DNA of 64,000 nt from Candidatus Bathyarchaeota archaeon. GTDB lineage: Archaea; Thermoproteota; Bathyarchaeia; 40CM-2-53-6. The notes under the pieces were generated by a model. The model saw nothing but the letters and a program-made list of their open reading frames with translations, was not told the DNA's origin and ran no database searches. Position numbers and translations under genes: made by a program. The stretch is taken from positions 64,001 to 128,000 of the forward strand of contig CAVPLU010000003.1 of assembly GCA_963706285.1 (NCBI GenBank). The letters run 5' to 3'. Shown here piece by piece: positions 1-64,000 of this stretch (positions are counted from its first letter, which is position 1; every line of letters starts with the position of its first letter).

Positions 1-184
1 GGAGCAGTACTGTTGAGGCGGGCGAAATAGAGATCGAGATACCACGACACGAGATGCGGTCATACACTAGAGACCAACGAGATGAAGAAGGTCACATCTC
101 GTTTAGCAATAGTTCTATCATGGCCTTTGGTGTCACGTCTCTGTTGTTCATTTGGTGCCCGCCAGAACGAAACTCCAGCCTATC

Positions 185-625
185 TCACCTGGACTTCGCG
201 TAGACTCTCTCGAGACGTGTTGCCACCACTACCAGAGCCAGAGCGAAGATCAGCCAAGGGAAATGAAACACGTACTCAACTAAGGCGAGGTAGACGAAGT
301 TGGGCGATGCAGCCCCCGACATATGAGCGCCATCGTGAACCCAGTTGAGAACGCTGAACCATGTTGCGATGAAGAATAGCACGAGCAGTGACCCGCGAAT
401 CTCTTTCGGCCATTTCGAATAGTTCAACGCAAGGTAGATCAGCAACGCGATACCAACGCCAAAGGCTAGAGCATCCCAGAAGCTCAGAAACATGAACGCT
501 GGAAGCAGCGACATCGGCGGCATATCCGTTGACGGAAATACCATGTTCTTGGCAAAAAATATCACGACGGTCAATGCGGCAGCAACCACTATCAAACCAA
601 TTGTAGTTACGCGCAAATTGCACAC
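185..625 (-). CDS. Hypothetical integral membrane protein (about 4 TM) with NWVHDGAH and EYVFH motifs
   Basis: 146-aa ORF with four hydrophobic segments and clustered His residues. Confidence 0.75.
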   Translation of the reverse strand: MCNLRVTTIGLIVVAAALTVVIFFAKNMVFPSTDMPPMSLLPAFMFLSFWDALAFGVGIALLIYLALNYSKWPKEIRGSLLVLFFIATWFSVLNWVHDGAHMSGAASPNFVYLALVEYVFHFPWLIFALALVVVATRLERVYAKSR

Positions 626-918
626 CTAGATGTGGTGTGCTGGCTGAGATTCTTACGCCTTGACATTGACAGATCCACTGAGTTCTCGCTGATTTCTTTG
701 TCTTGACGACGAAAATGAGGGTTCAAATTTAGACGCTCGCGCTATGGGGCTCGCATGCACAAAACAAACGAAAACGTCAAGGGAGGACGACTCAGATAAC
801 GACGACCGCGCTAAGCGAAATCGCCGCATGTCTTCTATCTAGTAGTTGTCGTCAGTAGACCTTTTCCGTGCTCTATATATCGCCCATGGTCTTATTGTGT
901 TGTTGAGGCAACTAGCTC

Positions 919-1104
919 TTGAAGACCCAGAAGTGCTACGAGGTTGACATCGAAATTGGTGCGAGATGCGCGTTCCTCGCAGGAAACAAGGCAGCTGCCA
1001 AAGCTCGAATCAAGAGACACATGCGAAGACTTCTCGGAAAACGACCGATCTACGCCTACAGGATAAGAATCGAAAAGATCACAGAGACCAAACTGAGAAA
1101 GTGA
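919..1104 (+). CDS. Small basic hypothetical protein
   Basis: 61-aa Lys/Arg-rich ORF preceded by a TATA-like CTATATAT at ~873. Confidence 0.4.
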   Translation: MKTQKCYEVDIEIGARCAFLAGNKAAAKARIKRHMRRLLGKRPIYAYRIRIEKITETKLRK

Positions 1105-1505
1105 GTCTCCGTAGCCTAGTGCGGAGAATTTCGGTTGTGTTCTCATGCAATTCACAAATCTACAACATGTGTGCGCACTGGCTATCCGTCGTCGCTCATG
1201 AGACACACGCGCAAGAAGAGACTGTCATAGATCGTTTCCTGTTCTTGATTGCAGGCGCGTCGATCCTTTTTACAGTCTGGAGAATATGCAAGCAGGGATA
1301 GGGTTCCCTTAGCCCGGGTCAGGCCCTCCAGGTTCTCCTCGTCCAAAGCGGGCTCTACAGGGCGCGAGCATGGCAATTTGAACTGTCGTTAGGGGTTGTT
1401 TTGTGTGTGCGTGCCAAACGATCCTTCATGTCTACATTAGGCTATGCTGTTTTCAGAGTTTGGTCTTAAATATCAGTATTCGACCTTTATGATATTGAAT
1501 GTCTT

Positions 1506-1889
1506 ATGTTCTGTCCTAAATGTGGCGGCAAGAATGAGGATAATGCAACGTTTTGCGTGAGTTGTGGAGCCCAGTTGAGTAAGTCTGCTCAACCTTCGCC
1601 TGTGCAGCCTCTTAATGTTCCACCTCCAAGTGGGGAAAAGAGTGCTGTGATTGCAGCGATCTTGAACTTCTTCTTTCCAGGTATCGGTTACTGGTACTGG
1701 GGATATCAGAAGGTTGTGACTGTCCCACCGGTGCTATTGTTCATAATTGTTATCGTAGTTGAAGTTCTCATTTGGACGTTTGCTTGGTTCTTTGCAGGCA
1801 TTATCCAATTTGCCATTAGCGCATTCTTTGCATACGATCTCTACGTGAAGACGACAGGTCAACGAGGCTGGATAGAAGCCAGCAAGTAA
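1506..1889 (+). CDS. Zinc-ribbon domain membrane protein
   Basis: N-terminal MFCPKCG...FCVSCG zinc ribbon, Pro-rich linker, TM2-like AAILNFFFPGIGYWY motif plus TM helices. Confidence 0.85.
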   Translation: MFCPKCGGKNEDNATFCVSCGAQLSKSAQPSPVQPLNVPPPSGEKSAVIAAILNFFFPGIGYWYWGYQKVVTVPPVLLFIIVIVVEVLIWTFAWFFAGIIQFAISAFFAYDLYVKTTGQRGWIEASK

Positions 1890-1957
1890 TCCCCGAGACT
1901 TGCATCAGACACCGAGGCATACGTGTGCGCGGGTCACTTTGTGCGCATACACAAGTC

Positions 1958-2602
1958 TTAGTGCTGTTGGGATGTGCGGACTCGCAATATCTTGAATGCG
2001 AACTGAACCGCAGGGCCGATGGCAAACGCAGAAACTATTGTTCCCACCCAAAAAGGTCCACCAAGTAGCCATCCTACGAGAACTGTAGCTGACTCAAGGA
2101 GCGTACGCGACCATCGGAGGCTCATCTTGCCTATTCGTGACAGAGCAAGCATCAGGCTGTCTCGCGGACCCGCTCCAGCATCTACCCCTACATATACTGC
2201 GGTTCCGAATCCCATGATCAAAGTTCCAAGGAGGAGATACGCGACTTGGACCCAGAGGACGGCAGGGGCGTCGGGCACAAACGGTTTGACCGCGTCAACC
2301 CATACGCCGATGAAAATCATGTTCGTAATCGTGCCCCAGCCCAATGGCTCCCGAAGAATCACGTCCAAGAGCACGACCACGAACCCCACGCCTATGCTGG
2401 CCTGACCAAGAGAGACGGGCAAATGGTAGGTAAGTGCCATATGCAGAACATCCCAAGAACTGAGGCCTAGGTTCGCTTGGACCATCATGTCAATGGACAA
2501 CCCGTATAGCAGGAACCCAATCTGGATCACCAAGAAATCATATGCAAAACGTCTCCAGCCCATCCAATGGAACTTGACGATCTTTCTTGCCACCCGCCTC
2601 AC
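1958..2602 (-). CDS. YczE/YitT-family membrane protein
   Basis: Duplicated ANLGLSSWD / GAGPRDSL motifs, GTI repeats, hydrophobic. Confidence 0.85.
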   Translation of the reverse strand: MRRVARKIVKFHWMGWRRFAYDFLVIQIGFLLYGLSIDMMVQANLGLSSWDVLHMALTYHLPVSLGQASIGVGFVVVLLDVILREPLGWGTITNMIFIGVWVDAVKPFVPDAPAVLWVQVAYLLLGTLIMGFGTAVYVGVDAGAGPRDSLMLALSRIGKMSLRWSRTLLESATVLVGWLLGGPFWVGTIVSAFAIGPAVQFAFKILRVRTSQQH

Positions 2603-2771
2603 CGGAAGCTAATGGCCGCGTCTTCAATTTCAGAAGTATAGAAAGATGCCTCAGTCACTGCGTATGTGTTCATAATTTTGTGTGCAATACTTCGCGCGAC
2701 AACAAAACGCGCCTCTCAATATGCCGGCCGAGTAGCTCTCTTCTCGTTACCGCCAGCAAGCAAAATTTGTC

Positions 2772-3464
2772 TCAGAAAGTCATGTTGGGAACCTGCACCG
2801 GAATCAGGTGCCCGAACAGTTCAGGCAGGTAGACGTAGTCTGCGTCCGGAGGAATCCTTCCTACCACGCTGAACGGGATCCCACTCATATCGAGTATTCT
2901 CAGCAGCGGAGAGTTGTATGGGCCCGGTTTTGCTGCAAGATGCTGGAGCCATTTGCGTGAGATCTCAACTTCGGAGTCCAGCATTCCGTTTAGGAATCCG
3001 CGAATATGCCATTCTAGCAGGCTTGTGAGGGGTCTTGACAGCCCAAACTTTTGTCCAGTCTTCCATTCTTGGAAGATCGGACGTGTGAACCCTGCTCGTT
3101 GGAGTATCGCGGTGAGGAGAGGAAAATGCTCTGGGTGGACTTGCACGCCAGTTAGACTTGCGAGAGCCGCATCTGTTGAACAGGTCATATTGGCGTCAAG
3201 CAGGCTTGTTCTGACATGGCATCTTATGGTTTGCCAGCCCAGTATTTTAGCTGCTTCGAGTCTGTGGGTTCCGAACACGACCTCATATCGGCCGTCATTT
3301 AGTGGTTCACTTACCAAGATCGGCTCGAACTGCCCCACCGCCATCATGGACTCTGCTAGTTCAGCTATTTTCGCGAAGTCCACAGGTCCCAGAGGTCTAA
3401 GGAGGAGGAGCCTGCTGGGATGGATCTGACGAATCGGAATATCTAGTATTTGGTCTGGGCCCAT
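2772..3464 (-). CDS. ParB/Srx-like N-terminal domain fused to an uncharacterised C-terminal domain
   Basis: LAESMMAVGQFEPILV...YEVVFGTHRLEAAKILGW is a ParB/sulfiredoxin-type signature; no obvious HTH follows. Confidence 0.75.
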   Translation of the reverse strand: MGPDQILDIPIRQIHPSRLLLLRPLGPVDFAKIAELAESMMAVGQFEPILVSEPLNDGRYEVVFGTHRLEAAKILGWQTIRCHVRTSLLDANMTCSTDAALASLTGVQVHPEHFPLLTAILQRAGFTRPIFQEWKTGQKFGLSRPLTSLLEWHIRGFLNGMLDSEVEISRKWLQHLAAKPGPYNSPLLRILDMSGIPFSVVGRIPPDADYVYLPELFGHLIPVQVPNMTF

Positions 3465-3715
3465 TGCTACAACTAGCCTTCAACGTGCTCGGTTGAGTGT
3501 CAGTTCAGTCCGGATTGTTATCTTACTGGATTCATAGCTCTTCCTTTGAACGATTGATGCATGCAACAGCAGTGTGCATATGCGGCGTTCATAACGAACC
3601 GGGTTTCACGACAATTGTGAAGGAGGCGCTGCTTCTTCGGCTTTCGCCTTGTTTCTACGCCAGAATATTGGATGCGAGAATGGACGGAACGGATCTTTCT
3701 TGAGGTGTTGTACTG

Positions 3716-3772
3716 GTACTGTAGCGACGAGCGTTTCGCACTTAAGTGCAGAAACGCTGTCGCTACACGTAC
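3716..3772. repeat. Long near-perfect palindrome (about 57 bp)
   Basis: GTAC-TGTAGCGAC-g-AGCGTTTC-GCACTT|AAGTGC-a-GAAACGCT-GTCGCTACA-c-GTAC. Confidence 0.85.
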
Positions 3773-3828
3773 GCATACGTTTCAGATCGTGTGGTTCTGA
3801 TAGTAGTCCTAGGTATGCAAATCTTCGC

Positions 3829-4651
3829 TTAGGCAGACCAGAAAGCCGCTCCAGCGAGCGTCGAACGTTTTGCCTTCCCAAGTTTCTCAAGTTGTTCCAA
3901 TTTGAGACGAGCCTTGTTCGAGGGAAGCGCAAATACGCGTTCGACTTCGACGAGGCTTGTTGGTCCTTGCTGCTTCAAGTAAGCGAGGATATCAGTCGGC
4001 TTCGTCTTCTTGAGTTTCCCGTCCGCAAGATAGTCGATGGCGCTCTCCATTACGGACGGCTGGAACTTCTGGTCCAAATAGATGGTGCGGCCGTGTCCAT
4101 CAGTCACGGCGACGTTGTAGAATCCAACATGGACAGGTGGCGCGTCCTCGCCCTGTTTTTCAAGGTCGGCTTTGAGGCTTTCTTGGTCGGCCCAATCATG
4201 TTTGAATCTTGTTACGTCTAGTCCAGCCTCTTTCACCGCTTCAAGAATCTTCACATTGTCAGTAACGTCTTGTTCTTCGACAATGTTTCGTCGCAAAAGC
4301 GCACGGTATAGGCGGTGCCCTTTCTCGTGGCTTTGACGAATCCCTGCCATTACAGCCAGCGTGGCAGGCAAGAGATTCTTGGGCATCTGGTCGAAATCAT
4401 AGTTGAGGTGCATGGGTACGCCCATGATCTCTTGTGATTCCTTCGCCCACTTGATCATGCCAGCATCGTCGAGTTCGTACTCCTTCTTGTACTCCTCGAC
4501 ATCCTCGTACACCGTGCCGTAGAAGGTTACGAGGTTAATTTGGTCGCCGTAGACCAGCTTCAAGCGATTGAAGACGGGCTCATAGCCCCACGACCACCAG
4601 CATGTAGGCGCTGTGAAGTGGACGACAGCGATACGATGGTCTATGACTCAT
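3829..4651 (-). CDS. DsbA/FrnE-like thioredoxin-fold protein (CxxS) with C-terminal winged-helix-like segment; probable frameshift near the start
   Basis: Frame of ORF 3829-4563 extends upstream to IAVVHFTAPTCWWSWGYEP; ATG at 4651 is one base out of frame. Confidence 0.75.
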
Positions 4652-4708
4652 CCTGAACCCAACCTAAGGAAGCATCTTCGTGCCAAATCAAAGCTTGAAT
4701 GATGGATC

Positions 4709-4999
4709 TCAAAGGGTGCTGGTATCGATTTCTTCTAAGAAGAACACTGTGGGCTGGTCGACGACTCCTGCCTTCTTCATGAGTTCTGCGAGACTCGGGT
4801 CGGAGAACATTGGTTTGGCTTTATCCAGGTCTGCGCATTCGAAAATGATAACGACTTCATTCCTGTCATGTTTGTTGCGCGTTAGCTGCCAGCTAGTGAA
4901 ACCTGCGTCACGTTGACGCTTAGCATCGCCGACGAAGAATGGCTTCCACGCGGCAAGATCCCGGACTTTGTGTCGAACAATGACTTTTCCCTTGTTCAT
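4709..4999 (-). CDS. Dimeric alpha/beta-barrel (cyclase/ABM-like) small protein
   Basis: VIVRHKVRDLAAWKPFF...MKKAGVVDQP pattern. Confidence 0.75.
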   Translation of the reverse strand: MNKGKVIVRHKVRDLAAWKPFFVGDAKRQRDAGFTSWQLTRNKHDRNEVVIIFECADLDKAKPMFSDPSLAELMKKAGVVDQPTVFFLEEIDTSTL

Positions 5000-5277
5000 C
5001 CGAAGAATTCCTCCGGAGTAACGGCGACTTCGTAAGTGTCAGGTACAAATGGTAGACTCAGTTTTGCCATTTCAGCGTAGAATATTCTCCCAGCCTCGTT
5101 AAGTCGCTCATACTTGTCCACGTGGAATATGAAGAGGAGCGTGCTCTGCTGAGGAAAGAATGGTCCTTCAATCTTTCCGCCGATCTTGGATTCAATCTTC
5201 GAATTGATCTCTCTCATCTTCTTCAAGTCGTTCTGTAGGTCGTCGCCTTGGTAATCGAGTCTAACCAGTATGATCAT
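4996..5277 (-). CDS. Small hypothetical protein, possibly ferredoxin-like barrel (GYD-like)
   Basis: 93-aa ORF, ATGA overlap with the downstream gene. Confidence 0.65.
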   Translation of the reverse strand: MIILVRLDYQGDDLQNDLKKMREINSKIESKIGGKIEGPFFPQQSTLLFIFHVDKYERLNEAGRIFYAEMAKLSLPFVPDTYEVAVTPEEFFG

Positions 5278-5286
5278 GCGATCTCA

Positions 5287-5469
5287 CTACTTTGCTGGCT
5301 TGAGGTGCGTCAAAGCCTCTGCTCTTGAGATTCCTTGAGGATAATCCGCTTTGTGGACGCGTTCTACGTGCATCTGAGCCACTGCCACAGCGTCGTCTTC
5401 ACCGTGCGGAGTAACGAAGCTGAAGCCACAAGGACATTCCATACTTAGTTTGGTTGCCAAATCCATCAC
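5287..5469 (-). CDS. DUF1059-like small metal-binding protein
   Basis: CPCGF...EDDAVAVAQMHVERVH pattern. Confidence 0.75.
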   Translation of the reverse strand: MMDLATKLSMECPCGFSFVTPHGEDDAVAVAQMHVERVHKADYPQGISRAEALTHLKPAK

Positions 5470-5685
5470 TACACAAATTCAAGACATGCGTCACGTATAC
5501 TGGTACTTCTTGTAATACCGCACAGAAACTGGACGAATGTCACTCGGGACACAATGCAGATTGTACGTATGGTTACCTATTGTCAGTATTACTGGGTCCC
5601 ATGCTGGGGATTTCGAGGACTCGCACACCTAGCCGAGCACACCTTGCTTCTGGGTGCGGGCACCTTGTGTCCACGTGCAGAGGCT

Positions 5686-6786
5686 TCAGACGGCCCCCCA
5701 GGTGTGCTCGCAGTTGCAGTAGCTTTTCCCGAAGTCATCGTTGTCTACCTTACGATTACGAGTCTTGAACTGGAAATTCGTGACCCTTGCTGGGTACTCG
5801 TTATAGAATATTCCATGCCAAATGGGTCCTATGAGGGGTTGCGATATGTTCCAGCAGCACCTTGCGTAGGTTTCCATCTCTATGTTGAGTTCGCCTTCGT
5901 CGGAGAATGCGTCCACACTGAATATTGGCTGATCATTCTCGTAACGTTTGGTTATTCTGATATCCTGCATGAAATACTCCTTCCCCTCCTCAGGGTCGTA
6001 GAAATTGAGTGTCTTCGAAACCATCTTTTCTCCCCAATCCATCAAGCTCTCGTGTGATATTGACTGCCTAAGCATTGGTATTCCGATATGCGGTAGGAAG
6101 TACTGTAGGTAGGCGCCATTGTCCCATTGTACTGTCGCCCAGTACCAGCAGGGAGTTATCGAGGATATTCGAACTTTCTGGAAATAAGACCTGCCCCTTA
6201 CGGGAGTCTCGGTTTCGCCCATTCGAATTTTTCCCGATGACGAGAGCGCCCTATACTTCAGCATAGAGTATCCCGTCTTTCCAGTGAAGTTCTTCCCTGT
6301 TGACACCAGTTCCGCCATCGGGTCTTTCCATCGCTGCATCGACAGCTCGATTCCAACATTCTCGCTGTCTACGTCCAGCTTGAGATCTGCAGGGCCGCCG
6401 TTGAAGGAATAGGCGCCGTGATCGCTTTCCATTATGATTCGTCCAGAATGGTCGTCCCATTCGGTTTCAGTCCGGCCGTTGTCGATGATAAGAGGATCAT
6501 GCATCTTGTTTCCATCATAGTACCAGGAGGCAACCATTGATTCGAATGTGCTGCGGTTTTCGTTGATCTCTATTGGGATTTTCGGCTCCCAGTGAAAATC
6601 GTTCACGCGGACCTTTCTGCAGTTCCGGGTGCCCCATAGGATCATGAGCTGCTTGGGGAATTCGGGGTTGTCTGGGTTTTCGAAAAAATGAAGCCACCAC
6701 CACCAGTGCCAGGTGCGGTTCTTGAGCATGTTCTTGGGATAAATTTTCCATATATCGTTGAAGACTTTGTGCATTCGATGCTTCAC
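5686..6786 (-). CDS. Hypothetical beta-rich protein, tocopherol-cyclase/CrtC (AttH-like) fold candidate
   Basis: N-terminal TWHWWWW, central GRSYFQKV...PCWYW, C-terminal CEHTWG; aromatic and beta-strand rich. Confidence 0.6.
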   Translation of the reverse strand: MKHRMHKVFNDIWKIYPKNMLKNRTWHWWWWLHFFENPDNPEFPKQLMILWGTRNCRKVRVNDFHWEPKIPIEINENRSTFESMVASWYYDGNKMHDPLIIDNGRTETEWDDHSGRIIMESDHGAYSFNGGPADLKLDVDSENVGIELSMQRWKDPMAELVSTGKNFTGKTGYSMLKYRALSSSGKIRMGETETPVRGRSYFQKVRISSITPCWYWATVQWDNGAYLQYFLPHIGIPMLRQSISHESLMDWGEKMVSKTLNFYDPEEGKEYFMQDIRITKRYENDQPIFSVDAFSDEGELNIEMETYARCCWNISQPLIGPIWHGIFYNEYPARVTNFQFKTRNRKVDNDDFGKSYCNCEHTWGAV

Positions 6787-6789
6787 TTT

Positions 6790-7155
6790 TCACTGCTTTT
6801 CCAATCTGAATAGAATGTAAGCCGCGGCAGTCATCCCTAAGAAAAAGTATAAGACTGTAACTTCTATTGGCAAAGTTCCGCGTATCATATAGAACGGAGA
6901 ACCATAGTAATCCCACAGTCGATTTCCAGTTCCATAGAGCTCCCACACAGCATCTGCTACAAAACCGACAACACCAAGCTCCAGGATCACGGGATCCCTG
7001 AACTTGACAAGTCCAGCTATTCCTATGGCACCAAACAGAATCATTAGGAACGTACTCATCCAAATATTTCTGCCCAATTGACTTGCAAGGAAAGTGGAAG
7101 ATATGATGATCAAGGTGATAATCGAGACTGTTGTGACGCTATTCTTGAGCTTCAT
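6790..7155 (-). CDS. Small membrane protein resembling the lycopene-cyclase (CrtYc/d-type)/DUF2878 domain
   Basis: 4 TM; WELYGTGNRLWDY...GTLPIEV.LYFF motif; ATG at 7155; 3 bp from the next gene. Confidence 0.6.
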   Translation of the reverse strand: MKLKNSVTTVSIITLIIISSTFLASQLGRNIWMSTFLMILFGAIGIAGLVKFRDPVILELGVVGFVADAVWELYGTGNRLWDYYGSPFYMIRGTLPIEVTVLYFFLGMTAAAYILFRLEKQ

Positions 7156-7527
7156 AAGCCGCGTGTAAGCAAGTCGCTGGCTTAAATTTTTGCAGTTTCT
7201 ATGCCCGTGAAAGTTGTGAGATCGACTTTCATCGCACTGCTTGGGGCGTGTGTTCTCAATAGTGTGGAGTCTAGAGCGGAGTCTCTCTCTTGGTGCGTTG
7301 CGCCGAATCATAATGACGCCGGAACAAATATTGGAGAATGGGAATGCCTATTGTGAACAATTCCACTGCTGTAGGACTCAAGAAGGAAATGAAGATCGAC
7401 CTCAAGAACACAGCAGGAGGCGTCACATTCCTGAGTAAAAGGAGTCTCACGAAAGCGGGCTGCAGACTTCGGTCTACCAGGTGATGCAAGGTCGCAAGTC
7501 TTAACTGGAGAGGCTTCATTCTGAAGT

Positions 7528-7592
7528 AGTGCGCGTGAGTGGGGCCTCCCACCCGTTGCGCTCAACAAACCCCGGAGTAGGGAGGAGAACGA
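7528..7592 (+). promoter_or_regulatory. Structured 5' leader of queT, riboswitch candidate
   Basis: TATA-like AAGTCTTAAC at ~7496-7505; stem 7528-7562; A-rich CAACAAAC; anti-SD CCTCCC (7545-50) complementary to GGGAGG (7580-85). Confidence 0.5.
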
Positions 7593-8133
7593 ATGAGAAA
7601 GAAAGAATACATTCTCCATGACTTTGGCGGCAGTTTTCGCCGCTCTATATGCCGTCGGCGTCGTTGTCCTTGGACCTGTCAGCTTCCAAGTGTTTCAGGT
7701 GAGAGTCGCGGACGCACTGCTTCCGCTGTGTATACTGTTTGGGTGGCCTGTGATTCTTGGTTTAACACTTGGTACGATTGTGGCAAACCTCTTTGGTGGT
7801 CTGGGACCAATCGACATCGTTGGAGGTAGCCTCGCGAACTTGATTGCGGGCTACGTTGCATGGAGAATCTCCCTGGATAGGGGGAAACCCTGGCTTCTCC
7901 TTGGTGTTGTATCGCAAGTAATGATCGTCACTGCAATTGTTGGAACTTACCTCAGCTACCTATTCGGGATGCCTGTTGAAGTCGGGTTGCTTGGCGTACT
8001 CCTAGGAAGTATAGTCGCTATTGGAATCCTCGGGTCTCTGCTCTTGCTGGCACTGTCATCGAAACGGGTATCTGCTGCATTCAGATCACGCGGAATCATC
8101 TTTGCACAAGTTCACCGAAGCACTAGTCATTGA
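7593..8133 (+). CDS. queT: QueT-family (DUF988/COG4708) queuosine-precursor transporter, ECF S component; probable frameshift near the start
   Basis: AALYAV...PVSFQVFQVRVADAL...GLTLGTIVANLFGGLGPIDIVGGSLANL; ATG 7593 follows a strong SD and is one base out of frame with ORF 7618. Confidence 0.85.
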
Positions 8134-8170
8134 ATCTCCACGCTAGTCTTTCCTCGGGAGCATGAGAACC

Positions 8171-8896
8171 TCACGAGTCCTGAGAGATGGGCCAGCTGAG
8201 TATTCTACTCTTCTCAAGCCCAATGAGGACAGGGACACCGACAACGATGGCAACTATAACGGCGTAAGCTGCTTCGAGAGGGGTCTGGATAGCACCTAAC
8301 ACGAATATTGAGGGAAGCGCCTCTATCGGGATCGGGTATGCCTGATAGAGGCCCCCAACTATGAGCATAAACACTCTGACCAAAGCATCCAACTCCACGG
8401 CCACGAAAGCAACCAGGGCAACAGCAGGAACTAGACGATGCGGACTCAGCTTGGTGGCTTGGAGTCTGTGCACAAGGAAAGCCGCGGCGAAGACGCCTGC
8501 GAACCCGATGTATGTGTCCCAAAGTGTCCACAAGGGAATATGCATCGTCAGCGGATGCGCGAGAAATGCCGCGAGCAACACTGCATAGATTCCGGCAGTG
8601 AGATACCATCTCCGTGTTATCAAGAAACCCGCCCCCAGTGCTCCTACAGCTTCAGCGATCCCGAATAGGTTCTCGATCCAGAAGCCATCAGGCCTCATGA
8701 AACGACCCCCGATCCAACCGATCGCTGCTGCAAGGAACCCAAGATAAGGACCCGCAATGATGCCTTCCAATGGCTCCATGACGATGCTCATTCTTCGAAA
8801 CCCGACAAGCGGAGGCGCGTACGAGAGGACAATATGAAGAGCTGCCAACGCTGCAACCACAGATACATACAGGCTTCCTCGTCCTCTCAGAGTCAT
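8171..8896 (-). CDS. ECF-transporter S-component-like membrane protein
   Basis: VAALAAL...EPLEGIIAGPYLGFLAAAIG motif, about 7 TM. Confidence 0.7.
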   Translation of the reverse strand: MTLRGRGSLYVSVVAALAALHIVLSYAPPLVGFRRMSIVMEPLEGIIAGPYLGFLAAAIGWIGGRFMRPDGFWIENLFGIAEAVGALGAGFLITRRWYLTAGIYAVLLAAFLAHPLTMHIPLWTLWDTYIGFAGVFAAAFLVHRLQATKLSPHRLVPAVALVAFVAVELDALVRVFMLIVGGLYQAYPIPIEALPSIFVLGAIQTPLEAAYAVIVAIVVGVPVLIGLEKSRILSWPISQDS

Positions 8897-8926
8897 GACC
8901 TCTCACCAAGCATGCAAAATCATCCA

Positions 8927-8958
8927 GCACCTGAATGCTGCATGCAGCAGTCCAGTGC
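8927..8958 (-). promoter_or_regulatory. Hairpin/palindrome in the leader of the S-component gene
   Basis: Perfect TGCTGCATGCAGCA (8936-8949) extended by CTGRA and GCAC/GTGC arms. Confidence 0.45.
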
Positions 8959-9010
8959 GATATTTCTTGCGCGTTTTGATTTCTTACAAACCTTCGCTAT
9001 TGTTTTGGCG

Positions 9011-9403
9011 TCAGGTCGAGATGTGAGTGGGTTCTATCTTGAGTATGACGCGTTTCTCGTCGGGTGCACGCCATGGGTACTTGTCCTTGCCAATGTATTT
9101 CTTAGCAAGCTTGTCGATGTGTGTGTCAGCGCCTTCGAGTATCTGAGATATTACGTGCCCTCGGATCACAATCTTGTCGTACATGTTGTTCTGATCGGCA
9201 ACGGAGATTGCAACGCGAGAATCCCTAGTAACATTCTTCTGTTTCCTTCGTCCCATCGAAGTGTTTACGAGTACAGTGTCGCCTTCATGATCAATCCAGA
9301 CAGGCGTCACGTGCGGTGAGCCATCAGGCATGATGGTTCCAAGGAAAGCGAAATTTCTGCCTTCAATCAATTTTGCTGCGTGGTCGTCCAACTTGAGAGG
9401 CAA
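9011..9403 (-). CDS. PPOX-class F420-dependent oxidoreductase
   Basis: FAFLGTIMPDGSPHVTPVW...GRRKQKNVTRDSRVAISV...LAKKYIG.DKYP...RV. Confidence 0.9.
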   Translation of the reverse strand: MPLKLDDHAAKLIEGRNFAFLGTIMPDGSPHVTPVWIDHEGDTVLVNTSMGRRKQKNVTRDSRVAISVADQNNMYDKIVIRGHVISQILEGADTHIDKLAKKYIGKDKYPWRAPDEKRVILKIEPTHIST

Positions 9404-9644
9404 TCAAGATCACAATAGATTCTGTTGAATTTGATGACATGTAAGGTTTGCTGGTGATTTACTGATTACGAGCACATTCAGCAAAAGGAAGCACAGTTTC
9501 AAAATGATTGTCAGCTGTATTGCCCCACACTTGTTGGCCATCCAGTCATGCACTAAATGAATATTCATGTTTCGATGGCTCTAGATTATGAATGGAAAAT
9601 ACAAACCTTCATTCAAGTCAAATCCAGCAATATCCCGATGACTT

Positions 9645-9960
9645 GTGTCGAAAAAGGAAGCTTCAGACTCAACATCTGAGGTGCTAGCGTCAGCTGAAGT
9701 TCTCAGGAAGAGGATAGCTGCGTTTCTGCTGAGGTAAGAGAAGCCACCAAGGAGCTAGCTCTTGCAGATTGTGAATCTGCATGGAAAGAAGCGTGGTCAC
9801 CCGCGAAGTGAAGAAAGCGACTGGGAAAGAAATTCTGGAAATGGCAGACAATATTCTAGCGCGGTCAGATGAAGAACTGTTCGATATGGATTACTTCGTA
9901 GATGTACTTGAAACGAGGGTGGCGAGCAAGTCCATGCGGTTACTTGCTCTTCTCGCTTGA
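9645..9960 (+). pseudogene. Frameshift-broken helical hypothetical protein
   Basis: Three consecutive frames read VSKKEASDSTSEVLAS.. / AEVREATKELALAD.. / VTREVKKATGKEILEMADNILARSDEELF. Confidence 0.3.
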
Positions 9961-11013
9961 CTGAGGGCTCTTCTGTCTTCTCTGGAAAACAAGGAAAACG
10001 AGTGCTACCACAAGCGCAGCTGTCACAATGATGAGGACGTAGGTGTAGGTCCTGTAGTTGCCCAGTTCTGCGGCCGCTGCTTTATTCTCTGATTCTAATT
10101 GACCATAGTTTGATGCCAATTGGTTGTAGTCAGATTTGAGCGAATCATATTTTGACGTGAGGTCGTTTTGCTTGGCGACTAGCGCATTGTATTCCTGCTG
10201 CAAAGCCGCGTACTGAGCAGAAACGCTTTCGTATTCTGGCGTAGTTGCGAGGACGTATGTCAGCGGTAGGGTCTGTTGTGATGATTTCTGAACGGTTACG
10301 GATGTTGGTATGTATGTTGGCTGGTACACGTAGTAGTATGTGTAGTTGTGCGCGTAAGACGGATAATAGTACGAATAGTACGGGTAGTAGTAGGGGTAGT
10401 TGCCAGAGTAGTACTGCCAATAGTTCGAAGGGTAATTGCTGCTCGTCGTAGTTTCCTTCCAAACCTCTGTCAATGTTCCGACCATCATGCTTCTGTTTGT
10501 GTTCGGAGGTATCGCCACAGTGAGAGTGGTCTGCCAATTTGTGCCTGAACTGACTTCCTTATCTGATACGATAGTTGATGAGGTAGCCTTTGCCAGTTGT
10601 TGATTTGTGTAGGCAAAGATGTCGATCGATAGGCTGGTCACCGTCACGCTCGCTTTTGCGGTTGCGATAGTTGAAATGGTGATTGTATTGCCTGGACTTG
10701 CAGACGCCGGGAAGGTGAATTGAACCGTGAAATGTTCAGTTGAGGCAGTTGTGACGATGTTAGATGTCGGCGGCAGTTGAGCCGGTTGTTCCGCTATTGG
10801 TTGCACGGTCGGGAATGTGCCGTAGTTGACTGGTTGGAACGCGTTTACCGCTGAGGGTGCCCACATCTGTACCCCCTGAATTGCTAGGAGTGAAAGTATC
10901 AGTGCCGATGCGACCAGTGGTGCCCAAGCTCTATCAGTTGGCCGAGTTCTCGTAGCCTTCATGCGCTCCGGCTGAGGACACCAACGCCACAGGAAAGAAC
11001 GCTTCAGCTTCAT
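9940..11013 (-). CDS. Secreted, C-terminally membrane-anchored protein with Ig-like region, Tyr-rich insert and coiled-coil stalk
   Basis: Signal-like hydrophobic segment, Thr/Ser beta region, YYSGNYPYYYPYYSYYYP, heptad Y..L...Y repeats, TM helix and basic tail. Confidence 0.8.
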   Translation of the reverse strand: MKLKRSFLWRWCPQPERMKATRTRPTDRAWAPLVASALILSLLAIQGVQMWAPSAVNAFQPVNYGTFPTVQPIAEQPAQLPPTSNIVTTASTEHFTVQFTFPASASPGNTITISTIATAKASVTVTSLSIDIFAYTNQQLAKATSSTIVSDKEVSSGTNWQTTLTVAIPPNTNRSMMVGTLTEVWKETTTSSNYPSNYWQYYSGNYPYYYPYYSYYYPSYAHNYTYYYVYQPTYIPTSVTVQKSSQQTLPLTYVLATTPEYESVSAQYAALQQEYNALVAKQNDLTSKYDSLKSDYNQLASNYGQLESENKAAAAELGNYRTYTYVLIIVTAALVVALVFLVFQRRQKSPQSSEKSK

Positions 11014-11474
11014 GCCGTTCCCCCCAAAATTGCCTTGAACAAAGTATCCGCGAGGTGAGAAGGATTTGCTCTAGCTCTGTCCCGAGGAAGTGAAATTCCT
11101 CGTTCTTCACTCTCTCTTATCAGGGTCTGCTTGCAGCTGTCAAGGTTCGTGCACTCAGAACAGTCGCCCTCTCCCTTGTACCAGACCTGGATTCCGTTCG
11201 CTACTGAGAAAGTGACAAGCACGTCCGTCCTCCAAGTTGGGCTATACCCGAGGAGAAACCCATTCTTCAGATCGATCTTGTGAATATCCAGCCGGTTTAG
11301 CTGCGCTGCATCTGTCAGCGCACGTGACATCTTGGTATCTATGGCGTTGAAGGTCTTGTTCGTTGTTTGCGGGGTTACTCCTATCTTCCGGGATACTTCG
11401 GCTTGGGTTAAGCCCTGCCTTCTGAGGTTCCAGAAGCTAAGCTGCTTCGTCGTGAGATATCCTGCTCGCATCAT
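11010..11474 (-). CDS. HTH transcriptional regulator with C-terminal Cys cluster
   Basis: GLTQAEVSRKIGVTPQ HTH; QVWYKGEGDCSECTNLDSC. Confidence 0.8.
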   Translation of the reverse strand: MMRAGYLTTKQLSFWNLRRQGLTQAEVSRKIGVTPQTTNKTFNAIDTKMSRALTDAAQLNRLDIHKIDLKNGFLLGYSPTWRTDVLVTFSVANGIQVWYKGEGDCSECTNLDSCKQTLIRESEERGISLPRDRARANPSHLADTLFKAILGGTA

Positions 11475-11638
11475 GCGCGTATGCCAACCTAAGCATAAGT
11501 AAGCCTACAGACACCTATAATCCTTGCCCAACTATCATCGTCCGCCGGACTCGTACGACCTATCTTCTCTCGGAGGCAGTATCCTGCGATCCTCGTCGAT
11601 CTCCGATAACCGGAGATATATCAAGCACAAGTCCGAGA

Positions 11639-12859
11639 ATGTCAGCACGAGACTGGAGACAAATGGCGCCTAACAACCCCGCAGCAAACCAGTTGCGGCG
11701 GCTTCACCTCTCTGTCTTCGCAGCCTCAATCGGCATCTCGTACTTCTATTTCATTCCTGCATTCGCTGAACAGCTTGGTGCTGGTTACTTGGATTTGGGC
11801 TTGATCGGTACCGTTCGATCGCTGCCCTACACGTTTCTCCCGGTTATCGCAGGGTATCTTGGAGACCGGTTCGGCAGACGGCGGCTCTATCTACTCAGCG
11901 TGTGCGCGGTTGGGGCTGCAACATTGCTGCTTGCTGCAACGGATACCATACCAGGTATACTGGTTGTCCAGATTCTCTTGGGAATTGGGCTAGCACTGTT
12001 CTGGCCAATATCTGAGGCGCTGGTATCTGGAATCTCGTCTCTGCATGAGCGTGCCGCTGCGATCGGGATGTATGCAGTTGCGTGGGGATCCGGTTTTCTA
12101 ATCGGCCCATTAGTGGGCGGCATTGTTGCTCAGGAGGCAGGATTTCAGATATCGTTCCTCGTTGCCGGAATTCTCATCTTGGCAACCTCAGGAGTCTCAG
12201 CCGCTGCAATTCGAGGAGAAGAGAAACAACGGGGCCAAATGCGGCAGTCTTCCGCAAGACCCTCTTGGAAACTGCTCTATGCGGTACTTCCGATGCTTCT
12301 GGTCCAAATTCCGTACGCAATTGTGCTCGCCTTTATCGTTTCGATTTTTCCTGGTTACGCAGCCGCGGCCGGATTAGCACCATCGGAGGTTGGATTGCTT
12401 CTATCCGGCTTTGGATTCGCAAGAACGCTTGCATTCTCTCTTGCCGGCAGAATGCAAAGAAGGGTCGGTGAGAGGAAGAGCATCGCAGTGGGCTCGTTGG
12501 GCTTGGGATTGGTGCTGCTCCTAATTCAGACCAACAGTAGTTTCATTGCACTATTGGCGGATTCATGCCTAATGGGTGCATTCATTGGACTAATCTATCC
12601 GCCAACAGTGGCATACGTTTCCAAACGTTCCCCATTTGAGAATCTAGGATTTGTCATAGGTGCGTATGAGACGATCTTTGGTATCGGCTTCGCGGTTGGC
12701 CCAATCCTCTCGGGTTTCATCGCTCAGACTGTGAGTGCCGACCTTGCCTTGCTCGTTCTGGCAATAATCGCTTTTACAATCATTCCTCTACTGGCCTTTG
12801 CCAGACAAGGCAGATCCGGCGCGGATGCGTCGGCATTTGAGCCGCAGCCTGTTGGATGA
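11639..12859 (+). CDS. MFS transporter
   Basis: GYLGDRFGRRR motif A; 12 TM. Confidence 0.92.
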   Translation: MSARDWRQMAPNNPAANQLRRLHLSVFAASIGISYFYFIPAFAEQLGAGYLDLGLIGTVRSLPYTFLPVIAGYLGDRFGRRRLYLLSVCAVGAATLLLAATDTIPGILVVQILLGIGLALFWPISEALVSGISSLHERAAAIGMYAVAWGSGFLIGPLVGGIVAQEAGFQISFLVAGILILATSGVSAAAIRGEEKQRGQMRQSSARPSWKLLYAVLPMLLVQIPYAIVLAFIVSIFPGYAAAAGLAPSEVGLLLSGFGFARTLAFSLAGRMQRRVGERKSIAVGSLGLGLVLLLIQTNSSFIALLADSCLMGAFIGLIYPPTVAYVSKRSPFENLGFVIGAYETIFGIGFAVGPILSGFIAQTVSADLALLVLAIIAFTIIPLLAFARQGRSGADASAFEPQPVG

Positions 12860-12895
12860 TTCATCCATTTTGCTTTTATCGTCGCTTGGCTGTCG

Positions 12896-13096
12896 ATGCG
12901 AGTCGTAACAATGGAGGTGAATCGTTTGGTACTTCATCCTGGACCGCTGCTCGTCCTGTTTGGTCTGCTTCGTATCGTGCTTGGCGCAGTGATTGTGGTT
13001 GGGTTGTTCTATCTGCTCATCAAGCTTGCGAGATTGGCAGAAGCTATCGCCGAGACAAAACGGGCACAAGCGCGACCCCCAACTTCTCAAACATAA
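12896..13096 (+). CDS. Small single-TM protein
   Basis: Hydrophobic 66-aa ORF with GGAGGTGA SD before an internal GTG/TTG. Confidence 0.5.
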   Translation: MRVVTMEVNRLVLHPGPLLVLFGLLRIVLGAVIVVGLFYLLIKLARLAEAIAETKRAQARPPTSQT

Positions 13097-13165
13097 CTCC
13101 CGGCTGTGCCAGCATGAGCTGTCAACGCCTTCCAGGAGCCTTTCCCTCTTTCTTGATGCAGATAC

Positions 13166-14368
13166 TCACGATCGCATGAACTGTTCAATTCTATTCGTTG
13201 CCTCATCAATCGTTTTGATCGGAGGCAAGAATACGGTTCTGAAGTGTCCTGCTCCGTAGGTCTCATCGAATCCAGAGCCGTTGACAACGAGAACTCCCGT
13301 CTTCTTGACTAGGTCAACTGCGAAATCCTTGTCGGAACTCCACCGGCCGTTCAGTGAGATTTTGGGGAAAAGGTAGAATGCACCCTTTGGAGTTGTGCAT
13401 GTGAGCCCTTTGATGGATCTGATCTTGTCTAGGAAGTGATCCCTGCGTTTCTTCAGCACAGTCACCATTCTCGTAATCTGTCTCTGTGATCCTTTGAGAG
13501 CTTTCACGGCCGCATACTGGATAGGGGTCGTTGCGGATATTCGAATTCTACTCTCTTTTGCGATCGCTTCTTTCAGCTCCAATAGGGTTTGATTGGGGTC
13601 ATGGAAATACATGTAGCCAAGCCGCCAACCAGTCATGGCATATGTTTTCGAGAACCCGTTCAAACCGACCACGGGGATGTCTTTTGCAAGAGCGGCTGCG
13701 CTTGTGAATTTTGAGTCATATACGAGTCTGTCGTAGATCTCATCTGCTACGACAAGGAGCTTGTACTCCGCTGCGATATCTAGCATCCTCTTCAATGTCC
13801 CCTCGTCATACAGCGATCCCGTGGGGTTGTTTGGATTCACGATCACCATTGCGCGGGTTTTGCTCGTTATCTTCTTCCGAAGATCCTCCAAATCGGGTAG
13901 CCAATCATTATCTTCGTCAGTTCGGTACGGGACCGGGAGTCCGCCGAAAAACTTGGTGAAGGAGGTATATGGAGGGTAGGTTGGTCCTGGCAGCAACATC
14001 TCGTCGCCAGGCTGAACAATCGCTCCCATCAGAAACTGTATTCCTTCCGAGATGCCCGAGGTTATTATCACATCTTCACTTGAGATCGGCACCGAATTAG
14101 CTCTCTTCTCCTTCTCTGCAACTGCTTCTCTGAGCGCTAGAATGCCTTCTGAGGGGGCGTAGTAGTTGTAGTCATCGTCCACCGCCTTGGCGAGAGCTCT
14201 CTTGATATGGGGTGCGGTGTGGAAATCGAACTTGGCAGGATCACCGATGTTAAGGTAGATCACTTTCTTGCCGGATCGCTCTACCTCTTTTGCGATCTCT
14301 AACATATCTCTGATCGCGTATTCGATTTCGGCCGCTCGGCTGGCAACCTGTACTCTGCTTGAGATCAA
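13166..14368 (-). CDS. PLP-dependent class I/II aminotransferase (alanine aminotransferase-like)
   Basis: IEYAIRD, LNIGDP, NPNNPTG, DEIY, GFSKTYAMTGWRLGY; probable TTG start at 14368. Confidence 0.92.
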   Translation of the reverse strand: MISSRVQVASRAAEIEYAIRDMLEIAKEVERSGKKVIYLNIGDPAKFDFHTAPHIKRALAKAVDDDYNYYAPSEGILALREAVAEKEKRANSVPISSEDVIITSGISEGIQFLMGAIVQPGDEMLLPGPTYPPYTSFTKFFGGLPVPYRTDEDNDWLPDLEDLRKKITSKTRAMVIVNPNNPTGSLYDEGTLKRMLDIAAEYKLLVVADEIYDRLVYDSKFTSAAALAKDIPVVGLNGFSKTYAMTGWRLGYMYFHDPNQTLLELKEAIAKESRIRISATTPIQYAAVKALKGSQRQITRMVTVLKKRRDHFLDKIRSIKGLTCTTPKGAFYLFPKISLNGRWSSDKDFAVDLVKKTGVLVVNGSGFDETYGAGHFRTVFLPPIKTIDEATNRIEQFMRS

Positions 14369-14470
14369 TACGTTAATCCCGCAGTTAGCAGCGAATAACT
14401 CGTACTTGACAGTTTTGTGGCATCGGTCTGCATCAGCCACGTCAAAAGCGACATCCGAGTAGAAGCAGCC

Positions 14471-15165
14471 TTGGAACACGAGCCTCGTCTCAATTCAACA
14501 GAATGGGAGAAGCTTAGGGGAGACATCATCTCGTGTACTCGCTGTCCGAGACTTGTGAGACACCGGAGGGAGGTCGCTCTCAAGAAGAAGAGAGAGTTCA
14601 TGAATTGGGAGTACTGGGGTGCGCCGGTTCCAGGTTTTGGTGACACGCAAGCTCAGCTTCTGATAGTCGGATTGGCCCCAGCTGCTCATGGTGGCAATCG
14701 AACAGGACGAATGTTCACAGGAGATGGTTCAGCGAACTTCCTCATGCCTGCACTTTGTGCCTGCCGGGTTCGCGAGTCAACCAACGTCTGATCACGTTCG
14801 TGACGGACTCCAGATGAGGAATGCCTTCATGACTGCGGTGGTGCGTTGCGCTCCGCCTCAGAACAAGCCTCTTGCGAGCGAGCTAACGAACTGTGGTCCC
14901 TACCTTGACAGAGAACTCGTGCTGCTATCGCATGTTCGAGTTGCGCTAGTTTTTGGGCAAGTGGCCTTCAAAGCGTACCTCGAACGCCTTCGGCGGCAGG
15001 AGGATGCCATTCCACGCCTTGAAATTCAAACATGGCCAGAAATACGCAATGCCTCCAGATCTTCCTGTTCTGATCGCATCTTATCATCCCAGCAAACAGA
15101 ACACGCAAACCGGAAGACTCACAAGCAGAATGATGAACGCGGTACTTCGCAAAGTTCAAGAGTAA
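14471..15165 (+). CDS. Uracil-DNA glycosylase family 5 (UdgB), two apparent frameshifts
   Basis: CTRCPRL, GLAPAAHGGNRTGRMFTGD, VRCAPPQNKP, SYHPSKQNTQTG spread over three frames. Confidence 0.88.
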
Positions 15166-15286
15166 CCTGAATCGGTCAACATAGCTCAGCGGGAGAGGCT
15201 ATGTATCGAAGCGATGCTAGTCTCGCAAACGGGTTTCGGCTCACAACTCTTTTATAGAGTCCAAAGATGTCTCACATCCGATTCGC

Positions 15287-15535
15287 GTGGTCGCCATGGA
15301 ACCGTCAAGGAAGCCACTGAACCTTCTCGTGAAGAAGCTGAACTCCGATATCACCATCAGACTGAAGAACGATATTGAGTACCGCGGCAAGATGATTGAC
15401 TGCGACAGCCACATGAACATAATTCTGGACGGCGCTGTCGAATATAGAAGCAACTCGCCCACTGCAAACTTTGGAAACGTCATTCTGCGTGGAAGCAACA
15501 TACTGTACGTTTGTGTGGACCACGGCCGGCAGTAA
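15287..15535 (+). CDS. Sm-like archaeal protein (SmAP/LSm)
   Basis: RLKNDIEYRGKM..CDSHMNIIL...GNVILRGSNI Sm1/Sm2 motifs. Confidence 0.92.
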   Translation: MVAMEPSRKPLNLLVKKLNSDITIRLKNDIEYRGKMIDCDSHMNIILDGAVEYRSNSPTANFGNVILRGSNILYVCVDHGRQ

Positions 15536-15681
15536 TGTACCGGAAAGGGCATTATGATCCGCGAGCCTAGTGTCTGCCAGACACTACTTAGCTGCCTGAT
15601 TCTCCAGGAACGGCGTCGTTGACCATTATCGAATTCTCAAGTTCTTCCGGGCTCAGCTCTTGAGCAATCCTAAACAAATGC

Positions 15682-17337
15682 ATGTGCTCCACGTATAGAG
15701 AAGGAATTCGGCCGGCGGAGCTTGTGACATTGCTTGACATACAATACGAGTCAGAACGCCAGCGCCGAGCCTGTCAAGAAATTGCTCGCAGACTCTTGCT
15801 CGATCGAACAGAAGCCGAAAATCCGGAAGAAACAAAACTAGTCGTCGCTCGGAAATATCGGCTGCCTAGTGTCCCTAGGAATTCGGATATTTTCGCCGTC
15901 GTCTCTCCAGAGGAACAGCGGATGCTACGGGATAAGCTGCAGCTGAAGCGGGTCAGGAGTATTTCTGGTGTTAACGTGATTGGGGTGATGTCAGCGCCTG
16001 AGCGATGCCCCCATGGGAGATGCGCATACTGTCCTCAGGAAAGTGATGCACCAACAAGCTACACTGGATATGAGCCTGCGGCAATGCGAGCCAAACAGAA
16101 TAACTTCGATCCCTATGCACAGCTCTCAAGCAGGCTAGCGCAGTTGCGAGCTATCGGTCACCAACCATCAAAGGTTGAGATTGTTATCCAAGGTGGCACC
16201 TTTCTGGCACGTCCGTTTCCATATCAACAGCATTTCATGAAGCGATGTCTGGACGCTCTGAACGGGTCTGAAAGCCTCTCTCTTGACGAGGCGAAAGCCA
16301 GAGCGTGCTCCAGCTCGATCAGGAATGTGGGGATAACCTTTGAGACGCGCCCAGATTGGGCTCGTGCCGAACATGTGGATCTGATGCTCTCTTACGGTGC
16401 AACACGCGTTGAGATCGGCGTTCAAACACTTGATGACGGCGTTCTTCAACTCGTCGAGCGAGGCCATGACGTTCAAGATGTGATCAAGTCTTTTCAGATC
16501 GTCAGAGACGCTGGGTTGAAGATCGTTGCTCATATGATGCCGGGGCTGCCCGGCTCAACTCCTGAGCAGGATTTGGAGGGATTCAAACGACTAGTCTCGG
16601 ACTCGGATTTTCGACCCGACATGCTGAAGATCTATCCTTGTCTCGTCGTGCGTGGGACGAAAGTATACGACTGGTGGAAGAGTGGGACGTACACTCCACT
16701 TGACGTCGAACGGGCTGCGGAGCTGATTGCGAATGTCAAGGAATTAATTCCTCCTTGGATGAGAATCATGAGAGTTCAGCGTGAAATACCGGCGAGACTC
16801 ATTCAGGCGGGGCCTGATAAGGGGAACCTTCGCGAACGCGCCCTCATGTTGCTGAGAGCAAAAGGGCGCCGCTGCAGATGCATTCGATGCCGCGAAGCAG
16901 GTCACCGAAGAATCAAGGAAAATGTGAACCCAGACTCTGAAGATATCAAACTCATCAGAACATGCTACGAATCGTCAGGGGGCACAGAGATCTTCCTCTC
17001 CAAAGAAGATCCTAAGACTGACACGCTGATAGCATATCTCCGTCTAAGGATTCCATCTCCATCAGCACACAGGATAGAGGTCAGCTCGAACCGATCATCG
17101 ATCGTGAGGGAGTTGCACGTATACGGGCCAGTCGTGCCTGTCGGAGAACATAATGCGTCCTCCTGGCAACACAAGGGCCATGGCATCTCCTTACTGAAGG
17201 AGGCTGAAAGACTGTCCACAGAAGAGTATGATCTGAGAAAGATCCTTGTCCTCAGCGCACTCGGAACAAAGGAGTACTATCTGCGTGCCGGCTACAAACC
17301 TGATGGTCCCTACGTGAGCAAGAACTTGCGCCAATAA
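15682..17337 (+). CDS. elp3: tRNA U34 carboxymethyltransferase Elp3 (radical SAM + KAT)
   Basis: CPHGRCAYCP, SYTGYEPA, ETRPD, LKIYP, RELHVYG, QHKGHG. Confidence 0.96.
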   Translation: MCSTYREGIRPAELVTLLDIQYESERQRRACQEIARRLLLDRTEAENPEETKLVVARKYRLPSVPRNSDIFAVVSPEEQRMLRDKLQLKRVRSISGVNVIGVMSAPERCPHGRCAYCPQESDAPTSYTGYEPAAMRAKQNNFDPYAQLSSRLAQLRAIGHQPSKVEIVIQGGTFLARPFPYQQHFMKRCLDALNGSESLSLDEAKARACSSSIRNVGITFETRPDWARAEHVDLMLSYGATRVEIGVQTLDDGVLQLVERGHDVQDVIKSFQIVRDAGLKIVAHMMPGLPGSTPEQDLEGFKRLVSDSDFRPDMLKIYPCLVVRGTKVYDWWKSGTYTPLDVERAAELIANVKELIPPWMRIMRVQREIPARLIQAGPDKGNLRERALMLLRAKGRRCRCIRCREAGHRRIKENVNPDSEDIKLIRTCYESSGGTEIFLSKEDPKTDTLIAYLRLRIPSPSAHRIEVSSNRSSIVRELHVYGPVVPVGEHNASSWQHKGHGISLLKEAERLSTEEYDLRKILVLSALGTKEYYLRAGYKPDGPYVSKNLRQ

Positions 17338-17409
17338 TCGGCGCTCGCACAGGTTTTAACTCTCAGCCCACAGTCACGTATCTGGGCACTTGCACTGAGT
17401 GAACCACAG

Positions 17410-18753
17410 ATGCAGGAATCAACCGGATACAAGGGCAGGGCTCTTGACTTGATCAAGACCGCCGGCGCTTCAATCGGAGATAAGGTAAGCCTAACAGGAG
17501 AGGGAGAGAGCGTCGAAGGCTTGTTGATGCCTCGAGTAGCCGGTGAAGATGACTCTCACATCGTGTTAAAACTCGCGACCGGCTACAACGTTGGGGTCAA
17601 GATAGGTGGGAAGGCTCGGATTCAAGTCCTTGGCACTGGTGCAAAGCCTGCACTTTCAAGACCTCCAACACCCGCCGCGACAAAGGGCCTTCCAGCGGTA
17701 ACGATCTTCAGCACAGGCGGGACAATCGCCAGCCGAGTAGACTATCGTACAGGAGCCGTTGAAGCAGCGTTGTCTGCTGAAGATCTCTACAGTTTTGTTC
17801 CAGAATTGGCATCAGAAGCCAACGTGAACGCGAAGGTTCTCTACAGCGTGTTCAGCGAGAACTTCACGGCGCAGCATTGGAAGGAAACCGCTGAAGCAGT
17901 CTGCGAAGAGATCCAGTCGGGGATATCAGGTGTAGTGATCGCCCAAGGAACAGACACGCTCGGTTACTGTGCGGCCGCTATGAGTTTCGCACTTCAATCC
18001 AGTCCCGTTCCTATTGTCTTCGTTGCGGCTCAGAGGTCTTCAGACAGGCCGAGTTCAGATGCGGCGACAAACCTGATCGGGGCCGTGAGTGTGGCAGCCA
18101 AGGCGCCATTCGCTGGAGTAGTTGCGGTGATGCATGGGTGGCTGTCAGATGACATCCTGCTGGTCCACAAAGGAACAAAGGTTCGCAAATGCCACACGAG
18201 CCGGCGTGACGCATTCAGATCCATAGACGCCGCACCCTTGGCGCGTTTTCATCTGGAAAACAGGACACTGGAGAGTCTAGATAGTGACTTCCCCGTGAGA
18301 GGAGGATCATCCAAGGTTGTCTGCAAGTCAAACTTTGATGATCGTGTTGCCCTCACGAAATTCTATCCAGGCATGGACCCTGGGATTATCGACTGGTATG
18401 TGGCTAAGGACTACCACGGCTTGATCCTTGAGGGCACAGGGCTTGGTCACGTGAGCGCACGCTGCTATCCAAGCCTCAAACAGGCAGTGGACAAGGGCAT
18501 GTTCGTGGGAATGACCTCTCAGTGTATCTGGGGGAGAGTTGACATGAACGTCTACTCGACAGGCATCGACTTGCAGAAGATTGGCGTCAATCCGCTAGAA
18601 GACATGCTGCCAGAGACAGCGCTTGTTAAGCTCATGTGGGTACTCGGACAAACAGACAACCCCCGGAAAATCGCGGAGATGATGCAAACGAACCTGGCGG
18701 GTGAGATCAGCCCGAGAAGACTGGAGGCCTCGCAAGATGACAAAGGTCACTGA
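17410..18753 (+). CDS. gatD: Glu-tRNA(Gln) amidotransferase subunit D
   Basis: STGGTIASRVDYRTGAV, GTDT, QRSSDRPSSD, RKCHTSRRDAF. Confidence 0.96.
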   Translation: MQESTGYKGRALDLIKTAGASIGDKVSLTGEGESVEGLLMPRVAGEDDSHIVLKLATGYNVGVKIGGKARIQVLGTGAKPALSRPPTPAATKGLPAVTIFSTGGTIASRVDYRTGAVEAALSAEDLYSFVPELASEANVNAKVLYSVFSENFTAQHWKETAEAVCEEIQSGISGVVIAQGTDTLGYCAAAMSFALQSSPVPIVFVAAQRSSDRPSSDAATNLIGAVSVAAKAPFAGVVAVMHGWLSDDILLVHKGTKVRKCHTSRRDAFRSIDAAPLARFHLENRTLESLDSDFPVRGGSSKVVCKSNFDDRVALTKFYPGMDPGIIDWYVAKDYHGLILEGTGLGHVSARCYPSLKQAVDKGMFVGMTSQCIWGRVDMNVYSTGIDLQKIGVNPLEDMLPETALVKLMWVLGQTDNPRKIAEMMQTNLAGEISPRRLEASQDDKGH

Positions 18754-20648
18754 TTATGGCGCCATAGGTCTAAAGGTAGGCATTGAAATTCACAGGCAGC
18801 TAGATACTGAAAAGAAATTGTTTTGCGATTGTCCGACGACGATGTCAGAGGAGCCACCCTCGGTTAGTTTCTTGAGAAGACTGCGCCCAACGCAGAGCGA
18901 ATTGGGTCAAGTCGATCCTGCGGCACTTTTCGAGTTCCAGAAGGGCCGAGCGGTGATCTACGAATCTGATGATCGTACATCATGTCTTGTTGAGATGGAT
19001 GAGGAACCGCCGAAGGATCTTAACCCTGAGGCTGTGGAAATATCGCTCGCCGCATCGATTCTGATGCATGTGAAGCCGGTCGACGAGATCCACGTCATGA
19101 GGAAGATTGTGATCGACGGGTCGAATACCACTGGATTCCAGAGAACTTGCGTAGTGGCACTGAACGGTTTAGTCGTGGTGGACGGAAAGAAAATCCCGAT
19201 TCAGCAAATATCCCTTGAGGAGGACGCTGCACGGAAAACCGGAGAATCGGGGCTCACGGTGAACTACAGAATAGACCGCCTTGGGATCCCTCTAATCGAG
19301 GTTTCCACTGGGCCCGCGATCGCATCGCCCGAAGAGACAGAACGAGTCGCCAAAACAATCGGAGACATTCTCAGGGACACTGGCCGAGTTAAGCGGGGGC
19401 TAGGCACGGTGAGGCAGGATCTCAATGTCTCAATTCGAGACGGAGCCCTGATTGAGATAAAGGGTGTTCAAGAACTTGACTTGCTCTCCAAAGCTGTCAG
19501 CTATGAGGTGTCCAGGCAACTAGAACTGTTGGGGATCAAGGATGAGCTGACCTCGCGCGGAATCAAGGCAAATCATCTTGTTGACAAATTCATTGATGTG
19601 TCAGCGATCTTTTCGCAGACCAAGTCGAAGCGGATTCGTGAAGCTCTCGAGTCGGGAGGCATCGCGCTTGCCGTGAAACTTCCGAGCTTCAATGGCCTAT
19701 TAGGCAGAGAACTCGCACCCGGTCTTCGCCTCGGCACCGAGATGGCAAGCAGAGCGAAGTTTTGGGGAAGGGTTGGAGGGATCTTTCATACGGATGAGCT
19801 TCCAGCGTACGGCATATCGGAAGAGGAAGTCCTCTCAATGAGGAGAACTCTAGATTGCGGGGAGCATGACGCGGCAGTCTTGGTTGCCGATCGCAAAGAC
19901 AAAGCATGGGATGCTCTCACAGCAGTTGTCGAGAGAGCGCGTGAAGCACTGATAGGTGTCCCAACTGAGACTCGGACAGCAGTCGCGGACGGAACGACAC
20001 GGTACATGCGCCCGCGTCCGGGCGCGTCCAGGATGTACCCTGAAACGGACGTGCCTCCGGTACCAGTTACGCAGGACCAACTTGCGGGGATTCAAGCGAA
20101 GACTGCCTCCACCACGGGAGACGATCACGCAAGAGTTGCTGACAAAATACCAGTTGAATAGCAAACTCGCGAATCAGCTGATCGAATCCGACTACCTAGA
20201 TGTGTTCCGGCGCGTATGCTCGAAAGAGGGGATTGCACCAAGCTTCGTGGCGACAGTCCTAACTGAGAATCTCAAGAACCTCAGCCGAGAGGGTATTCCA
20301 GTCGACAAATTGACGTCCAGTCACTTGGAGTCCGTCTTTTCCGCTGTCCTTGCGGGAACAGTGGCGAAGGAGGCAGCACCCTCAATCCTAGCTTGGCTTT
20401 CGAAGAACAACAGAAGTAGCGTCGATGATGCGATTCGAGAACTCGGGATGCGGATGCTTTCTGAAAGTGAGCTCTTGAGCAATCGTAGATAGGATCATTG
20501 GTGCTAATACTAATCTGATCAAAGAGAAAGGCGAGGGTGCCTATGGGAAGATCATGGGACTAGTTATGAGTGAAGTCCGAGGCTCAGCAGATCCAGCTGC
20601 AGTCACCAGACTAGTCAAGATTGGAATCGGAGAGAAGACATCGGTAGT
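18737..20648 (+). CDS. gatE: Glu-tRNA(Gln) amidotransferase subunit E, with frameshifts at ~20090, ~20480 and probably ~20620; 3' end approximate
   Basis: GLKVGIEIHRQL, RKIVIDGSNTTGFQRT, MRPRPGASRMYPETD, MGLVMSEVRG. Confidence 0.92.
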
Positions 20649-20657
20649 CTTCTTCCG

Positions 20658-21031
20658 CTACTTCCAGAGTATCTCCTCATCTTTGATTACATTGTACTTG
20701 AGTCGTTGGAACCGTTCTATATCGTGCTGTAGGAATAGTGTCAGCGCTGTCTCAGTGAATGCTTCTTGGAAAGGTTGCCCGCAGACGCTGCAGACTTTTT
20801 CAGACATATTGTTTGTCAATTGGAGGGCATAGAATCCATTAGTGAGGATGGCCACCCCGACTTGGCTGTCGTCTGGGTGATTGTCAATGTTTGAGCATTC
20901 GAATACCATCCAAGTATTCCATCTTTCTTCGCCCAAGAACTCCAACCTTCAGATCTCATTATGCCCATGATGAATCGATAATAATACTTACGCAAAAGGC
21001 AGAACTTCTCGAAGTAGCGTGACTGATTCAT
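20658..21031 (-). CDS. Hypothetical protein with Cys/His and CxxC motifs (frameshifted ~20945)
   Basis: ORFs 20816-21031 and 20658-20945 abut; ATGA overlap with the upstream regulator. Confidence 0.55.
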
Positions 21032-21966
21032 TCTAGGAACTCGACGTCGTCGATCACGCCGTCTTGATTTGCGTCAACCCCCGATACCACACGTGCAACC
21101 ACTTCTCGGTTGAACACATTCCCGGAAGCGATATCTTCCGTGTATTTCACGAAGGCCATGATCGCGGCCTGGGTTCCTGCAGTCTCATTACCCGCAAGAA
21201 CAATTACCCTCGAGTCAGGATTCATTGGATTTCTGATCATCTGAACTGCTGCGTCTTGAGGTTCGGCGTACGTGCGCTCTGAAATGGTGGACATTAATAC
21301 ATCTGTGCCGGTCAACTCATAGGTAATCGGAAGAAACTCATTCATCATCATGGCAATCGTGTTCACCCTGGGACTTCCAACCAGGATCAGGTTGCCTAAG
21401 ATCTGTTGTTGAGTGAGCTCCGTGTCTAGTCTGACTACGTTCGTTCTGGCGAGCGGAAGGAGAGATCCTAAGAAGAAAGCAAGGTAAGACGCGTGATAGC
21501 CACCCAAATCCCTTTCTCTAAACATCCCGTGTTGATCAGGGCTTCCTACCACGACATGTCCATTGAAGACGCCATTGACAACAAATGGTGCGAGCAGCTT
21601 TGTGCTGGCTTCGGAAAGGGTCGTCTCCTCGACTTCAGAGTTTGACTTTTCGATCTTGGATGCAATCACCGCGATAGCTGCGTGTTCGGCTCGATAGTAT
21701 TTCGCGACTGCTCCTCGGCGTCGCTCCCGTCTTTGCAGCCGGATGAACCCCGCTTTCTCCAGCTCTTTTATGTGGTAGCAGACTACTTGTTGACTGGCAT
21801 TCAGTTTCTTTGATAGTTCACGTGCGCATTGATCAACTGTCGCTAGCTCTTGGAGGATCTTCCAGCGCATTGGCTGAAGGAGCGCCTGGGCAGGAGCGGG
21901 ATCCTCGAAGACCTTGACTGGAATAGGTTCTCCGATTCGTCTGTCTTTGAGCACTAGGTAGGGCAT
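21028..21966 (-). CDS. ArsR-type HTH regulator fused to a C-terminal S-layer-C-like alpha/beta domain
   Basis: PMRWKILQEL...YHIKELEKAGFI...RGAVAKYY; VVGSPDQHG, NLILVGSPRVN, VLAG...GT.AA. Confidence 0.8.
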   Translation of the reverse strand: MPYLVLKDRRIGEPIPVKVFEDPAPAQALLQPMRWKILQELATVDQCARELSKKLNASQQVVCYHIKELEKAGFIRLQRRERRRGAVAKYYRAEHAAIAVIASKIEKSNSEVEETTLSEASTKLLAPFVVNGVFNGHVVVGSPDQHGMFRERDLGGYHASYLAFFLGSLLPLARTNVVRLDTELTQQQILGNLILVGSPRVNTIAMMMNEFLPITYELTGTDVLMSTISERTYAEPQDAAVQMIRNPMNPDSRVIVLAGNETAGTQAAIMAFVKYTEDIASGNVFNREVVARVVSGVDANQDGVIDDVEFLE

Positions 21967-22160
21967 CTAAACCAATCAAAAGGTTCATGCTCGATTACTA
22001 AAGTCGTTTCTTATCGCCTTCTTTGATAGTTAGATGGGGGTTTGTGGGGTTATGGGCGGGTTCATGGCAAGGCAGTTCCGTGAGCCAATTCCCTATGTAT
22101 TTGCCGTTTCTGTGGGATTTTTGCCCTCTTCTTTGGGGCTATTAAGGCAGGTTCGCTTGC

Positions 22161-22210
22161 AGTTCTGTTTGTGCTTCTATTCTCTCGTCAACTATGAATG
22201 GTATTGATTC
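22161..22210. repeat. Dispersed intergenic repeat, copy A
   Basis: GTGCTTCTATTCTCTCGTCAACTATGAATGGTATTG; similar sequences at 28108, 54733 and 39995. Confidence 0.65.
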
Positions 22211-22233
22211 CGTTGCGTGATAAGAGGGTTCAG

Positions 22234-22252
22234 CGCTGGGAGAGGGATTTGA
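22234..22252 (-). other. tRNA 3'-end-like fragment (possible att-site remnant)
   Basis: Minus strand reads TCAAATCCCTCTCCCAGCG = T-loop, T-stem 3' strand, acceptor strand and G discriminator. Confidence 0.4.
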
Positions 22253-22365
22253 CACGAAGGTTCAACATAGGTTATCCATGCGTTGGAAATGCTTGGTTGA
22301 GACGGCTATCATGACTCGTCCAGTACCGTAGCCTATCATTCGTTCGAAATGTTGCATCCTGATGC

Positions 22366-22965
22366 CTATGCTCCGCTGACCACGGAAGGTCCTGAAAGAC
22401 TCCCATTCTCGGAGAATACGACCAAGATCGCGGTCAGTGGTAGAATGAAGACGGCATTGTATGCAAGAAGGTAAGGAATTCTGAGCGGCGAGCCGGATAT
22501 GAGAGATAGGAAGGTCATGTAGACACCGCCCGTGCAGGCGCAAGGAAAGTTGTGAAATCCTATCAGAATGCCCGCTGCGAAAACCGCGGGAACTCCGCCA
22601 GCCTTCATGAAACGCACAGCTCTTGAGCTAAGCGCATGCGAGACAGACCCCATCATGAGTGGGATCGCATGTGGCCGAAAATAGTTGACAATGTTAGCGA
22701 CGCCAATCGCAAGCATTCCAGCAGCGGCGATCCTTGCGAGAAAATGCGGTACAGAAGGAAGCGTGATGAAGAGCAACGTGACCCCAAGTCCCACCATCAC
22801 ATAGGAGAGAAAGACGCTCCCTATGTAGACCGCGCCGTAGCCCAAGATCGTGTTGCGGTCAGTTTGAGTCGTGTACATTAGGCTTAGGAACAATCCAAGC
22901 AGGCCGAGAGAGCAGATATTCAGTCCGTCAATCAGGCCTAGCGAGATTAGCGGAAGAGGATTCAA
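22366..22965 (-). CDS. CcdA/DsbD-like cytochrome c biogenesis transmembrane protein (C-terminus possibly frameshifted)
   Basis: GLIDGLNICS and FPCACTGGVY...YLLAYNAVFILPL motifs. Confidence 0.8.
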   Translation of the reverse strand: MNPLPLISLGLIDGLNICSLGLLGLFLSLMYTTQTDRNTILGYGAVYIGSVFLSYVMVGLGVTLLFITLPSVPHFLARIAAAGMLAIGVANIVNYFRPHAIPLMMGSVSHALSSRAVRFMKAGGVPAVFAAGILIGFHNFPCACTGGVYMTFLSLISGSPLRIPYLLAYNAVFILPLTAILVVFSENGSLSGPSVVSGA

Positions 22966-22971
22966 AATGAG

Positions 22972-23236
22972 CTATCCTCTGATGACCTTCACATTTCCGT
23001 CGCCAAGTAAGCTGTATTGTAACATGGTCTCCTGTGGCGAGGCACGCTTGATTCGACATGTCATGTGAGTAGTTGAAGTGAAGTTCAGTTCCATCGGAGC
23101 CCGTGATTATGGCGATGCAGTTTGTCAGACCATGCTCAACAGGCTTACAGTTGGTATCAGCCTTGACAATTCCTTTCGCGGCCCCAGTGAAGTGAGCATT
23201 CACGATGCTGCCGAAAAACGCGTCTTCCGCAGACAC
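22972..23236 (-). CDS. Small Cys/His/Met-containing beta protein (frameshifted, N-terminus unclear)
   Basis: DTNCKP..GLTNCIA...YSHDMSNQACLATGD; shifted tail LLGDGNVKVIRG* ends at 22972. Confidence 0.55.
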
Positions 23237-23456
23237 TGATCAAATGCTTGCACGATGCGGCTATTCAAGTGCGGAAGTCAGAGACAAGGCCACTACTCCT
23301 TTGTCCGCTCGTTTGGATTAGGGAAAAATTACTATGGTGATCCCATCATCTCCTACGACCGAGAACCACAATGGGATTATCCCCAGAGTACCGAGCATAA
23401 TCATCAAGGCTTCCCACCGGAATAATCAATCATCTGATGAAGTCCTGTGCACGCGA

Positions 23457-24418
23457 CTACAGTGTCGATGAGTTTTCGGGTTGACGGGGTGGTGCGTCTT
23501 GGAACATTGCTGTGCTTATGTACCTCTCACCCGTGTCGGGTAACACTACAACGATTAGCTTCCCTGCGTTCTCAGGTCTCCTCGCCACTTCGACTGCGGC
23601 AAACGTTGCTGCGCCGGAGGAGATGCCTGCGAGAATACCCTCTTCGCTCACCAAGCGTCGAGCCATATCTATTGCTTCTTCGTTTCTGACCTTGAACACT
23701 TCATCGACCAAGTCACGTTTGAGCACGTCTGGTACGAAACCGGCTCCGATTCCCTGTATCTTATGTGGCCCGGGGGTCCCGCCCGACAGAACTGGTGAGT
23801 CGTATGGTTCTGACGGCAACTATCTTGAAGCTGGGCTTGCGTGTCTTTATCACTTCTCCAACGCCGGTGACGGTTCCTCCGGTTCCTACGCCTGCAACAA
23901 GCATGTCTGCTCTGCCATCGGTGTCATCCCATATTTCCAAAGCCGTTGTCTCTCGATGGACTTTCGGGTTTGCCAGGTTCTTGAACTGCTGTGGCACAAA
24001 GGAATTAGCCGTTGAAGCGGCGAGATCTTCTGCCTTTTTCACAGCACCCTTCATGCCTTCCTTTCCAGGAGTAAGCACGAGTTCTGCGCCAAAGGCCTTG
24101 AGTAGAGCTCTTCTTTCGAGACTCATTGTATCTGGCATGGTCAGGATCATTCGATACCCTTTGCACGGCTGCAACCATGGCTAATCCAATGCCAGTGTTC
24201 CCGCTCGTCGGTTCGATTATGACCGAGTCACGTTTGATCAAGCCTCTCTGCTCGGCCTCATGGATCATGCTCCAGCAAATTCTGTCTTTCACACTGCCAC
24301 CAGGGTTTCTGGACTCAAGCTTTGCCAACACGTCAGCTTCGCATCCCTTCACGACCCTGTTCAGTCTGACCAGCGGCGTTTTCCCAATGGTCTCGATTAC
24401 GTTCTCGTACACTTTCAC
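23457..24418 (-). CDS. cysK: Cysteine synthase A (two apparent frameshifts)
   Basis: [54 protein letters not shown] in three frames. Confidence 0.93.
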
Positions 24419-24433
24419 TGGCTATCTCTCCGG

Positions 24434-24482
24434 TATAACGCCGTTATGTCCGCGACCAGTATATCAATATAACGCCGTTATA
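24434..24482. promoter_or_regulatory. Two identical palindromic operators ATAACGCCGTTAT flanking the cysK TATA box
   Basis: Copies at 24435-24447 and 24469-24481; minus-strand TTGATATA lies between them. Confidence 0.75.
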
Positions 24483-24593
24483 ATCCTCCGAACGACCAAG
24501 ATTCAACTAAGCGACGCTCTCGAGCACAGCCTCTAAGAATGATTGTTTTCGCTAATTCTGAACCTCGTCACAGAATTAGAAAGACAAACGCTG

Positions 24594-25064
24594 CTAAGAG
24601 AACTCCGCACGTAGATTGGAACGACGTTGAACGTACATTCGATTCAGGCATACAGCAATTCCCGATTCTTGTCCAGCGAACTCGCCGACGAAGATAGTCT
24701 GAGGCACCCAAGATGGGATGGAGCGCGTCTTCATCAGTCCGGCCCTGTTTAGCTGATCCCCCATTTGCAGACATAGCTCGCACGTCATTTTCGCGAGGTA
24801 TGTAGATGAGATATTTCCTTTTGAAATCTTGGCCGCCATCTTCTTTGCGGCAGTCTCAATCTTGCGGGAGGAAGAAAGAGGCAGTAGTTGTTTCTTTCCT
24901 CTCTTGGAATGTAGATACTGGCTTACAGCAGGCTGGGTAATGCCCAGTCTCTTTGCCACTACTGCTTCCGGCAAACCATACCTGTTCACCAGCTCCTTAG
25001 TGACTACTGATCGTACCGTCGGCAAAATATATCGAACCATTGCCTCGCAGCGCAACTGGACCAC
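24594..25064 (-). CDS. COG2522-type HTH transcriptional regulator with C-terminal extension
   Basis: CE..VRYILP.VRS.V.KEL...VAKRLGITQPAVSQYL..KRG and CELC motif. Confidence 0.85.
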   Translation of the reverse strand: MVQLRCEAMVRYILPTVRSVVTKELVNRYGLPEAVVAKRLGITQPAVSQYLHSKRGKKQLLPLSSSRKIETAAKKMAAKISKGNISSTYLAKMTCELCLQMGDQLNRAGLMKTRSIPSWVPQTIFVGEFAGQESGIAVCLNRMYVQRRSNLRAEFS

Positions 25065-25346
25065 ATTTCACGGACGTAACTGATTAGGCGCGAATAAAGT
25101 TCCCTATCCTGTGACATGAAACACGCTCGTCCCAAACTCGAAAGGGTCTGATTCCGATTCGGAAGCGAAATGCGCAGCGATTTCTGCGAGCAGATCGCAC
25201 CCGGCAAAATGTCCTTGTTGTTCCACGTATGGACCTAGGTAATTAGAACGATCCACAAGTACTGATTTGGGTTCAGGTTCATGCGATTCCTATTGGAATA
25301 GTCGAAGCACGAAGACATTAATAGCGCGACGGTTATCGCGTGCGAC

Positions 25347-26682
<1,336 letters not shown>

Positions 26683-26782
26683 AGAACCGACCATTTTCCA
26701 TCGCAAAGGTGCTAACACGAGGATCGGTATCGTGTTGCAGAGTGCGAGCAAGATCTAGAACGCATCTATCGAGATGAAGGTT

Positions 26783-27699
26783 ATGCCAATCAAAATACCA
26801 GACAATCTTCCAGCGGCAAAAGTCTTGAACAATGAGAACATATTTGTCATGTTTGAGGACCGAGCCTACCATCAAGACATTCGACCTTGAACATAGCTAT
26901 TCTGAATCTTATGCCCACAAAAATAACCACGGAAACTCAGATACTACGATTGCTTGGAAACTCCCCTCTTCAGGTGGACACAGTTCTGTTGCACCCAAAG
27001 AATCACAATTCCAAGAATACTCCCGGAGAACATTTGACGACTTTCTACAGATATTTCGAAGACATCAAGAACCAGAAGTTTGATGGAATGATCATAACTG
27101 GCGCACCTGTGGAGCACCTTGAGTTTAAAGAAGTGGACTACTGGGATGAACTTGAAGAAATCATGGATTGGTCCGTCCATAATGTTTTTTCCACGTTTTA
27201 CATGTGCTGGGGTGCCCAGGCTGGACTGTATCATCACTACGGAATACCAAAGTATCCTTTGAAAGAAAAGATGTTTGGAGTATTTCCCCATTCTGTGAAT
27301 AAGAAGAATGTCAAATTATTCAGGGGCTTTGACGACGTATTCTACGTTCCTCACTCGCGTCATACGGAGATCCGAAGAAGCGACATAGAAAAGGTTGCAG
27401 ACCTCCAAATACTTTCGGAGTCAGAGGAGGCCGGAGTGTACATTGTTGCAAGCAAGGACGAAAGAAAAATATTTGTGACTGGGCACTCCGAGTATGATGC
27501 GCTGACGCTAAAATCCGAATATGATCGTGATACCGCAAAAGGACTTGACATAAAAGTACCCAAGAACTACTATCCGGACGATGATCCGAATTCACAACCT
27601 ATAGTGAAATGGCGAAGCCACGCCAACCTTCTATTCTCAAACTGGCTCAACTACTACGTGTACCAAGAGACTCCTTACGACCCGAACGAGATAAGGTGA
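26783..27699 (+). CDS. metA: Homoserine O-acyltransferase, MetA family, predicted acetyltransferase (frameshift ~26885)
   Basis: [11 protein letters not shown]...[23 protein letters not shown] (Glu indicates acetyl-CoA specificity), CWGAQA, HSRHT, GHSEYD. Confidence 0.92.
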
Positions 27700-27736
27700 T
27701 TTGCATAAGCACCCAACCGATAGGATTGTAGGGTCC

Positions 27737-27991
27737 TCACTCTGACCTTTCTTTGATGTGTTTCTCGAGTTCCATGAGTCTCTTGTGCTGTGCGAAGATC
27801 ATCGATAGAAGCAAGGGGACTTCCTTGATTGGGGAGGCCATGGTTCCAGCGTATGAGGCATAGAGTCTACATTGTGCAGTCAGGTCATCGAATACGACGC
27901 GTTCTTCTGGTCTGAGGAATTGCTTGAATCCTGCCAGTCTTGTGAGTTCTTCGTTGAGGACGATTCTCCACGACGGTATCGTTCTACCCAT
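27737..27991 (-). CDS. Small archaeal helical protein (arCOG07300-like, usually PolB2-associated)
   Basis: MGRTIPSWR...F...LRPEER.VFD.L...LLLSM pattern. Confidence 0.7.
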   Translation of the reverse strand: MGRTIPSWRIVLNEELTRLAGFKQFLRPEERVVFDDLTAQCRLYASYAGTMASPIKEVPLLLSMIFAQHKRLMELEKHIKERSE

Positions 27992-28107
27992 TTCACTCTC
28001 ACATTGCTCGCGAGAGCGATCGGCGTGGATAAGATATCGGAGGAACGACGTGGCGAGAGTGAGGCTCGTAACTGAAGCTGAACTCTACGAGCTCTGACAC
28101 GTTCGAC

Positions 28108-28158
28108 TAGGTCTCTCCTTACGTGTCTATTCTCTCATCGGCTATCAGTGGTATGTAT
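28108..28158. repeat. Dispersed intergenic repeat, copy B
   Basis: TAGGTCTCTCCTTACGTGTCTATTCTCTCATCGGCTATCAGTGGTAT aligns without gaps to copy C. Confidence 0.6.
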
Positions 28159-28363
28159 CTCGTTAGCGGCTATGGCGTCACTTGAATCCGAGGATCCGTA
28201 TGAGCTGGTTGAACGTCGGCCACCCGGCAACATCCAGATCATGATTCCATACTGGATCTACTATCGCGTCAGCAGCTTCCTAACCGCAAGCCTGAGCTCA
28301 ACAAGAACAGAAGAATACTTGATCTCAATTCTGGAAGGCCACGTTAGGAGACTTAGCCTGTGA
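28148..28363 (+). CDS. Small hypothetical protein
   Basis: 71-aa ORF, GTGA overlap with the next ORF; true start may be an internal ATG. Confidence 0.4.
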   Translation: MVCISLAAMASLESEDPYELVERRPPGNIQIMIPYWIYYRVSSFLTASLSSTRTEEYLISILEGHVRRLSL

Positions 28364-28524
28364 ACGATTACGCGCATGGCGCTCTTGAGGCGTTGGCTTG
28401 GGTGCTCAACCTTCTCGAGGACACGAACGACACGGCACGTATCAGACGCCAAGTTGAAGGCGCCAGTGACGATCTGCTGGCGGGAGTCTCAGTGAACTTT
28501 CGGCAACGACTCAAGACACGTTAG
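28360..28524 (+). CDS. 54-aa hypothetical protein (missing from the ORF track)
   Basis: AGGAGA SD then GTG; VNDYAHGALEALAWVLNLLEDTNDTARIRRQVEGASDDLLAGVSVNFRQRLKTR. Confidence 0.6.
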   Translation: MNDYAHGALEALAWVLNLLEDTNDTARIRRQVEGASDDLLAGVSVNFRQRLKTR

Positions 28525-28596
28525 ACTTGCTATGCTTCGCTTCTCTTACGAACTCGGGCCCGCCGAGCCAGCCTGTCGCTGGTTAGCCGAAGAATC

Positions 28597-28612
28597 TACC
28601 CAATATTGGGTA
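28597..28612. promoter_or_regulatory. Perfect 16-bp palindrome upstream of an ECF S-component gene
   Basis: TACCCAATATTGGGTA. Confidence 0.55.
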
Positions 28613-28640
28613 AATACGCTCTTTCGCGTAAGTCTTATCA

Positions 28641-29225
28641 ATGAAACCCTCGTATTGCCGCGACGAACATATCATGGGACTCCACACGGCCACTAAGGGC
28701 AGGCAAGTTGCATTTGTTGCTTCAATGGGTGCTTTGGGCAATGTCCTGGCCCTGCTGACGGTGTCAATTCCAACACCAATCAGCCAAGTAGCTCCTGATC
28801 TGTCACATGTCGCCACACTCATCGTCGCACTGTACTCTGGACCGGTGCTCGGGGGAATCACAGGTGCGCTGGTCAGTATCGTTCCGTTCTATCGATTCGG
28901 AGTTGCTGGATGGTTCGGCCCGCTTGTGGGCTTTCTCATCATTCCTCTGAAATCACTAACCGGAATAACTGCCGGGATTCTTGGCAAGAGACTGCGGCCA
29001 GGTGCTGCTACCTTGCTTGGATACGTGCCCGAATGTGTTTCCACATATCTGTACTTCATGCTGGTGGTGCCCTTTTTCCTTCCTGCAGTCGCGCAATATG
29101 TTACACAGGGGTTCGTCGTTCTTGTTCTCGCAAAAGCTTGGGTGGAACTGGGCATAATAGCCATAATAATGGAGGCTATTCGGCGGCGTGATATTGTCGG
29201 TCGCATACTTGGAAAGACTGGCTAG
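28641..29225 (+). CDS. ECF-transporter S component
   Basis: VAFVASMGAL...PDLSHVATLIVALYSGPVLGGITG; about 6 TM; true start may be ATG ~28674. Confidence 0.78.
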   Translation: MKPSYCRDEHIMGLHTATKGRQVAFVASMGALGNVLALLTVSIPTPISQVAPDLSHVATLIVALYSGPVLGGITGALVSIVPFYRFGVAGWFGPLVGFLIIPLKSLTGITAGILGKRLRPGAATLLGYVPECVSTYLYFMLVVPFFLPAVAQYVTQGFVVLVLAKAWVELGIIAIIMEAIRRRDIVGRILGKTG

Positions 29226-29303
29226 CAGTCGATTTCATTTCTCTGCGAGCGAATCGGTAGTTCCTATCGAAGTCAGCGGTGCGTCTCCAATGAGTCGAAC
29301 TCA

Positions 29304-30317
29304 TCAGGATCTTCGTGGCATGCGGTCGATGAGATCTTCGCTTGATGGGCCCGTGCCGATCAATGACACAGGTATGCCAATGGCTTTCTCTATGTTGCTA
29401 ACGAAGTCCTTGGCTTCGGGTGGAAGATCTTCGAACTTCCTACGTCCGACTGCGTCGGGGAATGCCACGTCTATCTTGGTGATTGCCGCCTGTGTCGCGC
29501 CGTTTAGAAGAACTGCTCTCTTTGCCAAGTCGTAATCGAAGGGAGCCGCTCTCCGAAGCCGACCGGTGACCGTGCCGAATTCTTGCCACCCCCTTCTTCG
29601 GGTCTCCTCCTCGCTGAGCTGTCCCGCAAGAGGTCCTTCGCCAACTCTGGTAACAAATGCTTTGAAGACCACAATGACGTCGTCTATTTTGGTCGGTCCG
29701 ATGCCAACATCCGAGCAGATCGCCGAGGCACAGACGTCCTTGCTTGTGCAAAATGGGTAGGTTCCGTGGAACAGTGATAGGAACGTGCCTTGTGATCCTT
29801 CAAGCAGGACATGACGTTTATCCTCCAATGCCTTGTTAATCTCTCCCGAAACATCGGCTAGGAAGCCAGACAGCTCCGGGGCATCCTTCGCCAGTTTAGC
29901 TGATCTGAATATGCGGTCAGCATTGCAGGCGCCAACACCGCTCTTCGTGATGCCTATCTTTTTCACGAGATATTCCGATTTGCTTTCCTCATCGATGTGT
30001 CTTTGCTCAATTATCGCACATTGACGATCAATGCCGATTCGGTTTCTTGTTTCGGTAACTTCAATTTCCTTCAGAAGGACGCTTGGATTCACAAGCACAC
30101 CCGGACCAATCAGGAGACGTGATTCCTTAGAAACGAAACCGCTAGGAATCATCCTCAACGAGTACGTTTTCCCCTGAACCTGCACGGTATGTCCAGCGTT
30201 GGGCCCTACACCGCCTCGAGCTACAATGGCTGGGCGGTCTCTAAGCGCCAAGTATGCAGTGAGTTTCCCCTTGCCTTCGTCTCCAAAGAAACCGCCTACG
30301 ACAACCGTGCATGTCAC
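29304..30317 (-). CDS. purA: Adenylosuccinate synthetase (short archaeal type)
   Basis: GGFFGDEGKGK, GPNAGHTV, EGSQG, EFGTVTGRLRR. Confidence 0.96.
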   Translation of the reverse strand: MTCTVVVGGFFGDEGKGKLTAYLALRDRPAIVARGGVGPNAGHTVQVQGKTYSLRMIPSGFVSKESRLLIGPGVLVNPSVLLKEIEVTETRNRIGIDRQCAIIEQRHIDEESKSEYLVKKIGITKSGVGACNADRIFRSAKLAKDAPELSGFLADVSGEINKALEDKRHVLLEGSQGTFLSLFHGTYPFCTSKDVCASAICSDVGIGPTKIDDVIVVFKAFVTRVGEGPLAGQLSEEETRRRGWQEFGTVTGRLRRAAPFDYDLAKRAVLLNGATQAAITKIDVAFPDAVGRRKFEDLPPEAKDFVSNIEKAIGIPVSLIGTGPSSEDLIDRMPRRS

Positions 30318-30408
30318 GTGTGTTCCCAACCAAGGGCGAGGAACATCGTTCTTAAGCCTTTATCGAACCGCTCGGAACGTCACGTCCACAATCATGTTTC
30401 CAATTAGG

Positions 30409-30446
30409 TTCGATGGGCGAACAGGATATTCAGTTCGCCCGTCGAA
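30409..30446. other. 14-bp stem hairpin between the wHTH gene and the purA promoter
   Basis: TTCGATGGGCGAAC-10 nt-GTTCGCCCGTCGAA. Confidence 0.6.
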
Positions 30447-30552
30447 AGTCCTCAACGCGCCGGCTGAGAGCGCTCAGACACTTGTTTCTCATCATCAACG
30501 CAGCGTTGGACATCCAAGAGTCTAAAGGTTTTCCCAGCCATCGGTCCCTACG

Positions 30553-30846
30553 CTAGGGGGCGCTGGTCAAATCGCCCAATTGCTTGTCTTGGAGTTGTCT
30601 AACGAACGCCGCACCGAGAGGGCTCAAGGCAACAAGGTCATCCCTAGCGCTTTTTTTCTTGATAACGAGTCCTCGTGCTTCAAGTCGGTCAAGTCGTGCG
30701 ACAATGACGGTTTTGGGAGCGCTTGGTAGATGGCTTGCAAGATCATGCATGGCCACTGCCTGGGCTCCGAGCGCCTTCAGTCCCCACATTGTCTGGAGTG
30801 TCAGGATTTCCTCGTTTGATAGGTCAGAGTTCATGGCAACTATCAT
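30553..30846 (-). CDS. Small winged-helix protein
   Basis: ARLDRLEARGLV...VALSPLG wHTH pattern. Confidence 0.7.
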   Translation of the reverse strand: MIVAMNSDLSNEEILTLQTMWGLKALGAQAVAMHDLASHLPSAPKTVIVARLDRLEARGLVIKKKSARDDLVALSPLGAAFVRQLQDKQLGDLTSAP

Positions 30847-30956
30847 CCTGAGTGGATGCCCAGATGTTTCTTATGGATTTGGTGCGAAACTCTGGTGTAC
30901 TATTAAGCGAACATTAATATACCTAGCAACATGCGTATGAAACAAGGCAGACCGAG

Positions 30957-31643
30957 ATGGCACCAGGTGAAGACACCGCAGCCTTTCTGGACGCACTGAC
31001 GCGTTCACCTCAACTGAAAGTTCTCAGCGTTCTCGCGGAACGACCACAAGAAGAACTCACCAAGACAGAGATAGCTCAAAAAGCCGGAATCGGTCGGACG
31101 ACCCTCTACAGGGTCTGGGACGACTTGGAGAAGATGAAAGCCGTAGCGCCTTCTCGACACGTTGGAGCAGTCACACTCTACCGCCTAAACCCGCAGAGTT
31201 CAATCGTCCAATCCCTCATGAACATCACGAAGGGTCTCTCATCTGTCACCAGCGCAGTTGGCAGGATCGAAGAGATCAGGGAAGTCGAAAAACTTGCCAG
31301 AGAAGAATTCGGCAAGGACCTGCCTCCAAGCGCAAGCATCCTTGTGAAGCTTCATGGCAGAAATGCCGTTGACGAGTTGACAGCCGTCCAATCATCAGCA
31401 CTGAAGCTATCCAAAGCCGAGACCGAATCGATCGAGAGCCTGGTTGGAGCAGGCTTGGTCGATAGACGTGGCGATAAGTTGAATCTCACAAAAGTGGGTT
31501 CTATTACTGCCCAAGGAGCTTCGAAGATCTGGGGAGAATCACAACGCGAGACTATTCAACAGACACTTGCTTCTGCAAAAGTAGCCTTAGACCTCATCAA
31601 CCAAGAGATCAAGAAGCTTCAAGGAATGGTCCCAAAAGAGTAA
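30957..31643 (+). CDS. Tandem winged-HTH regulator with C-terminal coiled coil
   Basis: ELTKTEIAQKAGIGRTTLYRVW; second SLVGAGLV...LNLTKVG. Confidence 0.75.
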   Translation: MAPGEDTAAFLDALTRSPQLKVLSVLAERPQEELTKTEIAQKAGIGRTTLYRVWDDLEKMKAVAPSRHVGAVTLYRLNPQSSIVQSLMNITKGLSSVTSAVGRIEEIREVEKLAREEFGKDLPPSASILVKLHGRNAVDELTAVQSSALKLSKAETESIESLVGAGLVDRRGDKLNLTKVGSITAQGASKIWGESQRETIQQTLASAKVALDLINQEIKKLQGMVPKE

Positions 31644-31758
31644 TTGCGCCTTCCGCCAACTGATCTCCCAGCATCTCATCGCATCGTCCCAAGTCGGGAC
31701 GATCCAAAGCTTTAATCTACATCGGAGCAACCGACTCACTAGTCTTGGTGTTCCTCGA

Positions 31759-33417
31759 GTGGCGAAGTATGTCTTTGTGACTGGCGGAGTAATGTCTGGC
31801 CTCGGAAAGGGTGTATCTGCGGCCTCCATTGGCAAGATACTACTCACACGGGGAACGAAAGTCAGCGCCCTTAAGATCGATCCATACCTCAATGTCGACG
31901 CAGGAACAATGAATCCTGTTGTGCACGGAGAAGTCTTTGTCACCGAAGATGGTGGCGAGACAGACATGGATCTCGGCACCTATGAGCGATTTCTCGACGT
32001 GAATCTTTCAAAAATGCACAACATCACAACAGGCCAGATCTACCAAACCATCATTGATATGGAAAGAACCGGCTCATTCCTAGGGCAATGTGTTCAGATC
32101 ATCCCCCACGTTACAGACGAGATCAAACGCAGAATACGAAGTGTCGCGGAGTCGAGCAAATCTGAACTGCTGTTGGTTGAAATAGGCGGAACCGTAGGCG
32201 ACATTGAGAGCCTACCATTTCTCGAAGCAGCTCGAGAGATGCGCTTGGAGGACGGTCTCAAGAACGTCGCTTTCGCACATGTTACCTTAGTTCCGGTAGT
32301 AGGAGTCGTCGGTGAGCAGAAGACCAAACCCACACAGCACAGCGTACAAGAATTCAGAAGGATCGGCCTTCAGCCTGACCTAATTATCGCTCGAAGCAGC
32401 AAACCATTGCTGCCCGGCCCACGGAAGAAGATTGCTCTATTCTGCAATGTTGACGAGGCTGCAGTGTTCTCATCGCCCGACTCAAAGAGCGTGTACGAAG
32501 TTCCATCTCTCCTTGAGGATCAGGGGATGGGCGCTTTCCTATGCGAAAGACTTGGACTCGACAAGAAGACTGCAAACTGGGACGAATGGACCAAAATTGT
32601 GCACCGCTTCATAAGCCCGAAGAATGAAATCACTGTTGCAGTATGCGGCAAGTACGCCGAACTAGCGGACTCCTATGTGAGCGTCAACGAAGCTTTGAGA
32701 CATGCTGGAGCAGCTGCGGACGCACGCGTCAATCTGAGCTGGGTTGAGACGGAACAGTTCGAAGGCGAGAACCCCAAGATGGGCGCCTTGGGGACACCGG
32801 ATGGTGTTCTCGTTCCTGGCGGTTTTGGGCAAAGAGGAACCGAAGGAAAAATTAGGGTGATCCGTTACGTACGAGAGAACAACATTCCATTCTTGGGGAT
32901 TTGCCTCGGATTCCAACTTGCAACCGTGGAATTTGCAAGAAGCCTCGGCCTAGAAAACGCAAACAGCACAGAAATTGCGCCCGGGACACAGCATCCGGTA
33001 ATAGATCTAATGCCGGAGCAACGCACTGTTGATTCGAAGGGAGCCACAATGCGCCTGGGCGCTCATGAAATCAGAATTCAGCCAGGTACTCTGGCTGAGC
33101 GTCTGTATGGTCGTCGAAGAGTCTGGGAGAGACACAGACACCGATACGAGGTGAACCCAGACTACATCTCGAAACTCGAGCAGAAGTTTGAGCAGGGGGG
33201 CCTCGTTTTCTCCGGCAGATCCCTAGATGGTCGCCGAATGGAGATCTTAGAACTGCCTTCGCATTACTTCTTCATTGCAACCCAGTTTCATGGCGAATTT
33301 CGTTCCAGGCCGATGTCTCCGTCTCCCCCATACTATGGGCTTGTAAAAGCATCCCTCGACAAGAGACTAGGAAAACCACGCTTTGAACTTGCGAGCGGTG
33401 CCCTCAACACAAAGTAG
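31759..33417 (+). CDS. pyrG: CTP synthase
   Basis: KYVFVTGGVMSGLGKG, KTKPTQHSV, GICLGFQ, ERHRHRYEVN. Confidence 0.97.
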   Translation: MAKYVFVTGGVMSGLGKGVSAASIGKILLTRGTKVSALKIDPYLNVDAGTMNPVVHGEVFVTEDGGETDMDLGTYERFLDVNLSKMHNITTGQIYQTIIDMERTGSFLGQCVQIIPHVTDEIKRRIRSVAESSKSELLLVEIGGTVGDIESLPFLEAAREMRLEDGLKNVAFAHVTLVPVVGVVGEQKTKPTQHSVQEFRRIGLQPDLIIARSSKPLLPGPRKKIALFCNVDEAAVFSSPDSKSVYEVPSLLEDQGMGAFLCERLGLDKKTANWDEWTKIVHRFISPKNEITVAVCGKYAELADSYVSVNEALRHAGAAADARVNLSWVETEQFEGENPKMGALGTPDGVLVPGGFGQRGTEGKIRVIRYVRENNIPFLGICLGFQLATVEFARSLGLENANSTEIAPGTQHPVIDLMPEQRTVDSKGATMRLGAHEIRIQPGTLAERLYGRRRVWERHRHRYEVNPDYISKLEQKFEQGGLVFSGRSLDGRRMEILELPSHYFFIATQFHGEFRSRPMSPSPPYYGLVKASLDKRLGKPRFELASGALNTK

Positions 33418-33467
33418 TAGCAATGGACGCGGATGCCACTATGCGAAGATTGAGCGGTCCATAGAAG

Positions 33468-34403
33468 ATGTCTGCCGCACAGATCGGTGGGCTCTTCCGC
33501 TCACTTCAACCGTCAGATCTGCGCATTCTGCTTGGCACAGAGCTCGGTATGACAAGTCGTGAGTATGTCCCCATCTCACGAATAGTGCGATACGCGAATC
33601 TCTTGGAAGAGGAAGTCGGAAAGCGTCTTCCAGATCTGGTGGACAAGCGTCTCCTCGCATCGGGCAACATGCAAGAAATGGGATATGCTGGTTTCCGACT
33701 GACGTTCTTTGGTTATGACTGCTTGGCCCTGAACGCCCTAGTCAAAGGAGACATCGTAGAAGCGCTCGGCGCCCCGCTCGGATTGGGAAAAGAGTCCGAT
33801 GTCTACGACGCCATAGGCGCGAAGGGTGTCAGGGTCGCTCTGAAGTTTCACCGTCTAGGTAGGATAAGCTTTCGTCAGACTAGACGTACGCGAGAATATG
33901 TAGCTGACAGGGCTCACACATCTTGGATATATCAAGCGAGAATGGCTGCGACACGTGAGTTTGCAGCTATGAAACGTGCACGTCGCGTTGGCGTTCCAGT
34001 ACCGAAGCCGATCGGTCAGAATAGGCATCTCGTCGCGATGGCCATGTTCGAAGGATCGGAGCTCTCAAAAGTCAGCATCCTGCCTCAGCCAACAATCACA
34101 CTGCGGCGCATGATCACCAAATTGAGGCTCTTATTCAGTGACGCACGCCTTGTTCACGGCGACCTGAGCGAGTACAACATCCTAATTGGCAACACAGGAA
34201 AGTTCGTATTCATTGACTGGCCTCAGAGTGTCGCGACAAATGATCCGAGCGCCAACGAGCTCCTTACGCGCGATATCTCAAATCTCGTCAACTTTTTTGC
34301 GCGAAGGTACAGCGTCTTCGTTCCTGTCGAAGAAGCGTTAGACTTCGTGAGAGGCAAGACAAGAACTCTTGGCCGAATCCGAACAAAGAAACCGATCGCT
34401 TAG
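33468..34403 (+). CDS. rio2: RIO2-family kinase
   Basis: N-terminal wHTH, GYDCLAL, GLGKESDVY, KFHRLGRISF, HGDLSEYN, IDWPQ. Confidence 0.93.
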   Translation: MSAAQIGGLFRSLQPSDLRILLGTELGMTSREYVPISRIVRYANLLEEEVGKRLPDLVDKRLLASGNMQEMGYAGFRLTFFGYDCLALNALVKGDIVEALGAPLGLGKESDVYDAIGAKGVRVALKFHRLGRISFRQTRRTREYVADRAHTSWIYQARMAATREFAAMKRARRVGVPVPKPIGQNRHLVAMAMFEGSELSKVSILPQPTITLRRMITKLRLLFSDARLVHGDLSEYNILIGNTGKFVFIDWPQSVATNDPSANELLTRDISNLVNFFARRYSVFVPVEEALDFVRGKTRTLGRIRTKKPIA

Positions 34404-35239
34404 CCTTTGTCGAGAAAACCAAATGCACCGACCGAGGCGGGGATCACTACCGATCCCAGCCTTGCATAACTCATCACGAAACCCTTCCTTTCAACTCGGA
34501 AACCGAGGCGTGCAGCAGCCTCGACAACTTCCAAGCCCGATTCAGGAACCGCCATCTCAAGCGGCCATTTGTTCGTCAAAGCGATAGAAGATCTCAGAAG
34601 CTTTCCAGTGTCTTCTTGATTCATGTGTTCGCAAATCAAAGGACCAATTTCAGAACTATCCTGGTACTGCTTCACAAGTGCGTAGCCCGATACTCCTGCG
34701 CTATTGGTGACCCAAGCCCAATGCTTCGGGAATTCATGGTAAAGGCGCCTGAGGAGTGTACTTCTGTCTGCTCCGAATGCACGCTTGTCGAGGTCAAGGA
34801 TATGACGAAAAGGAACCCTTCCAATTCCCTCCGTCGAGTCTACAGTGCCATGAGGTGCTGACAACCTGTCGAAGCTGCCTGTCGTTTCGAACTCTAGCCG
34901 TTTGTACATTGCCTCGTTCTCCGGATAGGAGAACAATCCAATCTTCCTAACGCGCATGCGGAGAAGATGCCTAATGGCTGATTTCACCAGACTGCTACCA
35001 ATTCCAGCACCGCGGTGTTGCTTGCTGACCACGACATTTCCAATCCAACCTACACTTCTCCCGTAAGCAGCAGTGGTCGTAAGGCCGATAGGTATGCCAC
35101 TTACGGTGGCGACAAAGCAGCCTTTTGGTTGTAGTGCTTTCATTCTTCTCAGGTCAGGTGTCCCAAAACCCCACTCTTCCTCGTTTGTCAATTCAATTAT
35201 CGATGGGAAGTCGCTCTTCTTGATGAGCCGGATTCGCAT
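34400..35239 (-). CDS. GNAT-family acetyltransferase (YitH-like two-domain)
   Basis: GWIGNVVVSKQHRGAGIG; D.RAFGADR; IGPL. Confidence 0.88.
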   Translation of the reverse strand: MRIRLIKKSDFPSIIELTNEEEWGFGTPDLRRMKALQPKGCFVATVSGIPIGLTTTAAYGRSVGWIGNVVVSKQHRGAGIGSSLVKSAIRHLLRMRVRKIGLFSYPENEAMYKRLEFETTGSFDRLSAPHGTVDSTEGIGRVPFRHILDLDKRAFGADRSTLLRRLYHEFPKHWAWVTNSAGVSGYALVKQYQDSSEIGPLICEHMNQEDTGKLLRSSIALTNKWPLEMAVPESGLEVVEAAARLGFRVERKGFVMSYARLGSVVIPASVGAFGFLDKG

Positions 35240-35257
35240 GTGTCGGTCGCCAATCTA

Positions 35258-36560
35258 CTATGGGCGGATCCTGTTCATCAGCCGAGGAAAAGCTGATGCG
35301 TCGCGAATGTGCTTCAGTTTGCAGATCCAGGCGACAGCTCGCTCAATTCCCATGCCGAATCCTGAATGGGGTATCGTGCCGTACTTTCTCAGGTCCAGAT
35401 ACCACGAATAATTCTCTGGGTTCAGGTGTTCCTCGTTTATTCGTTGCATGAGTTGGTCATAGTCGTGGATGCGCTGTCCTCCGCCGGTAATCTCGCCATA
35501 GCCTTCAGGCGCGAGGAGATCCACTGAAAGTGTGACTTCCGGGCGTGTTGGGTCAGGCATGTGATAAAATGCTTTGACGCCTTTCGGGTAATGTGTCACG
35601 AAGAACGGTGTGGAGAAATCCTTCGTCAAGATCTTCTCTTGATTGTACCCCAGGTCCGTCCCCCATTCGAACGACGAATCAGATTTCCGGATCAATTCCA
35701 CTGCTCTATCATAGGTGATGGTTGGAAAATGCGGTTTTAGGGTTGCCAACTCGTCTGGGTTCCGTCCCACTTCTTTGAGTTCATCAGAGAGCCCGGGATG
35801 CTACCTGGTGACAGATATGCAAGAGTAGTTCCTCTTCGACTCTGATGAGGCCTGCGAGGTCAAGCCATGGTTCTTCGAGTTCTAGATGCCAATACTCCGT
35901 CAAGTGGCGTCTTGTCCTTGACTTCTCGGCGCGGAAGGATGGTGCTAGCGTGTAGATCTTGCCTAGGCTTGCGATCATCGCTTCAGCGTAGAGTTGCCAG
36001 CTCTGAGTTAGGTATGCCTTCTCATCGAAGTACTTGACCTCGAACAGGGTTGAGCCACCCTCGACAGCTGCTGAGACAAGGGTCGGAACCTGAACCTCCA
36101 AATATCCGTGATCTTTCAGCCAACTTCGGGCTTCCTCTATCAAAATGGCCCTCAATCGAAGAATTGTCTGCATCTTCTTGCTGCGGATCCAGAAATGGCG
36201 ATTGTCTAAGAGGAACTCAGGTCCATGATACTTCTTGGCAATCGGAAAGTCCTCATGTGAACGCTGGAGCACCTGCAAATCTTTGATTCGGAGCTCGTAT
36301 CCACGAGGAGCCCGCGGATCTCTTGCGACTTCTCCCTCCACCTCCAGGGTAGACTCTAGTGGGAGTGTCTCAATCTCGGTGAACTTCTCCCCAAGTTGGT
36401 CTCTCTTTGCGGTGCACTGCAGAAAGCCCGTGCCGTCCCTTAAGATGAGGAACAGGATCCCTCCACTCGAACGTTTGTTGTGCAACCATCCCCTCAGCCT
36501 AACTCGAGTTGAATCTGTGCCTCCTGTGAGAATTTCTCGAACTGCGACAAGATCGGTCAT
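35258..36560 (-). CDS. asnS: Asparaginyl-tRNA synthetase (frameshift ~35790)
   Basis: OB fold, AYLTQSWQLY, SFRAEKSRTRRHLTEYW, GEITGGGQR, PHSGFGMGIER. Confidence 0.93.
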
Positions 36561-36864
36561 ACTAATGCCTCTTCACTGTGAAGTAGACGCGATCGCAAGG
36601 TAGCGCCAGAAAGTAACGAGATCTAGTACGAATTAAAGCGCTCACCCATCATTGCGCCCACCAGGAAACACTTCCAGACCAGATGATATTTAAACGGTGG
36701 CATGCAGGAAACGGATCGCCTAAGAATTCCCATTTTCATCAGGAGAACAGGAACGTACGTTTTCTACCTCCAGTTGTGCGAGCTATTTTCTCGCGAGCTT
36801 CCTCCGAGAGAACTCTTTTAATGTTCACAGACAGACTACCGGTCCTACGTTCTAACAAGTCTCT

Positions 36865-37236
36865 TTGACAGGTGATTTCGTGTTCAGAATAAGAGTCGAG
36901 GATGACTTCGACGCTTCGCATATCATTCCAGGGCATCCGGGCAAATGCAAGAACCTTCATGGTCATACATACCGAGTCGAAGTGTTCGTGAAAGGTGACA
37001 AGTTAGACAAGAATGACATCCTAGAAGGCGCAGACTTCACCATATTGAAAAAGAACCTAGCTGATCTCATAACAAAGTACGACCACAAGCATTTGAACGA
37101 CATAATCGATGGAAACCCAACTGCCGAGAACATCGCTTTGACTATCTTCCGTGAACTACGGGCGCTAGCGACAGAGGGGTTAGAGAAGGTCCGCGTATGG
37201 GAATCTCCAAGGAGCTATGCTGAGTATTGGGAATGA
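36865..37236 (+). CDS. queD: 6-carboxy-tetrahydropterin synthase
   Basis: FDASH..PGHPGKCKNLHGHTY, DHKHLN, NPTAEN, VWES. Confidence 0.92.
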   Translation: MTGDFVFRIRVEDDFDASHIIPGHPGKCKNLHGHTYRVEVFVKGDKLDKNDILEGADFTILKKNLADLITKYDHKHLNDIIDGNPTAENIALTIFRELRALATEGLEKVRVWESPRSYAEYWE

Positions 37237-37805
37237 GATCCGAAAAAGATGATCGACTGCCAGCGATTGAGGAGCACGTGCGTGAAATCCTCAAGATAAT
37301 CAAAGTTGACCTGAATGCCCAACAATTTCGTGACACGCCTGGAAGAATCGCGAGAATGGCTCTCGAGCTGCTCGCAGGGATGGACAAGAGGAACGAACCG
37401 AAACTTACTCTATTCAGGAATGCCGGGTACAGGGACATTTTGATTGTGAAGGAGATACCTTTCTATTCACTTTGCGCTCACCACTCGTTGCCCATGTTCG
37501 GTCACGTTTCAATTGCGTATATTCCAGGCAGTAAGATAGTGGGGTTGTCAAAGCTGCCTCGCGTGGTGAAGTTCTTCTCGGCGCGACTGCAGGTCCAGGA
37601 AGATTTTACGAAAGAACTGGCTGACTACCTCCATCGGAAGCTCGGAGCAAAGGGAGTATTCGTTATCGTCAAAGCCCGGCACTTGTGCATGGAGATGCGA
37701 GGCGCGAAAACTCATGACGCGGAGACCGTATCCAGCGCGGTGCGCGGAGTCTTCGACACTCGCGCGTCAACGAAGGCAGAAGCGCTAAGACTGATGACGG
37801 CTTGA
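37233..37805 (+). CDS. folE: GTP cyclohydrolase I (type IA)
   Basis: DTPGRIA, SLCAHH, GLSKLPR, RLQVQE, HLCMEMRG. Confidence 0.94.
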   Translation: MRSEKDDRLPAIEEHVREILKIIKVDLNAQQFRDTPGRIARMALELLAGMDKRNEPKLTLFRNAGYRDILIVKEIPFYSLCAHHSLPMFGHVSIAYIPGSKIVGLSKLPRVVKFFSARLQVQEDFTKELADYLHRKLGAKGVFVIVKARHLCMEMRGAKTHDAETVSSAVRGVFDTRASTKAEALRLMTA

Positions 37806-38443
37806 CCAAAGACGGTGCTATCGTCCTACTGTCGGGCGGATTGGATTCCGCGGCAGCTCTTTGGTGGGCGAAGAAAAGATGGAATACCTATGCTTTGACA
37901 TTCAGGTATGGACAACTGAACTCAAACGAAGTGAAATCAGCGACGAGGCTCGCGGAAAAAGCAGAGGTCGCTCATCATTTCGTGGTTGATGTAGGCTTCC
38001 TTAAGCAAGTATCGGAATTGAGAAAACGGTTGGCAGGTCAAGGGCTCGACCTGAGACGGTTTCCCCCAACATACGTGCCTAGTCGAAACACGGTCTACTT
38101 GGGCATAGCTGCACACTACGCGGAGGTCTATGATCTAGGACACATAGTTACGGGTCACCTTGGGCGTGATCCGTTTCCCGATTCCAAGCCGTCATACATT
38201 AGGGCAATGAACGACGCGCTCACTCAAGGTAGTTGGCTTCGAAAGAAACATAGCATCAGAATCACGACACCCTTCGCACGATCAACTAAAGAAGAAGTTG
38301 TCAGGCTTGCCCTCAAGCTTGATGTGCCTTTGAACTTGACGTGGAGCTGCCACAGGAATCGGAAGAGACCCTGTGGGAAATGTCAGGGCTGTCTAGACAG
38401 ATCAAGAGCTCTCAGTATGTCTGAATTAGCTGCTATGCGATGA
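37802..38443 (+). CDS. queC: 7-cyano-7-deazaguanine synthase
   Basis: LLSGGLDS, YGQ, TYVPSRN, TWSC...PCGKCQGC..R. Confidence 0.92.
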   Translation: MTKDGAIVLLSGGLDSAAALWWAKKRWNTYALTFRYGQLNSNEVKSATRLAEKAEVAHHFVVDVGFLKQVSELRKRLAGQGLDLRRFPPTYVPSRNTVYLGIAAHYAEVYDLGHIVTGHLGRDPFPDSKPSYIRAMNDALTQGSWLRKKHSIRITTPFARSTKEEVVRLALKLDVPLNLTWSCHRNRKRPCGKCQGCLDRSRALSMSELAAMR

Positions 38444-38464
38444 ATTCTGCTCCCGCATCAGGTC

Positions 38465-39223
38465 CTATCTCATTACTGTGCCACCGTCAACAACTATGAT
38501 CTGGCCGTTGACGGCCGAGCCTGAGTCCGAGGCGAGGAACGCAATTACGTTCGCTACCTCCTCCGGCTCGATTAGCCTTTGAAGGGGCGATTCCATCTCA
38601 TATTCCGTTCTCTCTTGGTTTGAGAGTCCGTCCAACCATTTCGTCCTAACGTTCCCGGGCGCCACCGCGTTGGCACGAACGTATGGTTTGTACTCTAGGG
38701 CTGTGCTCTTCACCAACGCTCCTATACCTGACTTTGCCACCGAGAATAGTCCCCCTCGGTCGTGTCCAGAGAATACTGGGGAAGAGCACATCAGAACAAT
38801 CGAGCCCTTCTTCTGCTTGACCATTTGAGGGACTATGAACTTGCACAAATAGAACGTTCCCTTCAGATCGTTGTCGAGAACAGATTTCCAGTCATCTTCA
38901 GTCACTTCGATCATCTTCTTCTCCCAAATCTCAGCGGACCAGAAACCGTGCACCGCGATCAAACAGTCTATTCTGCCGAATCTATCTTTGGATTCCAGAA
39001 CAAACCTGCGAACGTCGTCTTGATTTGTCACATCAATAGGCAGACTAAGCGTCTCCGCACCAAGCTCTTCACACTCTTTTGAAATCCCCCTGGCTCTTTC
39101 TGCTCCAGAATGATACCCGAGAGCGAGTCTGGCGCCCTCGCTTGCTAGGAGTCTTGCCGTGGCGCTACCTATCCCACCAGTGGCGCCCGTGATGACCGCG
39201 ACCTTTCCCTCGAATTGCCTCAT
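38465..39223 (-). CDS. SDR-family oxidoreductase
   Basis: ITGATGGIG, NAVAPG, GQIIVVDGG; catalytic YxxxK appears as FSVAK. Confidence 0.88.
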   Translation of the reverse strand: MRQFEGKVAVITGATGGIGSATARLLASEGARLALGYHSGAERARGISKECEELGAETLSLPIDVTNQDDVRRFVLESKDRFGRIDCLIAVHGFWSAEIWEKKMIEVTEDDWKSVLDNDLKGTFYLCKFIVPQMVKQKKGSIVLMCSSPVFSGHDRGGLFSVAKSGIGALVKSTALEYKPYVRANAVAPGNVRTKWLDGLSNQERTEYEMESPLQRLIEPEEVANVIAFLASDSGSAVNGQIIVVDGGTVMR

Positions 39224-39350
39224 AGCAGAATCCGCCCTTCTGTCATCAAGATCAACCTAAAATCTTCTGCAGACTGAGATATGATATCTGCTACCGGTCC
39301 GCCTTCACAGTTTTCGTGATGCGCTCTGTTTTTAGCTCGAAAGCGCAGAC

Positions 39351-39956
39351 ATGGTAGCGTGCGAGTGGCCCGAATTGTCCAAGGAAGAGGATTCCGATCT
39401 GAAGCGCCTCGCTGAGATGAAAGCATACCTCGAAAAGAAGATCTCGGAGTCGGAACGTGAGACTGAACGATTGAGATCGTTTCTTCAGGCTGTGGACTCG
39501 ATTCTCGCAGAGAAAAGCTTCAGACGTGTGAGAATCCCCGTGGAGACTGAAGCGACTTCCGCGCCGGAAGCCCCTGAATCAAAGGAAAGACTGGCGAGCG
39601 AGGTTTGGCCAATAACTACCCCCGAAGGGGTCCATTTGGCAGATCTACAGATCACCGACTCTGAGCTCGCTCTTATTCCAGACTCGAAAATCAGGTACGA
39701 AGTCGCGTCTCCGCCTCTGCGAGCTTTCTTCATAGCACGCGTCTTGGATCCAATGCATACGAAAGACGAAGAATCGCTTAAAGCGGGTCAACTAGTTGCC
39801 GACAAGGTCTTGACATATGAGATATCAGATGACGGTGGTGCCTTGAAATCTCTTCGAGTACGCAACTACGGGGACCAAAGAAGACTCACAGAACTACGCA
39901 ATGCCATCCGGTGGACTGTACGTCGCATGTACGAGAAGACCCTCCAGGCACATTGA
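39351..39956 (+). CDS. Hypothetical archaeal protein with N-terminal coiled coil
   Basis: 201-aa ORF, LAEKSF, PPLRAFF..RVL, RWTVRRMYEK. Confidence 0.75.
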   Translation: MVACEWPELSKEEDSDLKRLAEMKAYLEKKISESERETERLRSFLQAVDSILAEKSFRRVRIPVETEATSAPEAPESKERLASEVWPITTPEGVHLADLQITDSELALIPDSKIRYEVASPPLRAFFIARVLDPMHTKDEESLKAGQLVADKVLTYEISDDGGALKSLRVRNYGDQRRLTELRNAIRWTVRRMYEKTLQAH

Positions 39957-40429
39957 CTGTGTTCCTTTAGAAATTGAGGCTGCAACCAGGGTGATTTCAT
40001 CTTGTCAACTATGAAGGGTCTGCACTGCAAAGACGAACCAAGTCGATTCAAGCATCGAAGTTTTGCCGCTCAAATACCCTAGGTGATCTCATCTTTAGTC
40101 ATATCTGAGAGTGCTATCATCGCGGCAATTATCAAGAAGACAAGTACCATATTGAAGGTTACGAATGACGAATCTCCAAACCGCTCAATAGTCTCTGGAG
40201 ACCCCGGGGCCGTGGGCTAGGCAATGTTGACTGAGTCTGTACTTCCCCTAGGTTGGCGATCAGTATGAGTCGAAGCGATGCCTGTGTTCGGTTTTGGAAG
40301 CGGCTTCGGGGTTGCGAGAGACATTTCGGTTAGAATGTTTCCGTGAAATGTGATCGACTAGAGAGTCACCGCAGATGCCGTCCTCGAGTCACAGCACATC
40401 CATGTGCCGTATAGGTTGTTCATGCTCCG

Positions 40430-40564
40430 ATGAGCTTGGCGTCGATGTGCTCGCTCCAAAAGCAGTACTGCCCCGTTTGTGACTCGAGCGATGTACAAGA
40501 AGATGCCCTGAACCTATTCCGATGCTACTCCTGCGGCAATGTCTGGGCAATCGATCTAGCTTAG
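40430..40564 (+). CDS. 44-aa zinc-ribbon micro-protein (missing from the ORF track)
   Basis: MSLASMCSLQKQYCPVCDSSDVQEDALNLFRCYSCGNVWAIDLA. Confidence 0.7.
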   Translation: MSLASMCSLQKQYCPVCDSSDVQEDALNLFRCYSCGNVWAIDLA

Positions 40565-40922
40565 ATCAGTCGACCTTCTCAAAGCTCCAAATGGCCGAGA
40601 CCAACCACAAGTCGGTTTCCTCTTTCCCAAGGATGCAGAGTTGCGCACTACGTCTTATTTGCGAGACAGATCAAGACAAGATACACAGACTAAAACGGTT
40701 TAGATTTCCAGACACGAGTGCATTGCTGACTGCGATACAATTGAGGACTGGGGTTGGCTAACAGGACTGATCCTACAAGAATTGGGTAGAGCTATTCTAT
40801 TTGAAGGATTCTCGATCTCAAGATTACTCGAGGCCCCACCCATTCATCTATGAGTGTGCGGTGGTTGGCTCCACCTTCTAGTGTGAACTCTCTCCAGCAA
40901 GCATGTTGCATACCTGTTATCA

Positions 40923-41393
40923 TTAGGGATCCGATCCGCTGTGGAGCGGATCCAGAAGAGGGCTGGCCGCGAATAATCTCGTTCGTTGCAGGTATTCCTC
41001 AGCTTTTCGAAGTGTTTCCTTGGCGTTCTTGTAAGTGAGGCGCTTGAGAGCTTCGTGATAGGGCAGCCACTCGTATCCGATATGTTCGCCCGATATCGTG
41101 ACCTGTTCATCTCCTGCGTTCTTGAGCAAATAGAAGATCACTTCCTTCGAAACGGTTCTTCCACGCCTCCTGTAGAAGTAGCCAATTTGTTCTCTGAAAT
41201 CGTTCAGGAATGTGTTGTTCTTGAGGCCCGTCTCCTCCAAAGTCTCCCTATTGGTAGTCTCCACCTCGGATTCCCCTGGCTCCACGTGGCCTTTCACGAA
41301 GTCCCAGTGCCCCGCTTCGTACTGGAGGAGAAGATACTCGATACCATTTCCGTCCCTAAATATGACCGCCCCGCACGACTTCTCGTGATCCAT
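40923..41393 (-). CDS. NUDIX hydrolase, Ap4A hydrolase-like
   Basis: EKSCGAV, HWDFVKGHVEPGESEVETTNRETLEETGL, SGEH. Confidence 0.92.
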   Translation of the reverse strand: MDHEKSCGAVIFRDGNGIEYLLLQYEAGHWDFVKGHVEPGESEVETTNRETLEETGLKNNTFLNDFREQIGYFYRRRGRTVSKEVIFYLLKNAGDEQVTISGEHIGYEWLPYHEALKRLTYKNAKETLRKAEEYLQRTRLFAASPLLDPLHSGSDP

Positions 41394-41652
41394 CCAAATG
41401 TCGCATCCAGTCCGAGGCTATTCTCTACCCTACGCAATGAGGTATCATTTGTGCTTTGGGCCCATGGCTTCATTCATGCTTAGTTATCTTTTCTTCCTCT
41501 AGCTTTCGAGTCGAAACGGTCTAGAGGGCCAGAACCAAAACAAGTGTGCTAAGACTACTCGAATCCCGTACATATCGGAAAGTCGCTGTCTTACGCCGAA
41601 CACGCGCGAAACAAATGTAGTGGGTTTGACATCAAACGTTCCGAGAGGTGGG

Positions 41653-42900
41653 TTACACCCAGCCTCTCAGTTTCATTGCTTCTGCAACCCGCTGGACTGA
41701 GAGCATGTATGCGGCCATTCGCATGTTCACGTTCTGCTTCACATGTATAGCGTACACATCGTTGAATGCCTTCGTCATGATCTTGTCCAAACGGTCGTGG
41801 ACTTCGTCAACAGGCCAGTAGAGGCCATACACATTCTGGACCCATTCGAAGTATGAGACGGTGACTCCTCCAGCATTGCAGAGAAAGTCCGGGATATGGA
41901 ATACCTTGTTCTTGAACAAGATATCATCCGCTTCAGGCGTCGTAGGGCCGTTTGCTGCTTCTGCGACTATCTTCGCTTTGATTCGAGATGCATTCTTAGT
42001 AGTTATGACGTTCTCGAGCGCTGCTGGAACTAGGATGTCGCATTGTTCTTCAAGAAGGCTCTCGTTTGTGATGGTTTTGGCTCCAGGGAACCCTACTACG
42101 CTTCCTGTCTTGTGTTTGTGCTGGATAATTGCATTTGAATCAAGTCCATTCTCGTTGAGGATTCCCCCCTTCGAGTCGCTTACTGCGATGATCCGTGCTC
42201 CCATCTCATGCAAGATCACGGCTGCGTTTGATCCTGCATTTCCGTAGCCTTGGATTGCGATTGAGGAACCTCTCAATGGGATGCTAAGTCGTTTTGTGGC
42301 TTCGCGGATCGTGTACGCTGCGCCGCGGGCTGTTGCATCTCCTCTTCCCTGTGATCCGCCTAGTGCTATCGGTTTTCCGGTGATCACTGCCGGAGTGTTA
42401 TGCCCCCTAATCTTGGAGAATTCATCAACCATCCATGCCATGATTTGGGCGTCCGTATAGACATCAGGGGCTGGGATATCCAATTCAGGGCCTATCACCG
42501 CGCCGATAGCGTCTATGTATGCTCGGCTGAGTCTTTCCAGTTCACGGCGCGACATCTCTTTTGGATTGCATATGACTCCTCCTTTGCCTCCGCCAAGAGG
42601 TATGTCAACACAAGCCGTCTTCCAAGTCATCCAAGCTGCAAGTGCCTTGACCGTGTCGATTGTCTCTTGCGGGTGGAACCGGATTCCTCCTTTGCATGGT
42701 CCCCGGGCGTCATTATATTGGACTCTGAACCCTTTGAATATCTTGACTTGATCGTTGTCCATCCTTACTGGAAACGTGACTTCTAGGACGCGTTTGGGTT
42801 CCCTGAGTAGGTTGTGGACGGCGGGATCTAGTTTCAGTAGCTTTGCAGCCACATCTAGTTGTTCTTGTGCAATCTTGAAGGGATTCAGTTCTTCCATCAA
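41653..42900 (-). CDS. gdhA: Glutamate dehydrogenase
   Basis: GPCKGGIRFHP, GGGKGG, PAPDV, QGYGNAG, EAANGP, NAGGVTVSYFEW. Confidence 0.95.
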   Translation of the reverse strand: MMEELNPFKIAQEQLDVAAKLLKLDPAVHNLLREPKRVLEVTFPVRMDNDQVKIFKGFRVQYNDARGPCKGGIRFHPQETIDTVKALAAWMTWKTACVDIPLGGGKGGVICNPKEMSRRELERLSRAYIDAIGAVIGPELDIPAPDVYTDAQIMAWMVDEFSKIRGHNTPAVITGKPIALGGSQGRGDATARGAAYTIREATKRLSIPLRGSSIAIQGYGNAGSNAAVILHEMGARIIAVSDSKGGILNENGLDSNAIIQHKHKTGSVVGFPGAKTITNESLLEEQCDILVPAALENVITTKNASRIKAKIVAEAANGPTTPEADDILFKNKVFHIPDFLCNAGGVTVSYFEWVQNVYGLYWPVDEVHDRLDKIMTKAFNDVYAIHVKQNVNMRMAAYMLSVQRVAEAMKLRGWV

Positions 42901-43017
42901 ACCCAGTCATCACATTGAGTTGGGTCTATGGAGCGTATTTTAAGTTAGTCTGTTCTCGAAGTGCAAGTACGTCGAATCTTCGCTTGGATCAGGTCAGGAG
43001 TATGCGGAGTGCTTTCG

Positions 43018-43893
43018 CTATTTTCCTGTATAATGATCAAGGGTCGTTCTCTCGTCGTTCGCGTGGGCGACTCTTCCCTCAATATGGTCCTCTATTCTCT
43101 TCAGCGTCTGCTCGTGCTTGTCATTCGCAAGTCCAAGCATCTTCATCATTTGGATGCAGTTCTCTGGCGCATATCCATGAAAATGGTTGTTGAAGACCCC
43201 GTAACTCTGCTTTGTGTTATTCCGTACCTCCTCAATTTTGGGCAGCCAGTCAGTGAGCTGGTTGTTGGTATACCGGTAGTCATACCAGAGCCCTCGACCT
43301 CTACCGTGCCATCGGACGTACCCAATATCTGAGGTGATGTGGACTTCCGGAGGCAGTAATGGTTCGTCAACAATGCAGTAAGCAGTTTTGTATTTGCTTA
43401 AGGTCGTCCATGTGCTCGACTCTAGCCACGACGGATGCCTGAACTCAACAACGTAGTTGAACCTCCTAGGCAACAAAGCAAGAAATTCCTCAAGAAGCGC
43501 ATCATCGCGCTTCAGCGACGGGGGCAACTGAACGAGCATGCACGCTAACTTGTCTTGCGAGAGCAGGGGATCGAAAAGCTCACAAAACGAATCCAATTCT
43601 ATCTGTGCCTTTTCATCGAGTTTCAGGCGTAGCTCATGAGTGAATTTCTTGTTCATCTTTGCGCTGAAGACAAAGCTTCGAGGCGTATATCGCGTCATAC
43701 CAAGTATCGTTCCTTTTTCTGGGAACCCATAGAAGGATGAGTCGATCTCCACAGTGTCGAAGATCGCGGAGTATTGTTGGAGCATACTCTTGTCAGGGTC
43801 ATACAGTGGGCCAATCCATTCCTTGTACGACCAGCCGGCACATCCTAGCCTAATTGGTGCCTGCTCTCGCTCATGTCCGCCTGACAACAACAT
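43018..43893 (-). CDS. DUF72-family protein
   Basis: GCAGWSY.EW, TVEIDSSFY, QLPPS, EFRHPSW, YVRWHGR, FNNH. Confidence 0.92.
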   Translation of the reverse strand: MLLSGGHEREQAPIRLGCAGWSYKEWIGPLYDPDKSMLQQYSAIFDTVEIDSSFYGFPEKGTILGMTRYTPRSFVFSAKMNKKFTHELRLKLDEKAQIELDSFCELFDPLLSQDKLACMLVQLPPSLKRDDALLEEFLALLPRRFNYVVEFRHPSWLESSTWTTLSKYKTAYCIVDEPLLPPEVHITSDIGYVRWHGRGRGLWYDYRYTNNQLTDWLPKIEEVRNNTKQSYGVFNNHFHGYAPENCIQMMKMLGLANDKHEQTLKRIEDHIEGRVAHANDERTTLDHYTGK

Positions 43894-44006
43894 TGCTCCT
43901 TGAGTGTTCGTCTTGGTTGTTGTCGGTGCCTATTGCGGATTTCGGGCAACCCTTAAAGGATCTCACCCGAAGCTTGTCTCGAGTCAGCTGAGACTGGTAG
44001 ACTGGC

Positions 44007-45777
44007 GTGAGATACGAGCAACTTGCAGAGGTCTTCGAGGGAATCGAAGCCACCTCAAAGAGACTGGAAATGACAGACCTCCTGGTCAAGCTGCTCAAAG
44101 AAACCCCGAAGGGTCTCGTAGACAAGGTCGTCTATCTGACTCAAGGAAAGCTCTATCCTGACTTCATGGGCATCGAACTTGGAATGGCAGAGAAGCTGGT
44201 TGAGAAGGCAATATCGTTCGCGTCCGGTCGGACAGAGGCTGAGATTGAATCCGCTTTTCAATCGGACCGGAGACTTGGGGTTGGCAGCGCAAGAGGCGCT
44301 GAAGAAACGATCACAGTCAACCCTCATGAAGAAGGAACTCTCCGTTGAAGCGGTCTACGGAACGTTCGACAAGATTGCTCACTCAACGGGAGATCGTTCG
44401 GTAGATGCGAAAGTCAAACTTCTATCAAGTCTTCTAATTGATGCAAATCCTGTCGAAGCGAAATTCGTAGCACGAATGGCTCTTGGCAAACTGCGAGTTG
44501 GAATCGCTGACATGACTATTCTGGATGCGCTTGCAATCGCATACGCTGGAGGGAAAGAATTTCGAGAATCGTTTGAAAGGGCCTACAATCTGTCATCTGA
44601 CTTGGGATACGTGGCAAAGGTGGTGGCGACAAACGGAGTTGACGGTGTAAAGGACTTCAGGATATCTGTCGGCCGTCCTGTAAGATCAATGCTCTGCGAG
44701 CGTCTCTCTTCAGCCCAAGAGATCCTCACCAAACTGGGAGGCAAGGGATCAGCCGAATACAAGTACGATGGCCTGCGGATCCAAGCTCACATCTCCAAGA
44801 CGAAGGTTCAATTGTTTTCGAGACGATTGGAGAACATCACGAGTCAGTTCCCCGACGTGGCTGAGAGTCTGAGATCCGCGGTGTTGCCACAGCAAGCAAT
44901 TCTTGAAGGAGAATGTGTCGCAGTTGACGCGAACACAGGCGACATGTTACCATTCCAAGTTGTGTCACAAAGGAGAGGACGAAGACACGAGATCGAAACA
45001 ATGGCGGAGGAAGTGCCGGTAACCGTGTTCCTGTTTGATGTTCTCTACGATGACGGCCAAGATTTCACACTTACGCCTTACCCGCAACGGAGAATTGAGC
45101 TCACTAAGATTGTCAGGGAGTCCGATCAGGTCCGCGTTGCGGAACAGCTGATGACTGAGGACGCCGAGGAGCTCGAACGCTATTTCGACAAAGCCGTTTC
45201 TATGGGATGCGAAGGCTTGGTCGTCAAGAGCACTCTTGATGAATCAATCTATCAGGCAGGAGCTCGCGGTTGGCTATGGATCAAGTATAAGAGATCATAC
45301 AGGGCGGAGGTAGCTGATACCTTCGACCTAGTCCCAGTTGGAGCATTTCACGGTAGAGGAAAGAGAGCAGGAACCTACGGCGCACTGCTGATGGCCGTAT
45401 ACGACCCAGAGACCGATCAGTTCGAAACGATATCCAAACTCGGGAGCGGGTTCACAGACGAGGACCTTGAGAAACTGCCCAAGATCCTCAGACAGGATAT
45501 TCTTCCACATAGGCATCCGAGAGTGAGTTCAGAGATGAAAGCGGACCTCTGGTTAACGCCGTCAAAGGTTCTTGAGGTCTCAGCAGACGAGATCACCCTC
45601 TCGCCGCTCCACACGTGCGCGTTAGGTTCGGTCAGGCCTGGTAGCGGACTGGCGCTCAGGTTCCCCAGATTCACAGGCAAATACAGAGACGACAAGTCCC
45701 CAGAGGATGCAACAACGGGTAAGGAAGCGCTTGAGATCTATCATAGGCAACTGAAGAAGATCGAAACTGAGTCATAG
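44007..45777 (+). CDS. lig: ATP-dependent DNA ligase (frameshift ~44260)
   Basis: EYKYDGLR, EGLVVK, WIKYK, LRFPRF. Confidence 0.95.
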
Positions 45778-45834
45778 TTATGTTTACACGCCATGGATAA
45801 ATTTGCGCAGCTCCAAGTGTAGTGGTCTATCCAT

Positions 45835-46119
45835 TTGAAGATCGCTGTCAAGTATTCGATACCTTTTCGCGAGGACACGGGCGTCAGAGAGGAGACATAT
45901 GAGGTAGACCGGGAATCGATCACCGTTGCGGAAGTGCTTGATCTAGTAGTCGGCAGGCACTCATCCATGAGCAAATTTGTCGACAAAACCAGTGAGGAGG
46001 CGCAAAGACATCAACTTGTCATCGCTGTCAACTCTAGGGTTGTCAGATTGTGTGACGAGATTTATGACGGAGACAGTGTCAGTGTCTTGCTACCCGTAAT
46101 CGGAGGCTACAGGAAATGA
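45835..46119 (+). CDS. MoaD/ThiS (SAMP-like) ubiquitin-fold protein
   Basis: IAVN...DGDSVSVLLPVIGG followed by a short YRK tail. Confidence 0.85.
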   Translation: MKIAVKYSIPFREDTGVREETYEVDRESITVAEVLDLVVGRHSSMSKFVDKTSEEAQRHQLVIAVNSRVVRLCDEIYDGDSVSVLLPVIGGYRK

Positions 46120-47975
46120 TAGGCTCGATTGGAGGATACACGGGGCGGATACTGCATGTGGATCTGTCTGAGCGGAACCAACGTGTGGAAGCCCTCTCAG
46201 AAGGAGAAGCGCGTGCGTATGTCGGCGGCAGCGGTTTGGCAGCGAAACGTCTGTGGGAAATGACAAGTGGAAAGACGGACCCGCTAGGTCCCGAGAATGT
46301 TCTGATTTTCATGACGGGGCCCCTCACAGGGACAAAGGTTCCGCTCTCTGGTCGTCATGAAGTCGTAGCGAAATCCCCGCTTACAGGAATCTATGGAGAA
46401 TGCGATGTCGGGGGAAAATGGGGTACCCAGCTGAAGAAAGCAGGTTTCGATGGAGTAATCATCACAGGAAAGTCAGCTAAGCACACCTACATTTGGATCA
46501 ACGAAAGCGGAGTCGAGGTGCGTGACGCTGAGCACATATGGGGACTCGACACATACGAGGCAAGCGCAATCCTCAGAAAAGAAACTGATCCGAAGGCGAT
46601 TGAGGCGTGCATCGGCCCGGCAGGTGAGCGGCTCGCAAAGATCGCTGCAATAATGCATGATGGTAGAGACGGGAGAGCAGCGGGAAGGTGTGGGCTCGGA
46701 GCGGTTATGGGTTCAAAGAATCTCAAGGCCATCGTGGCAAGCGGTAGCAAAGAGGTTCCAGTGGTCGACGAGAAGAGTATCTCGGAGATGACAAAGAAGC
46801 TCGCGCCGGAGATTCACAAGGGTACGAAACGTCTTACCGATTACGGCACGAGCCAGTTGATGACGACGGTTGAGGAGTTGGGTGACCTGCCAATAAGGAA
46901 CTGGAAGCAAGGCCGCTGGCAGGAGGGCGCTGAGAAACTGTCCGGAGTGACGATGGCTAAAACGATTCTGAAAGGAAGGTACTTCTGTGGAGCTTGTATC
47001 GTGGGTTGCGGTCGGACTGTAGCGGTCGATCATGGGGAGTACGCCGGCATTGACGGAGCGGGCCCCGAGTACGAGAGCATGGCCTTGCTGGGTGCTAACA
47101 CTCTCGTTGACGATCTGGAGGCTGTTGCGAAGGCGCATGAACTCTGCAACAGATATGGTATGGACGTCATATCGACTGGGGCTGTCATTGGTTTCGCCTT
47201 GGAGGCAGTTGAACGGGGGATCCTCAAGAGAGACCGAGACGAAGAGAATGACTTTGCCTGGGGAAACGCCAAGGGTATCGTACGTATGGTCGAGAGGATC
47301 GGCCGCCGTGAAGGTGTAGGGCACCTGCTCGGCGAAGGAGTGATGCGTGCTTCAGCAAAGCTTGGAGGAGGCAGCGAGACCTTTGCGCTCCACGTGAAAG
47401 GGCTGGAACCTCCTGGGCATGATCCGCGTGCCTACAACAGTCTCGCCGTTGGATATGCGACAAGTAATCGCGGAGCGTGCCATCTGCAGGGAATGTCTTA
47501 CGCATTTGAGCGCTCCGCTACGATGCCAGAGCTTGGGATAAACGAGGTTCAAGACAGATTCGGAGTCGTGAAGAAGGGAGAGTTGGTCGCAAAGACGCAA
47601 GATCTAATGTCGCTCTTCGACTCCCTCAAACTCTGCAAATTCCTCATTTATGGAAGCGTGAAAGTGACCCACATACTAGAGTATCTCAACGCCGTCACAG
47701 GTTTGGGAACTAGCCAGGCAGAATTCCTGAGGGCAGGAGAGAGGATCTACAATCTGAAGCGAATGTACGATGTCAGGTGCGGGATCACAAGAAAGGACGA
47801 CACTGTGCCCGCTAGAATGCTTCGAGAGAAGCGCAAAGAGGGCGGAGCCGCAGAGAACCTTCCTCCATATTCTGAGGTACTTGACGAATACTACGAATAC
47901 CGTGGCTGGGATCGGAACGGAATACCAACCAAAACGAAGCTGAGCGAACTAGGACTGGCGCATATGGCTTCATAG
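46116..47975 (+). CDS. aor: Tungsten aldehyde:ferredoxin oxidoreductase family
   Basis: KSPLTG, GRCGLGAVMGSKNLKAI, CGACIVGC, GPEYE, RGACH, YYEYRGWD. Confidence 0.93.
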   Translation: MIGSIGGYTGRILHVDLSERNQRVEALSEGEARAYVGGSGLAAKRLWEMTSGKTDPLGPENVLIFMTGPLTGTKVPLSGRHEVVAKSPLTGIYGECDVGGKWGTQLKKAGFDGVIITGKSAKHTYIWINESGVEVRDAEHIWGLDTYEASAILRKETDPKAIEACIGPAGERLAKIAAIMHDGRDGRAAGRCGLGAVMGSKNLKAIVASGSKEVPVVDEKSISEMTKKLAPEIHKGTKRLTDYGTSQLMTTVEELGDLPIRNWKQGRWQEGAEKLSGVTMAKTILKGRYFCGACIVGCGRTVAVDHGEYAGIDGAGPEYESMALLGANTLVDDLEAVAKAHELCNRYGMDVISTGAVIGFALEAVERGILKRDRDEENDFAWGNAKGIVRMVERIGRREGVGHLLGEGVMRASAKLGGGSETFALHVKGLEPPGHDPRAYNSLAVGYATSNRGACHLQGMSYAFERSATMPELGINEVQDRFGVVKKGELVAKTQDLMSLFDSLKLCKFLIYGSVKVTHILEYLNAVTGLGTSQAEFLRAGERIYNLKRMYDVRCGITRKDDTVPARMLREKRKEGGAAENLPPYSEVLDEYYEYRGWDRNGIPTKTKLSELGLAHMAS

Positions 47976-48029
47976 AAGCCCAATCGACTGATACTACCTC
48001 GCGATAGACTGGATGGATGACTCAGCAAA

Positions 48030-48566
48030 CTAGGGCGAGGGTTTTAGACCCTGTGCGAGCTCGAGTGCTTTCTCAACCGCTCTTCTTGGATCGGGCTCTG
48101 AGAGAATGCGGACGCTTTTGCGTTCATCCAAGTAAGTCTCTTTTACTTGGTCCGCCACGCCTCCACTTCCGTCAATTGCGATTACAGGTTTTCCCTTGAT
48201 GTACGCAATACAGGTCTCGATTAGGGCACCCGCACCACCAGCGATGATGATCACGGCATCGGCGCTGTAGGCGGTTGCGAAGTCCCTAGCCCAGCCTATG
48301 CCTGTCGCAATTACCACATCACAGTAGGAGTTGGCGTAATGAATATCATCATGAGGAATTATGCCGACAGTTGTCCCATGATTATCCCTCGCACCTCTAC
48401 AAGCCGCTTCCATGACTCCGCCTAGACCACCGGTTATGATCACGGCGCCACGTCTGGCAGCTTCAGCACCAACCTCGTAAGCCAATGCGCGTGCTTCTTC
48501 GGTGCAATGGTCTGCGGCAGACCCTATCACCAACAACTGAACCCTCCTCCCGGATTCTTTCACCAA
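48030..48566 (-). CDS. TIGR00725 LOG-family protein
   Basis: TGGLGGVMEAACRGA, TVGIIP, ANSYCDVVIATGIG. Confidence 0.9.
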   Translation of the reverse strand: MVKESGRRVQLLVIGSAADHCTEEARALAYEVGAEAARRGAVIITGGLGGVMEAACRGARDNHGTTVGIIPHDDIHYANSYCDVVIATGIGWARDFATAYSADAVIIIAGGAGALIETCIAYIKGKPVIAIDGSGGVADQVKETYLDERKSVRILSEPDPRRAVEKALELAQGLKPSP

Positions 48567-48662
48567 TCAGCAGCCTCTCCCTTTCCTATGATTCGCCCAA
48601 GTGCAATACGTTAGTTGCTGCTTCTCGCTCGATAATTCAGCAGTGGGTGAGTGTCTCACTTC

Positions 48663-48766
48663 GTGTTTCGGTATCCGCGCCGTTTGCCGTGTGGTCCATG
48701 AAGTGATCCATGTGGTCGGCGACGCGGTCTTGCCGGTCTTTTCTTTGACAAGATGTACCGAAACAC
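48663..48766. other. Intergenic element bounded by 11-bp inverted repeats with internal stems
   Basis: GTGTTTCGGTA ... TACCGAAACAC; inner CCGCG/CGCGG and TCTTG/CAAGA. Confidence 0.4.
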
Positions 48767-49079
48767 TGCTACGATGCGTCCTACATTTTAGAGTTGCTCA
48801 ATCGCCTCGATCTAGCTCACGTGAAGACACGACGACGCCATGAGCTAGGCAACGATATACTATCTTGCTATCGCTCTCGAATCTGATCATGAGTTCGGGT
48901 TTCGGATGCATGCAGTTCTTGCGATGAATTAACGGATCAATAGAAGGTGGTTTCGCCAGCAGTATTTCCGACAATGGGATCTGCAAGACAGAAGTCGGTA
49001 TCAGGTCAAAGAGAGTACACATCAGCCAGAATGGATAGATGTCACTATTGCGTAACACCCGCTGCCAGGACGTGCTTCG

Positions 49080-49517
49080 ATGCCCCGCCTTCTCATCCAC
49101 GCCATCATCGGGTTTCCTGTTTCGTTGCTAGTTGCATACTTATCGGGGCCATTAGCCGGACTGGTCTTCTTCATATCAAGTCTTCTCGTCGACATCGATC
49201 ATCTAGTCGGCCACTATTTCATCACGAAAGATTGGACATGGAACGTTAGGAACGAATATGTGAGCATGTCAAAGTGGTGGAAGAGAGTCTCTGTGCTCCC
49301 ATCAGGCGAATTGGAACCAAAGTATCTTCACTGGCAATTCTTGCACAGAATCGAGCCCTGGATTGCGGTCACCTATTTTGCCCCCAACCCATTGAACATG
49401 ATTGGCGCTGGGGCATTGAGCAACATGTTTCTAGACGTGATAGAGTGGCCCAAACGCATCAAGTACATGACAGTGGCGACAGACATAGTGAGATTAGCTC
49501 TCAATTTCAGATCTTAG
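49080..49517 (+). CDS. Membrane-bound metal-dependent hydrolase-like protein
   Basis: N-terminal H, LVDIDH, LHRIE, M.LD pattern. Confidence 0.65.
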   Translation: MPRLLIHAIIGFPVSLLVAYLSGPLAGLVFFISSLLVDIDHLVGHYFITKDWTWNVRNEYVSMSKWWKRVSVLPSGELEPKYLHWQFLHRIEPWIAVTYFAPNPLNMIGAGALSNMFLDVIEWPKRIKYMTVATDIVRLALNFRS

Positions 49518-50032
49518 AGTTGTCTTGTTCGATCGGATCACTTGCGTTGGGAATCAGTCTGAGAGACTACGACGATCTTGCAGAGGGGACTCCCAAGCCC
49601 GCCTATGCTGTTGCGTGGCATTCTTCGTGCCGTTCGCACAGCCCAGAGTAAATACCATAATTAGTTGAGTTGATTTCGAGGAGTGCTTCTAAACATGATC
49701 TTGTCCCAAATACTAATGTCCGTTCGCGCCCATACCTCATATTGATCTCCTGGTCACGGAAAAACCCGGCAAGGCATTCGTGACAGAGCTCGCCCAGCGA
49801 TGAGTGGGCGGAATAATAAAGAAAACTAACGTTTGATGGTCGCGTCGTTGCGGCATCCACTCCACACACTAGCCGAACCGTAGCTGAATCTGACTTGCCA
49901 CCATCTCGAACTTCCCCTTGCACTTCAACCCTGCTAGTGTTAGGTGCAGTTGAATCGTCGGCGACGCACATTCCCCCATGCTTTCGACATAGTTATGAGG
50001 ATCACTCTCTAGCTTGGAATTGATCGGAAGCG

Positions 50033-50275
50033 ATGACCTCCACAATCGAAACACCAAGAATCGTAATCGTGGAGGATCTCTGCAAAGGGTGCGGGATCTG
50101 TGTTGAGTTCTGTCCAGTGAAGATACTCAAGATGAGCAGTCAGATGACAAAGAAGGGCATCTATCCGCCGGAGGTCATCGACGCAGCTAGGTGTACCGGT
50201 TGTCGGATATGTCAATACTATTGTCCGGACTTGGCAATATTCGTCATCGGGAGGTCTGGGTCTTCGCGCCCATGA
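50033..50275 (+). CDS. korD: 2-oxoacid:ferredoxin oxidoreductase delta subunit (2x[4Fe-4S])
   Basis: CKGCGICVEFCP, CTGCRICQYYCPD. Confidence 0.9.
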   Translation: MTSTIETPRIVIVEDLCKGCGICVEFCPVKILKMSSQMTKKGIYPPEVIDAARCTGCRICQYYCPDLAIFVIGRSGSSRP

Positions 50276-51408
50276 AACCTGGCACGTACTTCATGCAAGG
50301 AAACGAAGCTTGCGCCTTAGCCGCGGTTGCTGCAGGCTGTCGATTCTTCGCCTTCTATCCAATCACTCCAGCTGGTGAGATTGCAGAGAAGATGTCTCAG
50401 CTTCTTCCACGAACCCGTGGCGTTTACATTCAGATGGAAGATGAGATTGCTGCAATCGGAAGCGTGATCGGGGCTTCATGGACGGGTCTCAAGGCGATGA
50501 CGGCAACTTCCGGCCCAGGCTTCAGTCTCATGCAGGAGAATATCGGATACGCGGTTATGACTGAGACACCGTGCGTGATTGTCGACGTTCAGCGAGCAGG
50601 ACCAAGCACCGGGATCGTGTCGGCCCCTATGCAAGGTGACGTTGTGCAAGCGAGACGCGGCAGCCATGGAGAGTATGAGATTATCGCTCTCGCTCCCTAC
50701 TCCGCTCAAGAGATGTTTGACCTGACAATACGCGCATTCAACTTGGCCGAGCAGTATAGGACGCCGGTGATCGTGCTTGCCGACGAAACCGTGGCTCACA
50801 TGCGTGAAGAAGTCATGATCCCTGAGGAAAGCTCTCTTGTGATCGCCAACAGAAAAGTACCATCAACCGTAGAGGAAGCCGCTCACGGTTTTCTCGATCC
50901 CTCAGTTGCTCCCATGCCGATCTTTGGCAAAGGGTTCGCTGCTCACGTAACTGGCTCGTCGCATGACGAATTCGGTATGCGTCAAGCAAGCGAGCCTGAA
51001 GCAATTGATAGGATCGTGCGAACGATCCACCAAAAGATAGTGCCTCACACGGACCAGATCTCGGGAACTGAGAGAATGATGCTGGAAGACGCCGAGGTTG
51101 CACTTGTTGCGTACGGAAGCTGTGCAAGGACAGCTGAATACGTCGTGAAACAAGCGCGTAATGAGGGAATCAGAGTTGGACTGCTAAGGCTTATTGGACT
51201 ATGGCCCTTTCCGGCCAGACAAATCAAGGAAGCGCTCAATTCCGTCAAACGAGTCATTGTACTGGAGAACAACCTAGGCCAACTCTTCCCCGAAATCGAG
51301 AGAGTGGTTCCAGAGGGTGCAACAACATCATTCCTCCCTCCGGAAACGCTCGCAACCTTGCACAAACCAGACTATGTGCTGAAGCACGTAATGGGAGAGG
51401 CCCTCTGA
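50272..51408 (+). CDS. korA: 2-oxoacid:ferredoxin oxidoreductase alpha subunit
   Basis: YPITP, QMEDEIA, TATSGPGFSLMQE, QRAGPSTG. Confidence 0.92.
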   Translation: MKPGTYFMQGNEACALAAVAAGCRFFAFYPITPAGEIAEKMSQLLPRTRGVYIQMEDEIAAIGSVIGASWTGLKAMTATSGPGFSLMQENIGYAVMTETPCVIVDVQRAGPSTGIVSAPMQGDVVQARRGSHGEYEIIALAPYSAQEMFDLTIRAFNLAEQYRTPVIVLADETVAHMREEVMIPEESSLVIANRKVPSTVEEAAHGFLDPSVAPMPIFGKGFAAHVTGSSHDEFGMRQASEPEAIDRIVRTIHQKIVPHTDQISGTERMMLEDAEVALVAYGSCARTAEYVVKQARNEGIRVGLLRLIGLWPFPARQIKEALNSVKRVIVLENNLGQLFPEIERVVPEGATTSFLPPETLATLHKPDYVLKHVMGEAL

Positions 51409-51410
51409 GT

Positions 51411-52247
51411 TTGACTGACGAGAAGCTCCATCCACTCTCGAAATACATACGGAAAGGCGCACAAACACATACCCACTGCCCGGGATGTGGGAATGGAATC
51501 ATTGCACAATCATTTCTGAGAGCGATCGACAAAGCCGGCATCTCAAAGGAGAAGATCGTTTGTGTCGCAGGGATTGGATGTAGCGGCTGGATACCCAGCC
51601 CCTTTTTCGATATCGATACACTGCACGTGACTCATGGACGCCCGATCGCATTCGCTACTGGAGTGAAGCTTGGCAATCCGGAGCTCGAAGTGGTGGTCTT
51701 CACAGGTGACGGAGACGCCTCCGCAATCGGAGGCAATCATCTCATACACGCGGCTCGAAGAAATATCGGCATCAAAGTGATCTGCGTCAACAACATGATT
51801 TATGGAATGACGGGCGGAGAAGCGGCGCCCACCACTCCGCGCGGAATGAAGACAACAACAACTCCGTTTGGAAACTTGGAGAGGCCATTCGACCTGTCGA
51901 AACTGGTCATAGCAGCGGGAGGCACCTACGTTGCCAGATGGACAACATACCATGTCGCAAGTCTGGTCGCATCAATGAAGAAAGCGTTGACCCGGAACGG
52001 CTTCGCTTTCCTCGAAGTCCTATCTCAGTGCCCCGTCCACTTTGGTCGCAGAATAGGGATCACAGATCCTGTCGAGATGATGCGATGGTTCCAGAAACAG
52101 TCCGTCACTATCGAGATGGCACAGGGAATGACGGAACAGGAACTGTCGGACAAGTTCGTTGTAGGTGAATTCCAAGACGTCGAGGCGCCAGAGCTGACCA
52201 GACTCTATGCAGAGCTGTTCGAGGCTGCCAGTCGTGACTCGAACTGA
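51411..52247 (+). CDS. korB: 2-oxoacid:ferredoxin oxidoreductase beta subunit
   Basis: CPGCG, GIGCS, HGR, GDGD...IGGNH, NNMIYGMTGG. Confidence 0.92.
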   Translation: MTDEKLHPLSKYIRKGAQTHTHCPGCGNGIIAQSFLRAIDKAGISKEKIVCVAGIGCSGWIPSPFFDIDTLHVTHGRPIAFATGVKLGNPELEVVVFTGDGDASAIGGNHLIHAARRNIGIKVICVNNMIYGMTGGEAAPTTPRGMKTTTTPFGNLERPFDLSKLVIAAGGTYVARWTTYHVASLVASMKKALTRNGFAFLEVLSQCPVHFGRRIGITDPVEMMRWFQKQSVTIEMAQGMTEQELSDKFVVGEFQDVEAPELTRLYAELFEAASRDSN

Positions 52248-52792
52248 GATCAGAATCGCAGGCTTCGGTGGCCAAGGCATAATCCTAGCCGGAATCGTCC
52301 TGGGCCAAGCCGCAATCCACGAGGGCAAGAAGGCGGTTCAGACGCAATCCTATGGGGCTGAAACGAGAGGAGGTGCAGCCCGTTCGGAGGTTGTCATCTC
52401 TAATGAGAGGATTGACTATCCAAAAGTGATCTCAGCAGATATCGCCATCACTATGTCTCAGGAATCGTTCGAAAAATACGGGAGTGACACCAAACCAGGA
52501 GGCTCCTTGTTCGTCGACGCAGACCTCGTGACTCATGTCTCAGCTGCAATTAGGGCAACAATCTACCGTGTTCCCGCGACAAAACTGGCCGCTGAAGAAC
52601 TCAAGAAAACGCTGGTTGCCAACATGGTCATGCTAGGTGCAGTTGCTGCAGTCTACGAAATGCGTGGAACTCGACAGCCTCAGAATGAGTCTTGAAGAAG
52701 TCGCGCCGAAGGCATCCGTTGATCTAAATATTCGGGCCTTGGAACGTGGGTTTGAGTGGGCGAGAGCGAATCTCAGAACTCAGTCGATATAG
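52234..52792 (+). CDS. korC: 2-oxoacid:ferredoxin oxidoreductase gamma subunit (frameshift ~52655)
   Basis: AGFGGQGII, QSYGAETRGG, ANMVMLG; shifted tail N.RALERG. Confidence 0.88.
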
Positions 52793-53753
52793 TCAGGCTT
52801 CAAGGGATTTGATTCTCTGGATGAGCTTAGGGACGACTTGATAGAGATCGCCTACTACTCCGTAGTCTGCGATCTTGAAGATCGGGGCCTCCTTATCCTT
52901 GTTGATCGCAACGATCAGTTTTGAACCCATTATCCCGACGGTGTGCTGGATCTGCCCTGAGACTCCAATCGAGAGATTGAGTTTAGGCTTGCATCTCTTG
53001 CCGCTGATCCCGACCATTCTATCCTCAGAGATCCAATGATAATCTGATGACAGCGCTCTTGTGCATCCCAGCTCTCCCCTCATCAGTGAGGAAAGCTCTT
53101 TCATCATTGCCAGATCTTCCTTGTTCACGATGCCCTTTCCCACGCAGATCAGGGTCTCTGCCGATTCTATGTTGGCTGATTCGCCAATTTTCTTCCTACG
53201 TTCAACCAACTGCACACGCTGAGGCGGGATCTTAAGATCCATCTTCTGAGCCTAGCCCTTGCGCGGGACCTTTCTGGGCCTCGAAGGTTCTAGGCATGAT
53301 CGAGACGACTTTCTTCTTGCTTTTGATGATCTCGGATGATACTGTGTTGCCTCCAAGAGCGTATCTATCAACCACTAGGTCTTGGCCTTTCAGTGTCAGA
53401 CCTATCGCATCCGTTATGCAACCGGCTTGGAGTTTCTGTGCCACGCGTCCCGCAGTCTCCTTGCCTAGGCGGGTGGATCTGATCAAGAGCACGTCCGGAC
53501 CGTTTTCTTTGGCGATCTCATATAGTACATTTGCATAGGTCTCCGCATCGAGGGTTCCAAGGTTGCTACTGGGAATCAGGAGGGTTTTCTGTGCGCCGTA
53601 CTCAAAATAGGATTGCACAATCCCATCGTCTCTGTCTCCTAGGATTACTGCAGAGAGTTCCAGGTCGAGCTGTTTGGAGATTTCGCGAGCTTTTGTGAGA
53701 AGCTCGTAGGCGCCTTCGTCTGTCTCCGAAGATACGAGGATTCCAGATGTCAC
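52793..53753 (-). CDS. etfA: Electron transfer flavoprotein alpha subunit (FixB-like; frameshift ~53255)
   Basis: R.ALGG; VGISG..CKPKL, GVSGQIQHTVG, AINKD.EAPIF..ADYG. Confidence 0.9.
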
Positions 53754-54553
53754 TGCAGCGCTCCCTCCTTGCGAAGGGCGTCCACCAGCTTTCCAACAGC
53801 CTCGTCCATGTCGCCCTCGAAGATCACGCCTTTTCGCTCCTGTTGCGGTGCCAAGTTGCTAACGACCTGGATCGCGGAAGCGGCTGAGCCGACTCTGGTT
53901 GAGTCGATTTCGAGATCTTTCAGAGTCCAAGACTTCAACGGCTTACGAGACGCCCGCAGTATCTGCGCCAGCGGTGCTCGTCGTGGCTTGTTGATCTCAC
54001 TGGTGACCGAGATCACCAGGGGCAATTGGGCCTTCACCACTTCGAGTGCTGCTTCAATATCTCGTACGGCGGTGATCGTATTGCCTTCGATTGAGAGCTC
54101 TCTCACATACGTTATCTGCGGAATGTTCAGTATCTCTGCGACTCTTGACCCAATCTGTCCGGAGTAGTTGTCCGCCGAACCTTCACCGACAAGTACTAGG
54201 TCAAATGGGCTGAGTTTCTCAATCGCCTTGGCAAGCGTCAAAGCTGAAGCGCTCGTGTCCGAGCCTTCACAGGCTGGGTCAACCACGATGCAGCCCTCAT
54301 CTGCACCCATGGCTAGTGCTTCTAGGATCGTGTCCTTGAGTTTGGCCGAGCCGACTGATAGTGCGGTGACCTTTGCTCCGTGCTTCTCCTTGATCCTGAT
54401 ACCTTCCTCGAGTGCATTCTTTTCCATGTCGCCGAAGAGAACAGGTAGGCCTTCGAGGACAGGCTCTCGGGTGTCTCGTTTGATCCTGATCTGCTGAAGG
54501 TCAACTACCTGTTTCATGCATACTATGATATGCAATTGACTTCGTCGTTGCAC
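53750..54553 (-). CDS. etfB: Electron transfer flavoprotein beta subunit (FixA-like)
   Basis: IIVCMKQV, NALEEG, ALAMGAD, G..SAD..SGQ, EINKPR. Confidence 0.92.
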   Translation of the reverse strand: MQRRSQLHIIVCMKQVVDLQQIRIKRDTREPVLEGLPVLFGDMEKNALEEGIRIKEKHGAKVTALSVGSAKLKDTILEALAMGADEGCIVVDPACEGSDTSASALTLAKAIEKLSPFDLVLVGEGSADNYSGQIGSRVAEILNIPQITYVRELSIEGNTITAVRDIEAALEVVKAQLPLVISVTSEINKPRRAPLAQILRASRKPLKSWTLKDLEIDSTRVGSAASAIQVVSNLAPQQERKGVIFEGDMDEAVGKLVDALRKEGALQ

Positions 54554-54732
54554 ATGGGTTGTGGGTGCTATAAGATCTGCTTAGCCACATCAGTGAGAGA
54601 GTCTCATTTCTCTCTCGATTCTTCATTGCTGCCATGAGCAACTGAATGCGAGATGGTAGCGGTGCTGGGTGGTAGACCGGAGGTGAAACCGGCGAGCACT
54701 GTGGTTGCTCACCTTGGGGGAATGATCTTGTT

Positions 54733-54780
54733 TAGGTCTGTCCGTGTGTTTCTATTCTCATATCAACTATGAAGTCTTGA
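54733..54780. repeat. Dispersed intergenic repeat, copy C
   Basis: TAGGTCTGTCCGTGTGTTTCTATTCTCATATCAACTATGAA. Confidence 0.65.
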
Positions 54781-54781
54781 A

Positions 54782-55606
54782 CTAGGTGCGTCTGGAGTGC
54801 CTTTGCTTTCGCCAAAGAGTTCCGAGAATCAGACATCTTGCCGGACGCATCTTCAAACTGGTGGAAATCCGCCCGCGGAGAGTCGCTCTCGTCATGCGGA
54901 TTAAGGCAGCGGGTGTCGATTCTGCGCCCTCTCCCATCACGGCATGAGCGGACGAGGCAAGATCGTCTGCTAGATTCTGCCGTGTAATTCTGATCACTCT
55001 GCCTGACAAGTCTTTCAAGCCCCGATAGTCTAAGACGCCCGGCGAGCCTGCAATAGCTAGAGCAAATCCGGATGTGCCTAGACGAAGTGGCGTGACGTGA
55101 CTGTCCACGATTATGACCGACAATTCCTTGCGGAATGCTCTTGCAAGTCCATCACGAAGATTTCTCGCTGAGCGCTCAGCGTCCTTAGGCCACAGAACAA
55201 CTTGACCCTTGGGCGCATTCTTCTCGTCTACCCCTGCATTCGGGGTCAATATCCCGCCTTTGACAGTGAGCAGCGTCCCTTTCACTCCCCCGAGGACTTG
55301 GTCCGCCTCGTTGAGAACCACTTGAACAAGCTTAGGATTCATCATGAATTGTCGAGCAAGACGACGTGCTGAAGCTGAAGGTTTCACGCTGGTGACTCTC
55401 GTCAATCGCCCTTCAGAAATCGAAACAATCTTGCTTGAGACGGCGACGATATCGCCTCGTTTGACGCGGAGGCCCATCTTTCTAACTGCGCTTACGATTC
55501 TCGCTGACAGATCTTCACTCGCGACTATTCTCCCAAAAGAGAGAGGAGTCACTGTCAGCATGCGAATAGACTGGCCGCTCATATCCTGCCATCCTGGTAA
55601 TGCCAT
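54782..55606 (-). CDS. cofE: Coenzyme F420-0:L-glutamate ligase family
   Basis: GDIVAVSSKIVSISEG, PNAGVDEKN, DS...PLRLG, DLSGR, DDLAS.A..VMGE. Confidence 0.85.
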   Translation of the reverse strand: MALPGWQDMSGQSIRMLTVTPLSFGRIVASEDLSARIVSAVRKMGLRVKRGDIVAVSSKIVSISEGRLTRVTSVKPSASARRLARQFMMNPKLVQVVLNEADQVLGGVKGTLLTVKGGILTPNAGVDEKNAPKGQVVLWPKDAERSARNLRDGLARAFRKELSVIIVDSHVTPLRLGTSGFALAIAGSPGVLDYRGLKDLSGRVIRITRQNLADDLASSAHAVMGEGAESTPAALIRMTRATLRGRISTSLKMRPARCLILGTLWRKQRHSRRT

Positions 55607-55942
55607 GCACTCGTTCGCTTATGAATCGGTCCGACCTGCCATGCCATGGATCACAATGAATATCGCCCATACTCGCCTCTCTGTATCACAGTGGGCGACG
55701 GAAGCCAGAGTATGAATTTGGCGCCGGAGGTGAGCGCTGTGCTGAAGTGCAAGCGCTCTTCCGATATGAGCCCAGTTTCTGGACCGGACGCTGTACGGTG
55801 GAGGCTCAGCATCATTTCTTGCATTCTATGGCAAGGCCAATACCAGTTGTTCTGAAATCATTACTGAAACGGGGAGAACTCTCGGGTGACTAGGCTTAGC
55901 GTACCTCGCAAAAGGTACAAGGTTTTCGATGATCTTCTCGTT

Positions 55943-56218
55943 TCAGCTGAATCGGTATTGTACTCCAAATCCTGCTTTTGGATAGTGCCAGCTGAGTGCT
56001 TCTTCGATACATGCGAGAACGCATGCGCCGCATTCTAAGCATCCGTCAGGATTTGGAATTACATCCCCATTTTGGTCAAGCGAGTAGACCTTTGCGGGAC
56101 AGACGAAGAGGCAGAATTTCGGCTTGCACCTCGCGCGGCAGATCTCTTGGTTAATTCTGATATGTCCTTCTTTGTCGACTTTGAACACATCGCGCCCAAG
56201 TTTCTCCTCTACCTTCAT
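55943..56218 (-). CDS. fixX: FixX-like ferredoxin
   Basis: HI...C...C...CLFVCPAKVY, GCLECGAC, W.YP..GFGV.YRF. Confidence 0.9.
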   Translation of the reverse strand: MKVEEKLGRDVFKVDKEGHIRINQEICRARCKPKFCLFVCPAKVYSLDQNGDVIPNPDGCLECGACVLACIEEALSWHYPKAGFGVQYRFS

Positions 56219-56230
56219 GGTTCTACGCCT

Positions 56231-57520
56231 CTATATCTTGAGCAGATCAAACGCGTCCTTCAACGTTGACAATTTGAGGAAATGTTTTCTGATTTGCCTT
56301 ATTGCAGTCGATGAGAGTTTTTGCTTGGGCTCAGGGCCGATATACATCAGATCTGTGAGCATAGTGCTGATGGCACGGGGATACGTGTCAAACAGTCGCG
56401 GGTTGTTGAGCACCTTCCAGATGTCTCTGAAAGTGTGAAGGTCTTTCATCACAAACGAATTCTTGAGCATCGTATCATACTCTGCAAGCGAGGCTGCGGA
56501 ATAGTTCTCGCGTTTCTTCGCCGCTTTGACAGTCTCAGCTGCCATTACGCCTGACGCGATGGCCAGATCCATTCCTCTCACAATAATTCCCATGTTGAGT
56601 GCGAATCCCGCCGCATCTCCGACGAGTAGAATTCCGTCACTGTGCAAGGTGGGCACAGCCCTGATTCCCCCTTCAGGAATCGTATGAGCGGAGTATTCAA
56701 CCGTCTCTCCACCTTCAATCAAGGCTGAGACTTCCGGACGCTCCTTGAACTCCTCCATGAGCTGGTATGTCTCAAGGTGTTGCGGATTCGTCATGAGTGG
56801 ACCGATCCCGACCACGATTCCAATGGAGATGCTCTCTCGGTTAGTGTAGAGGAATCCTCCGCCAGTCATGCCTTTGGTTAGGCTTCCAAAGTAAAGCTGA
56901 GCCGCGCCCTCATCTCCATGGAGATGAAATCTGTCTTCGATAGTTTTCCTAGGCAGCTCTACGATCTCTTTCACGCCAACCGCGAAGTGTTCGGGATCGT
57001 GCTTTGAACGAAGCCCAGCCTCTCTAGCGATGAAGGACATTGCGCCGTCTGCAGCAACCACCACGTTGGCGCCGATATCTTCGCCTTCAGCCCTGATTCC
57101 TACAATCTTCCCTTCTTCGCGTAGCAGCTGTTCGACCTTGTACTTCGATATGACCGCTGCGCCGGCGGCGGATGCTTTCTCCGCAAGCCATCTGTCAAAT
57201 CTAGGCCGAATTAGTGTCTGGCTGTGATATGGTGGATTGTTGTAGATGTCTGAGCGTAATGTGAGAGTGAGCGATGAGTCATCTGACAGCATTGTCAATA
57301 GTTCGTTTGTGACGTGTCGTTCGAATGGGGCTTCATCCCAGATTTCAGGCAGGTACTGCCTGACGGGATTCATGTAGAGGCGGCCACCCGTGACGTTCTT
57401 GCTTCCGGGGTAGTCTCCTCGCTCGACAACCAGCACATCTAGGCCTGCTCTTGCAAGCGTGTATGCGCAAGAGAGCCCTGCTAGGCCCGCGCCTATGACC
57501 GCAACGTCAACACGTTCCAC
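56231..57520 (-). CDS. fixC: FixC-like FAD-dependent oxidoreductase (ETF:quinone oxidoreductase family)
   Basis: GAGLAG, ERGDYPGSKNVTGG, GFLYTN, EYSAH.IPEGG, VGDAAG, RGMDLAI. Confidence 0.92.
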   Translation of the reverse strand: MERVDVAVIGAGLAGLSCAYTLARAGLDVLVVERGDYPGSKNVTGGRLYMNPVRQYLPEIWDEAPFERHVTNELLTMLSDDSSLTLTLRSDIYNNPPYHSQTLIRPRFDRWLAEKASAAGAAVISKYKVEQLLREEGKIVGIRAEGEDIGANVVVAADGAMSFIAREAGLRSKHDPEHFAVGVKEIVELPRKTIEDRFHLHGDEGAAQLYFGSLTKGMTGGGFLYTNRESISIGIVVGIGPLMTNPQHLETYQLMEEFKERPEVSALIEGGETVEYSAHTIPEGGIRAVPTLHSDGILLVGDAAGFALNMGIIVRGMDLAIASGVMAAETVKAAKKRENYSAASLAEYDTMLKNSFVMKDLHTFRDIWKVLNNPRLFDTYPRAISTMLTDLMYIGPEPKQKLSSTAIRQIRKHFLKLSTLKDAFDLLKI

Positions 57521-57586
57521 GTTCAGTCTCCAGATATGCCTCGAGGATCTCAGCTATGCGTTAGCTTCGCTCAAGAAATAGACTCC

Positions 57587-57613
57587 AAGAAAATGGAGGA
57601 CGGAAAGTCCGCC
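57587..57613 (-). terminator. Hairpin plus U-tract after the Lys-rich gene
   Basis: Minus strand GGCGGAC-TTTCC-GTCCTCC-ATTTTCTT, 3 nt after the stop. Confidence 0.55.
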
Positions 57614-57616
57614 GGA

Positions 57617-57817
57617 CTACCAGGTTCCGGTTCCTTGCGAAGAACTTGAAGAAGAGGTTCCTTCCGAAGGAGCTGGGGCGGGAGCTTCAGCAACGGGGGC
57701 CGGTTCGACCACCGGAGCCGGGGCTGGAGCGGGTTTCGGTTTGACTACGCGTTTCTTGGCCGCCTTTCTGGCTTTCTTCTTCATTGCCTTCTTAGCTTTC
57801 ATTTTCTTCTTTGGCAT
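57617..57817 (-). CDS. Small Lys/Ala-rich, Pro/Ala-rich low-complexity protein (histone H1-tail-like)
   Basis: MPKKKMKAKKAMKKKARKAAKKR-PKPAPAPAP...SSSSSSQGTGTW; GGTGA SD upstream. Confidence 0.7.
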   Translation of the reverse strand: MPKKKMKAKKAMKKKARKAAKKRVVKPKPAPAPAPVVEPAPVAEAPAPAPSEGTSSSSSSQGTGTW

Positions 57818-58775
57818 GACAAGATTCACCGAGATAATGTTGCGAGTCTGGAAACCTAATAACGCTTGTGCTATTTTGGAGGTAAGCCTGCTCTGACTGT
57901 GCGTAGATTGGTGTCAGTGCGAGGTCATTTTGGCATGTGTCAGTGTGCGGCTGACATGGGATTTCGTGGTTTCGTTGTTGCTCTTGTAATGGTGCGGGCC
58001 CGTCAATCATTCCGCTTTGCCTCACGAGTCTCTTCATAGCTCAATAATACAGATCTTCCAATGAACGAACATAATGAGAAAATGGTAGAGGTGACGGTTG
58101 GGGTTTCTTTGCTTGTTCGAGGCGTGGTCTCAGCAAGTCCGGGCTGGGATAGCGTCGCTCTAACTCCGACACATCGCCTTCATGGTCTTCTGAAATCCAA
58201 TGCGACTCGGTTCGGGATTTCATGGGCGCTAGCGTAGTCTGGGCATCTCATCGCACCACTATTCTATGATCTATACATATTATATTGATAAGGCCGTGGC
58301 GGGATCTTCTTGTAACTCTATCACTCTCATGGGCCGCGTTGGTATGGAGTTACAGGCAGGACTATGGAACGAAGATCCAACATAGGTTCCAGATCAGATC
58401 CAAACATCAAGATCTTGATCCTGCGCGGGCATTTGGCAGGGCGCAGCCAGATTCCCACGGGTAGAAGATTGCACTTGTTGCCGTCTAGGTGGTGGACCGC
58501 TAGCATGGTGCTCGATCACATGCTCCAAAGAGGTGCCGCCTTCCGGGAAAGAGGTGCCGCTTTGAGAGTTCTCATCAACGCCGGAAAGGCGTGGGTCATG
58601 GGTGTTGATTGCCCTGATGAGAAACCACCTCTAAGCCAATGACGGTGGTTGATGGTAGCCCGGGGGAGAGTCAGGTGAGTATCGTCCGTATCTCCGGGTG
58701 TGGGTGGGCGTGCGGTTTTGTTTCGTTTGGGTCTCTTTTAGTATTGATTCTTAGGTCCGATGATGAGTCTATCCG

Positions 58776-59827
58776 TCACGTGTTCGATTTGCTTACTGTT
58801 AGGTTCAGTACGATTTCGGCAATGTCATTTCCGTACTCGCCTATCCTCTTCAGGCTCTCCAAGATCAGTCTCAGTGCAGAGATGTCCTCGGGGGGCAGAT
58901 TCTGTTTGTAGATCTGTTTCTCTATCTCGGATTCGAGTTTCTCTGCTTGGTCTTGCCTTGCCAAGACGCGATCCGCCATTGAGTAATCGCCTCGAAAGAG
59001 TGCCTGCGATGCTTCTTGGAACAGGAGGCTGGAGAACTCGCTCAGCTCTTTGAGGCGGGCGGCGAGCTTGGGTGTGAGGGGTTCTTGAAGCATGATGGCG
59101 TGTTCCGCGATCAGGGAAGAGTGATCGGCAACTCTCTCGACGCTCTTTGCGATCAGCCTGTAGCCAAGGCAATCACTTGGTGAGTTCAGTCCTATCTCTT
59201 TCATGAGGTGAGGATGTTCAACCGCCTGTTTCAGCAGGCGCATAAGATAGAAGCTGAATCGATCTACTTCGTCGTCGCTCTTCAAGACTTGAGCGGCCAG
59301 GTCATGTTTTGCTTCGCATAGTGCAGTGATCGAGTCTCTATGCATCTGATCTGCAATAGTAACCATTCTTCGTAGAGTGCTATCCACTGACAACTCTGGA
59401 TAGCTGAGTAATACTTGCAGGACCATCTCCGATGAAGACTCGGAAACTATCTCAGTGCCGACGAGCTTGCGTCTCACGAGCTCTCTGACGGCGTCCCTAA
59501 TCTGCGGAGAGCATTCTTGCATCCTTAGATTTGAGGACCACTGAGTTCAAGCCAATCATGTACAGTGTAATCAGTCTTCCTAGCCAGCGACTGAGGCTCC
59601 TGGTCGGATTCGACCTGGATACTTGCCTCAGTTGCTCTCTGTTTCGCGGCTGACTGCCCCGCCATCAGAAGGAGGGATCCGTCTTGCTGCGTCGACACTC
59701 GAATCAGAGATCCTTGCCGCAGACCAAGGTCTTGAACCCACTTCTTTGGCACGGAGACAATGAATGACGCTCTACCCGTCTCCTGTAGCTTCCTCATTTC
59801 GGTCTCGGAGTCGGTCACGTGTTCCAA
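58776..59827 (-). CDS. phoU: AbrB-PhoU phosphate uptake regulator (frameshifts ~59575 and ~59515)
   Basis: RKLQETGRASFIVSVPKKWV; DDEVDRF, KSVERVADH, ESLKRIGEYGNDIAE. Confidence 0.9.
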
Positions 59828-60437
59828 AGTTTACACCTACATGATCTATGTGAAAACCGAGGCGCTCGCATATTTCACTTTCGCCAAACATATGTGCGCC
59901 AGCGAGTCCTGTCGTATGAGCTGCAATGGACAAGAGATCCGGAAACCGGTGTCCAAGGTGTTTTCGTGACTCCCTCAACGTCTACTATGAGGATAAATCG
60001 GATCTGCGTCTCGGCGCGGTTTGCAGCGTGTGCGGCCTACGAGGGTACTTCTCAAACGATAGGCTCGCGGTCATGACCGCAATCTGACTGCCGAGGACAC
60101 ACATGAGGTTCTATACACGCATCGAGAACTGCAGGTGGCGACGTGTGGAAAAAGCATGCATTCTCCATAGGCACTTCGTTCCTCAAGGCCAATTTTCAGA
60201 TCCCTCTGAACCGTCGACCTCAAGTCGTAATGCTACTCGCCAGATTCATCAGGAATACTATGGCGAACGGTATTAGGTCACGCTGGCGTGTACAGGTCAT
60301 CACCCGCAATTAGTTCGGTGCACCGATTTGCTCTAACACCAATAATGTTCGTGCACATGTGAACTATATGGCGGTATATCCATTCGCATGTTTCATGTCG
60401 GGAGCGCATATGTGTCCGCTGCGCCAGGCTTGGGAAC

Positions 60438-61395
60438 TTGATGATGAATATGAGCATGAAGAAGAACCGCACTCTCGTAATGGGTGTGGTGGCGCTTGCG
60501 ATCGTATTGGTTGCGGCTGTCAGCCGGCTACTACTACCTCGTGCCATCACAGCCGGGACCGAACGTAACGACGACTACGGCATTGCCAGCATCCATAAAC
60601 CAGAAGGGATCAGACACGCTGCTGGTTCTTGCCCAACGCTGGGCAGAGGAGTACATGAAGGCCCATCCGAACGTGCAGATAGCAGTCAGTGGCGGAGGCT
60701 CTGGAACAGGAATTGCATCACTCATCAACGGGCAGATTGACATCGCCGACTCATCCAGAGAAATGACGCAGAAGGAGAAAGATGACGCAAAAGCCAAGGG
60801 CATCAACCCAGTCGAATGGAAAGTTGCACTCGACGGCATCACCGCAATAGTGAATCCCAGTAACCCGATAACCCAACTCACAATCGAACAACTGGGACTA
60901 ATCTACAGAGGCAACGTCACAAATTGGAAAGAGCTCGGCGGACCTGACCTTAAGATCGTGACATACGGCCGCCAATCAAACTCAGGAACCTACGTGTACT
61001 GGAAGGAGAGAGTGCTCGGCAACAAGGACTACAGGGCAGACATGCAATCCCTCAACGGCAATTCTGACATCGTAGACGCAGTTTCAAGAGATAAGGCAGC
61101 CATAGGCTACGTTGGCATCGCATACGCAGAATCGAGACAGAGCGAAATCAGAATACTCGGCGTGAAGAAGGACGCGGCATCTCCAGCCGTTCAGCCAACG
61201 GCAGCAACTGTAACCGACAATACCTATCCAATCTCGCGATACTTGTACTTCTACACGAACGGAGTTCCCCAAGGAGCAGTCCGCGACTACATCAAATGGG
61301 TCTTGAGCCCTGACGGACAGTCGTGGGTCTCAAAGAACGAATACGTCCCGCTGCCGGAGGCAGTCGCCAAAGAAATGCTCAAGATGCTGGGCTAG
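60438..61395 (+). CDS. pstS: Phosphate-binding protein (frameshift ~60520)
   Basis: KGSDT, GGGSGTGI, DSSR, GRQSNSGT, YPISR.LY. Confidence 0.93.
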
Positions 61396-61539
61396 TATAG
61401 GTGTGGGAGTCTGCTCTTGAACGCGGACCCTATCTCTCTTCCAGAGCTCTCGCAGGACATCCGGAACAGGCTCCCTCACCAGACTCGCAATCGATCGTCT
61501 TATTTCTGATCACTCATCTTTCCATGGTCGCAGCTACAC

Positions 61540-62461
61540 TTGAATGACCATCCAAGAGAGCAAGCCCTAGCAGTCGCCGGTTCGCGTAGGAGACTCCGAG
61601 AACGGTTTCTCGAGCAGATATTCTTCGTGGCTGCGTTGGCCTCTGTCCTCATAGTAGTGCTAATCTTCGTATTCCTTTTCTCGAACGGATTACAGGCCTT
61701 CAGGGATATCGACGTAATCAGTTTTCTTACAGGCACGATCTGGCAGCCAGTCTCCGAGCAGCCGAAGTATGGGCTTGTGCCAATGCTGACAGGATCCCTA
61801 CTAGTTACTGGCCTGTCAATACTATTCTCCGTACCCATCAGCATTCTCTGCGCCACATACTTGTCTCAAGTGGCAAGTCCCACATTCAGAGAGATCGTCA
61901 AGCCAATCATAGAGATGCTCGCAGCGATTCCATCAGTTGTATACGGTTTCGTCGCGCTGATTATCATCGCAGATGTCATTCAGGGCATCTTTCACAACCC
62001 AATCAGGCTCAATGCGCTGAACGCTTCAATTGTGCTCAGTCTAATGGTGGTTCCTACTATAGTCTCGATTTCGGAGGATGCGATATCATCAGTCCCAAAT
62101 GAGTACAAGGAAGCGGCACTAGCGCTTGGGGCTTCAAAGTGGGAGATGATAAGCAAAGTAGTTCTCCCATCATCACTTTCAGGCATATTCGTCGCGGTCA
62201 TGCTTGGGAGTTGGCCGTGCAATCGGAGAAACCATGGCTGTTCTGATGGCTGCTGGCAATGCTGCAGTTGTCTCACTCAATCCACTTGATTCCGTGGAGA
62301 CTATGACCGCTGTCATTGCGATAGAGATGGGAGAGGTCACGTTCAACTCGACCCATTTCTACGCCCTGTTCGCTGTCGGCGGAGTTCTGTTCCTGTTCAC
62401 ACTCGTGATCAATCTGGTAGCTCAGGTTATCGTTAGAAGATACAAGGAGTTGGGCCGATGA
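61540..62461 (+). CDS. pstC: Phosphate ABC transporter permease (frameshift ~62208)
   Basis: LAAIPSVVYG, EAALALGASKW, GRAIGETMAV. Confidence 0.92.
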
Positions 62462-63328
62462 CATCCAAGAAGACTACCCAAACGATTGCGTTTCTAGTGC
62501 TTCGACTGTGCACCGCGGGGATTCTGGTAGCTGTGCTTCTGCTGATTGGATTTCTCGTCTGGAAAGGAGTCCCAGTCCTCAGTCTCCAATTCTTGATCGA
62601 GAACCCACGAGAGGGAATGACCGCTGGAGGAGTATTCCCAGCAATCGTTGGAACATTCTACCTGACTCTTCTCACGCTTCTTTTCGCTCTTCCTCTAGGC
62701 GTAGGTGCGGCGATCTATCTGTCTGAATACGCAGATCCTAGGCGAAGTAGAACACTCTACATGATTCGTACAGCCACGGTAGTCCTTGCGGGAATACCTT
62801 CCATCGTGTATGGGCTTCTCGGTCTGGGGCTCTTTGTTCTCTTCCTCAGGCTAGGCTTCAGCTTGCTCTCATCGGCATTGACCCTCTCATTTCTCACCCT
62901 GCCGGTGATTGTCTCGGCTTCAGAGGAGGCTTTGAGAACTGTTCCCATGTCCTACCGCGAAGGTGCCCTCGCACTAGGTGCGACTAGGTGGCAGGTTGTT
63001 CGCGATGCTGTTCTCCCATTTGCAGCTCCAGGAATCTTGACCGCGTGTGTGTTAGGTCTGGCCAGAGCAGCTGGCGAAACGGCTCCGATTCTGCTCACGG
63101 GTGCGGCTTACTACCTGCCTCAACTTCCAAACTCTGTTTTCCACCAGTTCATGGCGCTTCCATTTCACATATTCATACTCTCAACGCAGAGCGTTGATCC
63201 GACGACTTACTCGTCCTCTCCAGTTCGGAACAGTCCTCGTCCTGTTGTTGCTTGTACTAACGTTGAACACAGTAGCAATTGTGGTAAGGAGCCACTATAG
63301 AAGAAAATACAGAAGGGTGTCGGGATGA
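62458..63328 (+). CDS. pstA: Phosphate ABC transporter permease (frameshift ~63205)
   Basis: AIYLSEY, LAGIPSIVYG, REGALALGATRW, RAAGETAP. Confidence 0.92.
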
Positions 63329-64000
63329 CTAAGAGCGAAGATCCAGACAAGGGGTCTAAATCTCTGGTTTGGCCGAAAACAAGTCCTAGATAACATTGAT
63401 CTTGACATTCTCGAGAACTCGGTCACCGCGATCATGGGGCCTTCGGGTTGTGGAAAGAGCACGCTGATTCGCGTGCTTAACAGAATGAATGACATTATTC
63501 TCGGATGTAGAAGTCACAGGCTCCGTATTGCTTGACGATGAGGACATCTATTCGCCATCAACAGACGTTGTCAAGCTGAGAACTCGCGTGGGAATGGTGT
63601 TTCAGAAACCTAACCCATTTCCGAAATCGGTATACGATAACGTCGCATTCGGGCCTAGGGTTCAGAGACGAACTAGCAAGGAAGAACTCGATGTCATTGT
63701 CGAGGAAAGCCTCAAGGGTGCCGCTTTGTGGGATGAAGTCAAGGACCGACTGAATGATTCAGCTCTGGATCTCTCAGGGGGACAACAGCAGCGACTATGC
63801 ATCGCAAGAGCACTGGCGGTCAAGCCGGAAGTCATCTTGATGGATGAGCCTTGCTCTGCCTTGGACCCAAGCGCAACAGCCAAGATTGAAGCAGCTGATG
63901 ACTGACCTAAAGAAGAAGTACACAGTAGTCATTGTTACTCATAATATGCAACAAGCCGCGCGGGTTTCTGACTACACGGCGTTCCTTTATGTTGGCAAGT
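63325..64000 (+). CDS. pstB: Phosphate ABC transporter ATPase (partial, frameshifted, runs off the window)
   Basis: [50 protein letters not shown]. Confidence 0.92.

Follow-up and report, generated by a model that had tools for sequence, protein, structure and literature searches.

Leader element and gene context

The window analysed here, that is, the whole 64,000-nt stretch of DNA from a Candidatus Bathyarchaeota archaeon, carries on its forward strand a leader element of 59 bases (7529-7587), which lies 5′ of queT, the gene of a putative queuosine-precursor transporter. The sequence elements that an earlier note on this DNA had named are all present at the positions it gave, and they are collected in Table 1 together with the pairing strands defined by the comparison. 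The QueT reading frame matches PF06177 with an E value of 6e-27, its residues 1-147 aligning with profile positions 1-140 of 141. The same genome also encodes QueC (window 37817-38416), QueD (window 36889-37233) and, on another contig, TGT, and the transporter would therefore serve salvage. In a covariance-model search of the window genome, the motif was found to be single copy, and QueC, QueD and TGT are without it.

Table 1. Positions of the features of the queT leader in the window. H and K are the two pairing states described in the text.
Feature	Position	Strand	Basis or comment
BRE/TATA-like promoter element AAGTCTTAAC	7496-7505	+	Sequence and upstream alignment
Stem named in the earlier note	7528-7562		Sequence; GC-rich from 7529
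P1, 5′ strand	7529-7534	+	G7529 and GCGC 7531-7534; U7530 opposite U7562
GUGAGUGGGG	7535-7544	+	5′ strand of the inner hairpin (H); loop L1 in K
CCTCCC (anti-SD)	7545-7550	+	Sequence
Switching strand CCUCCCACCCG (anti-SD and ACCCG)	7545-7555	+	Pairs with 7535-7543 (H) or 7573-7585 (K)
UU	7556-7557	+	U7556-G7535 wobble in H; loop L2 in K
P1, 3′ strand	7558-7563	+	7558-7561 and 7563 paired; pairing counts
A-rich linker named in the earlier note, CAACAAAC			Sequence
A-rich linker and invariant AAA-Y-CC, loop L3	7564-7572	+	Pairing partner looked for, none found
CCCC	7570-7573		Sequence; CCCCGG is 7570-7575
S2, 3′ strand CGG-A-GU-A-GGGAGG	7573-7585	+	A7576 and A7579 bulged; SD inside
SD GGGAGG	7580-7585	+	Sequence
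SD-proximal ATG	7593-7595	+	7 nt past the SD; 25 nt before ATG 7618
QueT reading frame, 171 aa, as open in the assembly	7618-8133	+	Pfam PF06177

A degenerate core pattern of the element has one match in the window, where 0.01 would be expected, and with a covariance model built from relatives the site in the window is the sole match in the 2.13-Mb genome (79 bits, E 1.7e-17). Folding of the single sequence of the window element gave no significance (z −1.28, with 22 of 200 shuffles equally stable), and the support for the element is therefore comparative. The element is a real and widespread structured RNA, apparently undescribed.

Distribution and gene association

The comparison started from a QueT protein search of 41 related genomes, after which the upstream regions were inspected; a block of ~59 nt upstream of QueT is near-identical there in several families. 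A MAFFT alignment of 99 distinct copies contains 27 invariant columns and gives the consensus nGGCGGGTGAGTGGGGCCTCCCACCCGTTCCGCCATAnAAACCCCGGAGTAGGGAGGTn. By means of the covariance model R1, in which P1 is the only structure, matches were found in 93 of the 151 sampled genomes of the class (72 of the 94 of good quality; 54 of 79 genera), mostly one per genome. In a phylum-wide sample, 30 of 151 genomes have matches, and those outside the class include families f40 (9/15), f52 (3/3) and f56 (2/2), among others. Two weak matches in family f43 and one weak match within the class (G099) are probably false, since no QueT adjoins them.

When one genome per prokaryote species was scanned with a degenerate pattern, at least 119 stretches were returned. 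Nearly all titles among the matches listed are those of Bathyarchaeia/Bathyarchaeota, Methanomethylicia-type or “Nitrososphaerota” MAGs; three matches listed carry bacterial labels, and their motif copies match those of archaeal relatives. More than 170 distinct motif sequences were collected from Bathyarchaeia and Methanomethylicia-type genomes, and across several classes there is no or hardly any variation at about 25 unpaired positions.

Among the matches listed, QueT lies downstream in 109 of the 119 pattern loci, 94 of which were recognized via phmmer and 15 more via three-frame hmmsearch, and the motif is separated from the QueT start codon by 3-13 nt in these 109 loci. Most of the 15 loci recognized by hmmsearch only have CTG, ACG, ATA or GTA at the expected start. 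A second membrane-protein family is found downstream in 8 of the same 119 loci, and a contig end cuts 2 of them. Where flanks of covariance-model hits were fetched, QueT is downstream in 72 of 77. Pfam QueT is present in 112 of the 151 class genomes, and in some lineages QueT lacks the motif: in family f18, QueT occurs in 7/7 and the motif in 0/7, and f19 is mostly alike. The proposed conserved, structured leader of queT is borne out by the conservation and the gene association, both of which the comparison demonstrates. The upstream regions of orthologues, whose comparison had been put forward as a check, are conserved in sequence as well as in structure, with covariation.

A second conserved leader was also seen (loci L261 and L264); the pattern scan for it returned those two loci and one chance match in a bacterial coding region.

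Promoter and start codon

When 100 unique upstream regions are aligned on P1, an A/T-rich signal spans −33 to −26 and carries 0.51-0.75 bits from −31 to −29; A or T stands at −30, and likewise at −29, in 93 of the 100 regions. Farther upstream, −39 to −35 is A-rich. This upstream signal would fit an archaeal TATA box with a BRE. For the prediction of the transcription start, the usual archaeal distance from TATA box to start was used. A start at about 7526-7528, 2-4 nt before P1, is plausible because the promoter-like signal lies at a fixed distance from P1, in agreement with the earlier placing of the start near 7528. Against this prediction, two unstranded contigs from RNA libraries reach past it on the upstream side, and their source may be DNA or the transcript of a divergent neighbour gene; the sequencing-run evidence consists of contigs only and is silent on transcription start, strand and expression level.

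The ATG at 7593 had been taken for the start codon of QueT, a reading that does not hold in the assembly as it stands: this ATG is out of the QueT frame, which has an in-frame TGA at 7594-7596 and opens at 7618. In orthologues, GTG, TTG or ATG is found in frame at a like distance from the SD, eight codons before the conserved “TL.A..FAALYA”. An RNA-library contig of a close relative (a single contig, depth 2.6) has one base fewer at 7606, which brings 7593 into frame, and the extra base is therefore either an assembly error in an A-rich run or strain-specific. The Pfam domain of QueT is complete from either start codon. In the 99 called reading frames of at least 100 aa, the start codon follows the SD by 3-13 nt, the distance being 7 nt in 43 of the 99.

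Stem P1 and the two competing folds

The stem P1 is strongly supported by base exchange. Among 175 distinct sequences, 139 have G-C and 36 have C-G as the innermost pair, and 0 have it unpaired; the outer pair is G-C in 111, A-U in 25, U-A in 14, G-U in 10 and C-G in 3 (173-175 unique sequences). In alignment A5, which is model-made and comprises 97 distinct, deliberately diverse sequences, 98.6% of the P1 cells are paired.

Within the 23 nt that P1 encloses, the switching strand can form the hairpin of state H. In motif numbering, where G6 is window 7535 and U28 is 7557, the pairs of this hairpin are G6-U27, U7-G26 and G8-C25, then, past an A9 x C24 mismatch, G10-C23, U11-A22, G12-C21, G13-C20 and (G14-C19), closed by a 4-nt loop, with U28 bulged. 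The pair at level 0 (G7535/U7556) is G-U in 161 of 173 sequences. State H is paired in 96.7% of the cells of A5, an alignment that was fitted to the hairpin and so favours H. In relatives, U11-A22 is exchanged for C-G and for G-C, and both bases are co-deleted in some lineages; where UAGG stands for UGAG, the A x C mismatch is shifted by one level and is not lost.

The same strand can instead pair with the tail, giving state K. Here S1 is P1, GUGAGUGGGG forms L1, an 11-bp helix forms S2, UU is L2, and the A-rich linker with AAA-Y-CC is L3, of which AAA and CCC are invariant in alignment A2. Since S2 crosses P1, the K fold is an H-type pseudoknot. On A5, an alignment not fitted to K, the 12 pairs of S2 are paired in 90.8% and 92.5% of cells. 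In a blind ranking by mutual information, C23 (7552):G7577 comes third, after two P1 pairs; this pair is C-G in 60, U-A in 9 and U-G in 2 sequences. Loop and tail vary together, as in CUUCCA:UGGAAG, (C)ACCUCC:GGAGGU(G), CCCUCU:AGAGGG, CCACC:GGUGG and GCCCCC:GGGGGC. In the variant UUCCGAC:GUCGGAA, no SD-like sequence is left, and the start codon follows immediately. This variant, CCACC:GGUGG, CUUCCA:UGGAAG and CCCUCU:AGAGGG each exchange the helix as a whole. The mean pairing score of native loops and tails is 8.84 vs 8.24 for swapped tails (best of 200 swaps, 8.41).

Covariation amounts to 0.190 for state H (shuffles 0.094 ± 0.006, with 0/500 reaching it; slid partners 0.065 at most) and to 0.169 for S2 (shuffles 0.083 ± 0.005; 0/500), figures in which the shuffle tests overstate covariation, since closely related sequences with hardly any variation were compared and few lineages carry the covariation. 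Rough nearest-neighbour energies of the two states are similar, being about −15 kcal/mol for H (−20 with the tail hairpin) and, pseudoknot penalties excluded, −5.1 for P1 plus −15.3 to −18.3 kcal/mol for S2 in K.

H and K are mutually exclusive because both use the strand 7545-7555. As far as sequence comparison reaches, both exclusive folds are under selection, as compensatory changes in each of them demonstrate, and the existence of mutually exclusive folds proposed in the earlier note is confirmed in this form. The pairing of CCUCCC with the SD likewise stands, now with covariation. The pseudoknot helix goes beyond this SD:anti-SD pairing: it has 11 bp and joins 7545-7555 with 7573-7585.

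Other pairings were also considered. The pseudoknot formerly suggested between GGGG (7541-7544) and CCCC (7570-7573) has to be abandoned: it is paired in 85.9% of cells, with 26/71 unpaired at one pair and 43/81 at the next, and these mismatches are uncompensated, with no covariation. The CCC/GGG hairpin in the tail, also suggested before, finds little support, with 88.2% of cells paired, 19 cells open at the outer pair and no compensation. The CCG:CGG helix taken alone is paired in 98.9% but invariant, and it is informative only within S2. A hairpin in register 2 (GUGGG with CCCGU) is paired in 87.9% of cells and has no real covariation, and an extension of the pseudoknot to N14:+2, paired in 25%, finds no support.

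Relation to known preQ1 riboswitches

Searches with the Rfam 15 models of preQ1-I, preQ1-II and preQ1-III gave no match in the window at the gathering score and none at E ≤ 10 in 7300-7700; in 20 diverse instances of the motif, too, no match at E ≤ 10 was obtained. These searches agree with the earlier observation that the loop departs from the consensus of the three classes.

The preQ1-II riboswitch is about 80 nt long. A P4-like embedded hairpin in the archaeal motif found no support when the tail hairpin was examined. As described in the main text of a 2024 review, preQ1-II (RF01054, the “COG4708 motif”) resembles the archaeal motif in its place in the queT 5′ UTR, in its control of translation only, and in the Watson-Crick pairing of the complete SD with an anti-SD of a hairpin loop inside a pseudoknot (PMC11625349). 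The architectures differ, preQ1-II being of HLout type, with helices P1-P4 of which P4 is an embedded hairpin, whereas the archaeal motif is of H type with one long S2 and a competing hairpin.

Topologically, preQ1-I (RF00522) is closer, especially its type III with full SD occlusion: it shares the H-type fold, a P1 of ~5 bp and an A-rich L3. In the archaeal motif, S2 comprises 11 bp and two bulges, L1 has 10 nt and L2 is UU, whereas S2 of preQ1-I has 3-4 bp; S2 and L1 are thus far beyond the dimensions of class I. In preQ1-I, a cytidine of loop L2 reads the ligand; the archaeal motif has UU there. The archaeal motif also has a conserved anti-sequestering hairpin, unlike preQ1-I. Further common points, again from the review, are the SD in the 3′ strand of the second helix and queT or yhhQ transporter genes as targets (PMC11625349). 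With preQ1-III (RF02680), the motif has in common the association with queT and an SD:anti-SD helix, which in class III forms via docking (PMC11625349). The aptamer of preQ1-III stands apart from the ribosome-binding site, whereas the SD strand of the archaeal motif lies inside the main pseudoknot helix.

At the nucleotide level, the analysis brought out no likeness of the archaeal motif to the known preQ1 pockets. In mechanism the motif is most like preQ1-II and in topology most like preQ1-I; it is a member of neither, nor of class III.

Proposed mechanism and alternative explanations

Several features that are general to riboswitches occur together at this locus: a structured 5′ leader, conserved and with helices that covary, stands before genes of one pathway, and alternative folds would couple an aptamer to an expression platform. 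It is very probable that the element is a cis-regulatory leader with two states, and the odds are somewhat in favour of its being a 7-deazaguanine riboswitch. More precisely, 7529-7587 is read here, with moderate confidence, as the 5′ leader of queT and as a riboswitch that turns translation OFF in response to a 7-deazaguanine, preQ0 being the likeliest. P1 (7529-7534 with 7558-7563) is constant in both states. In state H, the strand 7545-7555 pairs with 7535-7543, so that the SD is free and QueT would be translated; in state K, it pairs with 7573-7585, and the whole SD is buried in the H-type pseudoknot. The ligand would bind to the RNA in its pseudoknot form. Its likely site is the junction of P1 and S2, with the invariant unpaired GUGAG, UU and AAA-Y-CC around it, bases which, going by their conservation, look like a binding pocket. 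Binding would then move the balance toward K and turn uptake off when the precursor is plentiful. We infer the binding of a ligand, its identity and the direction of regulation, in the same way as the transcription start.

With regard to the ligand, preQ1-I and preQ1-II riboswitches commonly control bacterial queT (PMC11625349; PMC5372724), and archaea use preQ0 for archaeosine (PMC5372724). These two facts and the pocket-like invariant bases make preQ0, or perhaps preQ1, the ligand to which the gene association points; the substrate of archaeal QueT is itself putative.

A two-state riboswitch for some other ligand, namely another purine or deazapurine, queuine, or a substrate common to QueT and the second family, is unlikely. 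The assignment to preQ0/preQ1 derives from the Pfam name only, the motif also precedes a second, unrelated membrane-protein family, no que biosynthesis gene of the window genome carries it, and the preQ1 models are without a match, all of which would suit a different ligand. Against this stand the control of bacterial queT by preQ1-I and preQ1-II, for which it is a typical target (PMC11625349; PMC5372724), and the presence of QueC, QueD and TGT, by which the genome makes and uses preQ0-type precursors. An equally improbable explanation is a leader that responds to a protein, a small RNA or temperature, or that constitutively damps translation via the SD:anti-SD helix. Helices that sequester the SD can indeed serve as thermometers or protein targets, and, since the loop imitates the 16S rRNA 3′ terminus, part of the SD:anti-SD complementarity follows from the SD itself. 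A thermometer, however, has no need of about 25 (near-)invariant unpaired positions, which are typical of a pocket, nor does such a leader account for two competing folds that are both kept by compensatory changes, or for the strict tie of the motif to two transporter families.

The possibility that the element is a diverged member of bacterial preQ1 class I or II is highly improbable. It would be favoured by what the motif has in common with those classes (queT, a pseudoknot helix that hides the SD, and an A-rich linker past P1) and by an H-type topology as in class I. It is opposed by the lack of any Rfam 15 match to RF00522, RF01054 or RF02680 at E ≤ 10 and by the size of the parts, an 11-bp helix and a 10-nt L1 as compared with a class I aptamer of 34 nt in all. 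It is opposed also by class II being, in the main text of the 2024 review, an HLout pseudoknot with P1-P4 that occurs in Bacillota only (PMC11625349).

Possible novelty and the second membrane-protein family

The motif is probably a new, archaea-specific metabolite switch. To our knowledge, the known natural archaeal riboswitches all belong to classes common with bacteria. As of 2021, the fluoride riboswitch of Thermococcus kodakarensis was the only archaeal one determined experimentally, according to a paper that also cites Gupta and Swati 2019, “Riboswitches in archaea” (PMC8241225). The present motif would resemble it in being a natural archaeal riboswitch; the fluoride riboswitch is an ion sensor of a class common to bacteria, whereas the motif, among the matches listed, occurs in archaea of one phylum. 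The 2024 preQ1 review distinguishes three classes, class II being limited to Bacillota, and the term archaea occurs 0 times in its main text (PMC11625349). The literature searched on riboswitches of archaea and Bathyarchaeia, on queT and on preQ0/preQ1 gave no description of the motif.

The chances are about even for a wider reading: that this is the first archaea-only riboswitch class and a fourth, independently evolved sensor of 7-deazaguanines, which reads preQ0 via an unusually long H-type pseudoknot with an anti-sequestering hairpin, and that the second, ECF-S-like family is a new preQ0 importer replacing QueT in some genomes. If this is true, a well-populated archaea-only class would mean that archaea evolved their own metabolite-sensing RNAs, and the motif would offer a handle on the salvage of archaeosine precursors in mostly uncultured lineages. 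A likely substrate would also be assigned to an unannotated transporter family, and a compact ligand-controlled translation switch would become available for archaeal genetics.

The second family behind the motif is an ECF-S-like membrane protein of ~230 aa. It has no Pfam hit at E ≤ 1 and no sequence match in the PDB. Homology to QueT was considered and rejected, the hhalign probability being 10.5% and the alignment covering the first transmembrane helix only. An AlphaFold2 model of the protein has a pLDDT of 47, too poor for use as a query in a structure search. In a protein-atlas search, the clusters nearest to it are named “ECF transporter S component” (score 0.93), which serves as a lead only. 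In four genomes (G010, G015, G017 and G024), in which no Pfam QueT was found, this family stands behind the motif; since the motif precedes it there and Pfam QueT is missing, it seems to replace QueT in these genomes as a stand-in.

Membrane proteins encoded behind the motif

The conserved RNA leader that precedes queT, referred to here as the motif, also stands before genes for membrane proteins that belong to a second family and are about 230 amino acids long (L042, L043, L046, L090, L101, L114, L129, L136, L160, L161, L176, and L225). A Pfam search of this family gave no match, and its ECF-S-like label comes from a protein-atlas lead only. The family occupies the place of QueT in four genomes (G010, G015, G017, and G024), in which Pfam QueT was not found. 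In the window, the ORF convergent with QueT is weakly similar to this second family (E 0.004); it has no match in a Pfam search, and among its nearest atlas clusters are some in which ECF riboflavin-type S components make up a minor share.

Features discussed in this section, with their coordinates
Feature	Locus	Position	Strand	Length or remark
ORF convergent with QueT		window 8171-8896	-	241 aa
Second QueT-like frame	L024	G000:C4:228817-231981		partial; window's genome
Second QueT-like frame	L025			partial; window's genome
Third motif copy	L217	G145:C281:1714-2512		genome with three motif-led QueT genes
QueT without the motif	L261	G043:C1:457820-458140		alternative leader
QueT without the motif	L264	G057:C3:86140-86460		alternative leader

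Variants of the motif and other leaders of QueT

A diverged variant of the motif, scoring 21-35 bits, is followed by QueT at L218, L219, L221, L222, L249, L266, and L267. Its lower stem is formed without the A x C mismatch and its tail reads AAACCCCAAAAGG.., with CGG absent, and the pairing of the loop with the Shine-Dalgarno (SD) sequence is kept, for example, as GCCCCC:GGGGGC. The third copy at L217 (36-38 bits) carries many G-to-A changes, one broken pair in the constant stem P1, and an SD-like AAGGUGG; judged by these changes, it looks degenerate.

Other leaders are also present. The genome to which the window belongs has a second QueT-like frame (L024, L025), which is partial and reaches 35 bits in Pfam over profile positions 7-54; its leader, which differs from the motif, contains the inverted repeat CCGAGGCC...GGCCUCGG. 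L261 and L264 share a leader that is different from the motif, longer, and conserved (GGCGGGU..UCCGCC.UUACC ... GGAUGAUGGG ... GGGAAAUC ... CCGCAGAA), which may be a second structured RNA. It has no match in Rfam at E <= 0.1, and an exact-pattern scan recovered only these two loci and one chance match within a bacterial gene. At the family f19 loci L257, L259, and L260, the motif is absent and QueT lies immediately 3′ of a tRNA gene that has either a long variable arm or an insert resembling an intron.

The motif followed by QueT is found as well on contigs titled Methylomirabilota, “bacterium,” and Acidiferrales (L049, L084, and L096). Since these copies match those of Bathyarchaeia relatives, the sequences suggest that the MAGs are mislabelled or mis-binned.

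Start codon and reading frame of QueT

In the window (7593-7620), the SD-proximal ATG at 7593 and the QueT ATG at 7618 differ in frame by one base. The run AGAAAGAAAGAA holds an extra base, and a related RNA-library contig has one base missing at 7606; either the assembly is in error here or the strain carries a frameshift of its own. Elsewhere, CTG, ACG, ATA, or GTA is observed downstream of the motif at the expected QueT start, about 7 nt past the SD and with the QueT frame open (L034, L047, L059, L068, L078, L092, L107, L110, L122, and L127), and these triplets may serve as near-cognate start codons in these archaea.
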